Source: an uncultured delta proteobacterium (GTDB lineage Bacteria > Desulfobacterota > RBG-13-43-22). Taken from it: a stretch of DNA of 64,000 nucleotides. Positions 1-64,000 of the stretch are shown one piece after another. Below the pieces are notes generated by a model, which was given only the letters and a program-made list of their open reading frames with translations, searched no databases and had not been told where the DNA came from. Where the stretch lies: NCBI GenBank assembly GCA_963790475.1, contig CAWBOS010000012.1, positions 64,001 through 128,000 of the forward strand, read 5' to 3'. Both the position numbers and the translations under genes were made by a program. The stretch's first letter is position 1, and every line of letters begins with the position of its first letter.

Positions 1-1188
1 TAACAGTCCAAAACGCCATTGTTGCCTATCGTGCTCTTGGAAATCAAGTAGTGTCTTAATATCCTCGATGCGGCCTCGCTGCAAGTGTCTTTCAAACCTT
101 GTCCTTTCACTTACATCAATGAAAACAACCTTAGTAGAGTTTGGAAATTGGCTCCTAATATATTGTAACTCTTCAATAAGTCTAAAGCCAGTTATAATTG
201 TATTGTTACACAAATCCTTGCCATACAAACCGACAATGTACCTAGCTATTATGTCTGGCCCCTTCGCATGGAAAATCTCTTTTGCCAGGTAAAGCGGAGT
301 AGGCGCTTTTATCCCGTTTTCCTCAGCTATCAGTCGCATGATGTTACTAGCTTCGATGAATCGATATGGGTAGTGAGATGAGACATACTCTCCAAATGTG
401 GTTTTGCCTGCACATAGCTTCCCGACAATCAGGTACAAGGAAACATCCTCTTTAAACAGGCTGAGATTTGTTGTCAGTTTGGGCTGCTTCATAAAGTACG
501 ATCCGCTTAAATTGAGTACTGCCGCAAATTCCTCAAGTCTATCAGTAAGAGAGATTAAAGATTTCACGCGAAAGTCATATTCCAGTGATTCCTCAAAAGA
601 CATTTCACCAAGGCGTTTTTTTGCTCCATTTGGTACGAACCAGCCATTGAAGGAATCAGGCCTAAGCCAAGGATACTGGTCCGACTTATTAAAATTGGGG
701 GGCGTTTCTGCAACATGACCGCTGGTTTCGCCATGGATGAATACAGGTCTTTTCAAATTGGGCACATGTAAGGCAATATCCGAGTACACAGTAGCGGTTC
801 GATCGTTCCCATGCTGCCGTAACACGGCATCGATTTCCTTGAAGCTGGTCCTTGCAAACCACTCCTTAATTTTTAGGCCAGGTACAATCTCGTCGGCCGA
901 ACATAATGCATCAATCTTGACAGAAGTATCCTCAACAAAGAACATCGAGTTAACCCCTAACCGATATTTGATCTCGTCGATGGCGCGGGATAAGAGTTGT
1001 TCTTGGCCCAGGTTATAGTCCTCATGATAAGGATCTTGTGAGCTCTTAAAATGCCGCAATATAAGGCCAACCTTTTGGAAGATCAACCGCGCTTGAATGA
1101 ATTTATCGATACTTGATGTATAGAATCCTATCCCAAGTCGCTTAGGGGAGTTGATGAATAATTCTCTAATCTTAGGTTTAGACATCAT
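1..1188 (-). CDS. HAM1/ITPase-like domain fused to a P-loop NMP-kinase domain; 3' end lies outside the window
   Basis: Hand translation from ATG 1188 is open to base 1 (396 codons). HAM1-fold motifs: FYTSSIDK, FFVEDTS, PGL, GETSG, LGEMS. Kinase part: Walker A GKLCAGKTT, ITGFR..EE, RFERHLQRGR. ATGA overlap with the upstream stop. Confidence 0.85.
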   Translation of the reverse strand, partial: MMSKPKIRELFINSPKRLGIGFYTSSIDKFIQARLIFQKVGLILRHFKSSQDPYHEDYNLGQEQLLSRAIDEIKYRLGVNSMFFVEDTSVKIDALCSADEIVPGLKIKEWFARTSFKEIDAVLRQHGNDRTATVYSDIALHVPNLKRPVFIHGETSGHVAETPPNFNKSDQYPWLRPDSFNGWFVPNGAKKRLGEMSFEESLEYDFRVKSLISLTDRLEEFAAVLNLSGSYFMKQPKLTTNLSLFKEDVSLYLIVGKLCAGKTTFGEYVSSHYPYRFIEASNIMRLIAEENGIKAPTPLYLAKEIFHAKGPDIIARYIVGLYGKDLCNNTIITGFRLIEELQYIRSQFPNSTKVVFIDVSERTRFERHLQRGRIEDIKTLLDFQEHDRQQWRFGLL

Positions 1189-2174
1189 AGGTTCTCTTCG
1201 GTTTCATGGCCGGTATTTCGACCCTTGCAGACCCCGAGGTATTTGGCTTGAGTGGTCTCTTGTAGCGTCTTGTTAATCTTCTCCATCATAGCTGATGCGT
1301 CGGCTGGAGCTATGGCATAGATGAGAGGGCCCATACTACTCATGCCGGCTGCGACATGATCATGTTTGTTGAGGAGTTCCAGAAGAGATCTCACCTCTTT
1401 GCCTTGACCTTGGAGTTCTCGTTGCTTGAAGCCGGTTGTATGAACATCTACCATCGATTGTTTGAGTAGGCGAAGATCGCCATCCATAAAAGCCGGGATT
1501 ATCCCATGATAAACTGCTGCTAATACTCGAAATACCTCTTCTCCGGGAATAGGTGTATTTTGTTGAAAGAACATGATCTCATCATCACCCGTGTATATGC
1601 GGTTGTCCGATAAATAAAGATGGATCTGCCATTGTTCGGGGAATGGCAATCTAATGCTCACGGGTGGGGTCACGGAAGCTTGCCTGGCAGATGATGGTAC
1701 AAAGCCAATCTCTGTAGACTGGGGGTGCCCTAGGTCAACGATAATCCCCCCTTGAAAGAAGACGTTCACTCCTACACCGGAAGCTCCACCTCTGCGGCAA
1801 AGCTGCTTGATATCGTCTGGCAGCAGGGGGTTCCCAAGTAAAGCATTGCAGGCTGATCCGATGGCTAACAATAAGGCAGTTTTGCTGCCAAAGCCGACGT
1901 GTTGCGGTGGAAGGGCAAGGATGTGAACCGTGAACTTTGTGTGCAAAACAGTCGCGATTCTCTCGATGAGTGCATGCACGTCTGCCTCATCACGCTGATC
2001 GATCTTATCTTGGAGTGTCAGTTCATTAACGATTCCAAGACTAGACTCTACCTCTATCGGTAGTGCATCGAGGGAGAACCCGGCTCCGCCATATCGTCGA
2101 TGTGTGATGCCAGCGACATCGATGAGCGTGAGGTGAATTCTAGGAAAGGCTCTAACTATTACCTTTTGTTTCAT
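1185..2174 (-). CDS. Beta-ribofuranosylaminobenzene 5'-phosphate (RFAP) synthase family protein, GHMP-kinase fold
   Basis: Motifs PRIHLTLID, RRYGGAG, PQHVGFGSKT, RGGASGVG, GGIIVDLGH, FVPSS, GFKQRE, GMSSMGP. Likely start ATG 2174 (MKQKVIV). Confidence 0.85.
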   Translation of the reverse strand: MKQKVIVRAFPRIHLTLIDVAGITHRRYGGAGFSLDALPIEVESSLGIVNELTLQDKIDQRDEADVHALIERIATVLHTKFTVHILALPPQHVGFGSKTALLLAIGSACNALLGNPLLPDDIKQLCRRGGASGVGVNVFFQGGIIVDLGHPQSTEIGFVPSSARQASVTPPVSIRLPFPEQWQIHLYLSDNRIYTGDDEIMFFQQNTPIPGEEVFRVLAAVYHGIIPAFMDGDLRLLKQSMVDVHTTGFKQRELQGQGKEVRSLLELLNKHDHVAAGMSSMGPLIYAIAPADASAMMEKINKTLQETTQAKYLGVCKGRNTGHETEENL

Positions 2175-3000
2175 TGGATTCAAACCACTCAATAGGAACC
2201 GGCCGTGAAAATTCCGGATTGTTCCATATCCCATCGAAGTGATCTAATAGTCGTTTATAAAGGGTCCCTTGTTGATTCAACACAAACGTAGGAAAATTCC
2301 TGCTTACATCCCCGATAAGATACGGTCCCCAAAAGAGATTGTCATCGATACGAAAAATGTTGATCGACGGTAGACAGCGATATAGCTTGATTTCAAAACG
2401 GAAATCTCTATTCCTTAATAATTCGGCGCACCCTCGTATGAAAGAGTGCACATCCCGTCTTATATCACCAAGATCATTGTTCTCTTCCTTGTCGCGTTGA
2501 TCGGCAAAGGAGCATTTTGGACTGGGGAACTCCGGATCGAGGAGTAATATTCGAACATTGGCTCGAGCCGCCCACTTTGCGAAGTCATGATGGTAATCTT
2601 CATTAAAAGCTCGAAGCCCAAACCCCATTATATCGATAGCTTCTGACACATGGTCCAGTCGCGTATCATATTCTGCCTTGATTCGAACGGCCCTGCTCTC
2701 GAACGCTTCGATCAAACCAAACTTACGAATGATTTCCATCCGACGAGACTCATCTTGTGATAGCCAGACGTAGAGGAAAAGGACCCAGCCCGCGATTGCA
2801 GTGGCAATGATGGATCCACCGAGCGAGATAATTATCGTATTGCGGGTCGGGTCCCTTAAAGTACTTCCGGAAATCACCAACAATAGTCCAATTACCAAAA
2901 GCACAAAGTGAAGCGCAAGATATATCCAATGTGTTGCTTTGATTTTCCAGATGGCTCGTCTTATGAATCGTATTATATACATGGCGCTATTTTCTCTCAA
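2152..3000 (-). CDS. Two N-terminal TM helices plus a PLD-like (DUF5919-type) domain without HKD
   Basis: Two hydrophobic helices, then IDIMGFGL, VRILLLDP, FEIKLY..LP, FRIDD.LFWGPY, FDGIW. Start is TTG 3000 (overlapping the MTase stop) or ATG 2982. Confidence 0.65.
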   Translation of the reverse strand: MRENSAMYIIRFIRRAIWKIKATHWIYLALHFVLLVIGLLLVISGSTLRDPTRNTIIISLGGSIIATAIAGWVLFLYVWLSQDESRRMEIIRKFGLIEAFESRAVRIKAEYDTRLDHVSEAIDIMGFGLRAFNEDYHHDFAKWAARANVRILLLDPEFPSPKCSFADQRDKEENNDLGDIRRDVHSFIRGCAELLRNRDFRFEIKLYRCLPSINIFRIDDNLFWGPYLIGDVSRNFPTFVLNQQGTLYKRLLDHFDGIWNNPEFSRPVPIEWFESNETKGNS

Positions 3001-4226
3001 ACCTTCTTGAAAACGACAATAGTCTCCCGCGAAGGTCTCCTGCCATAGATCCCCATCTGTTGAGCGCTATTGCCTCTGTAACGGACAGCGATCATGTTTT
3101 CGCAGGATAAAAATGTTTGTTCACCTATCGTAGCTGTTAGTTCATCGGTGAGGATTGCTTGGCCGCCATACTGAACATTCCCGACGACAAATCCTATTTT
3201 AGCGCCACCTCTGCAGACACGGGAGATTTCTTTCAAGACTAAGAATATATCTTGAAAATATCCCTCAAGCATTGTGGGAACCCTTGGGTCGTGGTCACTT
3301 TTCCGCATTTTCGACAGGGCTCTGGTCAACGGCAATGGTTGAATATAACCCTCAAGCGCAGGCCGTTGGGGATGCGACTCCGGGTGTGAATGAAAACTCT
3401 GATAGCGAAGTTCACGAGTTTGCTCCCAATCAAGAAAGCTGAACATCAACTCAACGCCGAAAACGCGAGTATAGTCATGACGGTTAGGATATGGCGGAGA
3501 GGTTATAACCGCCGAATAAGTGTAGTCATCATCAGGAAGATAACGTGCATCTGATTGTTTGACTTGCCAGAGAGAACGCCGAGGAAAATGAACATCTTTC
3601 AGATCTTCAAACATTCCCTCTATTTTGGCCTTGAGTGTCAGAGGAATTTCCCTGTAGCCTTTTCGATTTTCAACCCAACTCAACCAGCCGCCAGTGGCAA
3701 TAGCGTGGCTGAATTCAGGTAGAATAGACAGAAGCGCAAGACGGAAAAAATCCTTCTCCTTTTCCAAAGCCTTTATCTCGCTTATTTCGTGTGAGATAGT
3801 ATCAAAAGCCCCCAATAAACGACCGGGCAGGGCCTTTTTTACTAATACCGGGTAATCTTTGATTGGGCCGTTCCATGAAGATGGATCGAGTTTCTTTTCC
3901 AATGCACGCCATGAACGCCTTAAGAGTGTTTCGTCATAATTAGCTACCTTTACCTGGGATGTTAGGACAGACAATGGTGAAATGTCATGTCCCGTAGCAG
4001 GAATTCCCTTTTCCTTCGCGGAAAGGATTGTCGTCCCTGCCCCGGCAAATGGATCGAGAATTCGATCCTGTGAGGTCAAGTTCCATTCCTCAATAAGCCC
4101 ATGAACTAAATCACCGGTGAAACTATGAGGAAAAACATACCAGCGGTGTATAGGCTTCGCCTCAAGTGGTTTGGGCGTCACCCATTGCCTCCATTCCAAT
4201 CTCTCTTCTACAGCGTATCTACTCAT
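2997..4226 (-). CDS. Amino-DNA methyltransferase (probably N4-cytosine), alpha motif order
   Basis: SAM-binding DPFAGAGTT near the N terminus and catalytic TSPPY later. Confidence 0.85.
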   Translation of the reverse strand: MSRYAVEERLEWRQWVTPKPLEAKPIHRWYVFPHSFTGDLVHGLIEEWNLTSQDRILDPFAGAGTTILSAKEKGIPATGHDISPLSVLTSQVKVANYDETLLRRSWRALEKKLDPSSWNGPIKDYPVLVKKALPGRLLGAFDTISHEISEIKALEKEKDFFRLALLSILPEFSHAIATGGWLSWVENRKGYREIPLTLKAKIEGMFEDLKDVHFPRRSLWQVKQSDARYLPDDDYTYSAVITSPPYPNRHDYTRVFGVELMFSFLDWEQTRELRYQSFHSHPESHPQRPALEGYIQPLPLTRALSKMRKSDHDPRVPTMLEGYFQDIFLVLKEISRVCRGGAKIGFVVGNVQYGGQAILTDELTATIGEQTFLSCENMIAVRYRGNSAQQMGIYGRRPSRETIVVFKKV

Positions 4227-4719
4227 TTATTTATCATTAAAAGGGTCTAAGTCTGGCGAGTTTCGAATAAAGTAAGAGCACGCCGTAAATCGCCAGAGTT
4301 TGCCGAACGAATTTATGAACCACCTTGTAACGGGGTTTAAAGGGGCCTGCTCTTGACTCTTTCTCCAATTTATTTGAAACAAAGTTGTTATCATAATAAA
4401 AAAGGATGAATACTTACTTATTCGAAAAAGGAATTGTCTGTTCGGCTATCACTTCAACCGGCCATTTGGCCGGACAACTTACTACAACAAGCAAGGAAAT
4501 GTTAACTTCACAAAATACAAAGAAATGAAATAACTTGAAAGGAATCCATCATAACACAAGGTAATAGTAAGAAAATAAAGGGGAAGGGGGGGGAAGTCAA
4601 GATAAAAACAGGTCCGCGGCGTAAAGGACAAGGTTAAAAAGGGGGGGGGAGACATTCGTCGTTTTTCGTTTGGTGTTCGGTGACAAAGCGTTAACACAGG
4701 GACAGAACTTCTAATTATC

Positions 4720-5922
4720 TCACCGCTTCTTGGAAGAACTGTTGAATTTCAACAGAAAAAAAAGAAAAAAAAGGGCCGCCAGCCAGGCCGTAATCGAACC
4801 GTAATAAAAAGTGGCCTGGGGACCCAACCGGTCCCACAGAATCCCGCCGATGAGGCTGGCCGGGAGCAGGGATAGACCCACCAGGGTATTATACAAGCCG
4901 AACCCGGTGGCTTTAAACTCTGCCGGAACCAGGGTGGCCAAAAAGGCCTTCTGCACCCCTTCGGTCATGGCCATAAAGAGGCCATAAGCAATGAACAACA
5001 ACCAGATGTGAAGGGGGTGTCTAGCCCCGGCAAAACCCAGATAGATAAAGCCAAAAAAGATAAAGGCCATGAGGATGATCGGCTTGGGTCCGATGCGGTC
5101 GGAAACGATCCCGGCCGGAAATGAACCCAGGGCATAAACCCCATTAAAAACCAGATAAACCAGAGGAATGATCGCCAGGGGGATGCCCACATTCTGGGCC
5201 CGCAGGATCAGAAAGGCGTCACTCGAATTGCCTATTGAAAATAAGATAACGACCACAATAAAATATTTATAGGACCGGTCAAAACTGGACCAGCCCGGGT
5301 TGGGTTTCAGGGCCTGGTCGAGAGCACAGGCCCGGGTTTCCCGGATAAAGAAAATAATAGTCAGGACGGCGAGAATTCCGGGAATCATGGAAAGCCAAAA
5401 GACCAAACGATACTGTCCCTGGAAATAAGCCAACAGACCGAAGGCCACGGCCGGTCCGGCAACGGCCCCCAAGGTATCCATCCCTCGATGGAAACCGAAA
5501 GAACGCCCCAAGCGTTCCTCCTCACAGGACTCGGCGATCAAGGCATCTCTAGGGGCATTTCGAATTCCCTTTCCGAATCGATCCACAAAGCGCGAGGCCA
5601 GTACCTGACCCCAATTAGGGGCCGTGGCTATTAAAGGACGGCTCAAGGTTGAAATCCCATATCCGATAGCCATAAGCCATTTGCGATGACCCAGGCGATC
5701 CGAAAGCCAGCCGGAAAAAACCTTCAACAGGCTGGCCGTGCTCTCGGCAATGCCTTCAATTAAACCGATGACTGATTTCGGGACCCCAAGTACGGAAGAC
5801 AGGAACAAGGGTACCAGGGGATACACCATCTCCGAGCTGAAATCCATGAAAAAACTGACTACCCCGGAAAAAAAGATGTTGCGGTTCAGTCCGCAGATTT
5901 TGTCAGAAGAATTTTCTTCCAT
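4720..5922 (-). CDS. MFS transporter
   Basis: About 12 TM segments; motif A GWLSDRLGHRK and GIVSDRIGPK. ATG 5922 overlaps the upstream TAA. Confidence 0.9.
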   Translation of the reverse strand: MEENSSDKICGLNRNIFFSGVVSFFMDFSSEMVYPLVPLFLSSVLGVPKSVIGLIEGIAESTASLLKVFSGWLSDRLGHRKWLMAIGYGISTLSRPLIATAPNWGQVLASRFVDRFGKGIRNAPRDALIAESCEEERLGRSFGFHRGMDTLGAVAGPAVAFGLLAYFQGQYRLVFWLSMIPGILAVLTIIFFIRETRACALDQALKPNPGWSSFDRSYKYFIVVVILFSIGNSSDAFLILRAQNVGIPLAIIPLVYLVFNGVYALGSFPAGIVSDRIGPKPIILMAFIFFGFIYLGFAGARHPLHIWLLFIAYGLFMAMTEGVQKAFLATLVPAEFKATGFGLYNTLVGLSLLPASLIGGILWDRLGPQATFYYGSITAWLAALFFLFFLLKFNSSSKKR

Positions 5923-7221
5923 TATTTTATTTTCACCCAAAGCAAGCGGGCCGTTTCAGAACTGATGTTTTTCCATTCCCAGGGCATTTCCGAAGTCAGA
6001 AAGATCACCTCGCCGGAATGAAGGGTATAAATCTCTTTGGCCAGTTTGACTCGAAGCTCTCCAGACAGCAGATATCCCATCTCTTCACCTTTATGGACAA
6101 AGAAATGGGAAGAAAGGGTTTGAAAAGGAGGAATTTCAATCAAGTAAGGTTCGGCTTTGGTCTCTATATCAACCGGCGTCAGTAATTTGCCCGAAATACT
6201 CCCCTCCGGAAGCTCCGGGAATTTTACAGCTACTGCTTCCTGGGGGGTGAATACAATCCGGCTTTTGTTACCGCTTTTTTCTTGAAAGAAGGAGCTTACT
6301 TCAACTGAGAGGATCTCAGCCATCTTTAATAATCCGGGCAAGGAGGGATAAATCATATTGCTTTCCACCTGGGAGATGGTGCTGGGAGTCACCCCCACCA
6401 GCTGAGCCAGCTCTGTTTGGGACAGGCCTTTTTTCAGACGAAGTTCTTTGACCCGCTGTCCCAGGTCTATCCCCATGCCGATGCGTTTTTCCGCATCAAA
6501 AGAAACGGTCTTGTCTTTTGACCCAATAAGGGTGCGGCTTGTGTAAATTTTCCAGATCCCGCTTTTCGGCTTTAAGAATGGTCAGGGAGGTGGTTCCCCT
6601 TTTAACGGATAGATCAATAGCCACCTGGGCAATCTGGTTGATTTGGGCCCTAAAACGAGTGGTGTGGGCCTTTTTTTCCATGATCCAGTAGGCCACGGTA
6701 TTCAACTCATAAAGACGGGGGCAGGAATGGGAATAAAATTGGAGGGCCTGTTCCTCTCCCCCCCAAAGCTCAGCCATTCCGGTCAGGCTTTCAAAAACCA
6801 GACGAACGTCGCCTTTCATAGGGGCATGAAGACCGTAAAGCTTCTCCACGACGCGGTCCGTTTGCCGTGGATCTTCCACCCGGACAATCGAACAGGACGT
6901 TTCTGATCCCGATGATTCATAAAATTTCAAAAAAACCGGAGAACCGGCCCCTTTCCCAAAGGTGAAGCAGTCCAGGATGGTCAGGAGAGGATTTTCCGAA
7001 AGGGGACCCAACTTTTCCAGGAGATTACGGGGTGAGCGGTCAAAGGTCACATAAATAACCGGCTTGTCTTGGTTCTGGGAGATTTGGATAAAATTCAAAC
7101 AAAACACCGAGGCCAGGCTCCCGGCATCATCATGCCAGACAACATTATCTCCGATATAGAGCCCATCTAATAAAGAGTCCAGTTGGCCGACGCCCGAAGA
7201 AATCCGGATTTTTTCTACCAT
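5922..7221 (-). pseudogene. RecA/KaiC-like ATPase-fold + XRE HTH + cupin regulator, split by one frameshift
   Basis: ORFs 6496-7221 (SSGVGQLDSLLDGL) and 5922-6476 (LSQTELAQ..STISQVE; HKGEE cupin) join in frame if one A is removed from the run at 6516-6519, giving YWVKDKTVSFDAEKRIGMG. Could be a sequencing error. Confidence 0.75.
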
Positions 7222-7275
7222 GGGGATTCCCCTACTCTTTGGCCAAATGGCCGGGAGGAAAATTCGTTGTTATAA

Positions 7276-7941
7276 TTAACTAGTCCTCTTTCGATTATTT
7301 TTTGAAGATTGCATCCGCTGACGAAAAAATTCATAAATCGCCGGCATGATGGAAATAAGAATAATAGCCATGATTACCAGGGTAAAGTTTTTTTTGACCA
7401 TTGGCAGGTTCCCGAAAAAATATCCTCCAAAGATAAAAATAGCGATCCAGGCTATTCCCCCTATGACATTAAAAGAGATGAAGTGCAGGTAAGTCATTTC
7501 CCCTATTCCGGCTACAAAAGGGGCGAAGGTGCGGATAATGGGGATGAAACGGGCGAAGATAATCGTCTTGCCCCCATATTTTTCATAAAATTCATGGGTC
7601 CGCATCAGATATTCCTTTTTAAAAAAGCGGACCTTCTCCTGGTGAAATATTTTTGGCCCTACCAGGTTTCCAACCCAGTAATTGACCGTGTCACCGGCCA
7701 CGGCGGCCAGGCTGAGCAGACCGACCAACCATATCGGATCCAGGGCACCCATTGCGGCAAAGGTCCCGGCGGCAAACAGAAGGGAATCTCCGGGAAGAAT
7801 AGGAGTCACTACCAATCCGGTTTCACAAAAAATGATTACAAATAATATCAGATAAGTCCAAAGGCCGTAATCCCGGATGATGACATTCAAATGCTGATCC
7901 AGATGTAAAAAAAGGTTGATCAGGGAGGTTATCCATTCCAT
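7276..7941 (-). CDS. dedA: DedA family membrane protein
   Basis: [17 protein letters not shown] and [16 protein letters not shown]. Likely start ATG 7941. Confidence 0.92.
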
Positions 7942-8178
7942 GGGTCCGCGAGGGATTCCTTTCCGCATTAAAATGTTTGGAACATACCATAACCGATCCG
8001 GGTATTGCAAGGTAAGTTCGCCGGTATCATATTGGAACAATATTTTTTGATTCCGATCGACCAGAGTGGTTCAAAAAAATCAAGAAGAACAATTTTGAAA
8101 GAAAGGGATCGACTACACAAAAGCGGCCTGGCCTGGTCCCGTCGACATCGGGAATAGATAGGCCGGAACCTTGATCCA

Positions 8179-9072
8179 TCAAAAAACAATACCCGCCAAA
8201 ACGGCCAACCCGGTCAGAAAATAGATCATACGGACATAAGACCCAAATTGGTCCAGTAGCTGCCAGTCCTCCGTTTTTATGACAATCCGGATGACTTTTA
8301 TCGTAATAGGGGCCGTGACTAAAAAGGTAAGGCCCCAGGTAGAAAGAACTCCATGGATGATAAGCAGGGACAGATTAAGATAAAGAATAAAGAAAAAGAG
8401 AATTAATCCCACCAAAGCGCCCTTTTTCCCAAGCCTGACAGCCAGGGTGTATTTTCCCGCCATCTCATCCGTCTTCATATCGGGCAGGCTCTGGTAAAAT
8501 AAAATCAGGGCGACCATGATCCCTACCGGGATGGAGATCAGAAGCGGCACCCAGTCCGGGTGGCCGGCAATAACCCAGTAGGTGCCTACAACCATTATAG
8601 GGCCCATGTTGATCCCGACGAAGAGTTCCCCAAGGCCGTGATAGCCGTAACGAATGGGCGGAGCTACATAAAAGTAGCTGCTGAATCCGGCGAAGAGGAT
8701 CGGTATTGCCAAAAGGTATAATTTAAATCCAAAGACAATGATCAGGGCGACCACGAGGGCCAGGGCATAGAGGCCGACGATGACCCGATACATGATCCGG
8801 GGGGCGATCTTTCCTTCTTGAATGACCCGTGAACCTCCAATGGCCTCCCCGGAATCCGCTCCCACCAGATGATCGAAATAATCATTGGCCAGGTTGGTTA
8901 TTAAATGAACCATAAAGGAACCGAGTAGCACCAGTAGAAACCGACCGGCCCGTATCTGACCTTGATGCCGGATGGCCAGGACCCATCCGATGAAAAGGGG
9001 AATGAAAGTGGCCACGTAAAAGGGTAAACGGCTGGCCTGGATCCAAGCCCTGACAAGACCTTTATTTTTCAT
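8179..9072 (-). CDS. menA: 1,4-dihydroxy-2-naphthoate prenyltransferase (MenA/UbiA family)
   Basis: NLANDYFD..G.D, Y..PP..Y.GLGE, D..AGK.TLAV.LG. Confidence 0.75.
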   Translation of the reverse strand: MKNKGLVRAWIQASRLPFYVATFIPLFIGWVLAIRHQGQIRAGRFLLVLLGSFMVHLITNLANDYFDHLVGADSGEAIGGSRVIQEGKIAPRIMYRVIVGLYALALVVALIIVFGFKLYLLAIPILFAGFSSYFYVAPPIRYGYHGLGELFVGINMGPIMVVGTYWVIAGHPDWVPLLISIPVGIMVALILFYQSLPDMKTDEMAGKYTLAVRLGKKGALVGLILFFFILYLNLSLLIIHGVLSTWGLTFLVTAPITIKVIRIVIKTEDWQLLDQFGSYVRMIYFLTGLAVLAGIVF

Positions 9073-9160
9073 GGGGAAATATTTCCGAGACCCTGCCGGC
9101 CCGTTCATTTTCAGTGATGATCCTTCCCAATGGATTGGTGAGCCCTATTGGTTTTTCCAT

Positions 9161-9817
9161 TTACAACATGGTAATGTAATCCGCCCGGCACCAGGCATCG
9201 ATGATGTAATAACCCAGCCCCTGGTTGGTGGCTATGGATTCCACGAAAAAAAGCACAGCAACAGCCGTGCCCGTCCCAATACGCAGGGAGGTGAAAATCC
9301 CCGTAAGGCTTATGGGCCAGACGACATGAACATAGAAATCAAACCGACCGGCCCCGAGGGACTTAAGGGAATAGATGATCTCTTTACTGATTTTTCTGGC
9401 ACTGTCCCGGGTGGTGATCAGAAGCTGGGAAAAAACGATCATGGTCAGAAGAACAATCTTCCCCGTGTCCCCGATGCCGAAGAGTACGAAGATAATGGGC
9501 ATGAAAACAATTTTGGGAACAGGATAACCGAGATAGATAAGTGGCGCAAAAAGATTATCTAGTTTTGGATTGCTGCCCAGAATCAGACCAGCCGGAACGG
9601 CCAGGATGAAGGCCAGGGAAAGGCCGATGAGCATTCGCGATACACTGGCTTCTATATGGAGCCAAAAAAACGACTTTCCGATTTCCTTGATTCCCTGCTG
9701 AACCACCAGGAATGGGTCAGGAAGGATATTGCTGCCCCAAACCAGGGACAGGATGTACCAGAAGACGAATAGGAGGACCACTGTGACTGCATAAGTGATA
9801 ATTTTCCGACTTCTCAC
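9161..9817 (-). pseudogene. NitT/TauT ABC transporter permease, C-terminally truncated
   Basis: P.PKIVF.P, SLGAGR, GLGYYI. It stops at DYITML without the last TM helix; a CKWKNQ-stop tail sits in another frame just after. Confidence 0.7.
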
Positions 9818-10082
9818 GCCCTCTCCTCCAGGATATCCCTTATTTTTGTGGTCAGTTCAAAGAAGGCCGGCTGGTTGCGGTATCCGACCTTGCCTGTACA
9901 TTAAGGCCCTGTTCCCTGAAAAATCCTTTTTCAGCGGCAACGAAAAGAGGAAGGGATTGAAGAACCGGAATTGTGCCGAACTGAATGGACGGCAATTTCT
10001 CGGAGGTCGAAGCATAGCCGAAGATTGAAATGAAAAACGAACAGAAGAGAGCAGTAACGGTAAAGGGTTTTAGAAATCTCAT
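9814..10082 (-). pseudogene. Deletion chimera: N terminus of a NitT/TauT substrate-binding protein joined to the C-terminal tail of an ABC ATPase
   Basis: Signal peptide and PLFVAAEKGFFREQGLNV, then in another frame GKVGYRNQPAFFELTTKIRDILEERA-stop with a GTGA overlap into the permease. Junction near 9895. Confidence 0.7.
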
Positions 10083-10176
10083 GAAGATCATTCCTACCAG
10101 GGTTTGATGATAACATCTTATAAATATCATTACAATTTTCAAGCTTTGAAAATAAATTTAATAACTTTTCCTTAAT

Positions 10177-10209
10177 AAAAAAGGCCATTTCCAATCATGG
10201 GAAATGGCC
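10177..10209 (-). terminator. Intrinsic terminator after acsE
   Basis: GGCCATTTCC/GGAAATGGCC stem followed by T6 on the minus strand. Confidence 0.8.
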
Positions 10210-10238
10210 CTGAAGAATTTTATCGGTCTATCGGTTGG

Positions 10239-11117
10239 TTAGATTTCCAGCCAGGAATCGGAAAAGAGGGTTTGGCCCAGGATAACCTTGGCCGTCTTCA
10301 CATAGTCTTGCATCTCCTTGGACAAACAGCCCATTTCAAAGTTTTCCCCGTCCATGACCTTGTGAACGATATCGACGATATCCTGACGATTGCCCCGGGC
10401 GATATCCAGTATTTTTTCATCAAACGCATCCACGATACAGGAATACATACCATTACGTTCCAGCATGATCATATAGGTTTGATTCAAGATGGGCCGCAGA
10501 TGGTCCGGGGGCCCGTTGGAAACGTTGGACAATCCGCAGGTGGACTTGGCCCCCGGAGCGATGTCCTGAAGCATGCTCATAAAGGTCAGAGTGCTCATCA
10601 ATTGCTGCTGCTGGATGTTGACCGGGGTGATAATAGGATCGACAAAGATGTCTTCATTGGGAATCCCGCCTTCATTCGCGGCATACAAGAGCTCGGCGGC
10701 GAGGGCCCCGCGTTCATTTTCATCCCGGGGTAATCCTTCGGGTCCCCACAACAGGGCGATCATACAGGCCTCGTATTGTTTACAAATGGGGATCATGGCC
10801 GTATAGCGTTCCGGCCGGGCCATAATGGAATTGATAATAGCCTTGCCCTTGTGGACCTTAAGGCCGGCCTCGATGGCGTCGATGTTGGAAGTATCCAGGG
10901 CCAGGGGGATATCGGTGACCTCCTGAACGATCTTAACCACCCAGGGCATCAGTTCTGCGCCGTCTTTTCTGGCCGGTCCCAGGTTGATATCGATAAAATC
11001 CACCTTGGCGGCGGCCAGTTTCTCAGCCATCTCTCGAATGGGCTTGGGGTCTCTTTCTTTGAAGGCGCGGCCGATTCCCTTGTTGATGACATTAAGATTT
11101 TCTCCAATGGTAAGCAT
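10239..11117 (-). CDS. acsE: Methyltetrahydrofolate:corrinoid Fe-S protein methyltransferase
   Basis: Pterin-binding fold (IGENLN, DINLG, LDTSN, INSI, GLSNVSNG); last gene of the acs operon. Confidence 0.92.
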   Translation of the reverse strand: MLTIGENLNVINKGIGRAFKERDPKPIREMAEKLAAAKVDFIDINLGPARKDGAELMPWVVKIVQEVTDIPLALDTSNIDAIEAGLKVHKGKAIINSIMARPERYTAMIPICKQYEACMIALLWGPEGLPRDENERGALAAELLYAANEGGIPNEDIFVDPIITPVNIQQQQLMSTLTFMSMLQDIAPGAKSTCGLSNVSNGPPDHLRPILNQTYMIMLERNGMYSCIVDAFDEKILDIARGNRQDIVDIVHKVMDGENFEMGCLSKEMQDYVKTAKVILGQTLFSDSWLEI

Positions 11118-11196
11118 AGTATTCTCCTTTTAAAAGATTGTGACGAGTGACGGGTATCGAGAAAAAAACTTTTCTTCCGCTCCTTGTTCCTCGCTA

Positions 11197-12540
11197 CTAC
11201 TTAAGCTCTCTAAGAAACTTGGGAATATGGGCTGCTTCTCTGGGACCGACCTTGATCGTCCAGCCCGGCAATTCCTCTTCCAGATCCCCGGCAATAGACG
11301 CCGCATACCCGGGAATAATCAGGTTGCGATGTTTGACTTTATCAGCGATCCCGCTTTTTTTAATAAAAATCCCAACGGCGTCTCCGACGAATTTACCGGC
11401 CGCCCAGGCGGTCATGACCGACAGGCCTTCGGTATCCATGATGCACAACCAGGTGGGAATCCGGCTGCTCTCAATTTCACCGGAAACGATAAAGTAAGTG
11501 AGGGAGAAATTGGAGGTGACACAGACCGGGGAGTTTTCGTCCGGTCCATTAATCTCATAGATCCCCTGGGTCACAGTCATGGGCCGCTGCGGATCGGTAT
11601 AAATATTTAACCGTTCCAACAGAAGGGGAAAGATGGACTCGCCTTCAAAATCGGAAAAGACCACCAACCCGCCGTACTTGGCTACCATCACCGCCCCCAT
11701 CAGGGTCTCCATTTCCAGGTCCTTGGCCATTTCAAAAGGCAGGCAGATGGTGGGAAAGCCGAGGCCTTTTTCTTTTCCCGAAAGGGCCGCCCGTCGGATG
11801 GCGATTTGATCTTCAAAAACCTGTTTGATGCCCCTGGACCCGGAATCCAGGACCAGGTCCTTTAAACCGGCCTTGGTCAGATTATCGGTCAGGGCAATCA
11901 ATCCGGCCAATCCGTCCCCTTTGACGGCCAGAGGGCAACTGGCCTCTTTGGCCAAATCGGCCATGGCCTGCCAGTTATCCTTGGTTGCGGCATAGAGCAG
12001 GGGCTTCCCTCCGGGACAGGCCGCAAGACCCTCTTTCAGGACTTCAGGCTTTTCACTCATTAATATTAAACTAAAATTGCTGGTATCAAAAACCTGTTGG
12101 ACGGTCTTTTTGAATTTTCCGGCATCCCCGGTCATATCCTTAATAGCCACCATTTCAGGCCGTAAGTTCAAGCCGACCCGTTCATACTGGTAGGTGTCCC
12201 ACTTCCTGAGCTTGCCCGAGACGACATCCTGCGCCATATCAGTAGTCAGCAATGCTGCAAAACCGGTAGGATTAAAAAAGGTCTTTTCATGCCGGAACAG
12301 GACCGTCTCTCCTCCGGTCTTGACCGAATGGTCGCCGGCCCCGATAGTCAATGGGCGGATGGGCGGGGCCGAGGCCTCGGCCAGTTGTGCTTTAGCTTCC
12401 TCGGAAACATAGGGGCAGGAGGCCAGTTCGGCCTTGCCGGAAGCCAGATTCATGGCAAAGGCCAAGCAGGTCGGCACTCCGCAATCCCCGCAGTTGGTCT
12501 TGGGCAGCAGCTTGAAGATTTGAATTCCTGTTAATGCCAT
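11197..12540 (-). CDS. acsC: Corrinoid Fe-S protein large subunit
   Basis: LPKTNCGDCGVPTCLAFA, YTDPQRP, NFSLTY, AWAAGKF. Confidence 0.97.
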   Translation of the reverse strand: MALTGIQIFKLLPKTNCGDCGVPTCLAFAMNLASGKAELASCPYVSEEAKAQLAEASAPPIRPLTIGAGDHSVKTGGETVLFRHEKTFFNPTGFAALLTTDMAQDVVSGKLRKWDTYQYERVGLNLRPEMVAIKDMTGDAGKFKKTVQQVFDTSNFSLILMSEKPEVLKEGLAACPGGKPLLYAATKDNWQAMADLAKEASCPLAVKGDGLAGLIALTDNLTKAGLKDLVLDSGSRGIKQVFEDQIAIRRAALSGKEKGLGFPTICLPFEMAKDLEMETLMGAVMVAKYGGLVVFSDFEGESIFPLLLERLNIYTDPQRPMTVTQGIYEINGPDENSPVCVTSNFSLTYFIVSGEIESSRIPTWLCIMDTEGLSVMTAWAAGKFVGDAVGIFIKKSGIADKVKHRNLIIPGYAASIAGDLEEELPGWTIKVGPREAAHIPKFLRELK

Positions 12541-12623
12541 GCTTATCTCCTTAATCGCATATAATATTTTTTAACGCTCTTTTTTGTTAGTGATAAGAGC
12601 GCTGTAACAATCGATTAAAAATC

Positions 12624-12678
12624 AGGTACAAGGTCCAAGGTAAACCTTAAACCTTGAACCTTGTACCTTATACCTTAT
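12624..12678. repeat. Heptamer tandem repeats in inverted arrangement
   Basis: AGGTACA AGGTCCA AGGTAA followed by ACCTTAA ACCTTGA ACCTTGT ACCTTAT ACCTTAT. Confidence 0.8.
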
Positions 12679-12692
12679 ATCGGTTTTCGGGT

Positions 12693-14906
12693 TTATCCTA
12701 CAATCGATTCCATGGACAAGGCCGGGTGGCCTTTTTCCTGAAGCCAGGGCATGATCTCATCTTCAGTCATGCCGACAGTTTCGTCAGCGATCATGTCGAC
12801 CAGGTTGGGATAGCCCATCTCTTCACCCCGTTTAATCAATCGATCACGAAGCTCTTCTTTGAGCTGCTTGGGCATCCAGACCATACGGAGCAGACCGCCG
12901 TCCCCGACGATAAATTTCCTTTGGGTGATGTTATACTTGCTGTGGCCAACAAAACCGGGCGAAGAGGCCCCGCCGCCCATGACGCCGGCCAGGGTGGTGA
13001 ACTTCATCCCCGAGGGGGTCATGCCCGTATAATCCCTGTTGACAGTCATAACTCCGTTACAGGTCGGTAGAACGGCCGCAATACATTCGCAGCAGCCGCA
13101 GGTAGTCATGGGATCATAGACCAGGCTGTAGAAGTTATAACCTTCCACCTTTTGGCGGGAGGCTTTATAGACGAAATCATTGACCCCTTTCCATTGGCCC
13201 AGCTTGGGATCCAGACACTCCCCTTTTTGGACCGGCTGGTTTGGCCCGGTGGGATTGATCTCAAAAGAGGCCTTGCAGTCCATCCAGTTATAGGCCCCGC
13301 AAAGGCCGGTCCGCTCCGGGCTGACCATACAGACATGGTTGGGGGCGAAGGACTGGCACAGAGTGCAGGAATAATAGGTTTCCACACTCTCGTCGGTCAT
13401 CTTCTCCACCCGCTCATCACGGGTCCGGTAAATCGCCCGTGCCTTCTTGGTCAATTTATCCACATCTTCCTTTTTGGTATATAAGGTCACCTGGACCTTA
13501 TCGAGAATGGCCCCGAAATCCTGATGAAATTTGGCATGGAGGATGACCCCGATATCTTTCAGGGTGAATCCTTTCTGGATTGCCGGTTCACCTACGCGGA
13601 CCCAGGCGATATCTCTCTGCCCGATGTGCATGACACCCTGGGCATAGTTGATCAGGTGATGGATCTGTCGCTCCAGGATCGGTTCAAAATCTTCCTGGAA
13701 CTGACGGCCGGCTACCTGGACCAGGATACCCAAAGGCAGGCGATCCCCTTTTTTGATATCGCCCACATCCGGACCGACGACCTCCACCTTACCGTCTTCG
13801 ATGGCGTTCATATCGGCCATTTGGACCAGCTCGGTAGCTTGGGTCTTCCCACCGCCCATCTCCAGGTACAGGTCCTCTTTGCGGACCCGTTCCCCTTCAA
13901 AAGCCGGACCATAGGCCAGGGGGATGTCAATACTGCTTACTGTGACCTTGAGGCCCCGGATCTCGATGGATCTTTGGGGCATTTCTCTATGACCAACATT
14001 GGCCACCACGTGTTCGTAGGTGCAGACCCCGGTCGGCAGAATTTCAGGGATGTCCGTATCGGCGATGGTCGGGAAGCCCCAGTTCACGCAACCGGCGGCA
14101 TTGGCCGCCCATTCGGCTCCGACATCGCCCAAGGCGTTGACAAAGGCAAAGATACGATCCTTGTTGTATAACAACATTTTTTTATAATCGCCTGGTTTGA
14201 TCCCACCGAAGGCCATGGCCGCCCGGTTGGCAAATCCCAGGGCGAAGACGGCGGCCGAAATGTCCGGCCCAAAGGGGACCAGACGGGTATTCCAGCCGAT
14301 CTGAACCCCGGCTTCCAAAAGCTGTTCGGAAAAAGTGGTGCCGTTCTGGTTGGCACACATGAAGACATAGAGGTTCTTTTTCTGATATTCCTCGGCGATC
14401 CACTTGGCCGTTTCCGGATCCGGGGCCGCTCCGACGATGGCGGCAAACCCGGGGGCCGTACCATCGACGAATTCTACCCCCCGTTTTCGGAAGACAGTAT
14501 CCTCGGCTGCACCCAGCCAGATCTTGCCGGAGGCCTCATCGATATCCTCACTGACCAAATAGAAATTGGGATCTTCGAGATAGCGGATGACTTCCGAGAT
14601 CTCCTCGGCAAAAAGGGTGGCCATCCCGGCATCAAGTAAGGGCCCCAAGTAGGGTAAGTGATACATATTCTTGACGTGGGCCGGAAGGAGTTTTCTGGCT
14701 ACCTCCATGGGTTTCTTGGCATCTCCCAGGGTTTTTACCGGAATCCCCAAAATGGAATAGATGATCGGCAGATAATAAGCGGTATTGGGAAACTCGATCT
14801 TCTGATCCGGCCCGTATTTGTCCAGGGCCTTTTTCAAAGTGCCCTCCCCTTTAGAAACGATATTGTATGCGCCCTGAATGGCGGCAAAAGCAACTAACTT
14901 AGACAT
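12693..14906 (-). CDS. acsB: Acetyl-CoA synthase
   Basis: A-cluster ligands CTLCQSFAPNHVC, GLCGA, PMTTCGCCEC. Confidence 0.97.
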   Translation of the reverse strand: MSKLVAFAAIQGAYNIVSKGEGTLKKALDKYGPDQKIEFPNTAYYLPIIYSILGIPVKTLGDAKKPMEVARKLLPAHVKNMYHLPYLGPLLDAGMATLFAEEISEVIRYLEDPNFYLVSEDIDEASGKIWLGAAEDTVFRKRGVEFVDGTAPGFAAIVGAAPDPETAKWIAEEYQKKNLYVFMCANQNGTTFSEQLLEAGVQIGWNTRLVPFGPDISAAVFALGFANRAAMAFGGIKPGDYKKMLLYNKDRIFAFVNALGDVGAEWAANAAGCVNWGFPTIADTDIPEILPTGVCTYEHVVANVGHREMPQRSIEIRGLKVTVSSIDIPLAYGPAFEGERVRKEDLYLEMGGGKTQATELVQMADMNAIEDGKVEVVGPDVGDIKKGDRLPLGILVQVAGRQFQEDFEPILERQIHHLINYAQGVMHIGQRDIAWVRVGEPAIQKGFTLKDIGVILHAKFHQDFGAILDKVQVTLYTKKEDVDKLTKKARAIYRTRDERVEKMTDESVETYYSCTLCQSFAPNHVCMVSPERTGLCGAYNWMDCKASFEINPTGPNQPVQKGECLDPKLGQWKGVNDFVYKASRQKVEGYNFYSLVYDPMTTCGCCECIAAVLPTCNGVMTVNRDYTGMTPSGMKFTTLAGVMGGGASSPGFVGHSKYNITQRKFIVGDGGLLRMVWMPKQLKEELRDRLIKRGEEMGYPNLVDMIADETVGMTEDEIMPWLQEKGHPALSMESIVG

Positions 14907-14948
14907 GGAACAAGTTCCTCCTTTCTTAAGAGGTCATTTAAATATAAA

Positions 14949-16991
14949 TTAAACCGCTTCCAGCTTCTGCCGGTCGGCCATATCCATAAGCACACGCTCC
15001 CGGGCCTTATCAATCCCCAGGGCCTTGCGTTTGGCGTCAATGTGGGCAATCATCCTGTGGGCCATTTCATAGGGGTCTTCAACCAGATCCCATTTGCCGC
15101 CCAAGACATTTTCCATCCCGCTGAATAAATAATCTTTGAAGACCGGAGATCCTTCCACCGGCAAAGTAACCCCAAAGACCGTATAGACTCCGGAAGCCAC
15201 AAAATATTGACCAATGGAAATGGCCTTTTCACTCATCCATTCCGGGGCGCACCCGGCGGCCGGCAGATCGCTGATGTCATTCCCCAAGCCCCCGGCCTTG
15301 ACCACTTCGGTGGCGGCCATCAGTATCCGGCTGTTATCCACGCAGGAGCCCATGTGCAATACCGGTGGGATACCCACAGTCTCGCAGACTTCGGCCAGTC
15401 CAGGGCCACAAAAGACCTTGGCCGATTCAGGAGAGAGTAATCCGGCCTTGCCGCAGGCCATGGCGTTACAACCTGTGGTCAGGACGATGACATCGTTTTT
15501 CAAAAGTTCCTTGACGACAATTAAATGAGCGCTATCGTGCATGGTCCGGGCATTATTGCAGCCCACCACACCACCGATGCCGCGGATACGGCCATTAATG
15601 ATGTTATCATTTAACGGCGTATACGACCCCCGGAATGTTCCTCCCAAATGGTAGTTGATGGCCTCATAACTGAATCCGACCACCATCTTTTCTTTTTCCT
15701 TGGGGATCAGCACCTCGGCTCTTCGATTGGGGAAGTTATCCACAGCGGTCTTGACGATCCGTTTGGCATCTTCCAGGGCATGATGCTCGTCAAACTGGAT
15801 ATGAACCGTATCCCCGGACTTCATCTTGGCCCGGGTGTTGGTGGTGATCATCTTGGTATGGTAGCAGGTAGCGACATTGGCCAGATTTTCCATGATGCAT
15901 TGGACATCGACCACCATGGCATCCACGGCCCCGGTGATGATAGCCAGTTCCTGCTGTAAATAATTACCGGCGATGGGCATACCATGACGGACCAGAATCT
16001 CGTTGGCCGTACAGCACATCCCGGCCAGGACAATGCCTTTGGCCCCTTTGGAGGCGGCATACTGAAGCATCTCCGGGTCCTGAGAGGCTACCACGATCAT
16101 CTCGGAAAGGAGGGGCTCATGACCATGGACAATGATATTGACGTGGTCTTTCTTCAAAACCCCCAGATTGATTTCCCCCTGGATCGGATAGGGGGTCCCA
16201 AAGAGGACATCCTGCATATCCGTGGCGATCATGGAACCGCCCCAACCATCGGCCAAAGCCGCCCGGGAGCCTTGTTTCATCAGGTTTTCATAGTCCTGAT
16301 CCACCCCCATGTGGGTGCGGTGCATGATCTCGACGATCTCCCGGTCAATGCCCCTGGGAACGATATCTAATTTTTTCCAAAGGTCATAGCGTGCCTTGGG
16401 GGCCCGTTTGGCATAATAAATCTCGCCTTCCTGCTTGCCCCATTCTGCCAAAGCCTTTTCGCCGACTTCAGCAGCGATATCATAAATATCGCGGTCTTTT
16501 TCTTCGCCATCGACGGTAACGGTTGTGGCGACATTAAAATCCACTGCAATTTCTTTTAATTTATTCTCATCCTTAATGGCATAATCATGAGTTTGTTTGC
16601 GGGCTGCAGCCAGAAAAACCTCGGCCACGCCCCGGCCGTGATCGGAGTGGGCGGCAGCGCCGGCGGCGATCATGCGGACAAAATTTCGGGCGGCAATGGT
16701 TTCCGGGGTGGCCCCACAAAGGCCCATGCGGTTATCCTTCCCCTCCAAATCTTTCTTGGTCAGGGGCAGGCGGCAAGGGCCCTGGGAACAATTTTTACAA
16801 CAGGTCCCCTGAATCCCTATGTTACAGGGTTTCATGGTTTCGGCCCGGTCAAAGATCGTTTCCACCCCATCCTTCTGGGCTTTATAAAGCATCTGTATGG
16901 TGGCCGAATCAACGCTCTTGTCTTCGGGTTTGATTTTTTTCTTTTCTTTTTCCACAACCTTCAAAGTCTCTTTGGCTTCTTCTGATGCCAT
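14949..16991 (-). CDS. cooS: Ni-dependent carbon monoxide dehydrogenase
   Basis: CCKNCSQGPC, AAHSDHGR, HGHEP, GMCCTANE, GSCVDNSR, PEWMSEKA. Confidence 0.97.
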   Translation of the reverse strand: MASEEAKETLKVVEKEKKKIKPEDKSVDSATIQMLYKAQKDGVETIFDRAETMKPCNIGIQGTCCKNCSQGPCRLPLTKKDLEGKDNRMGLCGATPETIAARNFVRMIAAGAAAHSDHGRGVAEVFLAAARKQTHDYAIKDENKLKEIAVDFNVATTVTVDGEEKDRDIYDIAAEVGEKALAEWGKQEGEIYYAKRAPKARYDLWKKLDIVPRGIDREIVEIMHRTHMGVDQDYENLMKQGSRAALADGWGGSMIATDMQDVLFGTPYPIQGEINLGVLKKDHVNIIVHGHEPLLSEMIVVASQDPEMLQYAASKGAKGIVLAGMCCTANEILVRHGMPIAGNYLQQELAIITGAVDAMVVDVQCIMENLANVATCYHTKMITTNTRAKMKSGDTVHIQFDEHHALEDAKRIVKTAVDNFPNRRAEVLIPKEKEKMVVGFSYEAINYHLGGTFRGSYTPLNDNIINGRIRGIGGVVGCNNARTMHDSAHLIVVKELLKNDVIVLTTGCNAMACGKAGLLSPESAKVFCGPGLAEVCETVGIPPVLHMGSCVDNSRILMAATEVVKAGGLGNDISDLPAAGCAPEWMSEKAISIGQYFVASGVYTVFGVTLPVEGSPVFKDYLFSGMENVLGGKWDLVEDPYEMAHRMIAHIDAKRKALGIDKARERVLMDMADRQKLEAV

Positions 16992-17122
16992 GGTTATTCC
17001 TCCTTGTTCTACCAGCCTTTTCAGGCTGCATTAAGGTCTCTGGTTAAATGCCCCGTGGGGCTTATAGGCTATAAGGTTATTAGTTAAATGATTTCCTTTG
17101 GCTATTGCCTGTTGCTTATTTT

Positions 17123-18679
17123 CTAGCTTCGTTTATTGACCCTATTTACCTGGGCCAGCAGTTTATCCACTGGTGAAAGTTGAACTTCAGCAACCTTCAT
17201 TTCTTTTGGTCCTTCGGCGCAAACGGTCTCTGGTCCGCTTTCCCTCTTGACCCTTTCAGCAGCGCGGGCGGCTTGCAGGGCTTCCTCTTCGGCTTTAGCC
17301 TTGGCTTTGGCTTCATCCTTGGCCTTTTGTTCAGCCTCGACCTTAGTTTTGGCCTCGGCCTCGACCCTCGCCCTGGCCTCGGCTTCTGCCTTGGCCTTTG
17401 CCTCAGCCTCAACCTTCGCTTTGGCTTCGGCATCGGCTTTGGTTTTCGCTTCAGCTTCAGCCTTTATCCTGGCCTCTTCTTCGGCCGAAATCCTGGCTGG
17501 TTCTTCTACCTTCGGGGCTGCGGCCTTCGGGGCAGCCGGTTCGGCCTTCGGGGCCGGTTTGGCCGGAGCCGCTTTCGGAGCTGCTTCCTTGGCTTTGGCC
17601 GGAGCGGCCTTCTTTTCATCTTTGGCCGGTTCGGCGGCTGCAACGGCAGTCTTAACGATTTCCGGATATTCTCCTTGGGGTTTGACATTCAGAGCAGCCA
17701 GTTTGCCTGCCAGATCGGCCGGACTCAAATCCAGGTCCCCGGTAATCATCTGGTCTTTTAACCTGTTAACCAGTTTGACGGTCTCGGGATGTCTCAAAAT
17801 TAAAATGTCCGACCCGGCCAAAAGGTAAGATACTGCTCCAACTGATTCCATAAGGAACCCCCGTTTGGCCGCATCTCCTAAGGTAGGGGCTTCCTCGGCA
17901 GTCAGTTTGGCCTCCTTGGCCTTCCAGACCTCATTCCCGACATTGTTGATCATAGGATATTGGAGTTTTTCGTCTTCTTGAGCCAGGGCGGCCATGCGGA
18001 TCCGCTCCATCACCGAATAGGAGTACTCCAAACCGTATCCAAGCCCACCGGTGGTCGGATCGATAATGATTTTTTCTTTGGGGACCCCCAGGTTCTCCAA
18101 TAAGATGTTGAGCTGTTTTGCCAGGTTAACATCTATAGGGGTGGAGGCGATAATGGTATGATTATAACCAAGAGCTGAGGCCCCGATTTGCTTATGGTTC
18201 CCTTCTGCCACCGGCCCCAGGGTCAAATTCTCCCCTTGGCAGTCTTCGCTGATCTTTCTAAGGACTTCCGTGTCTTTCTTTTCATTTCCGGAGCCCCAGA
18301 CAATAACAGGGACTTTGACCGCTTTCAATACCTTCTTGACTACGGCCGAGGCCTCGTCCGGGCCTTTATCCAGCCCATTGGGATCGGTACTTTTAAGCTG
18401 AACGACAATGGCTTCAGCCCCAAATTCCTTTACACATTTTTTTGCCCAGGCCGCGGGATCAGTCAGGACATCGGCAAAAGGGCCTGTGGCGGCTTCCGGC
18501 CAGTCGTCCGGTTCCATATCCCAGACTTCCATAGCGATTTTGGGAGGATGAGGCATCTGTCCTTCAAACAAATGAAAGGGATAGGAAGTCTCCCCCCCGA
18601 CAGTGATGGGAGAAGCTTTTCCGATGGCAACCTCGTTTATTTTTCCTGAATAGGTGATTTTAGGTATTTCAAAGGCCAA
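17123..18679 (-). CDS. acsD: Corrinoid Fe-S protein small subunit with a long Ala/Lys/Glu/Pro-rich C-terminal extension
   Basis: [36 protein letters not shown]; TTG start with a GGAGG RBS. Confidence 0.93.
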
Positions 18680-18993
18680 TGGTTTTTCCTCCTTTTAAGA
18701 TTTTTAACAATATATTCATCGTTGATTAATTTGAAAAGCGGACTCTATCCTGTCCTCGTAAGAAGGTATGATAATGAGACGATCATGTAATAACCAGCAG
18801 GTTGATAATGTGGATTTTACTTCGCTTTACTCACATTCCTCAAAATAGGGACGGGGAATTTTTCGAATCCAACATGGTTGGTTAGATACCCCAAAGCAGG
18901 CAACAGGAGTTCTCTAAGGCAAAGTTTCGCTTTCTTAATCCTAAAGGAGAGAAGACCTGCGCTTGGCAGGGAATAAAAAAGCCAATCCTAATA

Positions 18994-19035
18994 ATGTGAA
19001 AATTATTACTTACTGGAATATAATGTTGTTGTCAA
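18994..19035 (-). promoter_or_regulatory. Candidate sigma70 promoter of the acs operon with a Rex-like box
   Basis: TTGACA at 19035-19030; ATGTGAAAATTATTACTT at 18994-19011 partly matches TTGTGAA-N4-TTCACAA. The -10 element is weak. Confidence 0.35.
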
Positions 19036-19079
19036 GAAAAAATAACCAAATAATTTGCATTCCATTTCCTTTTTGCAAG

Positions 19080-19099
19080 TACCCCCCCCGGGGGGAGTA
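19080..19099. promoter_or_regulatory. CsoR/RcnR-like C/G-tract operator
   Basis: TAC-C7-G6-AGTA in an AT-rich spacer between divergent genes. Confidence 0.35.
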
Positions 19100-19466
19100 T
19101 CTTCTTGCCCAAAAAACACCCCTGATTCTCAAATTATTTCCGGTAAATTCTTTTAATTATCTATAGGATAAATTACGTAGAATAAATGCCGGGGCAGGCT
19201 CAATGCGACCGCAACACGACCAAAGGAAGCTTTCATCCCTCTGGAATTTTTTTCCTTGTCGAAAGACTGTTTACGGTAGAACAAGGCATTATATTTGCAT
19301 TGACTTAGTATTAATTTTTCAAAATACAAGTCAAGAAAAAGGCCTGTTTTTTGAAACATATTAAAATCTCTATTAAAATATAAAAACAAACCTTGGTAGA
19401 CCTTAAAGCATATTCGGGCCGGGGGTCAAATTTTTGACCCACATCTGAAAAAGGAGACAATGAATT

Positions 19467-20093
19467 ATGGAAATACAACCCGCACGTAACAACATTGAAA
19501 TCCTGGATCTCAAAATCGAACGTTCCATCCAAGAAGCATCCAACAAGAGGACATCCAAAGACAGTTTTTCAGAACTACTGAAGGCCGACGTGGGAAAAAA
19601 AATGTCTCCGCCCGAGTCCATCGATAACAATCCCGTTGAATATATCGTTAAGCCAGGAGATTCCCTATGGAAAATAGGAAGGAAGTTTTCTAATAAAGAC
19701 CCCTATCAGATCGCCAAAGAAAACGGGATATCTAAGCCAAACCTAATTCAACCAGGGCAAAAATTAATGATTTATGCCGCTCCTCCCAATACTGTTCCGA
19801 CCCTGGAAAATAGGGAAGTGACCGCCAGTTGGTATGGCAAAGAGCATCATCATAAGATTACGGCCAGTGGCCAGCGCTATGATATGAACAAAAAAACCTT
19901 GGCCCATAAGAGCTTGCCTTTCGGTACCAAAGTCAGATTGGTCAATCCTGAAAACGGGAAGGCTGCCGAAGGGGTGGTCATTGATCGCGGACCGTATATC
20001 AAAGGACGGGATGTGGATATCTCGTATGCCCTGGCCAAACAACTCGGCTTCGTTAAAAAAGGGGTAACAAAGTTGAATATAGAAATTATGTAA
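19467..20093 (+). CDS. LysM + RlpA-like (DPBB) lytic transglycosylase
   Basis: LysM YIVKPGDSLWKI..N.I..PNLIQPGQKL; RlpA ASWYG, TASG, AHKSLPFGT, DRGPY. Confidence 0.88.
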   Translation: MEIQPARNNIEILDLKIERSIQEASNKRTSKDSFSELLKADVGKKMSPPESIDNNPVEYIVKPGDSLWKIGRKFSNKDPYQIAKENGISKPNLIQPGQKLMIYAAPPNTVPTLENREVTASWYGKEHHHKITASGQRYDMNKKTLAHKSLPFGTKVRLVNPENGKAAEGVVIDRGPYIKGRDVDISYALAKQLGFVKKGVTKLNIEIM

Positions 20094-20178
20094 TGCCCAA
20101 TCGATAGCTGCTTACTTTTCAATCGTAAGATTAGAAGTTCTTTCCTTAATAGTTCCAGTTCGGATAACGAGGTGTCCC

Positions 20179-21150
20179 GTGGCAAAAGATAAATCCATTG
20201 TAAAAATTTTAGGGATCGGGATCATTCTATTATTTTCTTTAGCCCTTATTTCCAGCGAAGTCTGGGCCGGGGCCGGCGCAGGACGTTCCGGGGATTCCGG
20301 GGCAGCCGTACTTATTCAGCACCCCAGCCGCCAGGGGCCTCCCAATATCAAGGAAGTACCCGCCCTCTTCAGGATACATGTCCAACCCCAATAACCCCCC
20401 GCCTCAATCAACCGGGAGCCCTTTTCTGCGCGGCCTGGCCGGAGGTCTTGCCGGTGGTTTCCTCGGAAATCTGTTGTTTGGCGGCATGGGTCGGGCCGCG
20501 GGGTCCGGATGGGGTTCCGGTGGATCCGGTATTGGTTTTTTAGAAATTATTTTGATTATAGTGGTGATCTTTTTTGCTTCTCGTTTTATTCGGAACAGAA
20601 AAAAAAACTTAGTAGCCAAAACCGGTTCGCTGATTATTCTCCTTCCTCCTACCAACAACCCGAGACCTATTCCGCAGCGGCCCAGGGGCCGGATCAGGAT
20701 GTAGCTGTTGGAATTTCCAAGATTCAGTCCTTGGATCAGACCCTTGATCCTTTGGCTTTTAAAGACCGGGTCCAGGACCTGTTTTTTAAGATTCAGGCCA
20801 CTTGGGGAAAATCAGGATTTGGGTCCGGTCAGCCCTTTTCTTACCGATCAAATGAAAGGGATTTTTAACCAGGACCTGGAAGAACAGAAATCCAGTTGTA
20901 GCATCAACCGGTTGGAAAATATCGCCGTTCGTTCGGTGGATATCACCGAGGCCTGGCAGGAGGAAGGTAATGACTTTCTCACCCTGCTCTTTTATGCCAA
21001 TATCCTGGATTATACGGCGGACAAAACCACCGGCACTGTGATTTCCGGCAGCAAAACCGAACCGGTCGAATTTCGGGAATTCTGGACTTTTATGCGACCC
21101 ATGGGGGCAGAGACTCCTGGCAATTAAGCGCCATCCAGCAGGAAAATTAG
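20179..21150 (+). pseudogene. Tim44-like domain protein with about five frameshifts
   Basis: Signal peptide, GLAGGLAGGFLG, LENIAVR, EAWQEEG, LDYT, FREFWTF, WQLSAIQQ distributed over three frames. Confidence 0.8.
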
Positions 21151-21177
21151 TCCGGTAACACTGTAGGGTATGAGTGG

Positions 21178-21225
21178 GCCCGCATTTTCGACCATTTGAA
21201 GGCCAAGGGAAATGCGGGCTTTTTT
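21178..21225 (+). terminator. Probable intrinsic terminator
   Basis: GCCCGCATTT...AAATGCGGGC followed by T6. Confidence 0.55.
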
Positions 21226-21448
21226 CATGATGTACCAGCCTGGATTTGCCTTATTTTGCCGGTTGAGTAGGCAGGCTCCCCATTTTTATACAACATAAGA
21301 GCAACATCCCTGTTGTATTCTCCTCTCCAAGAGACCTGTAACTATGCGATTATATCTCTTTCTTTTCTCTCGACCCCTCTTCTCCAACATGATAATCATA
21401 AAACCAAATAGGAACTTATTGTTTTTCTGAGTTTTTTGACCAGAAACT

Positions 21449-22152
21449 TTGAAAGGAATGCAAATGTCTACAGAAAATTTTCGTCATACCCTGTATGTCT
21501 TGTCTCTTCTGGTTATAATCTTCTTTCCCTCCACAGTTTTTTCGTCGAGCGATTATTGCAGTAAGGACTTTTCAATCCGCCTGCCGCCCGCCTTCGTCCG
21601 ATTCACCGAGATCTCGGTCTTGAGTGGTGAGGTGGAAAAAGTGGGCCAGTGGCCCAAGAGGAATTTTGATTCGATCTTTACGACAAAAGCCGAGGATGCA
21701 AAGAACTGATCCATGAAAAGAAGTATTATTGGGCGCTCAACATGGGTCTGGTGATTCGCAGACATTATGTATTGGCCTTGAAAAATCTAAAACCTTTGGC
21801 CGAAAAGTTGGAATCGGCCCAACAAAAAGTACCCGCCGAAGATTCAGGTGGACCGGGCAGAGTTTTGGGCATGTTGTATCTGAAGGCCCCACCCTGGCCG
21901 CAAAATATCGGGGACTACGACAAAGCTTTGGCGCTGTTAAAACAAACGGTCGAACAGTTCCCGCAGCATCCGCTCAATCATTTGTTTTATGCCCAAGCCC
22001 TTTGGGCCATCAACGAATCCGATTCCAGGGAAGAGATTCGAAGGGAACTTGAAAAAACCCGCGAATTACTTAAAGAAGAACGATGGGGATTTGCCACGAA
22101 GTTTTGGGTCAAAGAATTGGAAGAGTTTGAAAAAGAAATGCCCCCTCAATAA
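21449..22152 (+). pseudogene. Fragmented exported TPR-like protein(s)
   Basis: Signal-peptide ORF 21449-21709 and a TPR-like C-terminal piece 21742-22152 (RVLGMLYLKAPPWP..IGD..KAL, NHLFYAQAL). Confidence 0.45.
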
Positions 22153-22365
22153 TACACACCCATCCTCGATGCTTTATTATTTACCGGTCAATCAAAATCT
22201 GTACGAGACGGGTCCTAACCAAGCAAAGCGCTTGCCCCAATACAGTAAATCAATAACCTTTTCCCCTCAATAGGGCACTCCCAGCAATCCTTAAGGGTTC
22301 CCTTAAGGGGAGAGCTTTGTTGCGCCCCGGAGGGTCTTCAACCGCGGCCAAATCACTTCTCGAGG

Positions 22366-23028
22366 TTACTCTTCGGGGGGTCTGGTGTGGCGGATCATTT
22401 TGCCTTCATTCATATAGACCACCATCTCGGCCAGATTCGTGGCATGATCGGCAATACGCTCCAGGTATTTGGAAATGTAGGAAATCTTGACGGCCCGGGT
22501 TATGGTCGAGCTGTCCTTTATCATAAATAATAATAGTTCATTAAAAGTTTGCACCGTGAGCTGATCAACTTCATCATCCCTTTTAATCACGTCATAAGCC
22601 AGGGAGGTGTTTTTTTCCAGGAAGGCCTGGAGGGCATCCCGCACCATACCCTCGGCGATCTCAGCCATGCGGGGGATATCAATATAAGGTTTCAACTGAG
22701 GTTCTTCATTAAGTTCCAAGGCCCTTTCGCAGATATCCACGGCGTAATCCCCCATCCGTTCCAGATCCGTAGTGATCTTCATGGCCGTGGTAATGAATCG
22801 CAAGTCCCCGGCCGTGGGTTGGCGCAGGGCAATAAGCCTGATACATTCTTCGTCAACCGACACATCGAAGGCATTGATCCGGGCATCGTTTTCAATCACC
22901 TGCCGGGCCAGGTCACTGTTTCGTTCCACCAGAGATTTGATGGAACGGTCGATGGCTTCTTCCACCAGGGACCCCATTTTAAGGATCTGCACCTTGAGAT
23001 CGCTTAATTCATCTTCAAAGATAGTCAT
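22366..23028 (-). CDS. phoU: Phosphate signalling protein PhoU
   Basis: QPTAGDLR, DLERMGD, LERIADHATN. Confidence 0.97.
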   Translation of the reverse strand: MTIFEDELSDLKVQILKMGSLVEEAIDRSIKSLVERNSDLARQVIENDARINAFDVSVDEECIRLIALRQPTAGDLRFITTAMKITTDLERMGDYAVDICERALELNEEPQLKPYIDIPRMAEIAEGMVRDALQAFLEKNTSLAYDVIKRDDEVDQLTVQTFNELLLFMIKDSSTITRAVKISYISKYLERIADHATNLAEMVVYMNEGKMIRHTRPPEE

Positions 23029-23089
23029 GGCTTTTTCCTGCTTAAATTTTTCGGAGGATTATCATTTCAGATCATGTTAATATTCTATC

Positions 23090-24925
23090 ATGAAAGACAA
23101 TCCATTCCAATATCAAAATATTCGGTTTCTGCCCATCCTCCACAACCGCCTGGAGTTCGCCCTGGAGGTCCACCGGCAAATTCTTGAATTCCAGCCCCAG
23201 GTCATAGCGGTTGAGCTCCCCCCAACTATTCAAGAGCCGGTCTTGACTGCGGTCAAAAGACTGCCCGACCTCTCCGTGATCCTCTATCCTGAAAAATCAG
23301 GGCGTTATATTTATCTTCCCATAGAGCCGGTAGATGGAATTATTGAGGCCATACGCCTGGGCATCGAGAAAACCCTCCCGGTTTTTTTTATCGACCGGGA
23401 TACCGAGGCCTATCCCCAGAGGTCCGATCCCATGCCCGATCCTTATGCCGTCACCCAAATCGGTTATCGGTCCTATTGCCTGGCCTACCTTAAAGAACGG
23501 GGACAGGAGACCCCTTCGCCTGACGATGCCTTAAGAGAACGCACCATGGCCAGTCAGGCCCTCAGATTAAACCATCAATATCAGAGAATCCTGCTGATTT
23601 GTGGGCTGATCCATTGGTCGGGCATTGTTCACCAACTCGATAAGAACCCGGAATTGCCCTTGGGAAGACAGAAACGCTCCGGGGTCATCGTCGGATATTT
23701 GAAAGAATCCTCCAGCCGGGAAATCCTCTCTGAAATGCCTTTTCTGCAAAGGAGATATGAAGAAGAAAGGGCCTGTGCCGGTTCCCATGATTCCCATTTT
23801 CTAAAGCTGAATCGTCTGTCCGTTCAGGAAGAATTGTTAAACGGGGCCAAGGAAGCGCATCGGAAAAACAGCCGGGAAAAGATCGAGACCTATCAGTTGG
23901 GCCAGATAAGAAAATTTGCCCGTAACCTGGCCTTGATTCAAGGTAGTTTATCACCTGATTTTTATCAGTTGTTAATGGCCTCCAGGGGAATGGTCAACGA
24001 CAATTTTGCCTATGAGGTTTGGGACCTTGCCTCCCGTTATCCTTTTCAGGAAGCCTCCCCTCCATTGCCGGAAATCGAGGTAACGGCAGAAGATCTGCGG
24101 ATTAACCAAAAACAGATTCGTTTTTACCGACGTTTTCGGACTTTTCGACCTCGGCTGGTGCCTGTCCCTTTAAAAAAGAGGCCTTCTCCGGCAGAAAAAG
24201 AGGGATACAAAAAGCATTGGGACGGCCGGTATATCTGCTCCTATCCCCCGGAAGATATCCGGGTGGAAGGGCTGGGTGATTATGTCAAAAAAAAGGTCCG
24301 GGGTGTTTTGTCTCAGGAACAAGTCCGGGTGATTCCTTTTTCTTCCTCCATGATGGACGGTTTGGATATCCGGGAGACCTTGCGTCAGGTTGTGGAACAA
24401 AAGATCTATGTCCGGGAAGAGATCCAGGTCCGCGGACGGGTGGGATCAGTGGTATTTATTTTCCATGAGGATGAACCGCCGGAGGAGAAGACGGAACAGT
24501 TCCCATGGAAATTAACCTGGCTGGGGGAACACAATCAGGAATCGGATATGGCCTTTTATGCCACTCCGGCCGGAGATGAGGTGATCGGTCCGGGCATTTC
24601 CCGCTGTGAGTACGGCGGCTTTGTTTTGAGTTATCCCCCCTTCCGGATGGCTGACATCTGGAAAGACCGTTTTTTCAATATGGCCCGCTCCAAGGCCGAG
24701 AGATTGCTTCTATCCGGGATCGATTACAGTGAAGAACGGCTGGTGGCCTATATCGCCGCGAAACCTCCCCGTTCCTATTGCCATACTTTTGCCCATAACC
24801 AAGGTCGGAAGATCATCTACCTGCCCCTGGGCCAATTCTCTCCCGTGCTTCTGACCAAAATCCGCTTTTTTCATGTCCTGGAAAATCCGGATTTGCGCCG
24901 AGTCGCTCATTTCTATGTTCGGTGA
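23090..24925 (+). CDS. Hypothetical protein, 611 aa, with a TraB/DUF5682-like N terminus
   Basis: Long ORF with host-like codon usage; LPILH, IAVELP, RERTMA, CGLIHW. Confidence 0.7.
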   Translation: MKDNPFQYQNIRFLPILHNRLEFALEVHRQILEFQPQVIAVELPPTIQEPVLTAVKRLPDLSVILYPEKSGRYIYLPIEPVDGIIEAIRLGIEKTLPVFFIDRDTEAYPQRSDPMPDPYAVTQIGYRSYCLAYLKERGQETPSPDDALRERTMASQALRLNHQYQRILLICGLIHWSGIVHQLDKNPELPLGRQKRSGVIVGYLKESSSREILSEMPFLQRRYEEERACAGSHDSHFLKLNRLSVQEELLNGAKEAHRKNSREKIETYQLGQIRKFARNLALIQGSLSPDFYQLLMASRGMVNDNFAYEVWDLASRYPFQEASPPLPEIEVTAEDLRINQKQIRFYRRFRTFRPRLVPVPLKKRPSPAEKEGYKKHWDGRYICSYPPEDIRVEGLGDYVKKKVRGVLSQEQVRVIPFSSSMMDGLDIRETLRQVVEQKIYVREEIQVRGRVGSVVFIFHEDEPPEEKTEQFPWKLTWLGEHNQESDMAFYATPAGDEVIGPGISRCEYGGFVLSYPPFRMADIWKDRFFNMARSKAERLLLSGIDYSEERLVAYIAAKPPRSYCHTFAHNQGRKIIYLPLGQFSPVLLTKIRFFHVLENPDLRRVAHFYVR

Positions 24926-24999
24926 AAGAAAAGGGGCTGGTGGATTATCCATCAAAAGGAGGGGACTATTAACCAAAAAGAGAAGAGGTTTGAATCGAA

Positions 25000-25245
25000 T
25001 CATTCATTAAAATATCGGCCGGGTTTAAAAATAAATCCGTCGTGTTCGGCCCAAAGCTTGAGACACCAATCAATGAGCCCTCTAAGCTCCTGCAGTTCTT
25101 CCGCCGCCGGCAAGACCTTTGGTAAATTGATCGTTTCGGTCCTCTGAAATTCCGCAAGTCTTTCTTTCAGGTTCTTGTTAAGTACTTTTAACTGGCTACT
25201 TATCTTTTCCTTCATATCCGCTTCCGACGGTTTGCTTCTGGGCAT
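25000..25245 (-). CDS. Small hypothetical protein
   Basis: 81 aa ORF with a GAAGGT RBS; fills the gap between neighbours. Confidence 0.5.
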   Translation of the reverse strand: MPRSKPSEADMKEKISSQLKVLNKNLKERLAEFQRTETINLPKVLPAAEELQELRGLIDWCLKLWAEHDGFIFKPGRYFNE

Positions 25246-25328
25246 TGTTTACCTTCTTTATTTAAAAATAATCAAGAATAGGTTATCATATTTTTCCCTT
25301 TTATCCAAAAAATATTGAATTATTGACC

Positions 25329-25793
25329 ATGGAAGAAATATTCTCCAAGCTCATCTCCGGAGGACAAACCGGCGTGGACCGGGCGGCCCTCGATGCGGCC
25401 CTGGAATTGGGCTTACCGACAGGCGGGTGGTGCCCCAAGGGCCGGCGAGCCGAGGACGGCTCGATTCCCATGCATTATACTTTGCTGGAGACCAGCTCCT
25501 CAGCCTATCCGACCCGGACCGAAAAAAATATCCTGGGCTCGGACGGCACCCTTATCCTGACCTGGGGACGACCTACGGGCGGAACGGCCCTGACCATTAA
25601 ATTGGCCAGGGTTCACCAAAAACCGTTTTTGATTATTGACCTGTCCGCCGTAAAGGACTTTCATGCGGTTCGGGAATGGGGCAAGACTTACCAAATCAAA
25701 ATCCTGAACGTGGCCGGTCCCAGGGAGAGTGAGGCCCCTGGAATACATAATAAGGCCTTTTCTTTTTTAATAAAAATCCTTCGGTCCTTCTAA
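25329..25793 (+). CDS. Putative molybdenum carrier / cpYpsA SLOG family protein
   Basis: ISGGQTGVDRAALD, GGWCPKGR, RTEKN, LNVAGPRES. Confidence 0.9.
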   Translation: MEEIFSKLISGGQTGVDRAALDAALELGLPTGGWCPKGRRAEDGSIPMHYTLLETSSSAYPTRTEKNILGSDGTLILTWGRPTGGTALTIKLARVHQKPFLIIDLSAVKDFHAVREWGKTYQIKILNVAGPRESEAPGIHNKAFSFLIKILRSF

Positions 25794-25803
25794 CGCCCCC
25801 TAT

Positions 25804-26616
25804 TTACCCCGGCGTTTCCATATTGGTCAAAACCAGCAGGCGGAGGGAATTTCCTTTGTAGTTCTTCCCCGACAAACAATAAAGGCTGGGAGGTTCCAGG
25901 CCGGATTCGATCACCATCGTCTTCCAGGTCTCGGCCTTGGAGTGCAAACGGTCCCGGGGATTCAACGGAAAAACAAAAAAATACCTGCCTGATGGCCGTT
26001 CCGATAAAATCCTTTTGATTTCTTTCAGCACTCGGGGCACATCGGGAATTAGGTCCAATAAATTAATACTGATGATTAAATCTCCGGTATGCTCCGCCAA
26101 GGGCAGGTGTTCTACCTTGCCGACCGTAAAATGAATGTTATTAATTTCTCTTTGCCGGGCCAGATGGGTTCCATGTTTGATCATGTGATGAGAAAAATCC
26201 AGGCCGAAAATTCTACTTCCTGGGCAACAGTACTGGGCCAGGAAAACCTCCTGCCAGCATGAACCGGCCCCCAGGCTGATGATGTTATGATAGGTTTCCA
26301 ACCGATCCAGGCGGTTTAACAATAAAAGTCCGCGGTTCAAATTCCTTCTCGAATATTCGGCCCAGGTGGGCGCCCAGCTTTCCCAGAAAAACGGGTTTTC
26401 TAATTTTTGTTCGGAGATCCCTTTGAATTTTTTTAAGGCCCTCTCCAGAGCTTCGAGTTCTTCGGTTCGCAATTCAGGTCCCAGGGTACTTTCCAGAAAT
26501 TCTTCCCAGGTTTTTTCAACCAATACCTGTTGAGGGGTCAAGGGGATAAATTGCCTTCCGAAATATGTGCCCTTCGGTGTTAATTTTATGGATTGGACCA
26601 GATTATTATTCATCAT
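25804..26616 (-). CDS. Class I SAM-dependent methyltransferase
   Basis: SLGAGS, GLDFS..M, VEHLPL, LKEIKRIL. Confidence 0.8.
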   Translation of the reverse strand: MMNNNLVQSIKLTPKGTYFGRQFIPLTPQQVLVEKTWEEFLESTLGPELRTEELEALERALKKFKGISEQKLENPFFWESWAPTWAEYSRRNLNRGLLLLNRLDRLETYHNIISLGAGSCWQEVFLAQYCCPGSRIFGLDFSHHMIKHGTHLARQREINNIHFTVGKVEHLPLAEHTGDLIISINLLDLIPDVPRVLKEIKRILSERPSGRYFFVFPLNPRDRLHSKAETWKTMVIESGLEPPSLYCLSGKNYKGNSLRLLVLTNMETPG

Positions 26617-26625
26617 AGTTTTCCT

Positions 26626-26768
26626 GAGAGCCTTGAAAAAGGTTCAATTTTGGTCAAGATCAAGGAAGACGAAAATTTTAACCACAGGAATACATATAGT
26701 ATTTCGAGGATTAAAATTTGAGTCTGACACAGAGATTGGGCAAAAGGGGACATTTTTGAAAAACTCTC
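26626..26768. mobile_element. MITE-like repeat, copy 1 (about 143 bp)
   Basis: Closely similar to 53636-53777; inverted ends GAGAGCCTTGAAAAA...TTTTTGAAAAACTCTC. Confidence 0.8.
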
Positions 26769-28215
26769 ATCCTTTGATGACTCCTAATGGTCTCAACCTG
26801 GCCACCTTTTTGGCAATACCGGCCTGATGGATCACCTCGACCACTTGGGCCACATCCTTATAGGCCTCCGAGATTTCTTCGACGATGGTCCCCAAGCCGG
26901 CCCCTTGCACATATATTCCCCGGTCCTCCATCTCCCGGACTACAGACCGGCCTCTGGCAGCCTTCTTAGCAGCCTGGCGGCTCATGACCCGGCCGGCGCC
27001 ATGACAGGCACTGCCGAAAGTCTCTTGCATAGCCCGATCGGTTCCCAACAAAACATAAGAGTAACGGCCCATGTCACCTGGTATCAGGACCGGCTGCCCT
27101 ATCTCCCGAAAGGCTGGTGGGATCTGAGGATGATTGGGAGGGAAAGCCCGGGTCGCCCCCTTGCGGTGCACGCATAAAGATTTCATTAGACCATCCACCT
27201 GGTGATCCTCAAATTTCGCAATATTATGGCACAGGTCATAGATCAGTTCCAGTTGCAGAATCTTGGGACTGATCCGCAAAACCCGTTCCAGGGTTTCCTG
27301 AACCCAATGGGTAATAATCTGCCGGTTGGCAAAAGCGAAGTTGGCGGCCGCAGCCATAACCGCCAGATATTCCCTCCCTTCGGAAGAGGCGATTGGGGCG
27401 CAGCACAATTGTCGATCCGGTAATTCGATGCCATATTTGGCCGTGGCCGGGATGAGTTTTTTTATGGCGTCGTCACAAACCTGGTGTCCGAGACCCCGAG
27501 ATCCGGTATGGACCATTACCGTGACCTGTTGGTCAAAAAGGCCCAGTTGGCTGGCCGCTTTCGGATCGTAAATCGTTTCCACATAACCTACTTCGACAAA
27601 ATGATTACCCGAACCGAGGGTGCCTAATTGATCTTTTCCTCGTTCCATGGCCCTGGCCGAAACCAGATCCGGCCCGGCCCCCTCGATACAACCGCCTTCT
27701 TCGATATGTTCCAGATCTTCCTGGCCCCCGAACCCTTGGCTCACAGCCCACCGCGCACCCAGAGCCAACACTTTTTCCTGATCCTTGGCTGTAAGTTTAA
27801 AATCCTTGCGGTGTGAACCCAACCCGGAAGGGATATTCCGAAACAGGGCCTGGACGATTTCCTTGACCCGGCCTTCGATCTCTTTGCGGCTCAACCCGGA
27901 GCGCAGCAACCGCACCCCTCAATTGATGTCGTAGCCCACCCCGCCCGGCGAGACGACCCCTTGGTCAGGATCAAAAGCCGCAACGCCTCCAATAGGGAAA
28001 CCGTACCCCCAATGGATATCCGGCATGCCCAACGAGGGGCCGACAATTCCCGGCAGCCAGGCGACATTGGCCACTTGCTGCAGGCTTTGGTCCTGCTTTA
28101 AATCGGAAAGCAGGGCCTCGGACACGAAAACCAGGCCATCGGTCCGCATCTTCCCCTCCCGGGGGATCCGGAAACGGTAATCATCTATTTTTTCAATTTT
28201 TATTTTCTCGCTCAT
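26767..28215 (-). CDS. rtcB: RtcB RNA ligase (archaeal/eukaryote-like), probable selenoprotein (U99)
   Basis: Two ORFs join in frame through TGA 27921-27919: [16 protein letters not shown], where the family reads DINCGVR. Other motifs [40 protein letters not shown] are intact. GGAG RBS before ATG 28215. Confidence 0.9.
27885..27918 (-). promoter_or_regulatory. Bacterial SECIS-like hairpin
   Basis: TGCGCTC-CGGGTT-GAGC(C)GCA; the loop starts 20 nt after the UGA and has G at its second position. Confidence 0.55.
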
Positions 28216-28232
28216 AAGATACTCCAGCCGGT

Positions 28233-28385
28233 AGAAGCCAGAATTCATAAGTCAGAATTCAGAATAATAAACCAATTCATTTTTAGATTTATGATTTTTT
28301 ATTTGGTCACTAAAGAGTTTATTGCCTCTCTCGAATTTGTCACCAGGATTTTTCTTCTGGCTTCTGGCTCCTGTATCTGGCTTCT
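28233..28385. repeat. Inverted heptamer repeat tracts between archease and rtcB
   Basis: AGAAGCC AGAATTC ATAAGTC AGAATTC (28233-28267) and TTCTGGC TTCTGGC TCCTGTA TCTGGC (28352-28385). Confidence 0.6.
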
Positions 28386-28386
28386 T

Positions 28387-28815
28387 TCATAGATCGAAAA
28401 TTACCCGGGCCCGCCAAAACCCCTTTGCTTCCCATATACGCAACTGATGATAGGTGACCGCTTTGACCACTGTCTTGACCTGGTGTTTCTTTGGATCAAG
28501 GGATTCTCCCCAGCCAATGGCGGAAAGGGTCTGAGGAGTCATGGTCTGAATTGATAACCGGCCAAAAACCAGATGTTCTGTTTCAAAGATATATAAAAGC
28601 TCACCAAGCCAAGCCACCAGAAGGGCTTCCAGGTCCGGGGCTTCACTGGTAATCGCTCTTTCCTGTCGTAGCTTAATCCCACGGGCTTCCACCATGACAT
28701 CAAAAAAAGCCCAGCCCGCCTGGGCAAAAAGATCAGGAAGGTCCTTCCCCCAAACCTCCATGCCTAAATCAGCCGGGTGGGATATCAGGCGATATGGTTT
28801 TCGAAATTTGTCCAT
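28387..28815 (-). CDS. Archease
   Basis: HPADLG, LLVAWLGELLY, VKAVTYHQL, VIFDL. Confidence 0.93.
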   Translation of the reverse strand: MDKFRKPYRLISHPADLGMEVWGKDLPDLFAQAGWAFFDVMVEARGIKLRQERAITSEAPDLEALLVAWLGELLYIFETEHLVFGRLSIQTMTPQTLSAIGWGESLDPKKHQVKTVVKAVTYHQLRIWEAKGFWRARVIFDL

Positions 28816-28866
28816 ACTCTATTATAAAGAGGTCCTCCATTCATTTCAGCAATTTTTTTTTAATTC

Positions 28867-28899
28867 AAAAAAAGCCCATACTCTTTCGGGAATGGGCTT
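28867..28899 (-). terminator. Intrinsic terminator after dsrP
   Basis: AAGCCCAT...ATGGGC followed by T7. Confidence 0.8.
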
Positions 28900-28931
28900 A
28901 AGATGGATTTCAAATTTGGAAAAATGACTGA

Positions 28932-30101
28932 TTAATGAATCGAGGCGCTGTTGGGGTCCAGCTTGACTGAGATGGCGATTTTATAAAGAAGGGTCAGCAC
29001 CAGAAAACCGGTGGCCCAAACTCCGAGGGCGATAAAGATTTCCGGCAGAGTAGGGGCATATTGGGTAATGTGCTCCAGGGGAGAAGGCACAAAGCCGGTA
29101 ATGACCAGGGTAATTCCCTTTTCAATCCACAGCGAGCCGAAAACCCCAATGCAGGCCGCCATCAGCCAGGCATTGCTTCTCTTTACCAAAGGTAATAATA
29201 AAATTAAGGCGGACAGGACACCGGCCACCACCGAGACCCAGGTCCAGGGCACGTAACGGTTATAACCGTCCAGTCCCCAGAAGAGATACTGAAGGGGTTG
29301 TTTATGGGAGGGGATATTACTGTAGAAGGCAGTAAAAATCTCCAGAAGAACAAAGAAAATACTAAGCAACATGGCGTAGGCGACAATATTTTTCAGCTTA
29401 TTGATGGCTGTTTGTCCGGGATCAAAACCGGTCAAACGCTTGACCAGCAGGCCCAGGATGATCAACAAGGCCGGACCGGCGGCAAAGGCCGAACCCAAAA
29501 AGCGGACGGCCATGATAGCCGTCAGCCAGTAATGCCGGCTGGGCTGGCCGGCGTACAGAAAGGCCGTGACCGTATGGATACTGATCGCCCAGGGTATGGA
29601 GAGATAAATAAGCGGCTTAACCCACTTGGGCGGGGCAACCGCCTTTCTTTCTGCGGCCAGGATATTCCAGCCTATAAGGATATTAAGCAGCAGATAGACG
29701 TTCAAAACGATAAAATCCCAGAAAAGGATGGAATTCGGTGTCGGGTAGAGGATGAGATTCAAAACCCGGGTCGGATAGCCCATATCGACGAAGACAAAAA
29801 GCATGCACATGATCACCGCGGCAATAGCCAGGAATTCCCCCAGGATAGTGATCCTCCCAAAGTCCTCGATATTATGCAGGTAATAAGGCAAAACCAGCAT
29901 GACCGCCGAAGCCGCCACTCCGACCAGGAAGGTAAACTGGCCGATATACAACCCCCAGGAGACATCCCGTGACATCCCGGTTATGCGCAAGCCTTCATTG
30001 AACTGATAGAGATAACAGATAAAACCGATGCCGATAAAGATCAGTAAAAAGAAGATCCAGCTCCAATACTCTTTTGATCCGGACAGCGCCTTTTCAAACA
30101 T
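28932..30101 (-). CDS. dsrP: DsrP, NrfD-family membrane subunit
   Basis: TGMSRDVSWGLYI, SIHTVTAFL; last gene of dsrMKJOP. Confidence 0.95.
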   Translation of the reverse strand: MFEKALSGSKEYWSWIFFLLIFIGIGFICYLYQFNEGLRITGMSRDVSWGLYIGQFTFLVGVAASAVMLVLPYYLHNIEDFGRITILGEFLAIAAVIMCMLFVFVDMGYPTRVLNLILYPTPNSILFWDFIVLNVYLLLNILIGWNILAAERKAVAPPKWVKPLIYLSIPWAISIHTVTAFLYAGQPSRHYWLTAIMAVRFLGSAFAAGPALLIILGLLVKRLTGFDPGQTAINKLKNIVAYAMLLSIFFVLLEIFTAFYSNIPSHKQPLQYLFWGLDGYNRYVPWTWVSVVAGVLSALILLLPLVKRSNAWLMAACIGVFGSLWIEKGITLVITGFVPSPLEHITQYAPTLPEIFIALGVWATGFLVLTLLYKIAISVKLDPNSASIH

Positions 30102-30108
30102 AGTCACC

Positions 30109-30888
30109 TCATACTAAAAAATAGACATTGGGTTGGGTTCCCAAACTGGGTTTCCTTCGGATGGAATAATTTTCCCGGAGAAGTTGCCTCACATTAGACT
30201 GGGGATCATTGATGTCACCAAAGACCATCCTCCCGTTGCTGGCCTCGGCACAGGCCGGGTACAGCCCTTTGGCCAGCCGCTCTTCGCAGAAATTACACTT
30301 TTCTACCACCCCTTTAGACCGGGTCGGAAAGTCCGGGTTGTCGTATGGTTCTTTAAGGAACCTCCGGGGATCCCCCCAGTTAAAACTCCGGGCCCCGTAA
30401 GGACAGCCGGCCATGCAGAACCGGCAGCCGATACAGCGGTGAAAATCCATCATGACGATCCCGTCGGAAGCCCGTTTAAAAGTAGCCTGAGTGGGACAGA
30501 CCCGGACGCAAGGCGGGTTAGTGCAATGATTGCAAAGAACCAAATAGGAATTGCGCTCCATCCCTTCAGGCAAATATTGGTTTTGGTCATCGGGAAAGGC
30601 GTTTTCATATTTTTCCTTCCAGATCCATTTAATCTCCTGGCGCACCTGGTCCACCTTGGGGATATTGTGCGCCTTGTCACAGGCCTCGATGCATCTTTGA
30701 AAGTCTTCTGGACTTTGGAATTGTTTTGTTTTGATGACCATGGCCCATTGTTTTTTTCTTGGCGAGGGCACCGGACTCTGAGCCTCAACCGCCCCGGGCT
30801 TAAGGATCTCAAAAGCGGCCTTGCCTCCCAGCCCCCAGAGGGTAGCTATCCCGCTAATCCTTAAGAATTCTCTCCTATTGATGCCCAT
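30109..30888 (-). CDS. dsrO: DsrO periplasmic Fe-S protein
   Basis: Tat motif NRREFL; CNHCTNPPCVRVCP, CIGCRFCMAGCP, CNFC. Confidence 0.93.
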   Translation of the reverse strand: MGINRREFLRISGIATLWGLGGKAAFEILKPGAVEAQSPVPSPRKKQWAMVIKTKQFQSPEDFQRCIEACDKAHNIPKVDQVRQEIKWIWKEKYENAFPDDQNQYLPEGMERNSYLVLCNHCTNPPCVRVCPTQATFKRASDGIVMMDFHRCIGCRFCMAGCPYGARSFNWGDPRRFLKEPYDNPDFPTRSKGVVEKCNFCEERLAKGLYPACAEASNGRMVFGDINDPQSNVRQLLRENYSIRRKPSLGTQPNVYFLV

Positions 30889-31289
30889 CAGTTGTTCTCC
30901 TTCGGTGCAATATGGCAATCCCAGCAGAAGGGTTTGACCACCATATAATTATGACACTGATCGCAAAATTTGGTTTTGTTGGAGTGGCATTTCAAACAGC
31001 CGTTTTGAAGACTCTTTTCAAAAACCCGGCCGTCGGCCGTGGTCAGTTGCCGTCTATTATCCCCACGCACCACATCATATCGCCACTCATCCAGGATTTT
31101 CATATGGGTGGTGATCATTGTCGCCTTGGGTTCGATGCACTTTTTTTCCTTCATTTCCTGAATGACCGGTGTATCTATTTTAGGATCCGGCGGGGGAGCG
31201 GCTTTCCCCAGGTTATACCACAGGGGAAAGGTGACCAGGATCACAAAGACAATAATCATGGGAATGATTTTATTTTCGTCGTACATCAT
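30888..31289 (-). CDS. dsrJ: DsrJ triheme cytochrome c
   Basis: CLKCH, CDQCH, CWDCH. Confidence 0.95.
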   Translation of the reverse strand: MMYDENKIIPMIIVFVILVTFPLWYNLGKAAPPPDPKIDTPVIQEMKEKKCIEPKATMITTHMKILDEWRYDVVRGDNRRQLTTADGRVFEKSLQNGCLKCHSNKTKFCDQCHNYMVVKPFCWDCHIAPKENN

Positions 31290-32914
31290 TCTTCTTTATC
31301 CTCCTCGGCTTCTTCTCCCAAAGGTTCACCGCGTAAATTCGTGGTCCGTTCAATCTCCCCATCCATAATCAGGGCATTGGCCACCAATTCATGGAGCCCG
31401 GTGACCCCGACTTCCGGCACCCAGTATTCCATCAAGGTGCTTAAAGCCGCCCGGTCGATAGCGCAGATATTGGCCAGCATATTGACCCCGTGTTTCTCCT
31501 GAACAAATTTTACGGCGTTGGCCCTGGGAAATCCCCCCCGCATACGGAGTTCCATATTTTCACCGGCATTCAAACCCGAGCCGCTGCCGCAGCAGAAGGT
31601 TTGTTCCCGAATGGTACCCTCCGGCATTTCAAAGAAATTATTACAAACGCTTTGGAGCACATAGCGGGGCTCTTCAAAAAAGCCCATACCACGAGCTGGG
31701 TTGCAGGAATCATGAAAGGTAACTTTGAGGTGATCGTTCCGGCTGGGATCCAGTTTTAACTTTCCATTCTTGATCAGGTCGGCGGTAAACTCGACGATAT
31801 GGACCATCTTGGTCGAAGACGAGTTTTCAAACTTGGTTCCGGTAATCGGGGAAACAGGCAGTTCCAGAAAATCGGCCGGTCCGTTCATGGTATCCATATA
31901 CTGATTGACCACCCGCCACATATGCCCGCACTCACCGCCCAGGATCCATTTGACCCCCAGCCGCTTGGCTTCGGCATACATCTTGGTATTGAGTCTCTTC
32001 ATCATTTCATGGGAGGTGAAAAATCCGAAATTCCCCCCTTCGGAAGCATAGGTGCTCCAGGTATAATCCAGGCCCAGCTGATGAAACAACATCAGGTAGC
32101 CCATGCAGGTATAGGTGCCGGGGTCGGCAAAGACATCCCCGGAAGGAGTGACGAAGAGGATCTCGGCCCCTTTCCGGTTGAAAGAGGGCTCGGGCCGGAT
32201 GCCGGTGACCCCTTCGATTTCATCCAGGAAGAAATCGATCATGTCTTTAAAGGCATGGGGCTCGATTCCCAGGTGATTTCCTTTCCGGAAGCAGTTAGCC
32301 ACCGGACCGGCGATCCAGTCGATATTCAAGCCCAGCAGGTTCAGAAGCTCCCGGCCGATAATGGTTACTTCGGCAGTGTCGATGCCGTAAGGGCAAAATA
32401 CGGAACAGCGCCGGCACTCAGTGCACTGGAAAAAATAACTCCACCACTCCTTCACGACATCCTCGGTTAGGTCTCGGGCCCCGACCATTTTTCCGAAGAT
32501 CTTGCCGGCCGTGGTGAATTCCCGACGATAGACCGAACGCAGGAGTTCTGCCCTTAAAACCGGCATATTTTTCGGATCTCCGGAACCGATAAAAAAATGA
32601 CATTTATCGGCGCAGGCCCCGCAGCGGACACAGATATCCATAAAGATATGGAAACTCCGGAAACGGCTGATCCGCTCCCTGATGCCTTCAATGATAATCG
32701 TCTTCCAATTGTCGGGTAATTTCCAATCCGCATCCATAGGATTCCAGGCCCGGGCATTGGGAAGCCCTACCGCTTCCAGGTTTTTGGCTTGAGCCCCGTA
32801 GCAATAGGTCCCCGGTTTAATGACCGCCGGCGTATCCATCCAGCCTTTTAACAGCGGTGGGGAATGTTTTATTCGGGATAGTTCTTCGGGAGATTGGATT
32901 TTTTTATCGGCCAT
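31286..32914 (-). CDS. dsrK: DsrK Fe-S/CCG protein
   Basis: CVRCGACADKC, CTECRRCSVFCP, GECGH, HDSCN, FCCG. Confidence 0.96.
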   Translation of the reverse strand: MADKKIQSPEELSRIKHSPPLLKGWMDTPAVIKPGTYCYGAQAKNLEAVGLPNARAWNPMDADWKLPDNWKTIIIEGIRERISRFRSFHIFMDICVRCGACADKCHFFIGSGDPKNMPVLRAELLRSVYRREFTTAGKIFGKMVGARDLTEDVVKEWWSYFFQCTECRRCSVFCPYGIDTAEVTIIGRELLNLLGLNIDWIAGPVANCFRKGNHLGIEPHAFKDMIDFFLDEIEGVTGIRPEPSFNRKGAEILFVTPSGDVFADPGTYTCMGYLMLFHQLGLDYTWSTYASEGGNFGFFTSHEMMKRLNTKMYAEAKRLGVKWILGGECGHMWRVVNQYMDTMNGPADFLELPVSPITGTKFENSSSTKMVHIVEFTADLIKNGKLKLDPSRNDHLKVTFHDSCNPARGMGFFEEPRYVLQSVCNNFFEMPEGTIREQTFCCGSGSGLNAGENMELRMRGGFPRANAVKFVQEKHGVNMLANICAIDRAALSTLMEYWVPEVGVTGLHELVANALIMDGEIERTTNLRGEPLGEEAEEDKEE

Positions 32915-32916
32915 GG

Positions 32917-33945
32917 TTACTCCTTCTCCACTGGGATTCCAGCCTCAACCATTTTTTCTCTGAACTCTTCCTCATATTCATCATAGGTATGGACCTTTAC
33001 CGGATAATTCCAGGGATTAATATGTCTGACAAAGCGGTTATTGTTGGCCATGATCCTGGTCGGACTCAGGAAGACCCCCCCCAAATGGACCAACTTACTG
33101 AAGGGGAAATAGGCCAAAAGGCAACAGACCGAAAAAAGGTGCATATAAAAAAGGACCCCGATTCCCTGAGGCACTGTAGGATGAAAAGTCACCAGCCCCA
33201 TGACCAATTCTTTCACGCCGACCACATCAACCTTCAGCAAATAGCGCATCAGAATCCCGGTGGTGGCAATGGCCATAATCAAAAATAAAGGGAAATAATC
33301 GGTGGGCAGGGAAATATACCGAACGGTGGGGATATAAACCCTTCTCAAGAACAAATAGCCGGCTGCTGCCAACAGGACGATTCCACTGAGGTACAATCCC
33401 GGGAGCATTAAACCAGGTAATGGGCCGATTCCGAATTGCATAAAACCATCCAGGGCTTCCAGGCCGGTTACGAAAGCCGGGACCGGCTGGGTAAAAAATC
33501 GGAGGTGCCGCAAGATAACCACCAGAAAGGAATAATGGAAAAGGATGGCCGACAGCCATAGCCACTTTTCCCATTCATAGGTCACCCGCGGTCCTTCTCT
33601 GAATTCCATCGTGGAATTACGAAAAAGAGAACGAAAGAGCAGGATTTCCAAAAGCATCCGGCCGAAAACGCCTGCGGCGCTGGAAGGATTCTCGATTTTG
33701 TTGGATTTGATCCAGGGGAAGGATTTCTGTTGGCCGGCGGTGGTGGGAATTCGAAAGGGGACCGCAGAAAAAGACCAAAGGAGCAATCGGCCGACCACCC
33801 CCACTAAAAAAAGAACCATGGCCGCATAGGGAATAATCACCCCGAATAAAACCTGCAGGTTAGCCACCTGCATCCCGACAAAGGGAATGAAAACGAGAAC
33901 CAGTACCGTGATGAAGGATATGATAATGCCCAATATAAAATTCAT
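32917..33945 (-). CDS. dsrM: DsrM cytochrome b membrane subunit
   Basis: PFRIPTTAGQQKS, FRSLFRN, FHYS, RHLRFF, PFSKLVH. Confidence 0.95.
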   Translation of the reverse strand: MNFILGIIISFITVLVLVFIPFVGMQVANLQVLFGVIIPYAAMVLFLVGVVGRLLLWSFSAVPFRIPTTAGQQKSFPWIKSNKIENPSSAAGVFGRMLLEILLFRSLFRNSTMEFREGPRVTYEWEKWLWLSAILFHYSFLVVILRHLRFFTQPVPAFVTGLEALDGFMQFGIGPLPGLMLPGLYLSGIVLLAAAGYLFLRRVYIPTVRYISLPTDYFPLFLIMAIATTGILMRYLLKVDVVGVKELVMGLVTFHPTVPQGIGVLFYMHLFSVCCLLAYFPFSKLVHLGGVFLSPTRIMANNNRFVRHINPWNYPVKVHTYDEYEEEFREKMVEAGIPVEKE

Positions 33946-34061
33946 GAATTTCTACCTCTCATCATTTAAGGTAAGGTTTGGTGCTGAAATGCCTGACACA
34001 CTTGCGCCGCCGGGTTTTGACTGGCATTTGAACTTAAAAACCCAAAGAGCGAAACACTAAT

Positions 34062-34584
34062 CTATGGTGTCTCCAACGGATCTTCCACTACCAATTTGGC
34101 CCTTTTAAGAAGCCGGATGGTTCGATTGTTAATTTCGTTGGCTTTTAGATCGTAAATCTTTTCCCGGCATAGCATAAAAATATCAAATGAAAGCAAGGTC
34201 AGTTCATCGATTCCGGACTCTAATGCCAGCAACTCCTGCCCGATCCGATTTTCTTCAATCTCCTGGGCCAACTCCTCCCGAATGACCTCTTTTAGTAAAA
34301 ACATAAAGGTCACCGCCTGGGAGGCGGAAATGTCCTGAACAGCCCTAATACGAATAATATTGTCGAGACAGGGACGTAGGGTATTAAGGTCTATCCCTTT
34401 GAAAAAGCCCGTCCATGATGGATTCAAGTTCCCGGGAAAGGATGTTTCCAACCGGATTGGCAAAACGATTCTTCTTACTTTTTAAGAATCTGGCAGTCTC
34501 TTCGGGGTAGGTCTCAATAGTCCGGTCAAACCACCGGCTCAAAATGGCCGACTTTCTATCTGATAAGAATTTTTCCAACCTCAT
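34062..34584 (-). pseudogene. dsrT: DsrT (RsbRD N-terminal domain), split by one frameshift
   Basis: FANPVG in 34384-34584 and IIRIRAVQD, REKIY in 34062-34463. One extra base in CTTTTTCAAA near 34398-34406. Confidence 0.85.
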
Positions 34585-34664
34585 AATTGATTCATGTTAC
34601 CAGTGACAATAGAAGGGTAAACGAATTTTTCCCCGTCACTCGTCACCGGCAACTTGAATTTTCT

Positions 34665-34982
34665 TTATACGCAGCCGGTCGGTTTTGGGAGGCCGGCCAT
34701 CTTACAGGCCCCTTTCCCTGGTCCGGAGGGAAACAACTCATAGATATATTTCAGTTTAAATCCGGTAACCTTGGATAAAATCCGGACCATCGGGGCAATC
34801 CCGTTTTTCTTGTAATAGTCCTGAAGAATTTCAATAACTTTCCAATGTTCATCGGTAAGTTCGCTGATCCCTTCAGATTCTTTCACATAATCGACCCATT
34901 CACGACTCCAGGTATTGAAGTCATCAATAAAGCCATCTTCATCTACATTAAAGGTTTTCCCTTTAAATTCTACCGTTGGCAT
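34665..34982 (-). CDS. dsrC: DsrC
   Basis: C terminus GPGKGACKMAGLPKPTGCV with both conserved Cys. Confidence 0.98.
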   Translation of the reverse strand: MPTVEFKGKTFNVDEDGFIDDFNTWSREWVDYVKESEGISELTDEHWKVIEILQDYYKKNGIAPMVRILSKVTGFKLKYIYELFPSGPGKGACKMAGLPKPTGCV

Positions 34983-34995
34983 GGTTCTTCCTCCT

Positions 34996-35076
34996 CACAA
35001 AATTATTTTATTTTGTGGCCAATAAATGACCTATTTTCTTTAAAATGTCAAGGGTATTTTGTTCTTTTTTTCTCAA
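34996..35076 (-). promoter_or_regulatory. Candidate internal promoter region of dsrC
   Basis: TTGACA at 35051-35046; Rex-like TTGTTCTTTTTTTCTCAA at 35059-35076; inverted repeat CACAAAAT/ATTTTGTG just before the RBS. Confidence 0.4.
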
Positions 35077-35125
35077 TACGTTCGCATAATCCTGGGTTAT
35101 TGTTTGTTTCCTTTGAAACATAAGC

Positions 35126-36577
35126 TTATTGAGGTACCGCAGAAGACGACCGGCTTAAAAGGGTTTTATCAAACAAGAGATCTCCAGGGACTGAATTGAG
35201 CTTATGTTTCTCGGCCTGTTTCACTAAGGCAGGGGCCCACTCCGGAGTCCCCAGGGCATGAAGATGGGTATAGGAAGCCAGAACATTTTTATACAAGATC
35301 CCGTCCCCAATCCCATCCAGACCAAACCCCTTGATCATCTTAAAAACCGGGGTGAAATTACAGGTGTCCCAGTTCAAAATTCTGGAGTAATGAAATTCAT
35401 GACCCTTAATTACTCTGCCGACCGGGAAATAAGGATTTTCCTCCTGGACCTTGATCTGGATATATCCATGGCCTTGTGGCCTTTTCTCCAAAACAAAGGT
35501 CAAGGGCAAAGTCCCTACCATAGGATAAACCTCTCCCTGATAAAATAAATGCTTACCCAAATACATCAGCCCCCCGCATTCAGCATACACTGGAAGACCT
35601 TCTTCAATGGCCTCTTTCAGGGCCAAACGAAAGGAATCGTTTTTAGCCAGCAGAAGGGCTTGGGTTTCAGGGAACCCTCCACCGATATAGAGTCCGTCCA
35701 GGGATGCTGGAAATTCTCCGGTCAGGGCATTCAAAAAGAACAATCTCGCCCCGGCCTTTTCCAAGGCCTCCAGGTTCTCCGGATAATAAAACTGAAAAGC
35801 CTGATCCTGAATAATTCCAATTGAAGGATTCATCGATGAAGATCCCGTTTTGCGATGAACTGTTTGGGGGGAATAGGATTTCAGAAAAGGGGCCGCATAG
35901 GCCAGGTCAAGGAGACGGTCCAGATCCAGATAACCTTCCACCATTTTTTGGGCGGACAGAACAGCCTTTTCCACTTCAGGGTGTTCCTGAGAGGGCAGAA
36001 GGCCCAAATGTCGTTCGGGAAATTGGGTGGAGGGCATTCGAGGTATTGCCCCTAAAATCGGCAACCCGCAGTACTCTTCCACTGCTTTTCGGATAACCTT
36101 TTCGTGCCGGCTCCCGGCGATATGGTTTAAAATAATCCCTTTGAGATCCAGATCCGGATCAAATTGCCGGCAGCCTAGAATCATGGCCGCAACAGTACGG
36201 GTGGTCTTGGTACAATCCACGATCAGGACCAGAGGGGCTTTTAATACTTTGGCTAACTCGGCTGTACTGTAAGTCCCCTGGGGGTTAATCCCGTCAAAGA
36301 GGCCCCGATTACCTTCGACAAGAGATAACTCCCCGCCCTGGGCCCTATGCTGAAAGGAATGAAGAACCGTTTTCCTGCCCATTAAAAAAGGGTCCAGATT
36401 AAAACAGGGGTGGCCGGCTGCCACAGCCAACCAACCGGAATCAATATAATCCGGTCCCTTTTTAAAGGGAATGACTTTACGCCCTTGAGCTTTCCAAGCT
36501 GCCAGGACTCCCATGGAGAGAACGGTTTTTCCGGATCCCCCCCTAAGGGAGGCCATCATGATTCTGGGAAGGCCCAT
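35126..36577 (-). CDS. dsrN: Siroheme amidase DsrN (cobyrinate a,c-diamide synthase family)
   Basis: GGSGKT, FKKGPDYID, ERHLGL, YAECGGLMYL, GHEFHYS; located between dsrD and dsrC. Confidence 0.9.
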   Translation of the reverse strand: MGLPRIMMASLRGGSGKTVLSMGVLAAWKAQGRKVIPFKKGPDYIDSGWLAVAAGHPCFNLDPFLMGRKTVLHSFQHRAQGGELSLVEGNRGLFDGINPQGTYSTAELAKVLKAPLVLIVDCTKTTRTVAAMILGCRQFDPDLDLKGIILNHIAGSRHEKVIRKAVEEYCGLPILGAIPRMPSTQFPERHLGLLPSQEHPEVEKAVLSAQKMVEGYLDLDRLLDLAYAAPFLKSYSPQTVHRKTGSSSMNPSIGIIQDQAFQFYYPENLEALEKAGARLFFLNALTGEFPASLDGLYIGGGFPETQALLLAKNDSFRLALKEAIEEGLPVYAECGGLMYLGKHLFYQGEVYPMVGTLPLTFVLEKRPQGHGYIQIKVQEENPYFPVGRVIKGHEFHYSRILNWDTCNFTPVFKMIKGFGLDGIGDGILYKNVLASYTHLHALGTPEWAPALVKQAEKHKLNSVPGDLLFDKTLLSRSSSAVPQ

Positions 36578-36637
36578 TTTCCTGTATTAAAGTTCCAATT
36601 TATTCTTGAGGCCGGGGCACCCTGATACAAAATCGGG

Positions 36638-36880
36638 TTATTCCTCCCCTTCCTCGGCGGCGGCCTGTTTCCCGGCCCCTTTAATCCCATACATGGTCGT
36701 GCTGCCGCTGGACCAGTATTCGAGCATCTCCTGCTGGACCATATTGTTGACTAATTTATTCACTTCCCTTGGTTTCCAATCGGGCAGCATGGCATAGAAA
36801 TCTTTCAAATAAAATTTGGATTTGCCCTTTTTCTTTTCCAGACCTTCGATAATTATTTTTTGGGCTTCGGCTGTTTCCAT
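36638..36880 (-). CDS. dsrD: DsrD
   Basis: KSKFY.KD and YWSSGSTTMYG. Confidence 0.96.
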   Translation of the reverse strand: METAEAQKIIIEGLEKKKGKSKFYLKDFYAMLPDWKPREVNKLVNNMVQQEMLEYWSSGSTTMYGIKGAGKQAAAEEGEE

Positions 36881-36999
36881 TTTAATCCTCTTTTCTTTTG
36901 GTGTTTAAAGTCAAAAATCCGGAGCTTGGAGAAAAGCTTTTCCCCAAACTCCGAATTCCCAACTTCGAACCTGGATATTGAACTTCCCTTTCTGAAATA

Positions 37000-38139
37000 C
37001 TAAGCCGTAAATTTAAACTGGGAAGTCTGCCGCCAGGTATAATATGCGGGATCGCGGAAATCATCAATCAGGTGATGGGTGAATTCCAGACCGGTTTTTT
37101 CAAAAAATTTTTCCCAGCCGATCCGTTCGGCCCATTCGCCCAACCGTTCATATTTCCTGGCATTGGCTGCATAGGTTTCAACAATATTTCGGACGCAAGA
37201 GGTAACCTCGGGCCAGCGGGGGATATTATTAGGCAGGAAGGCCACCACGACCTTGGAAAACTTGGGCGCGTGGATCCGGTTGGAGACCTTGCCGCCGACC
37301 ATGATCACGATGCCGTCGCCTTGCGCATCGGCCAAGGGCATAGCCGGACACATGGTGTAGCAGTTTCCGCAGAACATGCAACGGTCCTGATTGACTGCTA
37401 CGGCCTGGGCATCGGTTCCATCCGGTTTCTTGATCTTGGCCGGTTTGATGGCTGCCGTCGGACAAGCGGCAATGGCCAAGGGAATCTCACAGACCTTGTC
37501 GATTACTTCGGCATCGATCATGGGAGGTTTGCGGTGATAACCCAGAATGGCGATGTCCGAACAATGGACCGCCCCGCACATATTCAGACAGCAGGCCAGG
37601 GAAATGCGGACATGGGCCGGCATTCTCATGCTGGTGAATTCATCAAACAAATCATCCATAACCGCCTTGACCACGCCGGAGGCATCGGTCGCCGGGGTAT
37701 GGCAATGGAGCCAGCCCTGGGTGTGAACGATGTTGGTGATCCCGGCACCGGTCCCGCCAATGGGAAACTTAAAACCTCCCCCAGCCTGCTTACGGCTCAA
37801 GAGGTCCTTTTTTAAGGGTTCGATTTTGGATTGATTGTCAACCATAAATTCGACGTTGTTCCGGGTGGTGAAGCGCAGAAAACCGCCGCAGTGCTTGTCG
37901 GCTATCTCCATGAGTTCCCGGAGATGGGAAATACTCATCACCCGGGCCGCGCCAACCCGTACGGTAAAGACCTTATCGCCGTTTTCGGCCACATGGACCA
38001 AGACCCCGGGTTCTAAAATTTCATGGTAGTCCCACTTGCCAAAGTTTTTCTTGATGACCGGAGGAAGAAAATCCTGGTAATTTTTCGGTCCTATATCGGT
38101 AATTCTATCCTTTAAAGGATTTGATGGATCATAAGGCAT
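37000..38139 (-). CDS. dsrB: Dissimilatory sulfite reductase beta subunit
   Basis: [35 protein letters not shown]. Confidence 0.99.
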
Positions 38140-38152
38140 TGGTTGTTACCTC

Positions 38153-39463
38153 CTATCTCAGATGAAACTTGCGATATTCTTGAATGTCCCGGGTGAACCC
38201 GCCCTCTACTTCTTCCTCTTTCCAGAAGATATAGGGGTTGGTCCTGGGTTCCTTGACCATTTGGGGAACCGGCTCCAGTTCGGTGGCTTCTAATAATTTC
38301 TGGAACCCTTTCCTCTTAATTAATTCTCCGAGACGTTCCCGGTTTTTGCCCTCTTCCATCCAATAATCCCAGATCTTCTCAATAAGTTCTTTGATTTCGG
38401 TATAGGGCGGTTCGGCGCTGATAAAGGGAACCAGAAGGGAACCCATCTGGGCCCCATCCAGAATGGGGGCCTTGGCCCCGACCAGAATGGATATCCCAGT
38501 CTCTTGACCAATCTTCAAGGCCCTGGGCATGACATTGATGCAATGCATGCAGCGGGTGCATTCCGGATTATCAATGGTCAATTTTTTTCCATCCCAGGCC
38601 ATACAACCGGTCGGACAAAGGGCAATGACCTCTTTCTGAATATCAAAGGCCCCCCAATCCCGTCCGCTGTGTGCGCCGGCATTGGGTTTTAATTCGCCGC
38701 CCACATAGGCGGCCACGGCCTTCTGATCGATCCGGATATCGTCCTTCCAGGTGCCGATAAAGGACATGTCCGACCGGGCGATAGAGGCCACACAGCAGTT
38801 CGGACAACCGTCGAATTTAAATTTGAATTTATAAGGGAAGGCCGGGCGATGCAGATAATCCTGATACTCATTGGTCAGGTCAAAGCACAAGGCCTGGGTG
38901 TCATAACAGGCATATTCACAGCGGGATTTGCCCAGACAATCTGAAGGGGTGCGCAGGTTGGACCCCGATCCACCGAGGTCCTGCCCGATGTTGTGGGTCA
39001 GTTCATAGAAGACCTCTTCCAGTTGAGGGGTGTGAGTTCCCAACAGGATGATGTCTCCGGTGGAACCGTGCATGTTGGTGATACCGCTGCCCCTTCTTTC
39101 CCATAAATCACAAATCTTTTCCAGATATTCGGTGGAATAATATTTGCCGCCGGGCTGATTGACCCGCATGGTGTGAAAATGGGCCACGCCCGGGAACATT
39201 TCCGGTTGATCGCAGTACCGGCCGATAACCCCGCCCCCATATCCGAAAACTCCGACAATGCCGCCGTGTTTCCAGTGGGTTCGCTTGTGAACATAGGTCA
39301 GTTCCAATACACCCAGGATATCATCACAAACATCTGAAGGGATCTGAAACTTGACCCCTTTTTCGTTCTTGGCCCGAGATTCCGCTTCGCGTTTGATATC
39401 GCTTACAAAACTCGGCCACGGCCCGCTTTCTAACTGATCCAGCAGGGGTGTTTTATGCTTCAT
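38153..39463 (-). CDS. dsrA: Dissimilatory sulfite reductase alpha subunit
   Basis: THWKHGGIVGVFGYGGGVIGRY, CLGKSRC, GCPNCC. Confidence 0.99.
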   Translation of the reverse strand: MKHKTPLLDQLESGPWPSFVSDIKREAESRAKNEKGVKFQIPSDVCDDILGVLELTYVHKRTHWKHGGIVGVFGYGGGVIGRYCDQPEMFPGVAHFHTMRVNQPGGKYYSTEYLEKICDLWERRGSGITNMHGSTGDIILLGTHTPQLEEVFYELTHNIGQDLGGSGSNLRTPSDCLGKSRCEYACYDTQALCFDLTNEYQDYLHRPAFPYKFKFKFDGCPNCCVASIARSDMSFIGTWKDDIRIDQKAVAAYVGGELKPNAGAHSGRDWGAFDIQKEVIALCPTGCMAWDGKKLTIDNPECTRCMHCINVMPRALKIGQETGISILVGAKAPILDGAQMGSLLVPFISAEPPYTEIKELIEKIWDYWMEEGKNRERLGELIKRKGFQKLLEATELEPVPQMVKEPRTNPYIFWKEEEVEGGFTRDIQEYRKFHLR

Positions 39464-39687
39464 TAGTATAACCTCCCATTCGTTAATGATAAAAATTTAA
39501 TATAATAACAAATTTTATTTCAGGCCCCGAAGAGTCCTGTTAATTCTATCCACCACCTCCTCCCGGAAATTCACATTTGCGTTAACCGGCAATACTATAC
39601 TTTTAGATTATATCGAAAACCTTTTGTATTAATTAAATCCCTCCCTTCCTGCATTTCTAAGAAGATGCAAGCTATTTTAAGGGAAGA

Positions 39688-39741
39688 AAGTGAAAAAAAA
39701 GACAAAATCAAGCTATAAAATATATGTTCGGCTTTTGTCAA
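39688..39741 (-). promoter_or_regulatory. Candidate dsrA sigma70 promoter with a downstream Rex-like box
   Basis: TTGACA (39741-39736), 18 nt, TATAGC; then TTGTCTTTTTTTTCACTT at 39705-39688. Confidence 0.45.
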
Positions 39742-39769
39742 CAAAAAAACGGAAAATTACCGGAGGATA

Positions 39770-40945
39770 TTATCTTCCCAAACTCTGACTGGCCTGATGG
39801 ACTTGGTTTATATGAGAGACAATATTTTTATTGATTACCGGCAGATCCGGGGCCTCCGGGGCGTAAGAGGCCAGGAGGTCGGAAAATCGTTCGGTCAAGG
39901 CCTCAACTGAAAACCTGCTTAAATCTTTCAGAAAAGTTTTCCTGAATCCGGAGGTTATGGACCCTTCCTTTTCTTTTATCCTTAGGCCTTCCAGGAACCC
40001 TTCCCAGGTTGAACCCAGACAATAGTCTTCGGCCCAGGTAATTTCCCCAACCCCATCCAGTCTATCCAGCCTCATTCTCAGGGAAAGATTCAACAAAAAG
40101 AAAATGAGGGCCTCTTCCTCGGACATATCCTCCGGATCGGCCAAGGGACCATATTGCCTTACCGTCACCAGCCTGACCTCAATCCGGTCTCCATCTACTC
40201 GGACCACAAAATCACCGGCCCCGTGGTGCCAGGGAAAGATCTGGTGATAAGTCCGGGGGTTGTAATAAAGGGTCAATATCTTTGAAATTTCAATATAAAC
40301 ATTTCTGGCTTGTTGTCTGGAAAGGAAGTTGGGTCTTGGGCTTCCATCCCAAAGAACCGATTTCTGAATACCATCAAAGGGATCAATGGAAAGGTGGAAT
40401 TCATGGAAACCTTCAAACCAATCGGCCAGAAACAGACTCATAGACCGTTCCTGTTTTTCAGAATCAAAGGAGGAAACGGTTCCTGCTTCATCATGAAAAT
40501 ACACCGTTGGCAACCAGGGATAGACGAAATTATCAGCCAACCATTCTAAGGCCCTGATCTCCCGAGACATGGCCGCCCGCCCTCTTTCGGTCAGGGCTAC
40601 ATTCAACCCAAATCGAGCACATCCCTGAGAGGTGATTACCTCAATTTTCGCCGGGTGATACCAATTTCCATGTTTTTCTGAATAAATCAGGATCTCTCGG
40701 ACTTCCGACGGATTTAGGGGGACAGTTAATTGCCGGCTTGCGGCTTCTTGAAGCAACCTGAAGGAATCCTTGGCCAAAATTTCATGGATAGTCTGAAAGT
40801 AAAGCTGATAAGTCCAGAAGGATTGTACTGGTTCTTCAAAATCGATTTGAGATAGTGGCAGCCGGCTATTGAGTCGATCCCGGGTAAAAGGCTTCCTCCC
40901 TAAAAGAGAAGAAGAAAGAAATGAAACGATGGGTTGACAGCTCAT
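39770..40945 (-). CDS. Hypothetical protein, possibly kinase-like fold
   Basis: Long ORF overlapping or adjacent to the TPR gene; EKHGNWYHP, WFEGFHEFH, WHHGAGDFVV. Start ATG 40945 or TTG 41005. Confidence 0.7.
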   Translation of the reverse strand: MSCQPIVSFLSSSLLGRKPFTRDRLNSRLPLSQIDFEEPVQSFWTYQLYFQTIHEILAKDSFRLLQEAASRQLTVPLNPSEVREILIYSEKHGNWYHPAKIEVITSQGCARFGLNVALTERGRAAMSREIRALEWLADNFVYPWLPTVYFHDEAGTVSSFDSEKQERSMSLFLADWFEGFHEFHLSIDPFDGIQKSVLWDGSPRPNFLSRQQARNVYIEISKILTLYYNPRTYHQIFPWHHGAGDFVVRVDGDRIEVRLVTVRQYGPLADPEDMSEEEALIFFLLNLSLRMRLDRLDGVGEITWAEDYCLGSTWEGFLEGLRIKEKEGSITSGFRKTFLKDLSRFSVEALTERFSDLLASYAPEAPDLPVINKNIVSHINQVHQASQSLGR

Positions 40946-40970
40946 CCCCCGTTCCCCGATCCTCTTTGCT

Positions 40971-41624
40971 TCAGGCTTGTTCACTGGTATTTCGATGGGA
41001 CTCAACTAATTCCAAGAACCGGGGATCTACTGAATACCCGTAAGATCTGGCCTGGTCGCAATGGGCGACTGCCTTTTGAAATTCCCCTTTTTCAAAATAG
41101 GCCAGGGCCAGATTATTATGGGCCACGGCAAAGGTAGGGGCCATTTGCAGAACCTTTTGTGAGGCCGCGATGCTTTCCTCCAAACGCCCTTGCATGTAAT
41201 AAGCGCTGCCCAGCGTGGCCAGGGCCTGGACAAATTGAGGATTAATAGCCATTGCTTTTTCCAGGGATTCAACGGCCGCCTCGATATCCCCCTGTTGTAA
41301 ATAGGCAAAGCCCAAATTCCCATGGGGCACGGAAAACCTTGGTCTGATTTTAATAGCCTCTCGGTTCAAGTGAATACACCCTTCCAAATCCCCCCGTTGA
41401 AAATAGATCCCTCCCAGATCGACATAGGCTTCGGCCAAACTGGGACTGCTTTGGATGGATTCTTTAAGTTCATGAATCGCCTCGTCCCATCGGCCTTGTT
41501 TAATAAAGGCCACCGCCAGATTATAGTGACTGGTCCCGCAGTCCGGGTTTCTGGTCAGGGACTCCTTTAATTCTTCGATATATTCTTCGGTGGTTTGAGT
41601 CCGATCCTTATTTACTGTTTTCAT
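40971..41624 (-). CDS. TPR repeat protein
   Basis: About five TPR units (HYNLA, AYVDLG, HGNLG, ALATLG, AHNNLA). Confidence 0.92.
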   Translation of the reverse strand: MKTVNKDRTQTTEEYIEELKESLTRNPDCGTSHYNLAVAFIKQGRWDEAIHELKESIQSSPSLAEAYVDLGGIYFQRGDLEGCIHLNREAIKIRPRFSVPHGNLGFAYLQQGDIEAAVESLEKAMAINPQFVQALATLGSAYYMQGRLEESIAASQKVLQMAPTFAVAHNNLALAYFEKGEFQKAVAHCDQARSYGYSVDPRFLELVESHRNTSEQA

Positions 41625-41692
41625 AACTGCCTCATAGCATTAATTTAAAATAACTCAATTATATCCCGTTCAAATATCAACCGGCGATAGTT

Positions 41693-42037
41693 CTACTTCG
41701 TTTCTTCTTTAGCCAATTCCTTTTCATACCAAATGGAAAAGGCATACATCCCTTTATAGCGGTCATCTTCATCAATCAGCCCCTTGCATATCTCCCAGGC
41801 CCCCTGGCCGAATTCGTTGCTGTAACCCGGGAAATCACAACCGGCCAAAAAGGATCGGGTTAGCTCCAGGGCCGTTCGATTCAATTTACCCTTCCGAAGA
41901 TCAATCGGATCGTTCGGTTCCATAAAAGGGTCCCAGGTATCATACCCTTTTTTCAGGATACGCGACTGAACCCTGGGGGACATCCCATCAAATATGGCTT
42001 TTTTCCTTTGTTCTTCCTCGGGGGTAAGGATAGCCAT
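41693..42037 (-). CDS. Small hypothetical protein
   Basis: GGAG RBS; GYDTWDPF.EP.DPIDLR motif; inside a co-oriented cluster. Confidence 0.7.
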   Translation of the reverse strand: MAILTPEEEQRKKAIFDGMSPRVQSRILKKGYDTWDPFMEPNDPIDLRKGKLNRTALELTRSFLAGCDFPGYSNEFGQGAWEICKGLIDEDDRYKGMYAFSIWYEKELAKEETK

Positions 42038-42116
42038 CCCCAAATACTCCTTGTAAAGATTAGCGGTTAACCGTTACTGTCTTCTGAATTTTCGCGAGGA
42101 TCGGGCAACAACCAAA

Positions 42117-42761
42117 TTAAAGTCCGAAATATTCCTCGTCATAATCGGTCAGAAGGGACGAGGAAAGGGGCACCAGCCTTTGCTCCAGGGGGGAGGTTTC
42201 AATATCGATTTCCTGCAACAGGTCCCTGGACAGCTCTAAAAGCCGGGCATTGATGATATCAAGATTGATGGTCGGATAAGCAATCCCTTCATGAAAACCG
42301 GATATGCCACAGCTATGACCCTTTCCCTGAATAGCCGCAGGAACCCCATAGACCCGGCAAGTGATGGGCCTGTTTTCATAAAGATCACAAAGACGGTTTT
42401 CATTTAAAAGAGGACACATAATGCGTTCCCGGGAAAGGAGAGAGAGAACTTCTTTTTCTTCCCGGTTTTCTTGAGTTACCATCTTATGAATTTTGCGCTT
42501 GATTCGATAGGCCTGCCGGTCTGCGGTATCGGCCCTTTCCAGGATTTCCTCCTGGTCTTTTTTCCCCAAGCCCTGGAAAAAATGGTGATTCAGATACACC
42601 GCTTCTATCAGGGTAAGATCAAAAACTGCAAAACAGCAATCACTGCATTGTCTATTGCACCGGACTTCGGCCGGGAAGGCCGTCTTGATCTTGCCAATGC
42701 CCTTTTCAACATCGGTGACCAAGGTCTCATATTTTTTAAAGGTCTGAGTGAACTTCAACAT
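42117..42761 (-). CDS. YkgJ-family cysteine-cluster (CxxxCxxCC) protein
   Basis: CNRQCSDCC, CPLL, CDLYENRPITCRVYG. Confidence 0.9.
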   Translation of the reverse strand: MLKFTQTFKKYETLVTDVEKGIGKIKTAFPAEVRCNRQCSDCCFAVFDLTLIEAVYLNHHFFQGLGKKDQEEILERADTADRQAYRIKRKIHKMVTQENREEKEVLSLLSRERIMCPLLNENRLCDLYENRPITCRVYGVPAAIQGKGHSCGISGFHEGIAYPTINLDIINARLLELSRDLLQEIDIETSPLEQRLVPLSSSLLTDYDEEYFGL

Positions 42762-42806
42762 CTCCTTAACCTTTTTCTTTTGGCTCCGAATATTGCCCGG
42801 AAAAAA

Positions 42807-44558
42807 TCAGTTATTTTTTTCTTTTTCTTTTTCCTTCAGCCGGGTCAATTTTTCCAGGTTTTCCCTGGCAAACTCAATCGTCGGGTCTATCTCCAGGGCC
42901 ATCTGAAAAAGATTAACGGCCTCGGAATAAAAACCCAACTCCCTTAGGTTGGACCCGATATTGGCGTAATCGATCCCCGAACCGGGGTCGATCTCAATAG
43001 CCCGTTCAAAGGCTTCTATAGCCTTATGGTGCTCCTTTAATTTAAAGTAACAAAAGCCCAGAGTATTGTAAATCTCTTTTTGGTCGGCATTATAGGTTCT
43101 GGCCTTATCCAGTAGCTCTATGGCCTGCTCATACCGTCCCAAATCTTTCAGACAGACCCCGATATGGCAGTAAATACTGCTCAGGTCGATATCCCGCGGA
43201 TTCCTTTGCAGGGCCTGATTAAGATATTTCATAGCCTCTTCCGGCTGTTCATTTCTTTCCAGAGCGAATCCAAGAAAAAAATGGACTTCATATCGATCGG
43301 GAAAAATCCGGATGATCTTTTGAAGTATTTCAACCGCCTCTCCGGGGTCATCCATCATGGACACCAGTTTGACCAGATGAAAAAGAAACCCCGTATCACG
43401 GGTCCTGTCCCGGAAATGGGCCCCGGGGATGATGGTATAAACGGCCGGGATTCCGAGCTTGGGATGGGTTACATTGACCACATAAGCTTCCAAGCCGACC
43501 CGGGCCAGGGCCTGAACGCAGGATTCAATTTCCTGCCGGATATTTTCATTTGAAAGATTGGGCAGGTCGGTGATCGGGATGGTCTTGGGGTTGGCCATGA
43601 CATATTGGGCCTCTTCCAACTGCTGATATTTGGGGAGAGTCGGCCGGTATCGAGTTTTACTGTTAAAGTCTCCTGACAGTTGGGCGATTTCGGTCACCGC
43701 CCGGATCAATGACTTTTCCGGATTGGGAGTGGTCCCGGCAGTGAAAACAATTTCACTTTTTTCCGGGTAGGTGGAAGGATCATAGGCAATCGAGCCCACC
43801 GTAGGGATCCCGGTATCTAAGGAAAAATCTTTAAGGAATAATTTAATCCCCAGACGATCAAATTTTTCAATCAGGTCCCTGGCCGCCGGATCGGACACCG
43901 AGGCCGGATCAATGGTCGGAGTCAGCAGCGAATCATGACTGATAACCGAAGACACATGGCGTTCGATCACCTCGCACAACCCCTGTAAAATGGCCTCTTC
44001 CAGGGTATTGCCGGCCGAAGGCCCATTATATTCGTGGATCAAGTAAAACCAGTCAATAGGAACCCACTGATCTTTTTTTTGGGTCAGGTTATGGGCCTGA
44101 ACCCAGGACAGGGGAATTTCTTCAAACACGGCCCTGATTTTATCCGGGTCTGTGGATTGATCGTAAAAACATAAGCCCAGGGCTTCAAAAGGCAGGGCCT
44201 GGTCTTTAATATTTCGGTAGGTATCTGTTATAAAAGGACGGGTTTTTATAAAATCAAAGAAACTGAACCGTTCGGCCAATTCCATCAGGGCGCTGGCTTC
44301 GGACTGTTCCGGGGTCCCCCCTTTACCCATCTGTTTCTGGGTCCCGATGATCCGGACCGCATCCCGGCCGCAAAGGCTGATGAAGATGGGGATGCCCAGT
44401 CTCCCGCTGTCAATACGGACGGTTTCTTTCAAAATATCCAGATCCACTTCCTTTAACAAGGCCCGGACCCGGCTGATGGTCTCTTGGGGTGTGCGGGATT
44501 TATCTTGATCGTAGGTGTAGGTTTTGAAACAATCTTTTAACACAATTCCGGACGACAT
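42807..44558 (-). CDS. YcaO-family ATP-dependent backbone-modifying enzyme fused to C-terminal TPRs
   Basis: MGKG..PEQSEASALMELAERFS, NGPSAGNTLEEAILQGLCEVIERH, RAVTEIAQ, then about four TPRs. Confidence 0.9.
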   Translation of the reverse strand: MSSGIVLKDCFKTYTYDQDKSRTPQETISRVRALLKEVDLDILKETVRIDSGRLGIPIFISLCGRDAVRIIGTQKQMGKGGTPEQSEASALMELAERFSFFDFIKTRPFITDTYRNIKDQALPFEALGLCFYDQSTDPDKIRAVFEEIPLSWVQAHNLTQKKDQWVPIDWFYLIHEYNGPSAGNTLEEAILQGLCEVIERHVSSVISHDSLLTPTIDPASVSDPAARDLIEKFDRLGIKLFLKDFSLDTGIPTVGSIAYDPSTYPEKSEIVFTAGTTPNPEKSLIRAVTEIAQLSGDFNSKTRYRPTLPKYQQLEEAQYVMANPKTIPITDLPNLSNENIRQEIESCVQALARVGLEAYVVNVTHPKLGIPAVYTIIPGAHFRDRTRDTGFLFHLVKLVSMMDDPGEAVEILQKIIRIFPDRYEVHFFLGFALERNEQPEEAMKYLNQALQRNPRDIDLSSIYCHIGVCLKDLGRYEQAIELLDKARTYNADQKEIYNTLGFCYFKLKEHHKAIEAFERAIEIDPGSGIDYANIGSNLRELGFYSEAVNLFQMALEIDPTIEFARENLEKLTRLKEKEKEKNN

Positions 44559-44703
44559 AGGGCGGCCTCCTAAAAACCCCTTGAAAACCTTTCAAAGGGT
44601 ATCTATAGTTTATTTGAAATACCGGGGGGGACTTCCTGCAAAATCCCATTCTTCTTAAGTTAGGCCAGGCAAGAGGGCTGACAAGAAGTTGAAACAGTAG
44701 AAA

Positions 44704-44727
44704 TCAGCCCCGCCCGGGCGGGGCTGA
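44704..44727. repeat. 24 bp perfect palindrome (REP-like)
   Basis: TCAGCCCCGCCC/GGGCGGGGCTGA. Confidence 0.7.
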
Positions 44728-44791
44728 GCTATTAAATAAGAATTTATAAATACCTGGGCTATTGCCAGAAGCTCCGGGGAGAAGAAAACTT

Positions 44792-45247
44792 ATGACCGAT
44801 TCCAATTTTGTAGTCATCACCGAGATAATACTCCAAGCCGAAAAAGATTCGGATAGGGTGGTTATCCTGAAGGAAAACAAAGACTCTGACACTTCACTAA
44901 CCATGATTTTAGGTGAATCCGAGTTCTTGGCCATTGCCAAAGAAAAAAAAATGATTCAAATCCCTCGTCCCTTGACTCACGAATTATACCTGAGCATCCT
45001 GGCCGAGACCAGGGTCGAGCTCCTACAAGTAGAAATCCATGATCTGAGGGATAAGGCTTATTGGGCCAGGGTAGTTTATCAAAAAGAAGGGATTAAGAAC
45101 ACCGCCGACGCCCGTCCCAGCGATGCCCTGGCCCTGGCCTTAAATCGTAACCTCCCGATTCTGGTCGATAAAAAATTACTCCGAAAGAAAATAACGCCCG
45201 AACAAGTTGAAATTTATAAAGACTTAATAAAGTCGGTCAAGTTTTAA
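44792..45247 (+). CDS. Bifunctional nuclease family (DUF151) protein
   Basis: PRPLTHEL and DARPSDALALAL. Confidence 0.9.
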   Translation: MTDSNFVVITEIILQAEKDSDRVVILKENKDSDTSLTMILGESEFLAIAKEKKMIQIPRPLTHELYLSILAETRVELLQVEIHDLRDKAYWARVVYQKEGIKNTADARPSDALALALNRNLPILVDKKLLRKKITPEQVEIYKDLIKSVKF

Positions 45248-45343
45248 AGGTGATCGGTACGGGTTTCTGGTGAGCACCGGCATCAATCCGTTTTTATTGG
45301 TTACCCTCATCCTCCCCTTCTTCCCGGCCTCTGGTCTGGTGCC

Positions 45344-46456
45344 TTATCTCTGATTCCTCCCACCTTGTCCCCCGGTTTCCATCCATTCCATGATTCGTTC
45401 GGCCGCAACCCGTGCACCATCGGTTCTTAGTTTGGGCTCAAGCCGGGGTTGTTTGCTGATGTTTTCCAGATAAGGTCCCCAGTGACCTGAATATAAGTCT
45501 TCCTTCGGCATATAACAACAAGCCAACTGACTTTTAATTCCTTCAACCAGAACCTGATATTCTGGGAATTCTCCCCGGTCGGAATAAATTATCGGGGTAC
45601 CATAAGAAAGACAATCGGCCACCATTCCATACCCGGGTTTGGTGATAACAAAATCGGCGGCACAAACCAGATCGGCAAAGGAAACCTCTTTTTCCTCGAC
45701 CCTCCTGAAAACAGGGGATTTCCAGTTCAAGGGGGATTTGATTAAAAACAGGTAGTCCAAAGACAACCGGCTAATCTTTTTGATTGCCGGTTCCTGCAAA
45801 TCCAAACGGCTGAAACCGATCAATCCGATTTTACGGTCTTGCGGAAGCTCAAGGCTTTGTCGAATTTCGGCTCTTTCCTTCCCGGATTTCCTGGCCACTA
45901 AGGGAATATCTTCGATCCTGCTAAAGGGGGATATCTCTGCGTGAAACGGGAGGCGTAATAAGAGGCCCCCTTCCCGGTAATAGCCAGAGATGGCCTCGGC
46001 CAGGGGAAGCCATGCCGGGTCCCCTCTCCCGTAAAAGGAATAGATCCAGTCCCAGGAAAAATTGCTGATGCCGATTGACGGCAGCCCTGAACGCGCGGCG
46101 GCGGCCAGGGGGATAAAGGGGATGTCGCAAACAATCCCGGAACAACCCTGATCTAATAGATATTTTTGCTCCTTCCGGATCAGTTCCTCCGCCGAGCTTA
46201 GTATTTTTTTTACACCCTCTTTTGTTTTTTCAAGATCGAAACGGATATTATCTATTTGATGGAGTCCCACGTCAAAACCTTCGGCAATGATCTGGACCGG
46301 ACGGGATAATCCCTCCTTAAATAAAAAAACGGGGGTGGTCGTTTTAATAATAACGGCACAACTTAACTCCAGCAATTCCTGGATGATTTGAATGGAACGG
46401 ACCGCATGACCATAACCGTGTCCGGAGATATAATAAACGATTTTAGGAGATGGCAT
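45344..46456 (-). CDS. GT-B glycosyltransferase-like protein
   Basis: YISGHGYGHAVR, SNFSWDWIY, ITKPGYG, R.EFPE. Confidence 0.8.
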   Translation of the reverse strand: MPSPKIVYYISGHGYGHAVRSIQIIQELLELSCAVIIKTTTPVFLFKEGLSRPVQIIAEGFDVGLHQIDNIRFDLEKTKEGVKKILSSAEELIRKEQKYLLDQGCSGIVCDIPFIPLAAAARSGLPSIGISNFSWDWIYSFYGRGDPAWLPLAEAISGYYREGGLLLRLPFHAEISPFSRIEDIPLVARKSGKERAEIRQSLELPQDRKIGLIGFSRLDLQEPAIKKISRLSLDYLFLIKSPLNWKSPVFRRVEEKEVSFADLVCAADFVITKPGYGMVADCLSYGTPIIYSDRGEFPEYQVLVEGIKSQLACCYMPKEDLYSGHWGPYLENISKQPRLEPKLRTDGARVAAERIMEWMETGGQGGRNQR

Positions 46457-46588
46457 GTTTAATCCCTCTCAAACCATAAGGGTCTTCGTTTTATGTATCC
46501 ACTTATTCAATAATTTCAAAATTGCATAACTCATTTTAACTATGATATATTGATTACCGGCGTTCTGAATATCGACTCTGGAGTCACC

Positions 46589-47420
46589 ATGAAGCATTAC
46601 TTACTGATCCTGACTTTGGCGGGTCTGATCATCGGGGGTCTCTTTTTCCTTGGGGATTCCAATAGACTCTGGGCCCAGGGATCCACTCGGTTCGCCCTAC
46701 AGGTGTCAGCCTATTCTACATTAGCCGCAGCCCAAAAAGAAATTGAACGTCTGAAATCTTTTAAAATGGCCACCCAGTATATGACCAGGGAGGATATTAA
46801 CCAGAAAGAATGGTTTATCGTCTATATCGGATCATTATGAGACCAAAGAGGAGGCCGCCCGACAGGGGAATCGATTAATTAAGGAAGGCATCATCCAGAA
46901 TTTCTTTATTTTCCCCATAGAAGTGAAGGAGGAATCGCTGCTTAAACCCAAAGAATTACCGGCTCCCAAACCCAAGGAGTTGCCTTCGCCTCCCCCAAAA
47001 ATCATCTCTAAAAAAGAACCCAAACAAACATTGGGAAAGAATCCGATTTATTTTGGCCCGGTCATTATTAAAGAGGAAGAATCCACGATTCTAATGACCA
47101 TCTCTCTAAGCCAAAGAATTTTTCCCAAGATTATAACCCAAAAACATGAAAATAATTCCCACCTTTTGGTTGCTTTCAAAGACATTGATAAAAGTGTGGT
47201 ACCTATTGATTTCCGGAAAGATAAAGCCCGGGCATTGTTGTCGGTAAGCTTAATGCAGAATGGTACCGATTGTACTTTTGACTTAGCTTTGAACCCGTCC
47301 TTTAATTACGAAGTGTCCCAGAATTATTTTGAAAAAGAAAAAATCTATTCATTACGAATTCGATGGGAATCAACAAAGATGGACTCTCAAAAAGTCCATC
47401 AACCGGCCGGGTACGATTAA
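46589..47420 (+). pseudogene. SPOR-domain exported protein, one frameshift near 46833
   Basis: Signal peptide and FALQVSAY..WFIVYIG continue as YETKEEAARQG in another frame into ORF 46923-47420. Confidence 0.65.
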
Positions 47421-47427
47421 GTCCCGG

Positions 47428-47544
47428 TCCCGCCTCTGGCGGGATGGAACCACTTGAATTCACTTCAAGTGTCGGGAGAGTCCCGCCGGGGCGGGATTTC
47501 CCGCCTCGAGAAAAGTCGGTTTTTTGACTTTTTAAGAGGTTCTC
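47428..47544. repeat. Cluster of REP-like hairpins
   Basis: TCCCGCC-n-GGCGGGA twice, CACTTGAA/TTCAAGTG, AAAAGTC/GACTTTT. Confidence 0.65.
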
Positions 47545-47564
47545 AATAAAGGGTCCCGATCCGG

Positions 47565-47960
47565 TTAGTGAGAAATAATCTTTATCAATATCTTCCGGGT
47601 TCTCGGACCGTCAAATTCACAAAAAAACAAGGATTGCCATTGGCCTAAAACCGGCCGGCCCTTTTCAATAATCATCGAAACCGACGATCCGATCAGGCTG
47701 GCCTTTATGTGCGCCGGCGAATTCCCTTCCCCATGACGGTAAGGGCCTTTGAAGGGGACCACATGGTTCAGGATTTTCAGGATGTCATCCTGAACACTGG
47801 GGTCGGCCCCTTCATTTATTGTGATCCCGGCTGTGGTATGAGGGCAATAGACCAGGGCCAGGCCATCGGCGATCTGGGCCTTTAAAATCACTTCTTCAAC
47901 TTTGCTGGTAATATCCAGAAATTCCGTTTGCCGTGAGGTGGAAATCGATAAGGAGATCAT
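47565..47960 (-). CDS. yjbQ: YjbQ (UPF0047) family protein
   Basis: PHTTAGITINE.AD, HGEGNSPAHIK, LGQWQ..F.CEFDGPR; ATGA overlap at 47957-47960. Confidence 0.92.
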   Translation of the reverse strand: MISLSISTSRQTEFLDITSKVEEVILKAQIADGLALVYCPHTTAGITINEGADPSVQDDILKILNHVVPFKGPYRHGEGNSPAHIKASLIGSSVSMIIEKGRPVLGQWQSLFFCEFDGPRTRKILIKIISH

Positions 47961-49207
47961 CGGGAATCCTCTCTTCTCACCCAGGCCGGAAGGATGATCC
48001 CTCCCTCCGTGGTTTGTTCTGCTGGTTGGTTTGCAGGGACAGCGCCGGCATCTTCCCTCAAGAGGGCAGTTTCCATCAACCAAACCAGTAAAGGACTGTC
48101 TTTTGCGTTTGGAGATCCTGGTTCCTGATTCATGGTGCCCGCCCAATAAACGAGGTCGGTGGCCTCTTCCCGTTTTCCTTTGAGATAATACAAGTAGGCA
48201 GCCTCTTCCAGATAACGCCGGGGGATGATCCTCTTCTCTAGAGGAAACGATTCCCGGACCGCCTGGTCAACAATAACCTTAACCCTTTCTCTCTTTTGCA
48301 TCTCATTTAATATCAGCAAACCGGTTTTAACCTCTTCAATGGTCCTTAGATAGGGCTCCAGGATCTTGGGTTCCGGGAGCAAATAAAAAATCTCCGGCGT
48401 CCTGGCTAACATTTGGAGGTCCGGAGAAATGGATTTCTTCAAGAGTTCGGGAGTCAACAGGGAATGGATAATCGGGGATTGGCCGATCATTTTTTTCCCC
48501 TCCAGAAGTTTGATGATTCCCTGGTAGGCCCGTTCATCCTCTTTGGATAACTGGGAATGCCGGTCATGGGACTCTTTCAGTAAAAAGGCCGCATGAGTTG
48601 AATCAGCCTCCAAAAAAACAAGGCCCGATCGGCGTTCCAGATCGGCGATAATGTCCTTGACCTCCCTTTTACTGATCTCTAAAGACTGCAGGCTTTCCAA
48701 CCCTTCACGGCCTATCAAGGCAAAAACAAATAATCGCTCTTTGGCCGGCTTCGGGACTAATAAACCAACCATCTGATTTCTTAACCCATCAAATTCCGAA
48801 AGATAGCCGGTTCCCTGAACGGGTTCAATTTCCCTTAGAATCCCCTCTTCATGTTTTTTTTGCTGAGCCATGGTCGAGGGAGGTTCAATTCCTTTTTGCT
48901 TAAGGAGGTAAAGGGCCCTTTTGATCCCTTTCTGAACCGGCTTGGAATGGATCCGGCGGTTCAGATCTGGCAAGAACCAGGGGAAAAAATCCCCTCCTCG
49001 GGCCATTACATTTTTTAAAAATATTTCGGCCAGGGCCGGATTTTCATCCAGTTCCCGGGCTAACCTATTAATGGTTTCAATGGCTTCGGGATCAGATTCC
49101 TTAGCGGTCAGGAGCCGATTGAGATAAGTTTCCGTTTTTTCCAGCATCTGCGGAGAAACAGAAGAAGGGCCTTTATGAAACCCAAGGGATTTTGAATTTC
49201 CGGACAT
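47957..49207 (-). CDS. Hypothetical protein
   Basis: Long helical ORF translationally coupled to yjbQ. Confidence 0.7.
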   Translation of the reverse strand: MSGNSKSLGFHKGPSSVSPQMLEKTETYLNRLLTAKESDPEAIETINRLARELDENPALAEIFLKNVMARGGDFFPWFLPDLNRRIHSKPVQKGIKRALYLLKQKGIEPPSTMAQQKKHEEGILREIEPVQGTGYLSEFDGLRNQMVGLLVPKPAKERLFVFALIGREGLESLQSLEISKREVKDIIADLERRSGLVFLEADSTHAAFLLKESHDRHSQLSKEDERAYQGIIKLLEGKKMIGQSPIIHSLLTPELLKKSISPDLQMLARTPEIFYLLPEPKILEPYLRTIEEVKTGLLILNEMQKRERVKVIVDQAVRESFPLEKRIIPRRYLEEAAYLYYLKGKREEATDLVYWAGTMNQEPGSPNAKDSPLLVWLMETALLREDAGAVPANQPAEQTTEGGIILPAWVRREDSR

Positions 49208-49402
49208 CAATCCTGTTCCTTCAAAAGAATTAAAAAGTTGCAACACAGTGGAGAAATGGTATAGAATTCAATTTATTATTTTGTCATGCTTACTCTTTAC
49301 TTGTCTATCAAAAAATGGTTTTATCAAAAGATGAGGCCATATCTTGTTTGGTGAAAGGGAAAGACCGTCAGGGCATGAACGTCATTTTTACAGGAGGGAA
49401 AT

Positions 49403-50062
49403 ATGGAACTGAAACAAGTTATTAAAGAAAGAAGGAGCGTCCGGGGATTTTTACCGAAACCTGTGTCTAAAAAAATCATAAATTCCATTCTTTCCCTGGC
49501 CGGCCACGCCCCTTCCTGGGGTAACACTCAACCCTGGGAACTTCTGGTTGTTTCGGGAGATACGGTTAAAAAACTGGGGGAGGGTTTCTGCCAAAAAGCC
49601 CGGGAACGGGCTGTTCAAACGCCTGAATTTGAAATGCCTAAATCCTTTCCTGAACCCTATTTGTCCCGTTATCGGCAGGTGGGTAAGGACCTGTTTTCGA
49701 TTTTGGACATTCAGCGGGATGACTCCGTGAAACGTGTCGAACATTCTTTAAATAATTTCAGAGGATTCGGTGCCCCGGTTTTTCTTTATTTTTTATTGGA
49801 TGAGGGCTTGAGTCCTTATGCCCTCCTGGATATCGGCCTGCTCATCCAAACCATTTGCCTGACGGCCGCAGACCAAGGTCTGGGCACCTGCATCCTGGCC
49901 GCCCTGGCCCGCTATCCGGAGGTCATCCGGACTTATCTCCCTATTCCCAAAGAGAAAAAAATCCTTATCGGGCTTGCCTTGGGATATCCGGACTGGAAAG
50001 CACCGGCCAATCGGTATCGCAGTAAGCGTGATCCCTTGGCCAATTGGGTTACCTGGATTTAG
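49403..50062 (+). CDS. Nitroreductase family protein
   Basis: RRSVRGF, APSWGNTQPW, GLGTC, GLALGYPD. Confidence 0.93.
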   Translation: MELKQVIKERRSVRGFLPKPVSKKIINSILSLAGHAPSWGNTQPWELLVVSGDTVKKLGEGFCQKARERAVQTPEFEMPKSFPEPYLSRYRQVGKDLFSILDIQRDDSVKRVEHSLNNFRGFGAPVFLYFLLDEGLSPYALLDIGLLIQTICLTAADQGLGTCILAALARYPEVIRTYLPIPKEKKILIGLALGYPDWKAPANRYRSKRDPLANWVTWI

Positions 50063-50077
50063 ACAGTCAACCCTAAA

Positions 50078-50112
50078 AACAAAAGCCAACCTTCGTCAGG
50101 TTGGCTTTTGTT
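50078..50112. terminator. Bidirectional intrinsic terminator
   Basis: AACAAAAGCCAACCT-loop-AGGTTGGCTTTTGTT between convergent genes. Confidence 0.8.
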
Positions 50113-50369
50113 CAAGGAAAGGAGATAAAGAGATTTATTTTCTTGACAATAGATACTGCAAATCAGATGCCAACAGAACAACAAAGAGATAATTATTATA
50201 TAATAATTTGATTTAATTAAATAAATTTATTATATCCCTCTTCTCTTAAATGGCCGATCCAATGCCTTTCAGTAAAAATTTTTTTACTGAAAATGGGTAG
50301 TCGCTGGCGCCAAAATTTTAACATATTGAATTTATTAGACATAATAAGTAAAAATATTTTTACTATCTT

Positions 50370-51584
50370 CTAATTTCCCCCTAAATACCCTTTGACTAAG
50401 GCATAAACCGTATCCACCGGGATGTTTTGAAGACACTTATTGTCCCGGCAGGGGGTGTTGCGATGGTTATAAGCCGTCAGGCAGGGGGAGCAGGGAAAAT
50501 CCGCATACAGGATCTGGGTATTTTTCCCCAAGGGCGCGTAGAGCCGGGGGGTCTCCGGTCCGAAAAAAACAAAATTTTTGATGCCCGTCAGGGAGGCAAA
50601 ATGGGCCGGGCCGCTGTCATTGGTGATCAGGAGATCGGAGATACTGAATAGGTCCATCAATTCATTAAAGGTGGTTTGGCCGGTAAACTGGATACAGCGG
50701 GCGTGGTTCAAGGCTTGATGCACCTGCTGGGTGGTTTCCTGATCGGCCCCGGCCCCTGTTAAAAGAATCACGATTCGGGGATCGGACAAGATACGTTTCG
50801 TTAGGTCAATGTACTTTTTAACCGGCCAGGCCCGGATGGGAATTTCTCCGGCACTGGGATTGAGAAGGACTAATTTATGTGCCGGGCTGATTTCCGGATA
50901 AAACCTCCGTATTTTTTCCCGGAGAGAGGCCGCATCCGATTCTGAAGCCTGATATGAGGCGGTCTCAATATCCTGATCTGGAATGGCCGCCTCCATAGCC
51001 GGCCAATCTTTTTCCGGGTAGCCTATTACCCGGACAAAAGACAAAAAAGTTTTGCTGATGTGCTGCTGGGGGTTATACTGGATCCAATGGGTATGAAGAC
51101 GGCCCCGATAGAGGCCCTCCATCCGGAATCTATGGAATCCAACCCGAATCGGGGCCGCGCTCAAATAACTGAAGATGGCTGTTATCCTGGCAAACAGCTC
51201 CAGATCAAAAACACAATCGATCTCTTCCTTGCGCATCCTGAAAATCACTTTCAGGCAATCAAGCAGAAAATAAAAAGGCGTTTTTTCCCGGATGACCAGG
51301 ACATTTTTTTCCGGGATCATTTTCAGGATGTCCACGCTGGCCCGGTTTTTTTCGAAGATCAAAAAAAAGAGTTCGGCCGAAGGATATTCCTTTTTAAGGG
51401 CTTTCATGGTCGGATAGGCCAGGATGGCGCTGCCCATCTCCGAAAGCTCGATGAAAAGGAATTTTTGTGGTGGTTGAGGAGGTCTTCTGCTTAGAGGCTT
51501 TATGAAACGATTCACAAGTGTCAAAAGCCAGCAGGCGGGAATACCGGTCCAAAAATCAATTTTTCTTACCAGATCGATGTTCAT
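50370..51584 (-). CDS. GT9 (heptosyltransferase-like) glycosyltransferase
   Basis: LSEMGSAIL, ITNDSGPAHFA, FFGP, CSPC...C...KC. Confidence 0.9.
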   Translation of the reverse strand: MNIDLVRKIDFWTGIPACWLLTLVNRFIKPLSRRPPQPPQKFLFIELSEMGSAILAYPTMKALKKEYPSAELFFLIFEKNRASVDILKMIPEKNVLVIREKTPFYFLLDCLKVIFRMRKEEIDCVFDLELFARITAIFSYLSAAPIRVGFHRFRMEGLYRGRLHTHWIQYNPQQHISKTFLSFVRVIGYPEKDWPAMEAAIPDQDIETASYQASESDAASLREKIRRFYPEISPAHKLVLLNPSAGEIPIRAWPVKKYIDLTKRILSDPRIVILLTGAGADQETTQQVHQALNHARCIQFTGQTTFNELMDLFSISDLLITNDSGPAHFASLTGIKNFVFFGPETPRLYAPLGKNTQILYADFPCSPCLTAYNHRNTPCRDNKCLQNIPVDTVYALVKGYLGGN

Positions 51585-52528
51585 AAATTTTTCTGTTTCT
51601 GATATATTTTTAAAAAACCATACCCCAATATAACGGCAAACCAGATCGTACAAATCCGGACGATAATGGTGGCCGTAGTGGCCAGGGCCTTGGGGACCTG
51701 GATTAGGAGCAAAAGGCTGGTCATGCTGCCTTCAGCCGCCCCGATCCCGCCCGGCAGCATGCTCAAGGCGCCGGCCAGAGTGGAAAAGGCATAAATAAAG
51801 GTGGCCTTGATCAGTAAAACCTCCACCCCCAGCCCGGTAAAGACCATCTGAAAGGCCAGGCATTCAAAAAACCAGGCTGCCATCCCCAGGAAAGTGGCTA
51901 AGCACAGCAAGCCGAACCCCATAAGATCATGCAGGGTGCGATAGGCTTCGCTCAGCGGCCCCTCTAATCGACGGCCCCAGGAAAACCGTCGCAGCAGCCC
52001 CAGCAGGCCGTTAAACACCTTAGGAGAAACCAAAGGCAGAAGGCCCAAAACCAAAACCAGCAACCCTACCCATAAAAGCCGGGCCCCAAAGGCGAAAGAG
52101 ATCCCCCCCAACAAGGTTAATAGATAAACCGCCAAAAGATCCGTGAACCGTTCGGCCAGGATAATGGGTCCCGATCGGGTCAGCGGTACTTGCCGGCTTT
52201 CTTTGAGTAAATAGGATTTTAGCAATTCACCCATCTTGCCCGGGGTCACGGTCATCACCAGGCCGCTCATAAAGATATAATAACTCTCCTTCCGGGGTAA
52301 TGAAATTCCCACCCGCTTCAAATATAACTCCCAGCGCCCGAAGCGAACAAGATAGTTCATAAAGGCCAAAGCCAGAATCAAGGGCAGGGTCCAATAAGCA
52401 AAATCCTTAAAAGCCCCGGTGACCGCTCCCCAATTTCCATACAGCGACAGTCCTAAGAATACCCCAACCCCCAGACCTAAAAAAAGGAAAAAACGTTTCG
52501 ATAGAATGGAAAATTGGGGATCGGCCAT
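51581..52528 (-). CDS. Flippase-like / lysylphosphatidylglycerol-synthase TM domain protein
   Basis: RFGRW, TPGKMGELLK, ERFTD, PGGIGAAEG. Confidence 0.85.
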   Translation of the reverse strand: MADPQFSILSKRFFLFLGLGVGVFLGLSLYGNWGAVTGAFKDFAYWTLPLILALAFMNYLVRFGRWELYLKRVGISLPRKESYYIFMSGLVMTVTPGKMGELLKSYLLKESRQVPLTRSGPIILAERFTDLLAVYLLTLLGGISFAFGARLLWVGLLVLVLGLLPLVSPKVFNGLLGLLRRFSWGRRLEGPLSEAYRTLHDLMGFGLLCLATFLGMAAWFFECLAFQMVFTGLGVEVLLIKATFIYAFSTLAGALSMLPGGIGAAEGSMTSLLLLIQVPKALATTATIIVRICTIWFAVILGYGFLKIYQKQKNL

Positions 52529-52534
52529 TATTAT

Positions 52535-53431
52535 TTAGCGGTAGAGGACAACCACGACGGTAATGGTCCAACCCATAACGGCCAAAAGGAGAGGACGATC
52601 GGTCAAAAGGATCTCTTCGGGCCGGCCGCCTTCCACCTTTTGGTGCACCAGATAAAGGTAGCGGAAAATCCCATAAAGCACAAAAGGAACAGTAAAAATC
52701 AGATTGGGGGTGTGAAATTTAGCAATGGTTTCTTCCGAGATGGTATAAAGGGCATAACTCATCACCGTGGTGGCCGTTACCACCCCCATCATCTGATCCA
52801 GAAGATAGGGGGAATATTCTTTCAGGATCCCACGATGATTAGCGGCATCTTCTTTAAGAAAGACCAATTCGTGCCGTCTTTTGGCCATGGCCAGAAACAA
52901 GGAAAGGAGCATGGTACAAATTAAAAGCCACGGAGAAAGTTGGACTCCGATGGCCCGGCCACCGGCCACTACCCTGAAAACGAATCCGGCGGCAATGGAA
53001 AAGATATCCAGAATAACCAGATGCTTCAAATATAAGGTATAAAGGACCTGGAGAAGGAGGTAGGCGGCCATAATCTGGGTCAAGCCAATGGAGATCCTCC
53101 ACCCGATCAGGAAACTCAAAATCAAAATCAGGAAAGCAATAATTCCGGCCAAGGTCGGGTTCACCCGGCCAGAGGCCAGAGGACGGTTCCGCTTGATTGG
53201 ATGCTGGCGGTCTTCTTTAAGATCTTTTAAGTCATTAAAGATATAAACCCCCCCGGTCAGAAGGCAGAAAAGACCGAAGGCCTCCAGGGTCTTTGTGAAC
53301 AAAGGACCATTCAACAAGTTTTGTGAAAAAAGCAAGGGAGCGAACAAGACCCCGTTTTTGATCCACTGTTTGGGACGCAGGGTCAGAAAGAGGTCCCTTA
53401 AAAAAATAAGGGGATTGTTATTTTTCGGCAT
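52535..53431 (-). CDS. Polyprenyl-phosphate phosphoribosyltransferase (DPPR synthase, UbiA family)
   Basis: RPKQWIKN, ND..D...DRQHP.KR.RPLASG, KRRHE, YGIFRY. Confidence 0.88.
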   Translation of the reverse strand: MPKNNNPLIFLRDLFLTLRPKQWIKNGVLFAPLLFSQNLLNGPLFTKTLEAFGLFCLLTGGVYIFNDLKDLKEDRQHPIKRNRPLASGRVNPTLAGIIAFLILILSFLIGWRISIGLTQIMAAYLLLQVLYTLYLKHLVILDIFSIAAGFVFRVVAGGRAIGVQLSPWLLICTMLLSLFLAMAKRRHELVFLKEDAANHRGILKEYSPYLLDQMMGVVTATTVMSYALYTISEETIAKFHTPNLIFTVPFVLYGIFRYLYLVHQKVEGGRPEEILLTDRPLLLAVMGWTITVVVVLYR

Positions 53432-53635
53432 CCGTCACCTGTACCAAGTTATTTTTTCCCCGACACTGTTTCCCGGCCGATAGCCCCGGTCGCCCCTTCT
53501 ATAACTGGAAGATATTGTGAGTAAATTTTACTATAGACTTAACCGGAAAAATTGGCAACGAAAAAGAACGCTTTTCTCTTTATCTTTTATTTTATCCATT
53601 ATAGAATTGTCTTCCAGGGTAAGAAGCATTCCCGG

Positions 53636-53777
53636 GAGTGCTTTGAAAAATGTTCAATTTTGTTCAAGATCAAGGAAGACGAAAAATTTAACCGCAGGAA
53701 TACATATAGTATTTCGTGGATTATATTTTGAGTCTGACGCAGAAATTGGGTAAAAGAGGACGTTTTTCAAAACTCTC
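53636..53777. mobile_element. MITE-like repeat, copy 2 (about 142 bp)
   Basis: Closely similar to 26626-26768; ends GAGTGCTTTGAAAAA...TTTTTCAAAACTCTC. Confidence 0.8.
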
Positions 53778-53829
53778 CCTCATCATCCTGTGCTGATTCC
53801 AAGGTCACAAAAATCGAAGGAGGATACCG

Positions 53830-55260
53830 ATGAAGGATACTAGTTGGGAAGGTTCAAAATTTCCAGTTAAAATTCAGGACAATACCTTTCGGGACGGGCA
53901 TCAATCCCTGCTGGCCACCCGGATGAAGACCGAGGATATGCTGCCCATTGCCGAAAAGATGGATGAGATGGGCTTCTGGGCCATGGAGGTCTGGGGCGGG
54001 GCGACCTTTGACACCATGCATCGGTTCTTAGGCGAAGACCCCTTCGATCGGCTCAAGACTTTGAAAAAATATATTAAAAAAACCCCTTTAACCATGCTCC
54101 TGCGGGGCCAGAACCTGGTAGGCTATCGCAACTATGCCGATGATGTCTGCCGGCTCTTTGTGGACAAGAGCTGCGAAGCCGGGATGGACATCTTCCGGGT
54201 CTTCGATGCCCTTAACGATTTCCGTAATTTTGAAACCTGCGTGGAGCGGATCAAGGCCAACGGAAAACACTTTCAGGCGGCCATCTGTTATTCCCTGACC
54301 GAAAGATCTTTGGGCGGACCGGTTTTTAACATGAACTACTATGTCACCAAGGCCAAGGAATTGGAAGCCATGGGAGCCGACACCCTGTGCATCAAAGACA
54401 TGGCCGGCATCATGGCCCCTTATGACATCGCCTGGTTGATCCAGGAATTGAAGAAAGCCATTAAAATCCCGATCCATCTCCATACCCACTACACCAGCGG
54501 AATGGCATCCATGACCTATTTGAAGGCCATCGAGGCCGGGGTGGACATCATTGATACCTGTCTGGCCCCTTTTGCCTTAAGGACCTCTCAACCGGCCATC
54601 GAACCCATCGTGGCCACCTTCAGGGGAACGCCGCGCGATCCGGGGCTGGACCTGAACGCCCTCCTGGAATTGGGCGAATATCTGGAAACCATCGCACCCA
54701 AATACAGTAATTTCCTGGCCACCAACCGGATGTCGGTTATCGACACAGCCGTGCTGGTCCATCAGGTCCCGGGCGGGATGATCTCCAATCTGGTCAGCCA
54801 GCTCAAAGAGGCCAAGGCCCTGGACCGGCTGAATGAGGTCTATGCCGAGGTCCCCATCACCCGCAGGGAATTGGGCACCCCGCCTTTGGTCACCCCGACC
54901 TCGCAGATTGTGGGCGTCCAGGCCGTCTTGAATGTTTTACTCGGCAAATATAAAATGATCACCAACCAGGTCAAGGACCTGGTTTATGGACTCTATGGGA
55001 AAACCCCGACCCCCATCGATCCCGAGATTCAGAAAATAGTCCTTAAAAACTATAAACGGGGGCAGACGCCGGTCACCGGACGGGCCGCCGATTATCTGGA
55101 ACCGGAACTCGAGGAGGCCAGAAAAAAAATCGGCTCCCTGGCCAAGGATGATTTTGATCTTCTCGTTTACGCCCTTTACCCCACTACCGGAGAGCAATTC
55201 TTAAAAGCAAAATACGGCCTGGAGGATAAGCCGCAGCAAGCCGTGGCATCAGACAAGTAA
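53830..55260 (+). CDS. Pyruvate carboxylase subunit B / oxaloacetate decarboxylase alpha, carboxyltransferase domain only (no biotin carrier)
   Basis: RDGHQSLLATR, EVWGGATFD, IKDMAG, HLHTH, HQVPGGM, LVTPTSQIVG. Confidence 0.92.
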   Translation: MKDTSWEGSKFPVKIQDNTFRDGHQSLLATRMKTEDMLPIAEKMDEMGFWAMEVWGGATFDTMHRFLGEDPFDRLKTLKKYIKKTPLTMLLRGQNLVGYRNYADDVCRLFVDKSCEAGMDIFRVFDALNDFRNFETCVERIKANGKHFQAAICYSLTERSLGGPVFNMNYYVTKAKELEAMGADTLCIKDMAGIMAPYDIAWLIQELKKAIKIPIHLHTHYTSGMASMTYLKAIEAGVDIIDTCLAPFALRTSQPAIEPIVATFRGTPRDPGLDLNALLELGEYLETIAPKYSNFLATNRMSVIDTAVLVHQVPGGMISNLVSQLKEAKALDRLNEVYAEVPITRRELGTPPLVTPTSQIVGVQAVLNVLLGKYKMITNQVKDLVYGLYGKTPTPIDPEIQKIVLKNYKRGQTPVTGRAADYLEPELEEARKKIGSLAKDDFDLLVYALYPTTGEQFLKAKYGLEDKPQQAVASDK

Positions 55261-55435
55261 CCTCTTTCAGCTTCACCCGGGGGAGCCGATTCCTCCCGCT
55301 CCCCCTTGGGAACTCTTACTTTTAAGCACGTTCGGCATGAACGTCCCTTCTTGATGAACTGTTTATTATGCTTTAAGTTATTTATTTGATACTCAACTTT
55401 CTCATCTCCGATGATGTTTGCCCCGAAAGGCTGGG

Positions 55436-56008
55436 CTGTCGCAGGTGATCCCTTTCCAGGACTCCGACCTGGAAAAGCTGTATTCATACATCCGGTTTCT
55501 CCTCAACAAATTGCCGAGGGGCAACCGGGGACCGGTCTACAACTTTGACGACGATGTTTCGCTCAAATTCTATCGCCTGCAAAAGATTGGCGAGGGTTCA
55601 ATCGTCATGGAGCCGGGCGCCCGCTATGAGATACCGGGGCCCACCTCCGTGGGCACAGGAATGGCCCGAAAAGATGAGATAGAGTTATCCAAATTAATCG
55701 ATATTCTTAACCAGCGGTTTGGAACCGAATTCAAACCAGGCGACCAGTTATTCTTCGAGTCCATACGGGAAGATGCAGTGGCGGATAACAGCCTCCGTCA
55801 AGCGGCTGTTGCCAATACGATGGAGAACTTCGGTTACGTCTTCCGCAAGGCGCTGGAAGGACTTTTCATCGACCGGATGGATCAGAACGAGGAGATTACA
55901 GCCAAATTTATGAACGAGGAACAATTCCGCGAGGCCGTAAGCCAACACCTCCTTAAAGAGGTTTATGAGCAGATTCGAAAAGAGCAGGACCCAGCGGAGG
56001 GGGCATGA
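55436..56008 (+). pseudogene. hsdR: C-terminal fragment of a type I restriction enzyme R subunit
   Basis: LSQVIPFQDSDLEKLY, YRLQK, LS.LID.LN.RFGTEF, RMDQN; no nuclease or helicase part upstream. Confidence 0.75.
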
Positions 56009-56019
56009 AAGTATAAAGA

Positions 56020-57738
56020 ATGCCTGCTTTTTTATCAGATCAGCTTATTCAATGCAAAACCCTCTTGCTCTCGGAGATAGGCCATATCCCCCAATCCGCC
56101 TGCGCATTTCTATTTTCTCCAGTCAAACCCGCGTATCACGACCTGGTCAAACTCCAGGAATTATTTTATGCGGAATGGGCTTCTTTCGAAAGCAATCCGG
56201 AACGGGAAGCAATCCGGGCCCTCAGAGAAATTCTTTTTCCTTCAAGACCCTTTGACGTTACCATCATTGAAAAACTGTCTCTTTTGGATTTCCCTGTAAT
56301 TCAAGACTTCTGTATTGCCAAGATCCTGAAAGATATTTCCTCCAGCAGTCATCCCCGGGTCACCCCCCAATTATTCATTGAATTACTCAATTGCTACACT
56401 CAACGGGCCCCGGAATTTCTTGTTCTGGTCGATCCCCTTTTGCTCCTGATCGTGTTGGAAGGAGACCCCTCGATCAGGCAGGAAATAAAAACCCGGACCT
56501 GTGCCGTTCTGATCAATCACTATGAAATCGAAACCCTGATCATTTATATCTCCTGTCACCAGGACTTCAAGGAAACTGAAAAACAAACCCTGTTCCAAAG
56601 CCTGACGGCCTTTCAAAAGATTTACCGAAAATTTTTAGAATTGCAAGACGAGATCGGGAACAAAGACCTGATCAGCCTGAATTGGTTCGGGGAGGATTTC
56701 GGGCGTCTTAAAAAGCGGGGACGGTTTCGAGACAGTTTTTCCAGCCTGGTCGGTCGGTTTTTGGAACTCCTCCGGGAAAAGAACAAAAATGAGGCCCTGC
56801 AAGTGGGAAGATTTCTGGTCCTTCGTTTTAATAATGAAGACATCCTGCGAATTCTTCACGGCCAGATGGAAGCCGGAGAACTTAAAAATAACTTTCTGCT
56901 GAAAAATTTCTTTTTCCGTCAGATCTATTCCATCATGCAGGAATTCCGAAAGGAATATATCTCACGGAAAGTCGATTCTGAATTGACGCATTTTATTTCC
57001 GAATTGGAAACTCAGAATTTTGACTCCATGCGTCTCATCACGGCCGGGAAAGTGCCGGCCCATATAATCCCCCTGGAACTGGCCAAAGAGGGTCATCCAC
57101 TTCCGAATTATCCCCTCGAACCAGATCTCGTGGAGAAAATGAAACAATACCACCTGAGCGCTCTGTTTGATCTTTATCCAATTCCACCCCGGGCCCAGGA
57201 GATACTGCTGACCCTCAACCGGATTGCTGAAAATCTGGATTTGCAGAAAGAAGAACTGGTGAAGTATATTGCCTATCTGGAACGGGTACTGATTTTTCTT
57301 CAACAATTGGAGGGAATGGGGATTCAGATTTTAAGCAGTCTCCGTTATGGGTTGATCTTAAACCCCTTTCAAATGAAATCCTTGTCTTTGATTTTCGAAG
57401 GGGCTTATTTTGCCTCCTCCGGCTATTGGATGCACAGCACTGTCCCCCCCGGTCTGATCCGCTGCATCAATTTCAACGCCATCCCCAATTGCCTCGGTGT
57501 TTTGGACCGTCATATTTTCTCCCGCATATCTTTACTCACCGGCGCCTTTCGCGGGACCCCCTTTGACCTGGACAGCACCAACCGCTATGATTGGGATGAA
57601 GAACCTGAAACCTGCCAGATCCGCCCCGGATATTTTCTGCTGGATATCCCTTCCTCCCTGACCCAACCCTGGGAGAAAATTCAGAACCTCCAGCAGGAGG
57701 CCCTGCGGGAAAAGATTATGAAAAAAGAATGGACCTGA
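56020..57738 (+). CDS. Hypothetical protein, 572 aa
   Basis: Long ORF; no motif recognised. Confidence 0.65.
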   Translation: MPAFLSDQLIQCKTLLLSEIGHIPQSACAFLFSPVKPAYHDLVKLQELFYAEWASFESNPEREAIRALREILFPSRPFDVTIIEKLSLLDFPVIQDFCIAKILKDISSSSHPRVTPQLFIELLNCYTQRAPEFLVLVDPLLLLIVLEGDPSIRQEIKTRTCAVLINHYEIETLIIYISCHQDFKETEKQTLFQSLTAFQKIYRKFLELQDEIGNKDLISLNWFGEDFGRLKKRGRFRDSFSSLVGRFLELLREKNKNEALQVGRFLVLRFNNEDILRILHGQMEAGELKNNFLLKNFFFRQIYSIMQEFRKEYISRKVDSELTHFISELETQNFDSMRLITAGKVPAHIIPLELAKEGHPLPNYPLEPDLVEKMKQYHLSALFDLYPIPPRAQEILLTLNRIAENLDLQKEELVKYIAYLERVLIFLQQLEGMGIQILSSLRYGLILNPFQMKSLSLIFEGAYFASSGYWMHSTVPPGLIRCINFNAIPNCLGVLDRHIFSRISLLTGAFRGTPFDLDSTNRYDWDEEPETCQIRPGYFLLDIPSSLTQPWEKIQNLQQEALREKIMKKEWT

Positions 57739-57909
57739 GCAGGGGCAGCGGCGAAAGAACCAATCCAGGAAAGGGTGCCCTCCAATTAAGGAAAGGGTAT
57801 GGGTTTAGAGTTCGGAGTAACAAGCGAACACTCCGAACTCTGAATTTCCAACTAAAGAATTGAACTGAGATATCGAATAATTTCTTAAAATCTCAAGCTG
57901 TTTCTTTGA

Positions 57910-59844
57910 CTATATGGCCAGGGCCGCCAGATATCCGTCTCGAACGGCCTCCATGATTCCCTGGGGCTGGGAAGAGTCGCCGACGCAGCGGACTTCCGGT
58001 ACCCGTCCTTGAAGCGTTTTGAACAACTGGTCGTTGGCATGATATCCGACAGCCAATACAACGGTGTCGGCCGGGAAAAGGGTTTTGCCTCCATCGGCCA
58101 TGATCACCGTTACCCCGCCTGCCGATATTTCCTGACATTTCGCTTCGGTCAGCAGAACCACCTGATAATGCTTAAGCCCGTCCATGAGCCGGCGCCGGAC
58201 CATTGGACCCATCTCGGCCGCCATCCTTTTCAACACTTCAATAATGGTTACCTTTTTCCCTTTTTCGGCCAGGTAGTGACCCGTCTCACATCCGACCAGT
58301 CCACCGCCGATGACCACCACCTCTTGCCCGGTCTTTTTTTTGCCGAAAAGGATATCATGGGCCGTGACCACCTGAGGTCCGTCTATGCCGGGGATATCGG
58401 GTGTGATGGGAACACCCCCCAAAGCCAGGATCACCACATCCGGCTTCTCTTCCACAACCAATTCCGGAGTCACCTCGGTCCTGAGCCTGATCTTAACACC
58501 GGTTAAGTCCAGTTGATGAATCAGATAATTCAGCCAGGGGAAAATATCGCCCTTATTCGGCGGCAGGGCGGCTATGTTTAATTGGCCGCCGAGTTCCTGG
58601 TCTTTCTCTAAAAGGGTCACTTTATGGCCTCGGAGCGCGGCCACCCGGGCCGCCTCCATTCCCGCCGGTCCGCTGCCGACCACCCATACATTTTTCACTA
58701 GGGCTGCCGATTGAATCCTACGCACACCCTCCTGGCCGGTTGCCGGGTTGATGGTACAGATAAGCCCCTCGTCCCTGGAACCGAGGCGTTCAATACACTC
58801 AAAGCATCCGATACAGGTCTTGATTTCATTCAAACGGCCTTCGGCCGTTTTGTTAGGCAGGTCAGGATCGGCAATGAGGCGTCGGCCTATGGCAACCAGG
58901 TCGGCCTTACCTTCCAACAGGGCCTTCTCCCCGGTCTCCAGATCCAGTCGGCCCACGGCAATCACCGGAACCGTGGTGATTTTTTTCAGCTCATCCGCCA
59001 GGGGCACCAAAGAAGCCGCGGTGTCCGGCAACGGGGCCTTGGTGATGAAGGAAAAGGCCCCATAGGCCGAGGCATGAACGGCCTGGGCTCCGGCCTTTAC
59101 CGCCCAGGGGACGATTTGCTTGGTTTCTTCCAGGGTGATCCCGTCCTCAACGCCAAATTCCTGGACGTTGATCCGCGGCCATATCGGGTAGTCCGGACCT
59201 ACGGCCTTTCTCATGGCCTCGATGATCTCGATCAAAATTCTGGCTTTATTTTCCAGACTTCCGCCATATTTATCCGTTCGCTTATTGGTGGCCGAGGACA
59301 AGAAAGAGGCCACGATATACTGATGAGCCCCGTGGATTTCCACGGCATCGATCCCTACTTCCCTGGCCCGTTTCGTTGAATCGGCAAACCATTGAACGAT
59401 CTCACCGATTTCAGCGATGGTCAGTTCCTGGGGAAGCCCTCCCATGACTCCGATCATCCTGCTGGGGACCCGGAGAGACGAAGGGGCCACTTGGACAAAG
59501 GCACCGTCCCTGTGTTCGTAACCGGCATGATGCAATTGTACGGCTATCTTGGCTCCATGTTGGTGAACGGCCTTCACCAGTTCCCGCCAGCCGGTGAGAT
59601 CCTGGTCATCTCCCAGGCTGAGCTGACGGGGGCCCTGGCACTTTACTCCGGGAGCAACTCCTTCGGTGATGATCAGCCCGGTTCCCCCTCGGGCGCGTGC
59701 CTCATAGTAGTCAAGGAGGCGAGAACCGATTTTTCTCTCTTCCGAATAACCGGTCCCCATAGGTGGAAGGACGATACGATTTTTTATCTCCAATGTTCCT
59801 ATACGAACCGGCTCAAAAACTTTCTTGTAGTTCACTTTGGACAT
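57910..59844 (-). CDS. NADH:flavin oxidoreductase (OYE TIM barrel + Fe-S + FAD; 2,4-dienoyl-CoA reductase-like)
   Basis: RARGGTGLII, EIHGAH, NKRTDKYGGSLEN, CIGCFEC, GSGPAG, GGGLVG. Confidence 0.92.
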   Translation of the reverse strand: MSKVNYKKVFEPVRIGTLEIKNRIVLPPMGTGYSEERKIGSRLLDYYEARARGGTGLIITEGVAPGVKCQGPRQLSLGDDQDLTGWRELVKAVHQHGAKIAVQLHHAGYEHRDGAFVQVAPSSLRVPSRMIGVMGGLPQELTIAEIGEIVQWFADSTKRAREVGIDAVEIHGAHQYIVASFLSSATNKRTDKYGGSLENKARILIEIIEAMRKAVGPDYPIWPRINVQEFGVEDGITLEETKQIVPWAVKAGAQAVHASAYGAFSFITKAPLPDTAASLVPLADELKKITTVPVIAVGRLDLETGEKALLEGKADLVAIGRRLIADPDLPNKTAEGRLNEIKTCIGCFECIERLGSRDEGLICTINPATGQEGVRRIQSAALVKNVWVVGSGPAGMEAARVAALRGHKVTLLEKDQELGGQLNIAALPPNKGDIFPWLNYLIHQLDLTGVKIRLRTEVTPELVVEEKPDVVILALGGVPITPDIPGIDGPQVVTAHDILFGKKKTGQEVVVIGGGLVGCETGHYLAEKGKKVTIIEVLKRMAAEMGPMVRRRLMDGLKHYQVVLLTEAKCQEISAGGVTVIMADGGKTLFPADTVVLAVGYHANDQLFKTLQGRVPEVRCVGDSSQPQGIMEAVRDGYLAALAI

Positions 59845-59883
59845 AGTCACCTCCATTGGTTTTCTGTTTTCACCCGAGCCTTT

Positions 59884-60684
59884 CTACTTTCCGGTAAACC
59901 TGGGTGGCCGCTTCTCCAGAAAAGAATCCCGCTGTTCCTTCATGTCGTGAGGTGCGCGGCGGGAAATGATAAGATGATAGTATTCGTTCTTTAATTGTTC
60001 ATCAAAGCCCAATTCCATGCTCTGTTGAAGGACCCGCCTGGCCGCTTGGGTAGCCATGGGCGGTAAGGATACGATTTGATTAGCCACCTTCAAGGCCTCA
60101 TCCATGAGCTTTTCCGATGGGACTAGACGGTCGAGTAGCCCGATGCGATAAGCTTCTTCAGCCTCGACATAGCGGCTGGTGAAGATCAAATCACAGGCCC
60201 GGCTGTAACCCACAATACGGGGAAGATAATAAGACATGCCGGTATCGGGACTCAGGCTCCGCTCCGGGAACACCACCTTAAACCTTGATTTTTCCGAACC
60301 GATGCGCATATCGCAAGCCAGCGCTACCGACATGCCGGCGCCGGCGGTCACCCCGTTTATAGCGGCAATGACCGGTTTATCCAGGGTCTTGTAAATGGCC
60401 GTCGACAATCTCCCGACCCAGCCGTAGGTGTCAAGCCGCTCCTGCCTTGGCGGCACTTCACCGGCCTCTTGATGCAACACTCGCACATCCGCTCCGGAGG
60501 AGAAAGCCCTTCCGGCGCCGGTCATAATAACCGCCCAGACACTGTCATCGTTGCGGAGTTCTTGACAGGCCGCTATGATGGCGTCCTGAATTTCAGTATT
60601 TAAGGCGTTTAAAGTTGTCGGTCTGTTGAGGGTCAAAATCGCCACCTTGTCCTGTCGCTCAATCAGAAGAACTTTATCAGACAT
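59884..60684 (-). CDS. Enoyl-CoA hydratase/isomerase family protein
   Basis: LNRP..LNAL, AFSSGAD, KPVIAAING..AGAG. Confidence 0.93.
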   Translation of the reverse strand: MSDKVLLIERQDKVAILTLNRPTTLNALNTEIQDAIIAACQELRNDDSVWAVIMTGAGRAFSSGADVRVLHQEAGEVPPRQERLDTYGWVGRLSTAIYKTLDKPVIAAINGVTAGAGMSVALACDMRIGSEKSRFKVVFPERSLSPDTGMSYYLPRIVGYSRACDLIFTSRYVEAEEAYRIGLLDRLVPSEKLMDEALKVANQIVSLPPMATQAARRVLQQSMELGFDEQLKNEYYHLIISRRAPHDMKEQRDSFLEKRPPRFTGK

Positions 60685-60908
60685 TTCTCGCTCCTTTTTC
60701 TTATAACTCTATCATAATAACTTTATATTCTATAGATATAGAGGCAAGGGGAAAGGGTGTCAAGAATAAACCTGAAGGCGGCCAAAGTCGGCCGGAGCAT
60801 CAAATCATAGTCCGCTTACTTTTATCCTGTCCTCTGGAACAGCCGATGAATCCAGAGGTTTTATTCAACGAGGCCCTATTTTTTCCCGAATAAAAGTGCA
60901 AGAGTATG

Positions 60909-62252
60909 GGGTCTGTTGCCCAAATCCTCAGTTAACCGCGATGTAAGTCAAAAAAATTGCGGTAAGATTAAAATAACTATTTGATATGTTTAATTATTAT
61001 TATATAATAGTCTCATCTTTAATCAAGAGGTTTTGCATCATGATGGGTTATGAATCTAAAGAGAATCAGGAAAAGTTATTTTACTATGGCTTTCACCTTG
61101 AACAAAGGGTGCGACCAGATCATCCCTAAGAAAGATTGCCGAACTCATAGACTTTGATTTTATCTACAATGAAGTTAAGGAAAGCTGTTTATGGATTCGA
61201 GCCTGATCCAGGCCGATGCTTCTAATGATTCGGTAGTGAATCGGGAATCTTTGAAACGGTATCTGAACCGAAGCTATCAGAAGTTGGAAGCCCGGTTAGA
61301 GGGACAACCGTCTGAGGGACTGCCGGGAGCCGTTAATCAGCGTTATATCTCCACGACCGATCCGGAAGCCTCGGTCGTCCGCCAAGGAGGAGGGAATCCC
61401 AAGTTGAGCTACAAGGTTCACCGAGCGGTGGATGGCCAAGCGGAAGTGGTTACGGCTACCGAAGTAACCCCGGGACAGGTCAATGAAGCCCATCGTTTAT
61501 CGACCTTGATAGAGCAGCATCAGGAGAATACGGAAAAGGCGGTCGAGACGGTGGTAGCTGATAGCAAGTATGGGACGGTGGAAAACTTTTTGCATTGCCA
61601 TGATCGTAAAATAGCCGCCCATATTCCGGATCTTAAAGGACAACAGGAAAAATCCGGCAGCCGAGCGGGTATCTTTAACGAGGAAGATTTTATTTATGAT
61701 GCCCAGACCGACACCTACCGGTGTCCTGCCGGGCAACGGTTAGAGCTTCGACGTTATTACCCTCAACGCCGGGCCTTGGAGTATGTTTGTGCCCGAAAGG
61801 TTTTTCACTCTTGTTCGCTTAAAGACCAATGTACCCGTTCCCGAACCGGGCGGTCCATCAAACGACATCTCCGGCAGGAAGATCTCAGCCAGTATGAGAG
61901 CCAAGGAAGGGTCCTCTGATTCGAAGAAAGATCTTAAGATGCGTCAGCATCTCCTGGAACGAAGTTTTGCCCAAGCGACCCGTTATGGATTTAAACGGGC
62001 CAGGTGGATAAATCTTTGGAGAGTCCAGATTCAGGAATACCTGACGGATTCCCTACAGAACATTCTACTCCTGATTCATCATGTCAAAGAACAAAGGCCG
62101 GCAGGGGCCAATAGGAGCTTGAAAGTAAATCCGAAAAGGTTATTAATCCGTCTGGCCAATTGTTTTTGGGGAGAATTTCCTTTTAGCTACCTTCCCAAGT
62201 CAGTTCTTGCTAACCCTTATGATTCTTAAATTAGATTTTGAGCAACAGACCC
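60909..62252 (+). mobile_element. IS1182-family element with an internally deleted, frameshifted transposase
   Basis: Inverted ends GGGTCTGTTGCCCAAA / TTTGAGCAACAGACCC; fragments DHPLRKI, DSSLIQADAS, STTDPEA, VADSKYG, CPAG, ERSFA. Confidence 0.88.
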
Positions 62253-62322
62253 TATAGACCCCCACCCCCGGAATTATCATTCCGGGATGAGAACTATACT
62301 TACCGAGATCTCCTAATCTTAT

Positions 62323-62850
62323 TTATCTGTGGTCTCTATCACCGTGCCCGCCAGGACCCCTGTGTTCACGAGGGCCACCATCATGCCAACCAGGTCCACC
62401 GTGTCTGCCAGGATGATCCCATCCATGGTCATCTCTCCAATGACCGCCTCTCCAATGTCTATCCAGGTCACCGTGATCTATGGGGTGATGATTCCAAGGA
62501 CGTCCGTACCACATGTGGTTTCTATAATTATCCCTCCAGTCATGAGGTACCCCTCTATACCAGCCTGGATAACCCCGATAAAAAACCCATCCACGGTCAT
62601 AATATCTTGAGCGATACCAACGATTATCCCAATGTCTCCACCACCAGCCTTGTCGGAAGAAGATTTCTGCTTCCACATCGGGGACTCCATAGACATCGGT
62701 TCCGGGCAATACAACCACAGGAGGTGGCGCAATAAAGGGAATTGGGGGGGGTAAAGGAATGTTTACATGAACATCAACCCGGGCCATTGATACACCAGGG
62801 AACACAGTTATCACCGCTAAAAGAAGTGCACCCCATAATAACTTTTTCAT
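62323..62850 (-). CDS. Secreted Pro/Trp/Arg/His-rich protein (WxxGxW-repeat-like)
   Basis: Signal peptide MKKLLW...SMA, PPPVVVLPGT, GWWWR, Gly/His-rich tail; GGAGG RBS. Confidence 0.75.
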   Translation of the reverse strand: MKKLLWGALLLAVITVFPGVSMARVDVHVNIPLPPPIPFIAPPPVVVLPGTDVYGVPDVEAEIFFRQGWWWRHWDNRWYRSRYYDRGWVFYRGYPGWYRGVPHDWRDNYRNHMWYGRPWNHHPIDHGDLDRHWRGGHWRDDHGWDHPGRHGGPGWHDGGPREHRGPGGHGDRDHR

Positions 62851-62892
62851 TATCTTATCCTCCATGCAAAAGGTTTTTATCCATATTTAAAT

Positions 62893-62922
62893 AAAAAACC
62901 CCACTTGCGAGAAATGGGGTCT
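62893..62922 (-). terminator. Intrinsic terminator inside the 5' leader of the 62850 gene
   Basis: AGACCCCATTT-CTCGC-AAGTGGGG-T6. Confidence 0.65.
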
Positions 62923-63236
62923 ATTATTCTTCCATCGACACTCCTTAGGTAAGGGTTGCCATCAGAAAAGCTCGTTAATTCATTAATTTTTTCTAACCCT
63001 TAATCGCTAAAAAGTCAAATTGATTTTGTTTACTAAGGTTTGGGCTCTTCGATTCTATTCAAAAGGAAGGATTGAATCATTGTTTGATAGAACTTGCTTT
63101 TTGCTGGGAAGTGTATAAAAAAAGAAAAGGACCGGACCCAGGAGACCATTGGCTTTTGACTTGTGCCTTATAGGTAATCAACTCAGCCATATCGGACAGG
63201 CGATTTTTCAAAGGATAAATGTATTAGGAACGATCG

Positions 63237-63470
63237 ATGATGATCCCCTACGAAAAACTAAGCCGGGAAGCCTTGGAGGGGCTTATTGAGGAATTTGTTA
63301 CCCGAGAGGGTACTGATTCCGGTTATACCAAGAAATCGCTGGAAGAAAACGTGGAGATGGTGAAGAAGCAACTGAAAAAGGGAGATGCTTTTATTGTTTA
63401 TGATGAGGCCACCCAGACCGCCAACATCGTGTCAAAAAACCATCTTGGACGAGGACAGTCCCTTAATTGA
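63237..63470 (+). CDS. yheU: YheU family protein
   Basis: IPYEKLS.EAL.GLIEEFVTREGTD. Confidence 0.9.
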   Translation: MMIPYEKLSREALEGLIEEFVTREGTDSGYTKKSLEENVEMVKKQLKKGDAFIVYDEATQTANIVSKNHLGRGQSLN

Positions 63471-63673
63471 AGATAATAAGAGCCCCATTAGATAAAGGCA
63501 GTAAGCCAAGGCCTCCCTTTTTAAAGGGCGTCTTATGCAGGCTTTAAAACCTCAAGAGGACCCGAGTAAATAAAAATCTCCATTGGGTGACAGTTCTTGT
63601 TTAGAAAAGATAGGTAATTCAGGGAAAGTGGGATATAAGGGCCGGCCCACACGATCATAGGGGGTAACGTAAC

Positions 63674-64000
63674 ATGGAAGACATCACCGATCATTCTCTC
63701 CACAAGTTCTTCTATCCCGAAAGCGTGGCCCTGATAGGGGCCTCAGCCAACCCCATAAGGCCGAGCTACAATCTCATCGGCAATCAGGTCAAGCTCGGGT
63801 ACCAGGGCCGGATGTACCCGGTACATCCAACGGAAAAGGAGATCCTCGGGGTGAAGACTTACCCGAGGGTCATGGACATCGAGGAGATCGTCGACCTGGC
63901 CGTGATCGCTGTTCCTCATGCTCAGACCCCCAAGATCCTCCGGGAATGCATCGAGAAGGGAATCCGGAGGGTGGTCCTGGTCGCCGGCGGCTTCTCCGAG
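63674..64000 (+). CDS. Acetate-CoA ligase (ADP-forming) family, CoA-binding domain; partial
   Basis: Hand translation: MEDITDHSLHKFFYPESVALIGAS...YPVHP...VDLAVIAVP...AGGFSE; runs off the window. Confidence 0.88.
   Translation, partial: MEDITDHSLHKFFYPESVALIGASANPIRPSYNLIGNQVKLGYQGRMYPVHPTEKEILGVKTYPRVMDIEEIVDLAVIAVPHAQTPKILRECIEKGIRRVVLVAGGFSE

Follow-up and report, generated by a model that had tools for sequence, protein, structure and literature searches.

What is a nucleotide pyrophosphatase of the HAM1 type doing on one chain with a nucleotide kinase, at the end of a short operon in an uncultured delta proteobacterium? The analysed window is a stretch of 64,000 nucleotides, and it begins inside the gene for this protein (P0001). 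Relatives are named 'non-canonical purine NTP pyrophosphatase' by NCBI. The genes and motifs on which the answer depends are listed below in window coordinates; all lie on the minus strand.

1..1188, minus: front part of P0001, 396 of 533 codons; the other 137 lie at G000:C12:63587-64000, before the window
517..1137, minus: HAM1-fold NTP pyrophosphatase domain, aa 18-224 (Pfam PF01725, VIA, Foldseek)
922..936, minus: VEDTS, aa 85-89, with the acidic catalytic pair E86 and D87; read from the DNA, aligns with IEDSG of PH1917
637..651, minus: FNGWF, aa 180-184, at the position of the canonical FG(W/Y)DP; read from the DNA and alignments
568..576, minus: DFR, aa 205-207, at the position of the canonical SHR; read from the DNA and alignments
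1..441, minus: P-loop NMP-kinase-like domain of the SSO1041/UPF0200 type, aa 250-396 in the window; the domain ends at about aa 426, outside it
397..423, minus: Walker A GKLCAGKTT, aa 256-264, read from the DNA; G256, C259, G261 and K262 are invariant
1185..2234, minus: GHMP-fold enzyme of the ForT/beta-RFAP-synthase family, a PRPP-dependent glycoside synthase (TIGR00144, ForT match, PRPP-site residues)
2152..3000, minus: 2TM protein with a C-terminal PLD-fold domain without the HKD motif (DUF5919-like), a putative ligand-reading membrane effector
2997..4226, minus: type II-like N6_N4 DNA methyltransferase, first gene of the operon (PADLOC MTase_II, E 3e-60; Pfam N6_N4_Mtase)

The HAM1-kinase fusion protein

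The window contains the first 396 codons of the 533-aa protein, with the 3' end open, and the full ORF occupies positions 63587-65188 of the contig on the minus strand (G000:C12; L002:11587-13188). The sequence-only reading had noted that the gene was absent from the list of open reading frames. This is true of the list, but the cause is the edge of the window and not biology: the frame runs past the window start, and P0001 is reported once open-ended frames are allowed. The same reading described a fusion of a HAM1 domain and an NMP-kinase-like domain. The fold comparisons uphold both (Z 21.5 to 1v7r and Z 20.8 to 3lw7), but a third, C-terminal domain outside the window has to be added. P0001 is a protein of three parts: a HAM1-fold pyrophosphatase, an SSO1041/UPF0200-type NMP-kinase-like domain and a C-terminal part that looks like a winged helix.

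The HAM1 assignment is supported by sequence and by structure. Pfam Ham1p_like (PF01725) matches residues 22-214 with 39.2 bits (cut-off 22.5), VIA superimposes the P0001 model on 1v7r over 186 aligned residues (Z 21.5, rmsd 2.2 Å), and Foldseek matches the domain to 2dvp with E 9e-12. ITPA, RdgB, PH1917 and MJ0226 have the same fold as P0001 (Z 17.5-21.5) and the same catalytic ED(S/T), and their N-terminal motifs contain the same Lys and Glu; the KomB structures score Z 18.3 (8zsg) and 18.1 (9v0g).

The base pocket differs from that of these enzymes. In a profile-to-PDB alignment, IEDSG, FGYDP and SHR of PH1917 fall opposite VEDTS, FNGWF and DFR, respectively. The earlier observation of a kept VEDTS beside altered FG(W/Y)DP and SHR motifs is confirmed in the DNA and extends to the family: VEDTS, FNGWF and DFR, with the Walker A residues listed above, are invariant among 28 family members. 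The same holds for a second alignment, of 14 rows, which takes in a Bacteroidota/Rhizobium-plasmid clade 25-30% identical to P0001, save for G182, which is K in that clade. E86 and D87 are invariant in both alignments. In contrast to ITPA, RdgB, PH1917 and MJ0226, the family has FN(G/K)WF for FGxDP, DFR for SHR and an extra PWL insert that is invariant throughout, so P0001 lacks the FG(W/Y)DP and SHR signatures of ITP/XTP house-cleaning enzymes. P0001 also differs from them in its fusion to a kinase and a third domain, in its scores against the family models (TIGR00042, 23.3 bits against a cut-off of 145.35; PRK14821, 17 against 203) and in being an accessory rather than a core gene. Phe-149 and Arg-178 of ITPA are described in a review as the two residues with experimental support for base selection (PMC5075207). 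Their counterparts in P0001, F180 and R207, are both retained, and the HAM1 domain may therefore still accept a 6-oxo-like substrate (ITP/XTP-like, an ordinary 6-oxopurine NTP), whereas the sequence-only reading had taken ITP and XTP to be excluded as ligands.

The complete Walker A motif read earlier is present in the DNA at 397-423. The domain that carries it matches Pfam AAA_17 at residues 259-376 (30.7 bits, cut-off 27) and 3lw7 both by hmmsearch (E 2.8e-19) and by VIA (Z 20.8, rmsd 1.8 Å, 167 residues); the next-best family in VIA is uridylate kinase, with Z 14.8. With the Walker A motif in place and 3lw7 as the closest fold, the domain belongs to the SSO1041/UPF0200 NMP-kinase-like group. 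The 'AdkA-like' protein SSO1041/UPF0200 (3lw7, 3h0k; NCBIfam PRK08356), closest by sequence and fold, was crystallised with AMP. It is a stand-alone archaeal protein, whereas the kinase domain of P0001 sits between the HAM1 and C-terminal domains. Five arginines, R336 (in GFR), R364, R367, R371 and R373, are invariant in both family alignments and have putative NMP-binding or lid roles by analogy. A plain dephospho-CoA kinase, which would have counted against the sequence-only reading, is ruled out: TIGR00152 (CoaE) reaches 18.4 bits against a cut-off of 65.55, in the Walker A region only, and CoaE structures give Z 11-13.7 against 20.8 for SSO1041.

For residues 441-530, AF2 gives the element order H-H-H-H-E-E-H. 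A profile of the C-terminal part, compared with PDB sequences and Pfam, returned weak matches, none significant (arginine repressor 0.076, HTH_12, HTH_20, Mrr_N), and the match rows of the whole-model VIA search all fell outside residues 440-533. From the predicted element order and the weak matches, the C-terminal 95 or so residues look like a winged helix.

With residues 1-230 as query, 23 short proteins of 116-292 aa were found, at 48-62% identity. Because short contigs are the source of many of them, they are read as fragments or split genes rather than as a stand-alone family. One further protein, P0187, joins a partial synthase to a partial fusion protein and looks like a deletion or an assembly join.

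The synthase, the membrane protein and the methylase

The stop codon of the synthase gene overlaps the start of P0001 (ATGA). The neighbouring synthase invoked from the sequence alone is indeed there, and the gene at 1185..2234 is of the ForT/beta-RFAP type: it scores 186.6 bits against TIGR00144 (cut-off 113.5) and matches ForT (6yqq) with E 1.5e-27. The PRPP residues of ForT are Arg-19, His-99 to Thr-106, Arg-135 and Ser-139 (PMC8183095). They align with R32, H112 to T119, R148 and S152 of the synthase, and R32, H112, G114, G116, T119, R148 and S152 are invariant among 29 sequences. The cassette enzyme shares its family with ForT, PyfQ and the beta-RFAP (RHP) synthases, which are PRPP-dependent C-glycoside synthases. 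Unlike ForT and PyfQ, it lies outside any antibiotic gene cluster, and unlike the methanopterin enzyme it falls below the cut-off of the equivalog model NF040726 (197.5 bits against 328), which rules out a methanopterin beta-RFAP synthase proper. At one locus (L004) the 2TM protein and the synthase are fused in frame. This is a single case in about 120 loci and weak evidence, because a sequencing error could yield such a join.

The C-terminal domain of the 2TM protein (model residues 94-270) has a PLD fold, with Z 13.0 to TrmBL2, 11.8 to the TrmB sugar-binding domain, 11.8 to NucT and 10.7 to Nuc, and a Foldseek E value of 5e-7. The catalytic HxK(x)4D is absent, and no His or Lys is invariant among 29 sequences; R150 stands at the expected Lys position and the His position is variable. 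On these residues the domain is judged to be catalytically dead. In relatives, a PLD-like domain 49% identical to it carries a patatin phospholipase (P0121) or a SEFIR/TIR domain (L112) in place of the 2TM part; at L112 the domain occurs without the synthase and without the HAM1-kinase fusion. The 2TM protein looks like a membrane effector, with the PLD-like domain as its putative ligand-binding part.

The methylase ORF shares 4 nt with that of the 2TM protein, and no restriction endonuclease adjoins it. A DNA methylase, of the N6-adenine type, is present in 22 of 41 genome loci and in 10 of the 15 metagenome loci with room on both sides. On two Rhizobium plasmids, methylase and cassette form a co-directional four-gene operon. 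Two unrelated methylase families, D12 and N6_N4, occupy the same cassette position; the class of methylase tracks the cassette clade, and one alphaproteobacterial clade has no linked methylase (20/20 loci). The putative recognition helix was compared with the methylase at 71 loci. Class NNANK goes with D12 at 27 loci, with N6N4 at 1 and with none at 5; NxSRYF with D12 (10/10), YNTNRALK with none (20/20), xVNWVL with N6N4 (4/4), and the remaining 4 loci, of other helix classes, with none. Since these classes follow clades, taken here from a quick tree, and represent few independent events, the correlation is not independent evidence.

Conservation and surroundings of the cassette

The gene order is 2TM-PLD-like protein, ForT/beta-RFAP-type synthase and, as the last gene, the HAM1-kinase fusion. 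P0001 as seed gave 41 genome loci; 39 of them have the synthase immediately upstream of the P0001 homologue, and in 37 (36 and L041) the 2TM protein precedes the synthase, all misses being at a contig edge. A set of 80 metagenome loci was seeded independently with the PLD-like domain. There the synthase follows the PLD-like protein in 61 of the 64 loci with room, and the P0001 homologue comes next in 45 of 47; in one of the misses an IS21 element interrupts the synthase gene. The hosts belong to many phyla and include Sphingomonas, Bradyrhizobium, Sphingobacterium and Rhizobium plasmids. Among 41 related genomes, P0001 is found in the source genome itself and in none of its 40 relatives. The cassette island has a GC content of 0.38-0.48, against 0.50-0.52 in the flanks. 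The cassette has spread horizontally.

In the source genome, genes for a bSEFIR-WD40 protein and for a vWA-kinase-PP2C set adjoin the cassette. The neighbours at other loci include type I and type IIG restriction-modification, Shedu, AbiE, IetS, Uzume, and integrases or transposases. Metabolic neighbours occur at L006 and L014 (anthranilate/PABA-synthase-like genes in L014), and on the Rhizobium plasmids the neighbours include ABC-transporter genes. None of the three cassette proteins is covered by a PADLOC model. A literature search, with subscription journals and supplementary tables outside its scope, found no paper on the cassette, on DUF5919 or on the function of UPF0200/SSO1041/3LW7.

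A tblastn search of phage records with P0001 gave no match, and in IMG/VR a single complete cassette, on a contig of 35 kb, was found and no HAM1 protein of the P0001 type by itself; there is therefore no sign of a phage counter-enzyme in these collections. Scans for promoters, terminators and inverted repeats around the operon gave site counts not above those of shuffles and no clear operator. One sigma-70-like site, with 11 of 12 positions, was located where the methylase and 2TM genes meet. There is no evident infection sensor.

A proposed nucleotide-based defence system

We propose that the cassette is a defence system not described before, in which a non-canonical ribonucleotide is made, phosphorylated and hydrolysed and is read by a membrane effector, and we put the probability of this reading at about one half. 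The synthase would join PRPP and an aromatic acid from cell metabolism to give an unusual ribonucleoside 5'-monophosphate. The kinase domain would convert the monophosphate to the diphosphate, the NDP kinase of the cell would make the triphosphate, and the HAM1 domain would return the triphosphate to the monophosphate. The fusion would thereby set the level of the phosphorylated nucleotide. The dead PLD-like domain would sense the nucleotide and fire the 2TM module (patatin or SEFIR/TIR in relatives), the methylase would label self DNA, and the coupling of the switch to foreign DNA or infection would fall to the fusion's C-terminal domain or to some other step. The anti-phage role is suggested by context, that is, by the defence and mobile neighbours, the patchy distribution and the exchangeable effector modules. 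The futile cycle put forward from the sequence alone, which would keep the level of a toxic or signalling nucleotide low, is a hypothesis compatible with the gene context, and the two catalytic domains of the fusion may also act on different nucleotides.

A more detailed version of the defence reading is unlikely to hold as a whole and is offered tentatively. It describes a methylation-linked immune pathway whose messenger would have no standard NTP as its precursor but would be made from PRPP and an aromatic acid by a GHMP-fold C-glycoside synthase and kept in a poised kinase/pyrophosphatase cycle. The winged-helix-like domain would read unmethylated sites of the linked N6-adenine methylase (or of the resident CcrM in Alphaproteobacteria) and tip the cycle toward the triphosphate, which would open the 2TM, patatin or SEFIR effector through the dead PLD domain. 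In a variant, the nucleotide read may be an N6-methyladenine nucleotide from degraded methylated host DNA, which would explain why any adenine methylase suffices.

The proposed system resembles several known ones. The immunity provided by Kongming involves a HAM1 protein and a nucleotide with a modified base (bioRxiv 10.1101/2024.12.20.629578). With its KomA deaminase, KomB HAM1 protein and KomC SIR2 protein, it resembles the cassette in having a HAM1-fold protein in a small defence-island operon, a central non-canonical nucleotide (here a proposal) and a nucleotide kinase step. KomB has lost the catalytic Asp (His-65), keeps its purine-binding residues and acts as a sensor bound to SIR2 (bioRxiv 10.1101/2024.12.20.629578). 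In P0001, by contrast, the Asp is retained as the invariant D87 while the base motifs differ from the canonical ones, so that it does not have the KomB-type features described there. The kinase here is host-encoded and fused to HAM1, the nucleotide would come from PRPP, and neither a SIR2 nor a deaminase gene appeared in the operon of the window or in the flanks of 18 loci.

The cassette shares with CBASS, Pycsar and Thoeris a small operon with a nucleotide-making enzyme and an exchangeable killing module (2TM, patatin, TIR-like) on a constant putative reader domain. It differs from them in having no CD-NTase, cyclase or TIR synthase, in a reader that is a dead PLD fold and not SAVED, SLOG or STING, and in its hydrolase and kinase on one chain with a DNA methylase attached. 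BREX and Pgl-type defence also combine an N6-adenine methylase with 'metabolic-looking' enzymes (kinase, phosphatase) and no endonuclease; the cassette has no components in common with them, and its methylase is optional by clade.

The same genes can be read in other ways. It is rather unlikely that a C-nucleotide with antiviral or antibiotic activity is itself the weapon, comparable to viperin-type chain terminators or to formycin and pyrazofurin, with the kinase activating it, the HAM1 domain protecting the producer and the 2TM protein sensing or releasing it. The constant company of synthase, kinase and HAM1 would suit such a role, and the synthase family is known from C-nucleotide antibiotic biosynthesis (PMC8183095). 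However, the cassette has no genes for the biosynthesis of a special base, and a common metabolite therefore has to serve as the aromatic acid. That 2TM, patatin and SEFIR modules replace one another on one PLD-like domain is the pattern of a defence effector and not of an exporter, and the link to a methylase would be left unexplained.

A restriction-like system, in which unmethylated DNA would have the nucleotide product or a phosphoribosyl group attached to it or built into it while the adenine methylase shields self, appears improbable. It draws on the methylases that overlap cassette genes with no adjoining endonuclease, on the unrelated D12 and N6_N4 enzymes at one place, on the correlation of helix and methylase classes over 71 loci, and on the use of the PLD fold by the restriction nucleases SauUSI, NgoAVII and BfiI. 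However, the PLD-like domain has neither the catalytic His nor the Lys, known members of the synthase family use small aromatic acids and not DNA, the correlation reflects clades with few independent events, and one whole clade does without a methylase.

We consider it quite improbable that the cassette serves metabolism or regulation, with the fusion as an enzyme-plus-repressor like NadR or BirA that acts in ribotide salvage or synthesis (for example of a cofactor precursor) and with the 2TM protein as membrane sensor. In its favour, methanopterin synthesis is the best-known role of the beta-RFAP synthase family (PMC8183095), the fusion joins enzyme domains to an apparent DNA-binding domain, and some loci have metabolic neighbours, such as the anthranilate/PABA-synthase-like genes of L014. 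Against this stand the lack of the cassette in 40 of 40 relatives, its position in a low-GC island among defence genes with methylases, integrases and transposases in the flanks, the fusion of the PLD-like domain to patatin or SEFIR in relatives, and the low methanopterin equivalog score of the synthase.

That P0001 is an ordinary ITP/XTP house-cleaning enzyme fused by chance to a nucleotide kinase is very improbable: the NCBI naming, the canonical fold and catalytic residues, and the retained F180 and R207 speak for it, and the low TIGR00042 score, the invariantly changed FGxDP and SHR, the invariant PWL insert, the strict cassette linkage and a distribution unlike that of a housekeeping gene speak against it.

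Immune nucleotides are known to arise by NTP cyclisation, from NAD or by base deamination. Should the cassette prove to be a defence system, it would add a new route in which the nucleotide is built from PRPP by a C-glycoside synthase. It would also provide a kinase/pyrophosphatase switch on one chain and, as a four-gene system, would join nucleotide signalling to self-marking by DNA methylation. Three protein families whose present annotation is housekeeping or unknown would then gain a function: the 'non-canonical purine NTP pyrophosphatase' family, the 'beta-RFAP synthase family protein' outside methanopterin producers, and the DUF5919-like dead PLD domains. The cassette is small, with three or four genes, and is present in cultivable, non-pathogenic hosts, which makes the proposal directly testable.

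The HAM1-kinase fusion and its base pocket

The reading frame at the window start belongs to P0001, a 533-aa fusion protein. It had been described from sequence as absent from the ORF track; it is omitted from the list of ORFs without open ends because it passes beyond the window start. The four motifs named in the sequence-only reading can all be read in the DNA. The window corresponds to G000:C12:64001-128000, and L002 denotes the window start with 12 kb of upstream contig.

L002:11587-13188, minus strand: complete P0001 ORF, 533 aa
Window 1..1188, minus strand: N-terminal part of P0001, 396 aa, ORF open at window start
Window 922-936, minus strand: VEDTS
Window 637-651, minus strand: FNGWF
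Window 568-576, minus strand: DFR
Window 397-423, minus strand: GKLCAGKTT

Pfam places Ham1p_like at residues 22-214 (39.2 bits, cut-off 22.5) and AAA_17 at 259-376 (30.7, cut-off 27). All NCBIfam matches were below threshold, among them PRK08356 (45.6, cut-off 189), TIGR00042 RdgB/HAM1 (23.3, cut-off 145) and TIGR00152 dephospho-CoA kinase (18.4, cut-off 65.55). An AF2 model from a 28-row alignment (mean pLDDT 86, pTM 0.76) was compared by Foldseek and by an all-against-representatives VIA search, which agreed. By VIA, residues 18-224 have the HAM1 fold, matching PH1917 (1v7r; Z 21.5, rmsd 2.2 Å, 186 aligned residues), KomB (Z 18.3) and ITPA (Z 17.5). For residues 250-426 the best match is the 'adenylate kinase-related' protein SSO1041 with bound AMP (3lw7; Z 20.8), with uridylate kinase (Z 14.8) and dephospho-CoA kinases (Z 11-13.7) well below. 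Since 3lw7 scores far above the CoaE structures, the kinase part is NMP-kinase-like and not a plain CoaE; the proposed fusion of HAM1 and NMP kinase is borne out at the level of structure. In the model, residues ~440-533 follow the element order H-H-H-H-E-E-H, which suggests a putative winged helix; neither sequence profiles nor the fold search gave confirmation of one. Residue 259 (window nt 412-414) is a cysteine within the Walker A motif GxxCAGK[TS]T that does not vary across the aligned family. Cysteine within Walker A is unusual among P-loop kinases.

Aligned with PH1917, the family profile gives the pairs IEDSG/VEDTS, FGYDP/FNGWF and SHR/DFR. Invariant in 28 homologues are E86, D87, T88, S89, F180, N181, G182, W183, D205, F206 and R207 of the HAM1 part, its extra P173-W174-L175 insert, and G256, C259, G261, K262, G334, R336, R364, R367, R371 and R373 of the kinase. 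The same invariance holds with a 25-30% identical clade aligned (Bacteroidota, Rhizobium plasmids), except that G182 is K there. The earlier claim of rewired base motifs thus stands for FGxDP to FNGWF and SHR to DFR, which are family-invariant, but not for F180 and R207. These are the retained equivalents of ITPA Phe-149, the residue excluding GTP, and Arg-178, which as part of the SHR signature contacts the 6-keto group, according to a review of ITPA (PMC5075207). The pocket is changed from the HAM1 canon, but with F180 and R207 kept, ITP or XTP may still be the ligand. The sensor KomB, as described in the Kongming paper, carries His in place of the catalytic Asp and keeps its purine-binding residues (bioRxiv 10.1101/2024.12.20.629578). 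P0001 is the reverse, with the catalytic Asp kept and the base motifs altered.

Strict linkage of the cassette genes

P0001 is the last of four minus-strand genes that overlap or abut. The other three are:

Window 2997-4226, minus strand: N6_N4 DNA methylase
Window 2152-3000, minus strand: 282-aa protein with two TM helices (2TM protein)
Window 1185-2234, minus strand: beta-RFAP-synthase-family GHMP enzyme

The cassette strictly links genes for enzymes of recognizable kinds with intact active sites. Forty-one genome loci were collected with the P0001 profile and their neighbours placed by tblastn. The synthase lies directly upstream of the P0001 homologue in 39/41, and the 2TM protein upstream of the synthase in 36/41, with one more (L041) found by a closer query; all remaining misses are contig edges. 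A second scan of metagenome contigs, seeded independently with the conserved PLD-like domain of the 2TM protein, gave 80 loci. The synthase directly follows in 61 of the 64 that leave 500 nt or more for it, and the P0001 homologue comes next in 45 of the 47 that leave 1,600 nt or more. The three synthase misses are L051, whose synthase gene is split by IS21, the 1.1-kb contig L110, and L112, which has a different architecture. In this interrupted synthase gene (L051:1138-4331), the IstA- and IstB-like ORFs of the IS21-type element run opposite to the synthase. At L004 the 2TM protein and synthase share one 571-aa frame. In Asanoa ishikariensis (L030:1744-4101) and in cluster representative P0168, the P0001-type fusion is extended in frame by an entire adenylate kinase that has a Cys4 zinc lid; this would fit a requirement for one more phosphorylation.

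A sigma-70-like site (window 2972-3000, L002:14972-15000, minus strand; TTGAGA, 17 nt spacer, TATAAT; 11/12 positions) is located where the methylase gene ends and covers the TTG annotated as start codon of the 2TM ORF. A separate promoter for the three-gene core is possible, as is initiation of the 2TM protein at an ATG further on.

The synthase exceeds the TIGR00144 subfamily cut-off (186.6 vs 113.5), fails the methanopterin equivalog (197.5 vs 328), and matches the formycin C-glycoside synthase ForT (6yqq) at E 1.5e-27. R32, H112, G114, G116, T119, R148 and S152, aligned to the PRPP-binding residues Arg-19, His-99 to Thr-106, Arg-135 and Ser-139 of ForT (PMC8183095), are invariant in 29 cassette synthases. 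Known members of the family convert PRPP and an aromatic carboxylate to a C-ribonucleoside 5'-phosphate, CO2 and PPi. In Bradyrhizobium tunisiense (L014:10427-12441), a chorismate-binding enzyme and a glutamine amidotransferase, resembling an anthranilate/PABA synthase pair, are encoded 1 kb past the cassette on the opposite strand; at this one locus, they are a possible source of the aromatic acid substrate.

In the model of the 2TM protein (pLDDT 92.8), a long helix connects two TM helices to a globular domain spanning residues 94-270. The domain has a PLD fold, closest to TrmBL2 (Z 13.0; Foldseek E 5e-7), FAM83B pseudo-PLD (Z 11.9) and the TrmB sugar-binding domain (Z 11.8), followed by NucT (Z 11.8), SauUSI (Z 11.6) and Nuc (Z 10.7). 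Pfam matches are weak (PLDc_2 in 6/29 members, DUF5919 in 5/29), and the neighbouring Atlas clusters are labelled 'hypothetical' or DUF5919. No His or Lys is invariant across the 29 aligned rows; R150 occupies the HKD lysine position, and S233-R-N is like a GSxN remnant. The domain would be dead as a PLD enzyme and may nonetheless bind a ligand that carries phosphate. In P0121 (513 aa, from a 4 kb ENA contig), a patatin phospholipase (Patatin E 1e-30) replaces the 2TM module on a PLD-like domain that shares 49% identity over 181 residues with the one in the window. In L111 and L112 (L112:2496-3812), a SEFIR/TIR domain (E 9e-14) is fused to this same dead, DUF5919-like PLD domain. As L112 has no synthase or P0001 homologue, the PLD-like domain may also serve other systems. 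TPR proteins flank the L112 gene. Defence effectors are usually built this way, with one constant domain and interchangeable heads that attack membranes or resemble TIR.

A DNA methylase is present in 22/41 genome loci (the L003 matches are partial and 4-6 kb off). Among the metagenome loci it occurs in 10/15 that have space on either side and in 28/80 overall. Its place is filled by two unrelated families, D12/Dam-like and N6_N4, and no restriction endonuclease was seen beside them. On two Rhizobium plasmids, genes annotated as DNA adenine methylase, hypothetical, beta-RFAP synthase family and non-canonical purine NTP pyrophosphatase form a co-directional overlapping operon. The class of the putative recognition helix in P0001 homologues parallels the methylase class.

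Table. Putative recognition helix and methylase at 71 loci with a complete P0001 homologue
NNANK: D12 27, N6N4 1, none 5
NxSRYF: D12 10/10
YNTNRALK: no methylase 20/20; all named hosts Alphaproteobacteria
xVNWVL: N6N4 4/4
Other: no methylase 4

In a quick tree built from just the HAM1 and kinase parts, the helix classes are mostly clades. The correspondence is therefore proof that methylase and cassette are stably inherited together, but not that they co-vary independently.

Genomic setting and spread

The cassette lies in a ~12 kb island (L002:5001-17000, GC 0.38-0.48) that holds two defence-like gene sets. It is bordered by aromatic-amino-acid/shikimate genes (aroK, aroC, tyrA-like, DAHP synthase) and an MFS transporter gene, at GC 0.50-0.52. 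The second set directly follows the cassette, before the window (L002:5456-11473; G000:C12:57456-63473, minus strand), and looks like a vWA 'ternary' conflict system:

Minus strand: bSEFIR/TIR-IF2_N-WD40 protein, 632 aa (PADLOC bSEFIR E 1e-57)
Minus strand: vWA protein
Minus strand: Ser/Thr kinase (weak TCAD9 match)
Minus strand: PP2C phosphatase
Minus strand: 462-aa protein, no family

Pfam was run on 119 ORFs flanking the cassette at 18 further loci, and PADLOC on 58 of these ORFs. Recognised defence genes lie within ~3.3 kb of the cassette in seven loci: L011 (type I restriction enzyme, IetA-like ATPase), L012 (PDC-M33A), L019 (type IIG), L021 (TCAD9), L022 (UzuA, NucC-like), L025 (Shedu; TCAD9) and L040 (AbiEi/Eii, IetS). 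Integrases, resolvases or transposases occur in L003, L012, L020, L021, L022 and L039, and the flanks of L006, L010, L014 and L029 showed no such defence or mobility genes. ORFs of 1,300-1,600 aa that match nothing in Pfam or PADLOC adjoin methylase-less alphaproteobacterial cassettes (L010:10145-14872, L019:9813-13814, L029:1227-5414).

The P0001 family is rare yet phylogenetically wide. Of 7,994 candidates scored in a word-indexed search, 375 proteins reached E <= 0.001. Among the matches listed (best 120 of 375), nearly all have 485-578 aa and the same Pfam pair, and several are named 'non-canonical purine NTP pyrophosphatase' by NCBI. An exhaustive search of 1.84 billion cluster representatives gave 185 at E <= 1e-30, 321 at 1e-10 and 1,060 at 1e-3. 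Among 41 genomes, a homologue was found only in the source genome itself (G000); the other 40, of which 22 are of good quality, share its genus (13), its family (7) or its phylum (20). The 41 genome loci come from hosts labelled Chloroflexota, Acidobacteriota, Actinomycetota, Myxococcota, Verrucomicrobiota, Bacteroidota, and Alpha- and Gammaproteobacteria. The cassette occurs together with an N6_N4 methylase on one IMG/VR contig, and none was found in the phage record collection.

A proposed nucleotide switch and its alternatives

Beyond the enzyme kinds, active sites and linkage, we infer a nucleotide-switch defence, at a probability of about 0.5 for the reading as a whole. The synthase would make an unusual ribonucleoside monophosphate from PRPP, and the kinase domain of P0001 would phosphorylate it. 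The HAM1 domain would return the triphosphate to the monophosphate, so that one chain would tune how much of the phosphorylated form is present. The membrane protein's dead PLD domain would sense this form, and the 2TM module would then fire. The methylase would mark self DNA, and the sole candidate DNA reader would be the C-terminal domain of P0001.

That the nucleotide itself is the weapon is unlikely. DNA-directed, restriction-like action is more doubtful. A metabolic module with a NadR-like regulator is a shade less probable still. Ordinary ITP/XTP cleaning is very improbable.

The nearest described system to the proposed nucleotide switch is Kongming, whose defining features the cassette lacks. 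The gene combination was not found in PADLOC or in the searchable literature. The component folds (HAM1, NMP kinase, GHMP, PLD) are all known, and a categorically new chemistry is a possibility. The cassette would be a nucleotide-centred defence with a HAM1 component.

Follow-up and report, generated by a model that had tools for sequence, protein, structure and literature searches.

An in-frame UGA at the metal-bridging cysteine position of rtcB in an uncultured delta proteobacterium most likely encodes selenocysteine

Introduction

Does the rtcB gene of an uncultured delta proteobacterium stop at its 99th codon, a UGA, or is this UGA translated, and if so, into which amino acid? The gene lies in a stretch of DNA of 64,000 nucleotides, which we refer to as the window, and the UGA stands where other RtcB RNA ligases have a catalytic cysteine. 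The original prediction, made from the sequence alone, was that the gene encodes a probable selenoprotein. To our knowledge, nearly all known selenoproteins are redox enzymes, and we know of no redox step in RtcB. If the prediction is true, a metal-bridging selenocysteine (Sec) in a non-redox RNA ligase would widen the known roles of selenium in proteins. In this study, we investigated the gene and its UGA, the conservation of this codon among relatives, the hairpin downstream of it, the Sec machinery of the genome, and the explanations that compete with Sec insertion.

Results

The in-frame UGA occupies the active-site cysteine position of RtcB

The two features from which the question arises are as follows.

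26767..28215, minus strand: rtcB coding sequence, 482 sense codons when codon 99 is counted as Sec, plus the terminal TGA at 26769-26767
27919..27921, minus strand: in-frame UGA, codon 99, candidate Sec codon, aligned with Cys98 of P. horikoshii RtcB

Translation from the ATG at 28215 through the internal TGA yielded a protein of 482 residues, and a plain ORF listing cuts the same gene into pieces of 109 and 382 residues. Re-translation reproduced the minus-strand context from 27930 to 27910, GAC ATC AAT TGA GGG GTG CGG (D-I-N-stop-G-V-R), as well as the 383 codons beyond it, and the coordinates given in the original prediction hold. The gene contains a single internal TGA, and all 383 codons between codon 99 and the terminal TGA are sense codons. 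The read-through product matched the Pfam RtcB family PF01139 over the entire model (1-426 of 426) with an E value of 5.8e-174 and 579.7 bits (cut-off 27), and this TGA-bearing rtcB was the sole PF01139 match in the genome.

Solved RtcB structures were then compared with the read-through product using phmmer. They matched with E values of 2e-183 to 2e-173, including 2.1e-183 for T. thermophilus 2EPG and 2.1e-173 for P. horikoshii 1UC2. In the P. horikoshii alignments (4dwr_B and 1uc2_A), query residue 99 was aligned with the Cys of GYDINCGVR, which is residue 98 of the chain, confirming that the UGA sits at the catalytic Cys. D96 and the His residues of GSGNHF, HTGSRG, CHNIA and CHGAGR also aligned with P. 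horikoshii residues, and the remaining motifs are present, as had been predicted. Together with the UGA site, we take these to be the RtcB active-site motifs, which supply Asp, Cys and three His as metal ligands and the GMP-accepting His. Because the position of the metal-ligand Cys is a UGA, the full active-site set is obtained only if this codon is decoded as Sec or Cys.

The weight of this position is evident from the 2023 RtcB review (PMC10630183), according to which Cys98 of the P. horikoshii enzyme coordinates both Mn ions, binding one with His234 and His329 and the other with Asp95 and His203. The review also describes the active-site Cys as oxidation-sensitive and reports that Cys-to-Ala replacement at this residue abolished ligase activity in three species (PMC10630183).

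We further compared the UGA with public sequencing data. Contigs from three public runs, belonging to three studies, span 27919-27921 without a differing letter; this comparison used contigs, not raw reads, and one run is possibly the window's own sample. Two of the three contigs differ from the window elsewhere and therefore derive from relatives. A further run, X4, does not reach the codon, and among the listed runs that contain this stretch none is recorded as RNA. TGC or TGT, either of which would have spoken against a Sec codon, was found at 27919-27921 in none of the contigs from these runs.

The TGA is conserved among relatives and alternates with cysteine codons

We searched 41 genomes from the window's own taxon, its genus, its family and its phylum for rtcB. 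An RtcB match was present in 35 genomes, and among the 36 matches listed, 19 had a single TGA and 17 had no TGA. In a phylum-wide sample of 401 genomes, 326 had an RtcB match at an E value of 1e-60 or better, and one TGA was found in 47 of the best 150 matches, beyond which lay 184 weaker ones. No TAA or TAG was found inside rtcB among the listed matches of the 41-genome and 401-genome sets.

We then fetched 70 loci, comprising all 51 listed with a TGA (the window included) and 19 without, of which 11 came from the 41-genome set and 8 were picked from high-scoring rows of the 401-genome sample. Since the TGA loci were all taken and the others picked, the fetched set is enriched for TGA forms. 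The results showed that all 51 TGA-bearing loci have the TGA in the same column (N-U-G), that 18 other loci have TGC or TGT in this column, and that a single locus of the 70, L055, does not fit the search motif. The TGA column was conserved down to about 60% protein identity. The TGA/Cys pairs that the original prediction proposed to look for were thus present, and the TGA, recurring in these 51 loci and in the at least 120 loci of the motif scan described below, is not unique to this genome.

To what extent the two halves of the gene are under selection was assessed from dN/dS among the TGA-bearing genes. The median was 0.079 upstream of the TGA and 0.096 downstream, based on 252 usable pairs out of 1275, the rest being saturated at synonymous sites. 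Both halves of rtcB are under strong purifying selection.

A quick maximum-likelihood tree of 69 rows, which is unrooted, required at least 7 changes between Sec and Cys, 5 of them forced by well-supported branches, and placed Cys forms within Sec clades in at least 5 taxonomic families. This pattern fits repeated replacement of the presumed Sec by Cys. No column of the fetched alignment cleanly separated Sec from Cys RtcBs; the most discriminating columns were residues 109 and 107, both in the segment encoded by the hairpin described below. Public protein sets carry the Sec forms as C-terminal pieces of 382 residues with 91-95% identity, under the name tRNA-splicing ligase RtcB (P0005, P0009, P0016, P0023 and P0029).

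A hairpin downstream of the UGA is conserved beyond the protein constraint

The original prediction placed a hairpin with a G-containing loop 20 nt downstream of the UGA. We identified the following element.

27885..27905, minus strand: candidate SECIS hairpin, UGCGCUC / loop CGGGUU / GAG-(C bulge)-CGCA

The hairpin proved to be real and the predicted distance approximate, as the G-C stem begins 14 nt past the A of the UGA (27904) and the loop CGGGUU begins 21 nt past it. The apical loop of the window is closed by a C/U mismatch, and a C is bulged on the 3' arm. Folded alone, the window sequence gave z values of -0.09 to -0.54, which are not significant, and its minimum-energy fold was a different hairpin directly after the UGA. 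In this other hairpin 74.1% of cells pair, a level matched by 204 of 500 shuffles; it is not conserved and was therefore dropped as a candidate.

We then examined the hairpin in the 51 Sec sequences. Alignment columns 24-42 were nearly invariant, and synonymous positions just upstream varied freely: the Arg codon in columns 16-18 occurred as CGG, CGT, CGA, CGC, AGG and AGA, and the Arg codon within the stem (columns 25-27) was CGC in 50 of 51 sequences. All 51 sequences folded a hairpin at the same place, with a mean energy of -9.1 kcal/mol and a mean z of -2.8 relative to 300 synonymous recodings of the same peptide. At the same site, the 18 Cys sequences had a mean of -4.45 kcal/mol and a z of -0.85. 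Two Cys forms (L091 and L093) encode the SGLSRK segment with other codons and have no hairpin, and three (L031, L052 and L094) retain it, as expected soon after a change from Sec to Cys. These results show that the hairpin is more stable than synonymous recoding allows and that it is lost in most Cys forms.

Pairing in the register of the window was found in 85.7% of cells, compared with 22-42% when the partners were slid by 1-3 columns. The unpaired cells belonged mostly to register-shifted rows (GGAGCGC variants), whose own folds are perfectly paired. Only 1 pair was changed on both sides in the 51-sequence alignment, since the stem hardly varies.

By record title, TGA-bearing rtcB loci and their hairpins extend across several phyla

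In a scan of one genome per species with the motif G-[VI]-G-[YF]-D-I-N-TGA-G-V, at least 120 loci with the TGA were obtained. These overlap in part with the fetched loci, and in 120 of 120 the reading frame had no other stop over up to 30 codons on the 5' side of the TGA and 21 on its 3' side. Record titles were obtained for 80 of the at least 120 loci, and the lineage labels were taken as given in these titles, which are the depositors' own. They named Thermodesulfobacteriota or 'delta proteobacteria' in 39 cases, Nitrospirota in 19, Acidobacteriota in 14, Binatia in 2, and Eisenbacteria, Gemmatimonadales, Polyangiaceae and 'Pseudomonadota' in 1 each; 2 had no lineage. By their record titles, TGA-bearing rtcB loci are thus spread across several phyla.

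The 120 scan loci and the window, 121 sequences in all, were sorted by fixed pairing registers, at least 80% of the pairs being required. They fell into the following classes.

Bulged hairpin of the window: 50 of 121
6-bp unbulged version: 19 of 121
8-bp unbulged version: 18 of 121; many of these use another sequence, GAAGACC...GGUCUUC, which encodes KT[GS]LVF
Distal 12-bp hairpin: 14 of 121, nearly all with Nitrospirota-type titles and one with a Syntrophorhabdaceae title
No register reached at the 80% threshold: 20 of 121

The four outer pairs common to the bulged and 8-bp classes had 29 cells changed on both sides, compared with 14.4 +/- 3.0 in shuffles, and a covariation score of 0.264, compared with 0.190 in shuffles; slid controls paired in 34-45% of cells. 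None of 500 shuffles reached the observed value for either measure, with the reservation that kinship among sequences inflates shuffle tests of this kind. The outer pairs of the hairpin covary, and in other lineages the stem is rebuilt from different sequence. Among the apical loops of the 120 scan loci, GGUC was the commonest (30 loci), and GGUU and GGUCU were found in 12 and 10 loci, respectively.

The genome encodes the selenocysteine machinery and uses TGA as a stop

Absence of the Sec machinery was among the findings that had been named as evidence against the prediction. The genome of the window, 6.34 Mb in 20 contigs with a bin contamination of 9.68%, contained all four components: selA, selB, selD and tRNA-Sec. 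For selB, the score was 390.6 bits, above the curated cut-off. One intact copy of selA was accompanied by a second, fragmented copy. The selD gene carries one in-frame TGA, with the translated context GARAAGU(26)ASKLGPGDL, and we take its GU(26)ASK site to be the known Sec/Cys position of SelD. A single tRNA-Sec with the anticodon tca was detected by ARAGORN and by Rfam RF01852 at 74.3 bits.

TGA closes 18 of the 52 open stretches of at least 200 codons in the window, and it also terminates rtcB. As TGA serves as a normal terminator, at the end of rtcB itself too, the genetic code is not reassigned.

Among the other genomes with a TGA-bearing rtcB, selB was above the cut-off in 47 of 50, and it was so in 17 of 18 Cys-type genomes. 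The three TGA-type genomes without selB are 76, 85 and 95% complete, and all four genomes without it, both types taken together, are 73-95% complete. Given that selB is as frequent in Cys-type genomes, its co-occurrence does not discriminate Sec from Cys RtcBs. The Sec machinery is general in this group, and loss of selB does not account for the switches to Cys.

Neighbouring genes of rtcB and other features of the window

Two genes flank rtcB on the same strand.

28387..28815, minus strand: archease gene (Pfam PF01951, E 6.9e-43), directly upstream of rtcB
25804..26616, minus strand: class I SAM-methyltransferase gene (Pfam Methyltransf_31/11/25), downstream of rtcB

Archease is the activation factor of RtcB. 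In 26 of 30 related loci, of Sec and Cys types alike, rtcB has an archease match as its neighbour. The methyltransferase was found beside rtcB in 9 of the 30, all from the window's own taxonomic family; it may be co-transcribed with rtcB, in a link that holds among close relatives only.

No tRNA gene was found within the 64-kb window. Additionally, five TGA-joined open stretches of the window were tested with Pfam, and none was a candidate for another selenoprotein gene: two had no family match, and in the other three the best-matched stretch started after the TGA. Sigma-70 promoter-like sites in the window numbered 4, against 3.6 expected, and are not in excess; two of these precede archease and rtcB, and no conclusion is drawn from them. 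Sites matching the sigma-54 -24/-12 consensus numbered 15 in the window, against 23 expected, and none lay upstream of rtcB.

Alternative explanations of the UGA

The TGA might truly terminate translation, the gene being a pseudogene, or it might have arisen through faulty sequencing or assembly; in either case no full-length RtcB would be made. Automatic gene callers treat such genes as truncated, as the 382-residue pieces in public sets illustrate, and the contamination of 9.68% and the fragmented second selA mean that the assembly is not flawless. However, a chance stop or error is contradicted by a TGA that stands in one column in all 51 fetched TGA loci and recurs in at least 120 scan loci, by the lack of TAA and TAG among the listed matches, by a dN/dS of 0.079 upstream of the TGA and by the agreement of the contigs of three runs. 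The gene is also the genome's only RtcB and has kept archease beside it, and we regard a pseudogene or error as extremely improbable. A split gene would preserve function in another way: translation would stop at the UGA and restart at the GUG two codons on, and pieces of 98 and 382 residues would assemble into a ligase without the Cys. The GTG, separated from the TGA by one codon, does open a 382-residue ORF, and the GAGGGG ahead of it resembles a ribosome-binding site, but this purine run abuts the GUG with zero spacing, and G-V-R with the same GTG codon position occurs in Cys forms, so it is not specific to TGA genes. Moreover, the residue lost by such a split is the one whose replacement by Ala left the enzyme ligase-dead (PMC10630183). 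The split would also leave unexplained why the hairpin is conserved beyond the protein constraint and why TGA alternates strictly with TGY, and we consider it very unlikely.

The remaining alternative accepts translation of the codon and dispenses with the Sec pathway, the UGA being read by an ordinary near-cognate tRNA (Trp, Cys or Arg) or under a changed code. Near-cognate read-through of UGA occurs in bacteria, and Cys at this site would restore a canonical RtcB. A changed code is at odds with the use of TGA to end 18 of 52 long open stretches and rtcB itself, and leaky decoding would yield little product from the only RtcB gene of the genome. The complete Sec pathway with a Sec-type selD also speaks against this explanation, as does a hairpin that is positioned as a bacterial Sec insertion element and, in relatives, has the apex of one too; we judge it highly unlikely. 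The UGA99 rtcB is, with strong confidence, a real feature and most likely a Sec-containing RtcB, as judged from sequence comparisons. The reading of the gene as a probable selenoprotein is accordingly supported by the machinery of the genome, by the letters of the contigs and by the recurrence of the TGA, none of which spoke against it.

Discussion

Our analysis points to the insertion of Sec at UGA99, and from homology to Cys98 we infer that this Sec would serve as a metal ligand of RtcB. The following course of events is proposed. As the ribosome nears the UGA, SelB carrying Sec-tRNA(Sec) would bind the hairpin at 27905-27885 within the coding sequence, and Sec would be delivered at UGA99 in competition with release factor 2. 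The terminal UGA of rtcB, which has no such hairpin, would terminate translation normally. The product would be a functional RtcB of full length, a 3'-phosphate/5'-OH RNA ligase whose two catalytic metal ions are bridged by a selenolate instead of the Cys98 thiolate; the bridged metals would be used in GTP-dependent self-guanylylation and RNA sealing. The archease encoded upstream would act as the usual activation factor for the Sec RtcB.

As to what the enzyme would gain, our preferred guess is that Sec could be a ligand that stays deprotonated and recovers from oxidation more easily than Cys. Mn(II) is a hard ion and selenolate presumably a soft ligand, and the metal chemistry of the Sec enzyme may therefore differ from that of the Cys enzyme. 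The Sec and Cys forms also offer a natural experiment on the oxidative weakness of RtcB, as U99 and C99 forms from sister species lend themselves to comparison in activity, metal choice and oxidant tolerance.

No report of a natural Sec-containing RtcB was found in the searchable full-text literature. A 2026 review that tabulates over 110 prokaryotic selenoprotein families contains none of the terms RtcB, ligase, PF01139 and COG1690, and the same four terms are absent from the main text and three supplements of deep-Sep, from the four supplements of Peng et al. 2016, and from the accessible parts of the BSepDB main text and one supplement. The 2023 RtcB review (PMC10630183) has 0 occurrences of 'seleno', and the read-through protein matched no NCBIfam model of a Sec-type RtcB. 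The enzyme itself is known, and Sec RtcB would be a selenoprotein family missing from the searchable catalogues. Because gene callers split or truncate Sec rtcB genes and no NCBIfam model of a Sec-type RtcB has matched, annotation of the family is wrong in many sediment and soil bacterial genomes.

In a wider hypothesis, which we offer tentatively and with somewhat less than even confidence, RtcB would be a natural selenoprotein family of wide occurrence and the first one among enzymes that ligate nucleic acids or repair RNA, with a selenolate bridging a two-metal nucleotidyl-transfer centre. Anaerobic bacteria would have swapped an oxidation-prone Cys for Sec, a built-in answer to a problem that animals solve with PYROXD1, and the metal preference may have shifted from Mn(II).

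Comparison with known systems

The closest known relatives are the Cys-type RtcBs, including T. thermophilus TTHA1785 (2EPG), P. horikoshii PH1602 (1UC2, 4DWQ and 4DWR) and human RTCB (7P3B). The RtcB described here has full-length homology to them and shares the remaining active-site motifs and the archease partner gene. It differs in that the metal-bridging Cys position is a UGA with a hairpin 3' of the codon, and in that the segment RSGLSR after the site is held fixed at the nucleotide level by this hairpin.

For the hairpin, the nearest model is the fdhF element of E. coli K-12, which consists of the UGA, 11 nt and GGUUGCAGGUCUGCACC. Both genes have a UGA followed by a short hairpin inside the coding sequence. 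The apex CA-GGUC-UG of the RtcB relatives matches UGCA-GGUC-UGCA of fdhF, whereas the window's own loop is CGGGUU. The spacer between UGA and hairpin is 14 nt in RtcB and 11 nt in fdhF, so the RtcB loop lies one codon farther. In the hairpin of the window the bulged base is on the 3' arm, whereas SECIS elements of the fdhF type presumably have a bulged U in the 5' arm, and RtcB, unlike formate dehydrogenase H, is not a redox enzyme. The hairpin of the window thus resembles the fdhF type without conforming to it.

A precedent for Sec as a direct metal ligand is given by [NiFeSe] hydrogenases and Mo/W formate dehydrogenases, in which selenolate replaces the Cys thiolate and Sec and Cys are interchangeable. 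These are redox enzymes with Ni or Mo/W, whereas RtcB catalyses ligation by nucleotidyl transfer at a site with two Mn(II) ions.

Sec has also been placed at the identical position of RtcB artificially. The accessible part of PMC4150793 describes an engineered P. horikoshii RtcB in which Sec98 was encoded by UAG and delivered by EF-Tu without a SECIS. The protein underwent self-cleavage at a peptide bond close by, and natural Sec RtcBs are not mentioned in that part of the paper. The self-cleavage of engineered U98 means that Sec at the RtcB site is not automatically tolerated. Natural Sec RtcBs may have features that compensate for it, and the column-by-column comparison of Sec with Cys forms revealed no compensating residues beyond the segment encoded by the hairpin.

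In human RTCB, the same active-site residue is the weak point of the enzyme. According to PMC12263435 and PMC10653391, its Cys is prone to metal-induced oxidative inactivation and is shielded by PYROXD1 and thioredoxin. Metazoans thus protect the Cys by a partner oxidoreductase, whereas in the RtcB described here the residue itself appears to have been replaced.

Distal hairpin in Nitrospirota-type Sec rtcB genes

We compared the region 3' of the rtcB UGA in an alignment of 121 Sec-type sequences, in which TGA occupies the codon probably read as selenocysteine. The results showed that the proximal hairpin, the candidate SECIS, is absent from the genes whose depositors' titles are of Nitrospirota type, and that these genes carry a distal stem roughly 12 bp long instead (columns 26-56). 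Its arms are GGAGCAACCUCA ... UGAGGUUGCUCC, and compensatory changes are visible in the stem. The distal stem was fitted at 80% or more of its pairs by 14 of the 121 rows, with about 14 further rows at 8-9 of 12 pairs, and the loci carrying it include L105, L107, L108, L113-L115, L121-L123, L125, L142, L145, L156, L157, L162, L163, L166, L174 and others. These findings indicate that the distal stem is another structural solution for the same rtcB UGA.

One record titled Syntrophorhabdaceae (L139) also carries the distal hairpin sequence of Nitrospirota type, whereas the other records with delta-proteobacterial titles have a hairpin type that it lacks. This could reflect gene transfer or a binning error.

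Hairpins retained in Cys-type rtcB genes

In three rtcB genes with a cysteine codon in place of TGA (L031, L052 and L094), a full insertion-type hairpin still lies 3' of the TGT or TGC. The L052 protein showed only 55% identity, yet its 40-nt hairpin stretch was nearly identical. The hairpin in these three genes looks like a remnant of a recent replacement of Sec by Cys.

selA copies and gene neighborhood

Two selA loci were found on two contigs of the window's own genome:

C20:490-1848, intact selA on a short contig, at its beginning (L009)
C13:443305-444664, broken selA, in four frame fragments and with a TAA (L010-L013)

The contamination of this bin is 9.68%, and the broken copy could therefore have arisen by decay of a duplicate, belong to a second strain in the bin or result from an assembly error.

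On the downstream side of rtcB, two plus-strand genes were identified, the second lying tail to tail with the methyltransferase gene that follows rtcB:

23090-24925, plus, ORF of 611 residues, matching no Pfam family at E 1e-5
25323-25793, plus, circularly permuted YpsA SLOG-family protein (PF12694, E 2.5e-57)

Directly upstream of the archease gene lies a minus-strand run (28932-33945) which, by Pfam matches, comprises an NrfD-like protein, a 4Fe-4S dicluster protein, a 133-residue ORF for which Pfam gave no family, an Fe-S protein of 542 residues and a protein resembling nitrate reductase gamma. The run looks like a sulfate reducer's membrane redox complex of the DsrMKJOP type.
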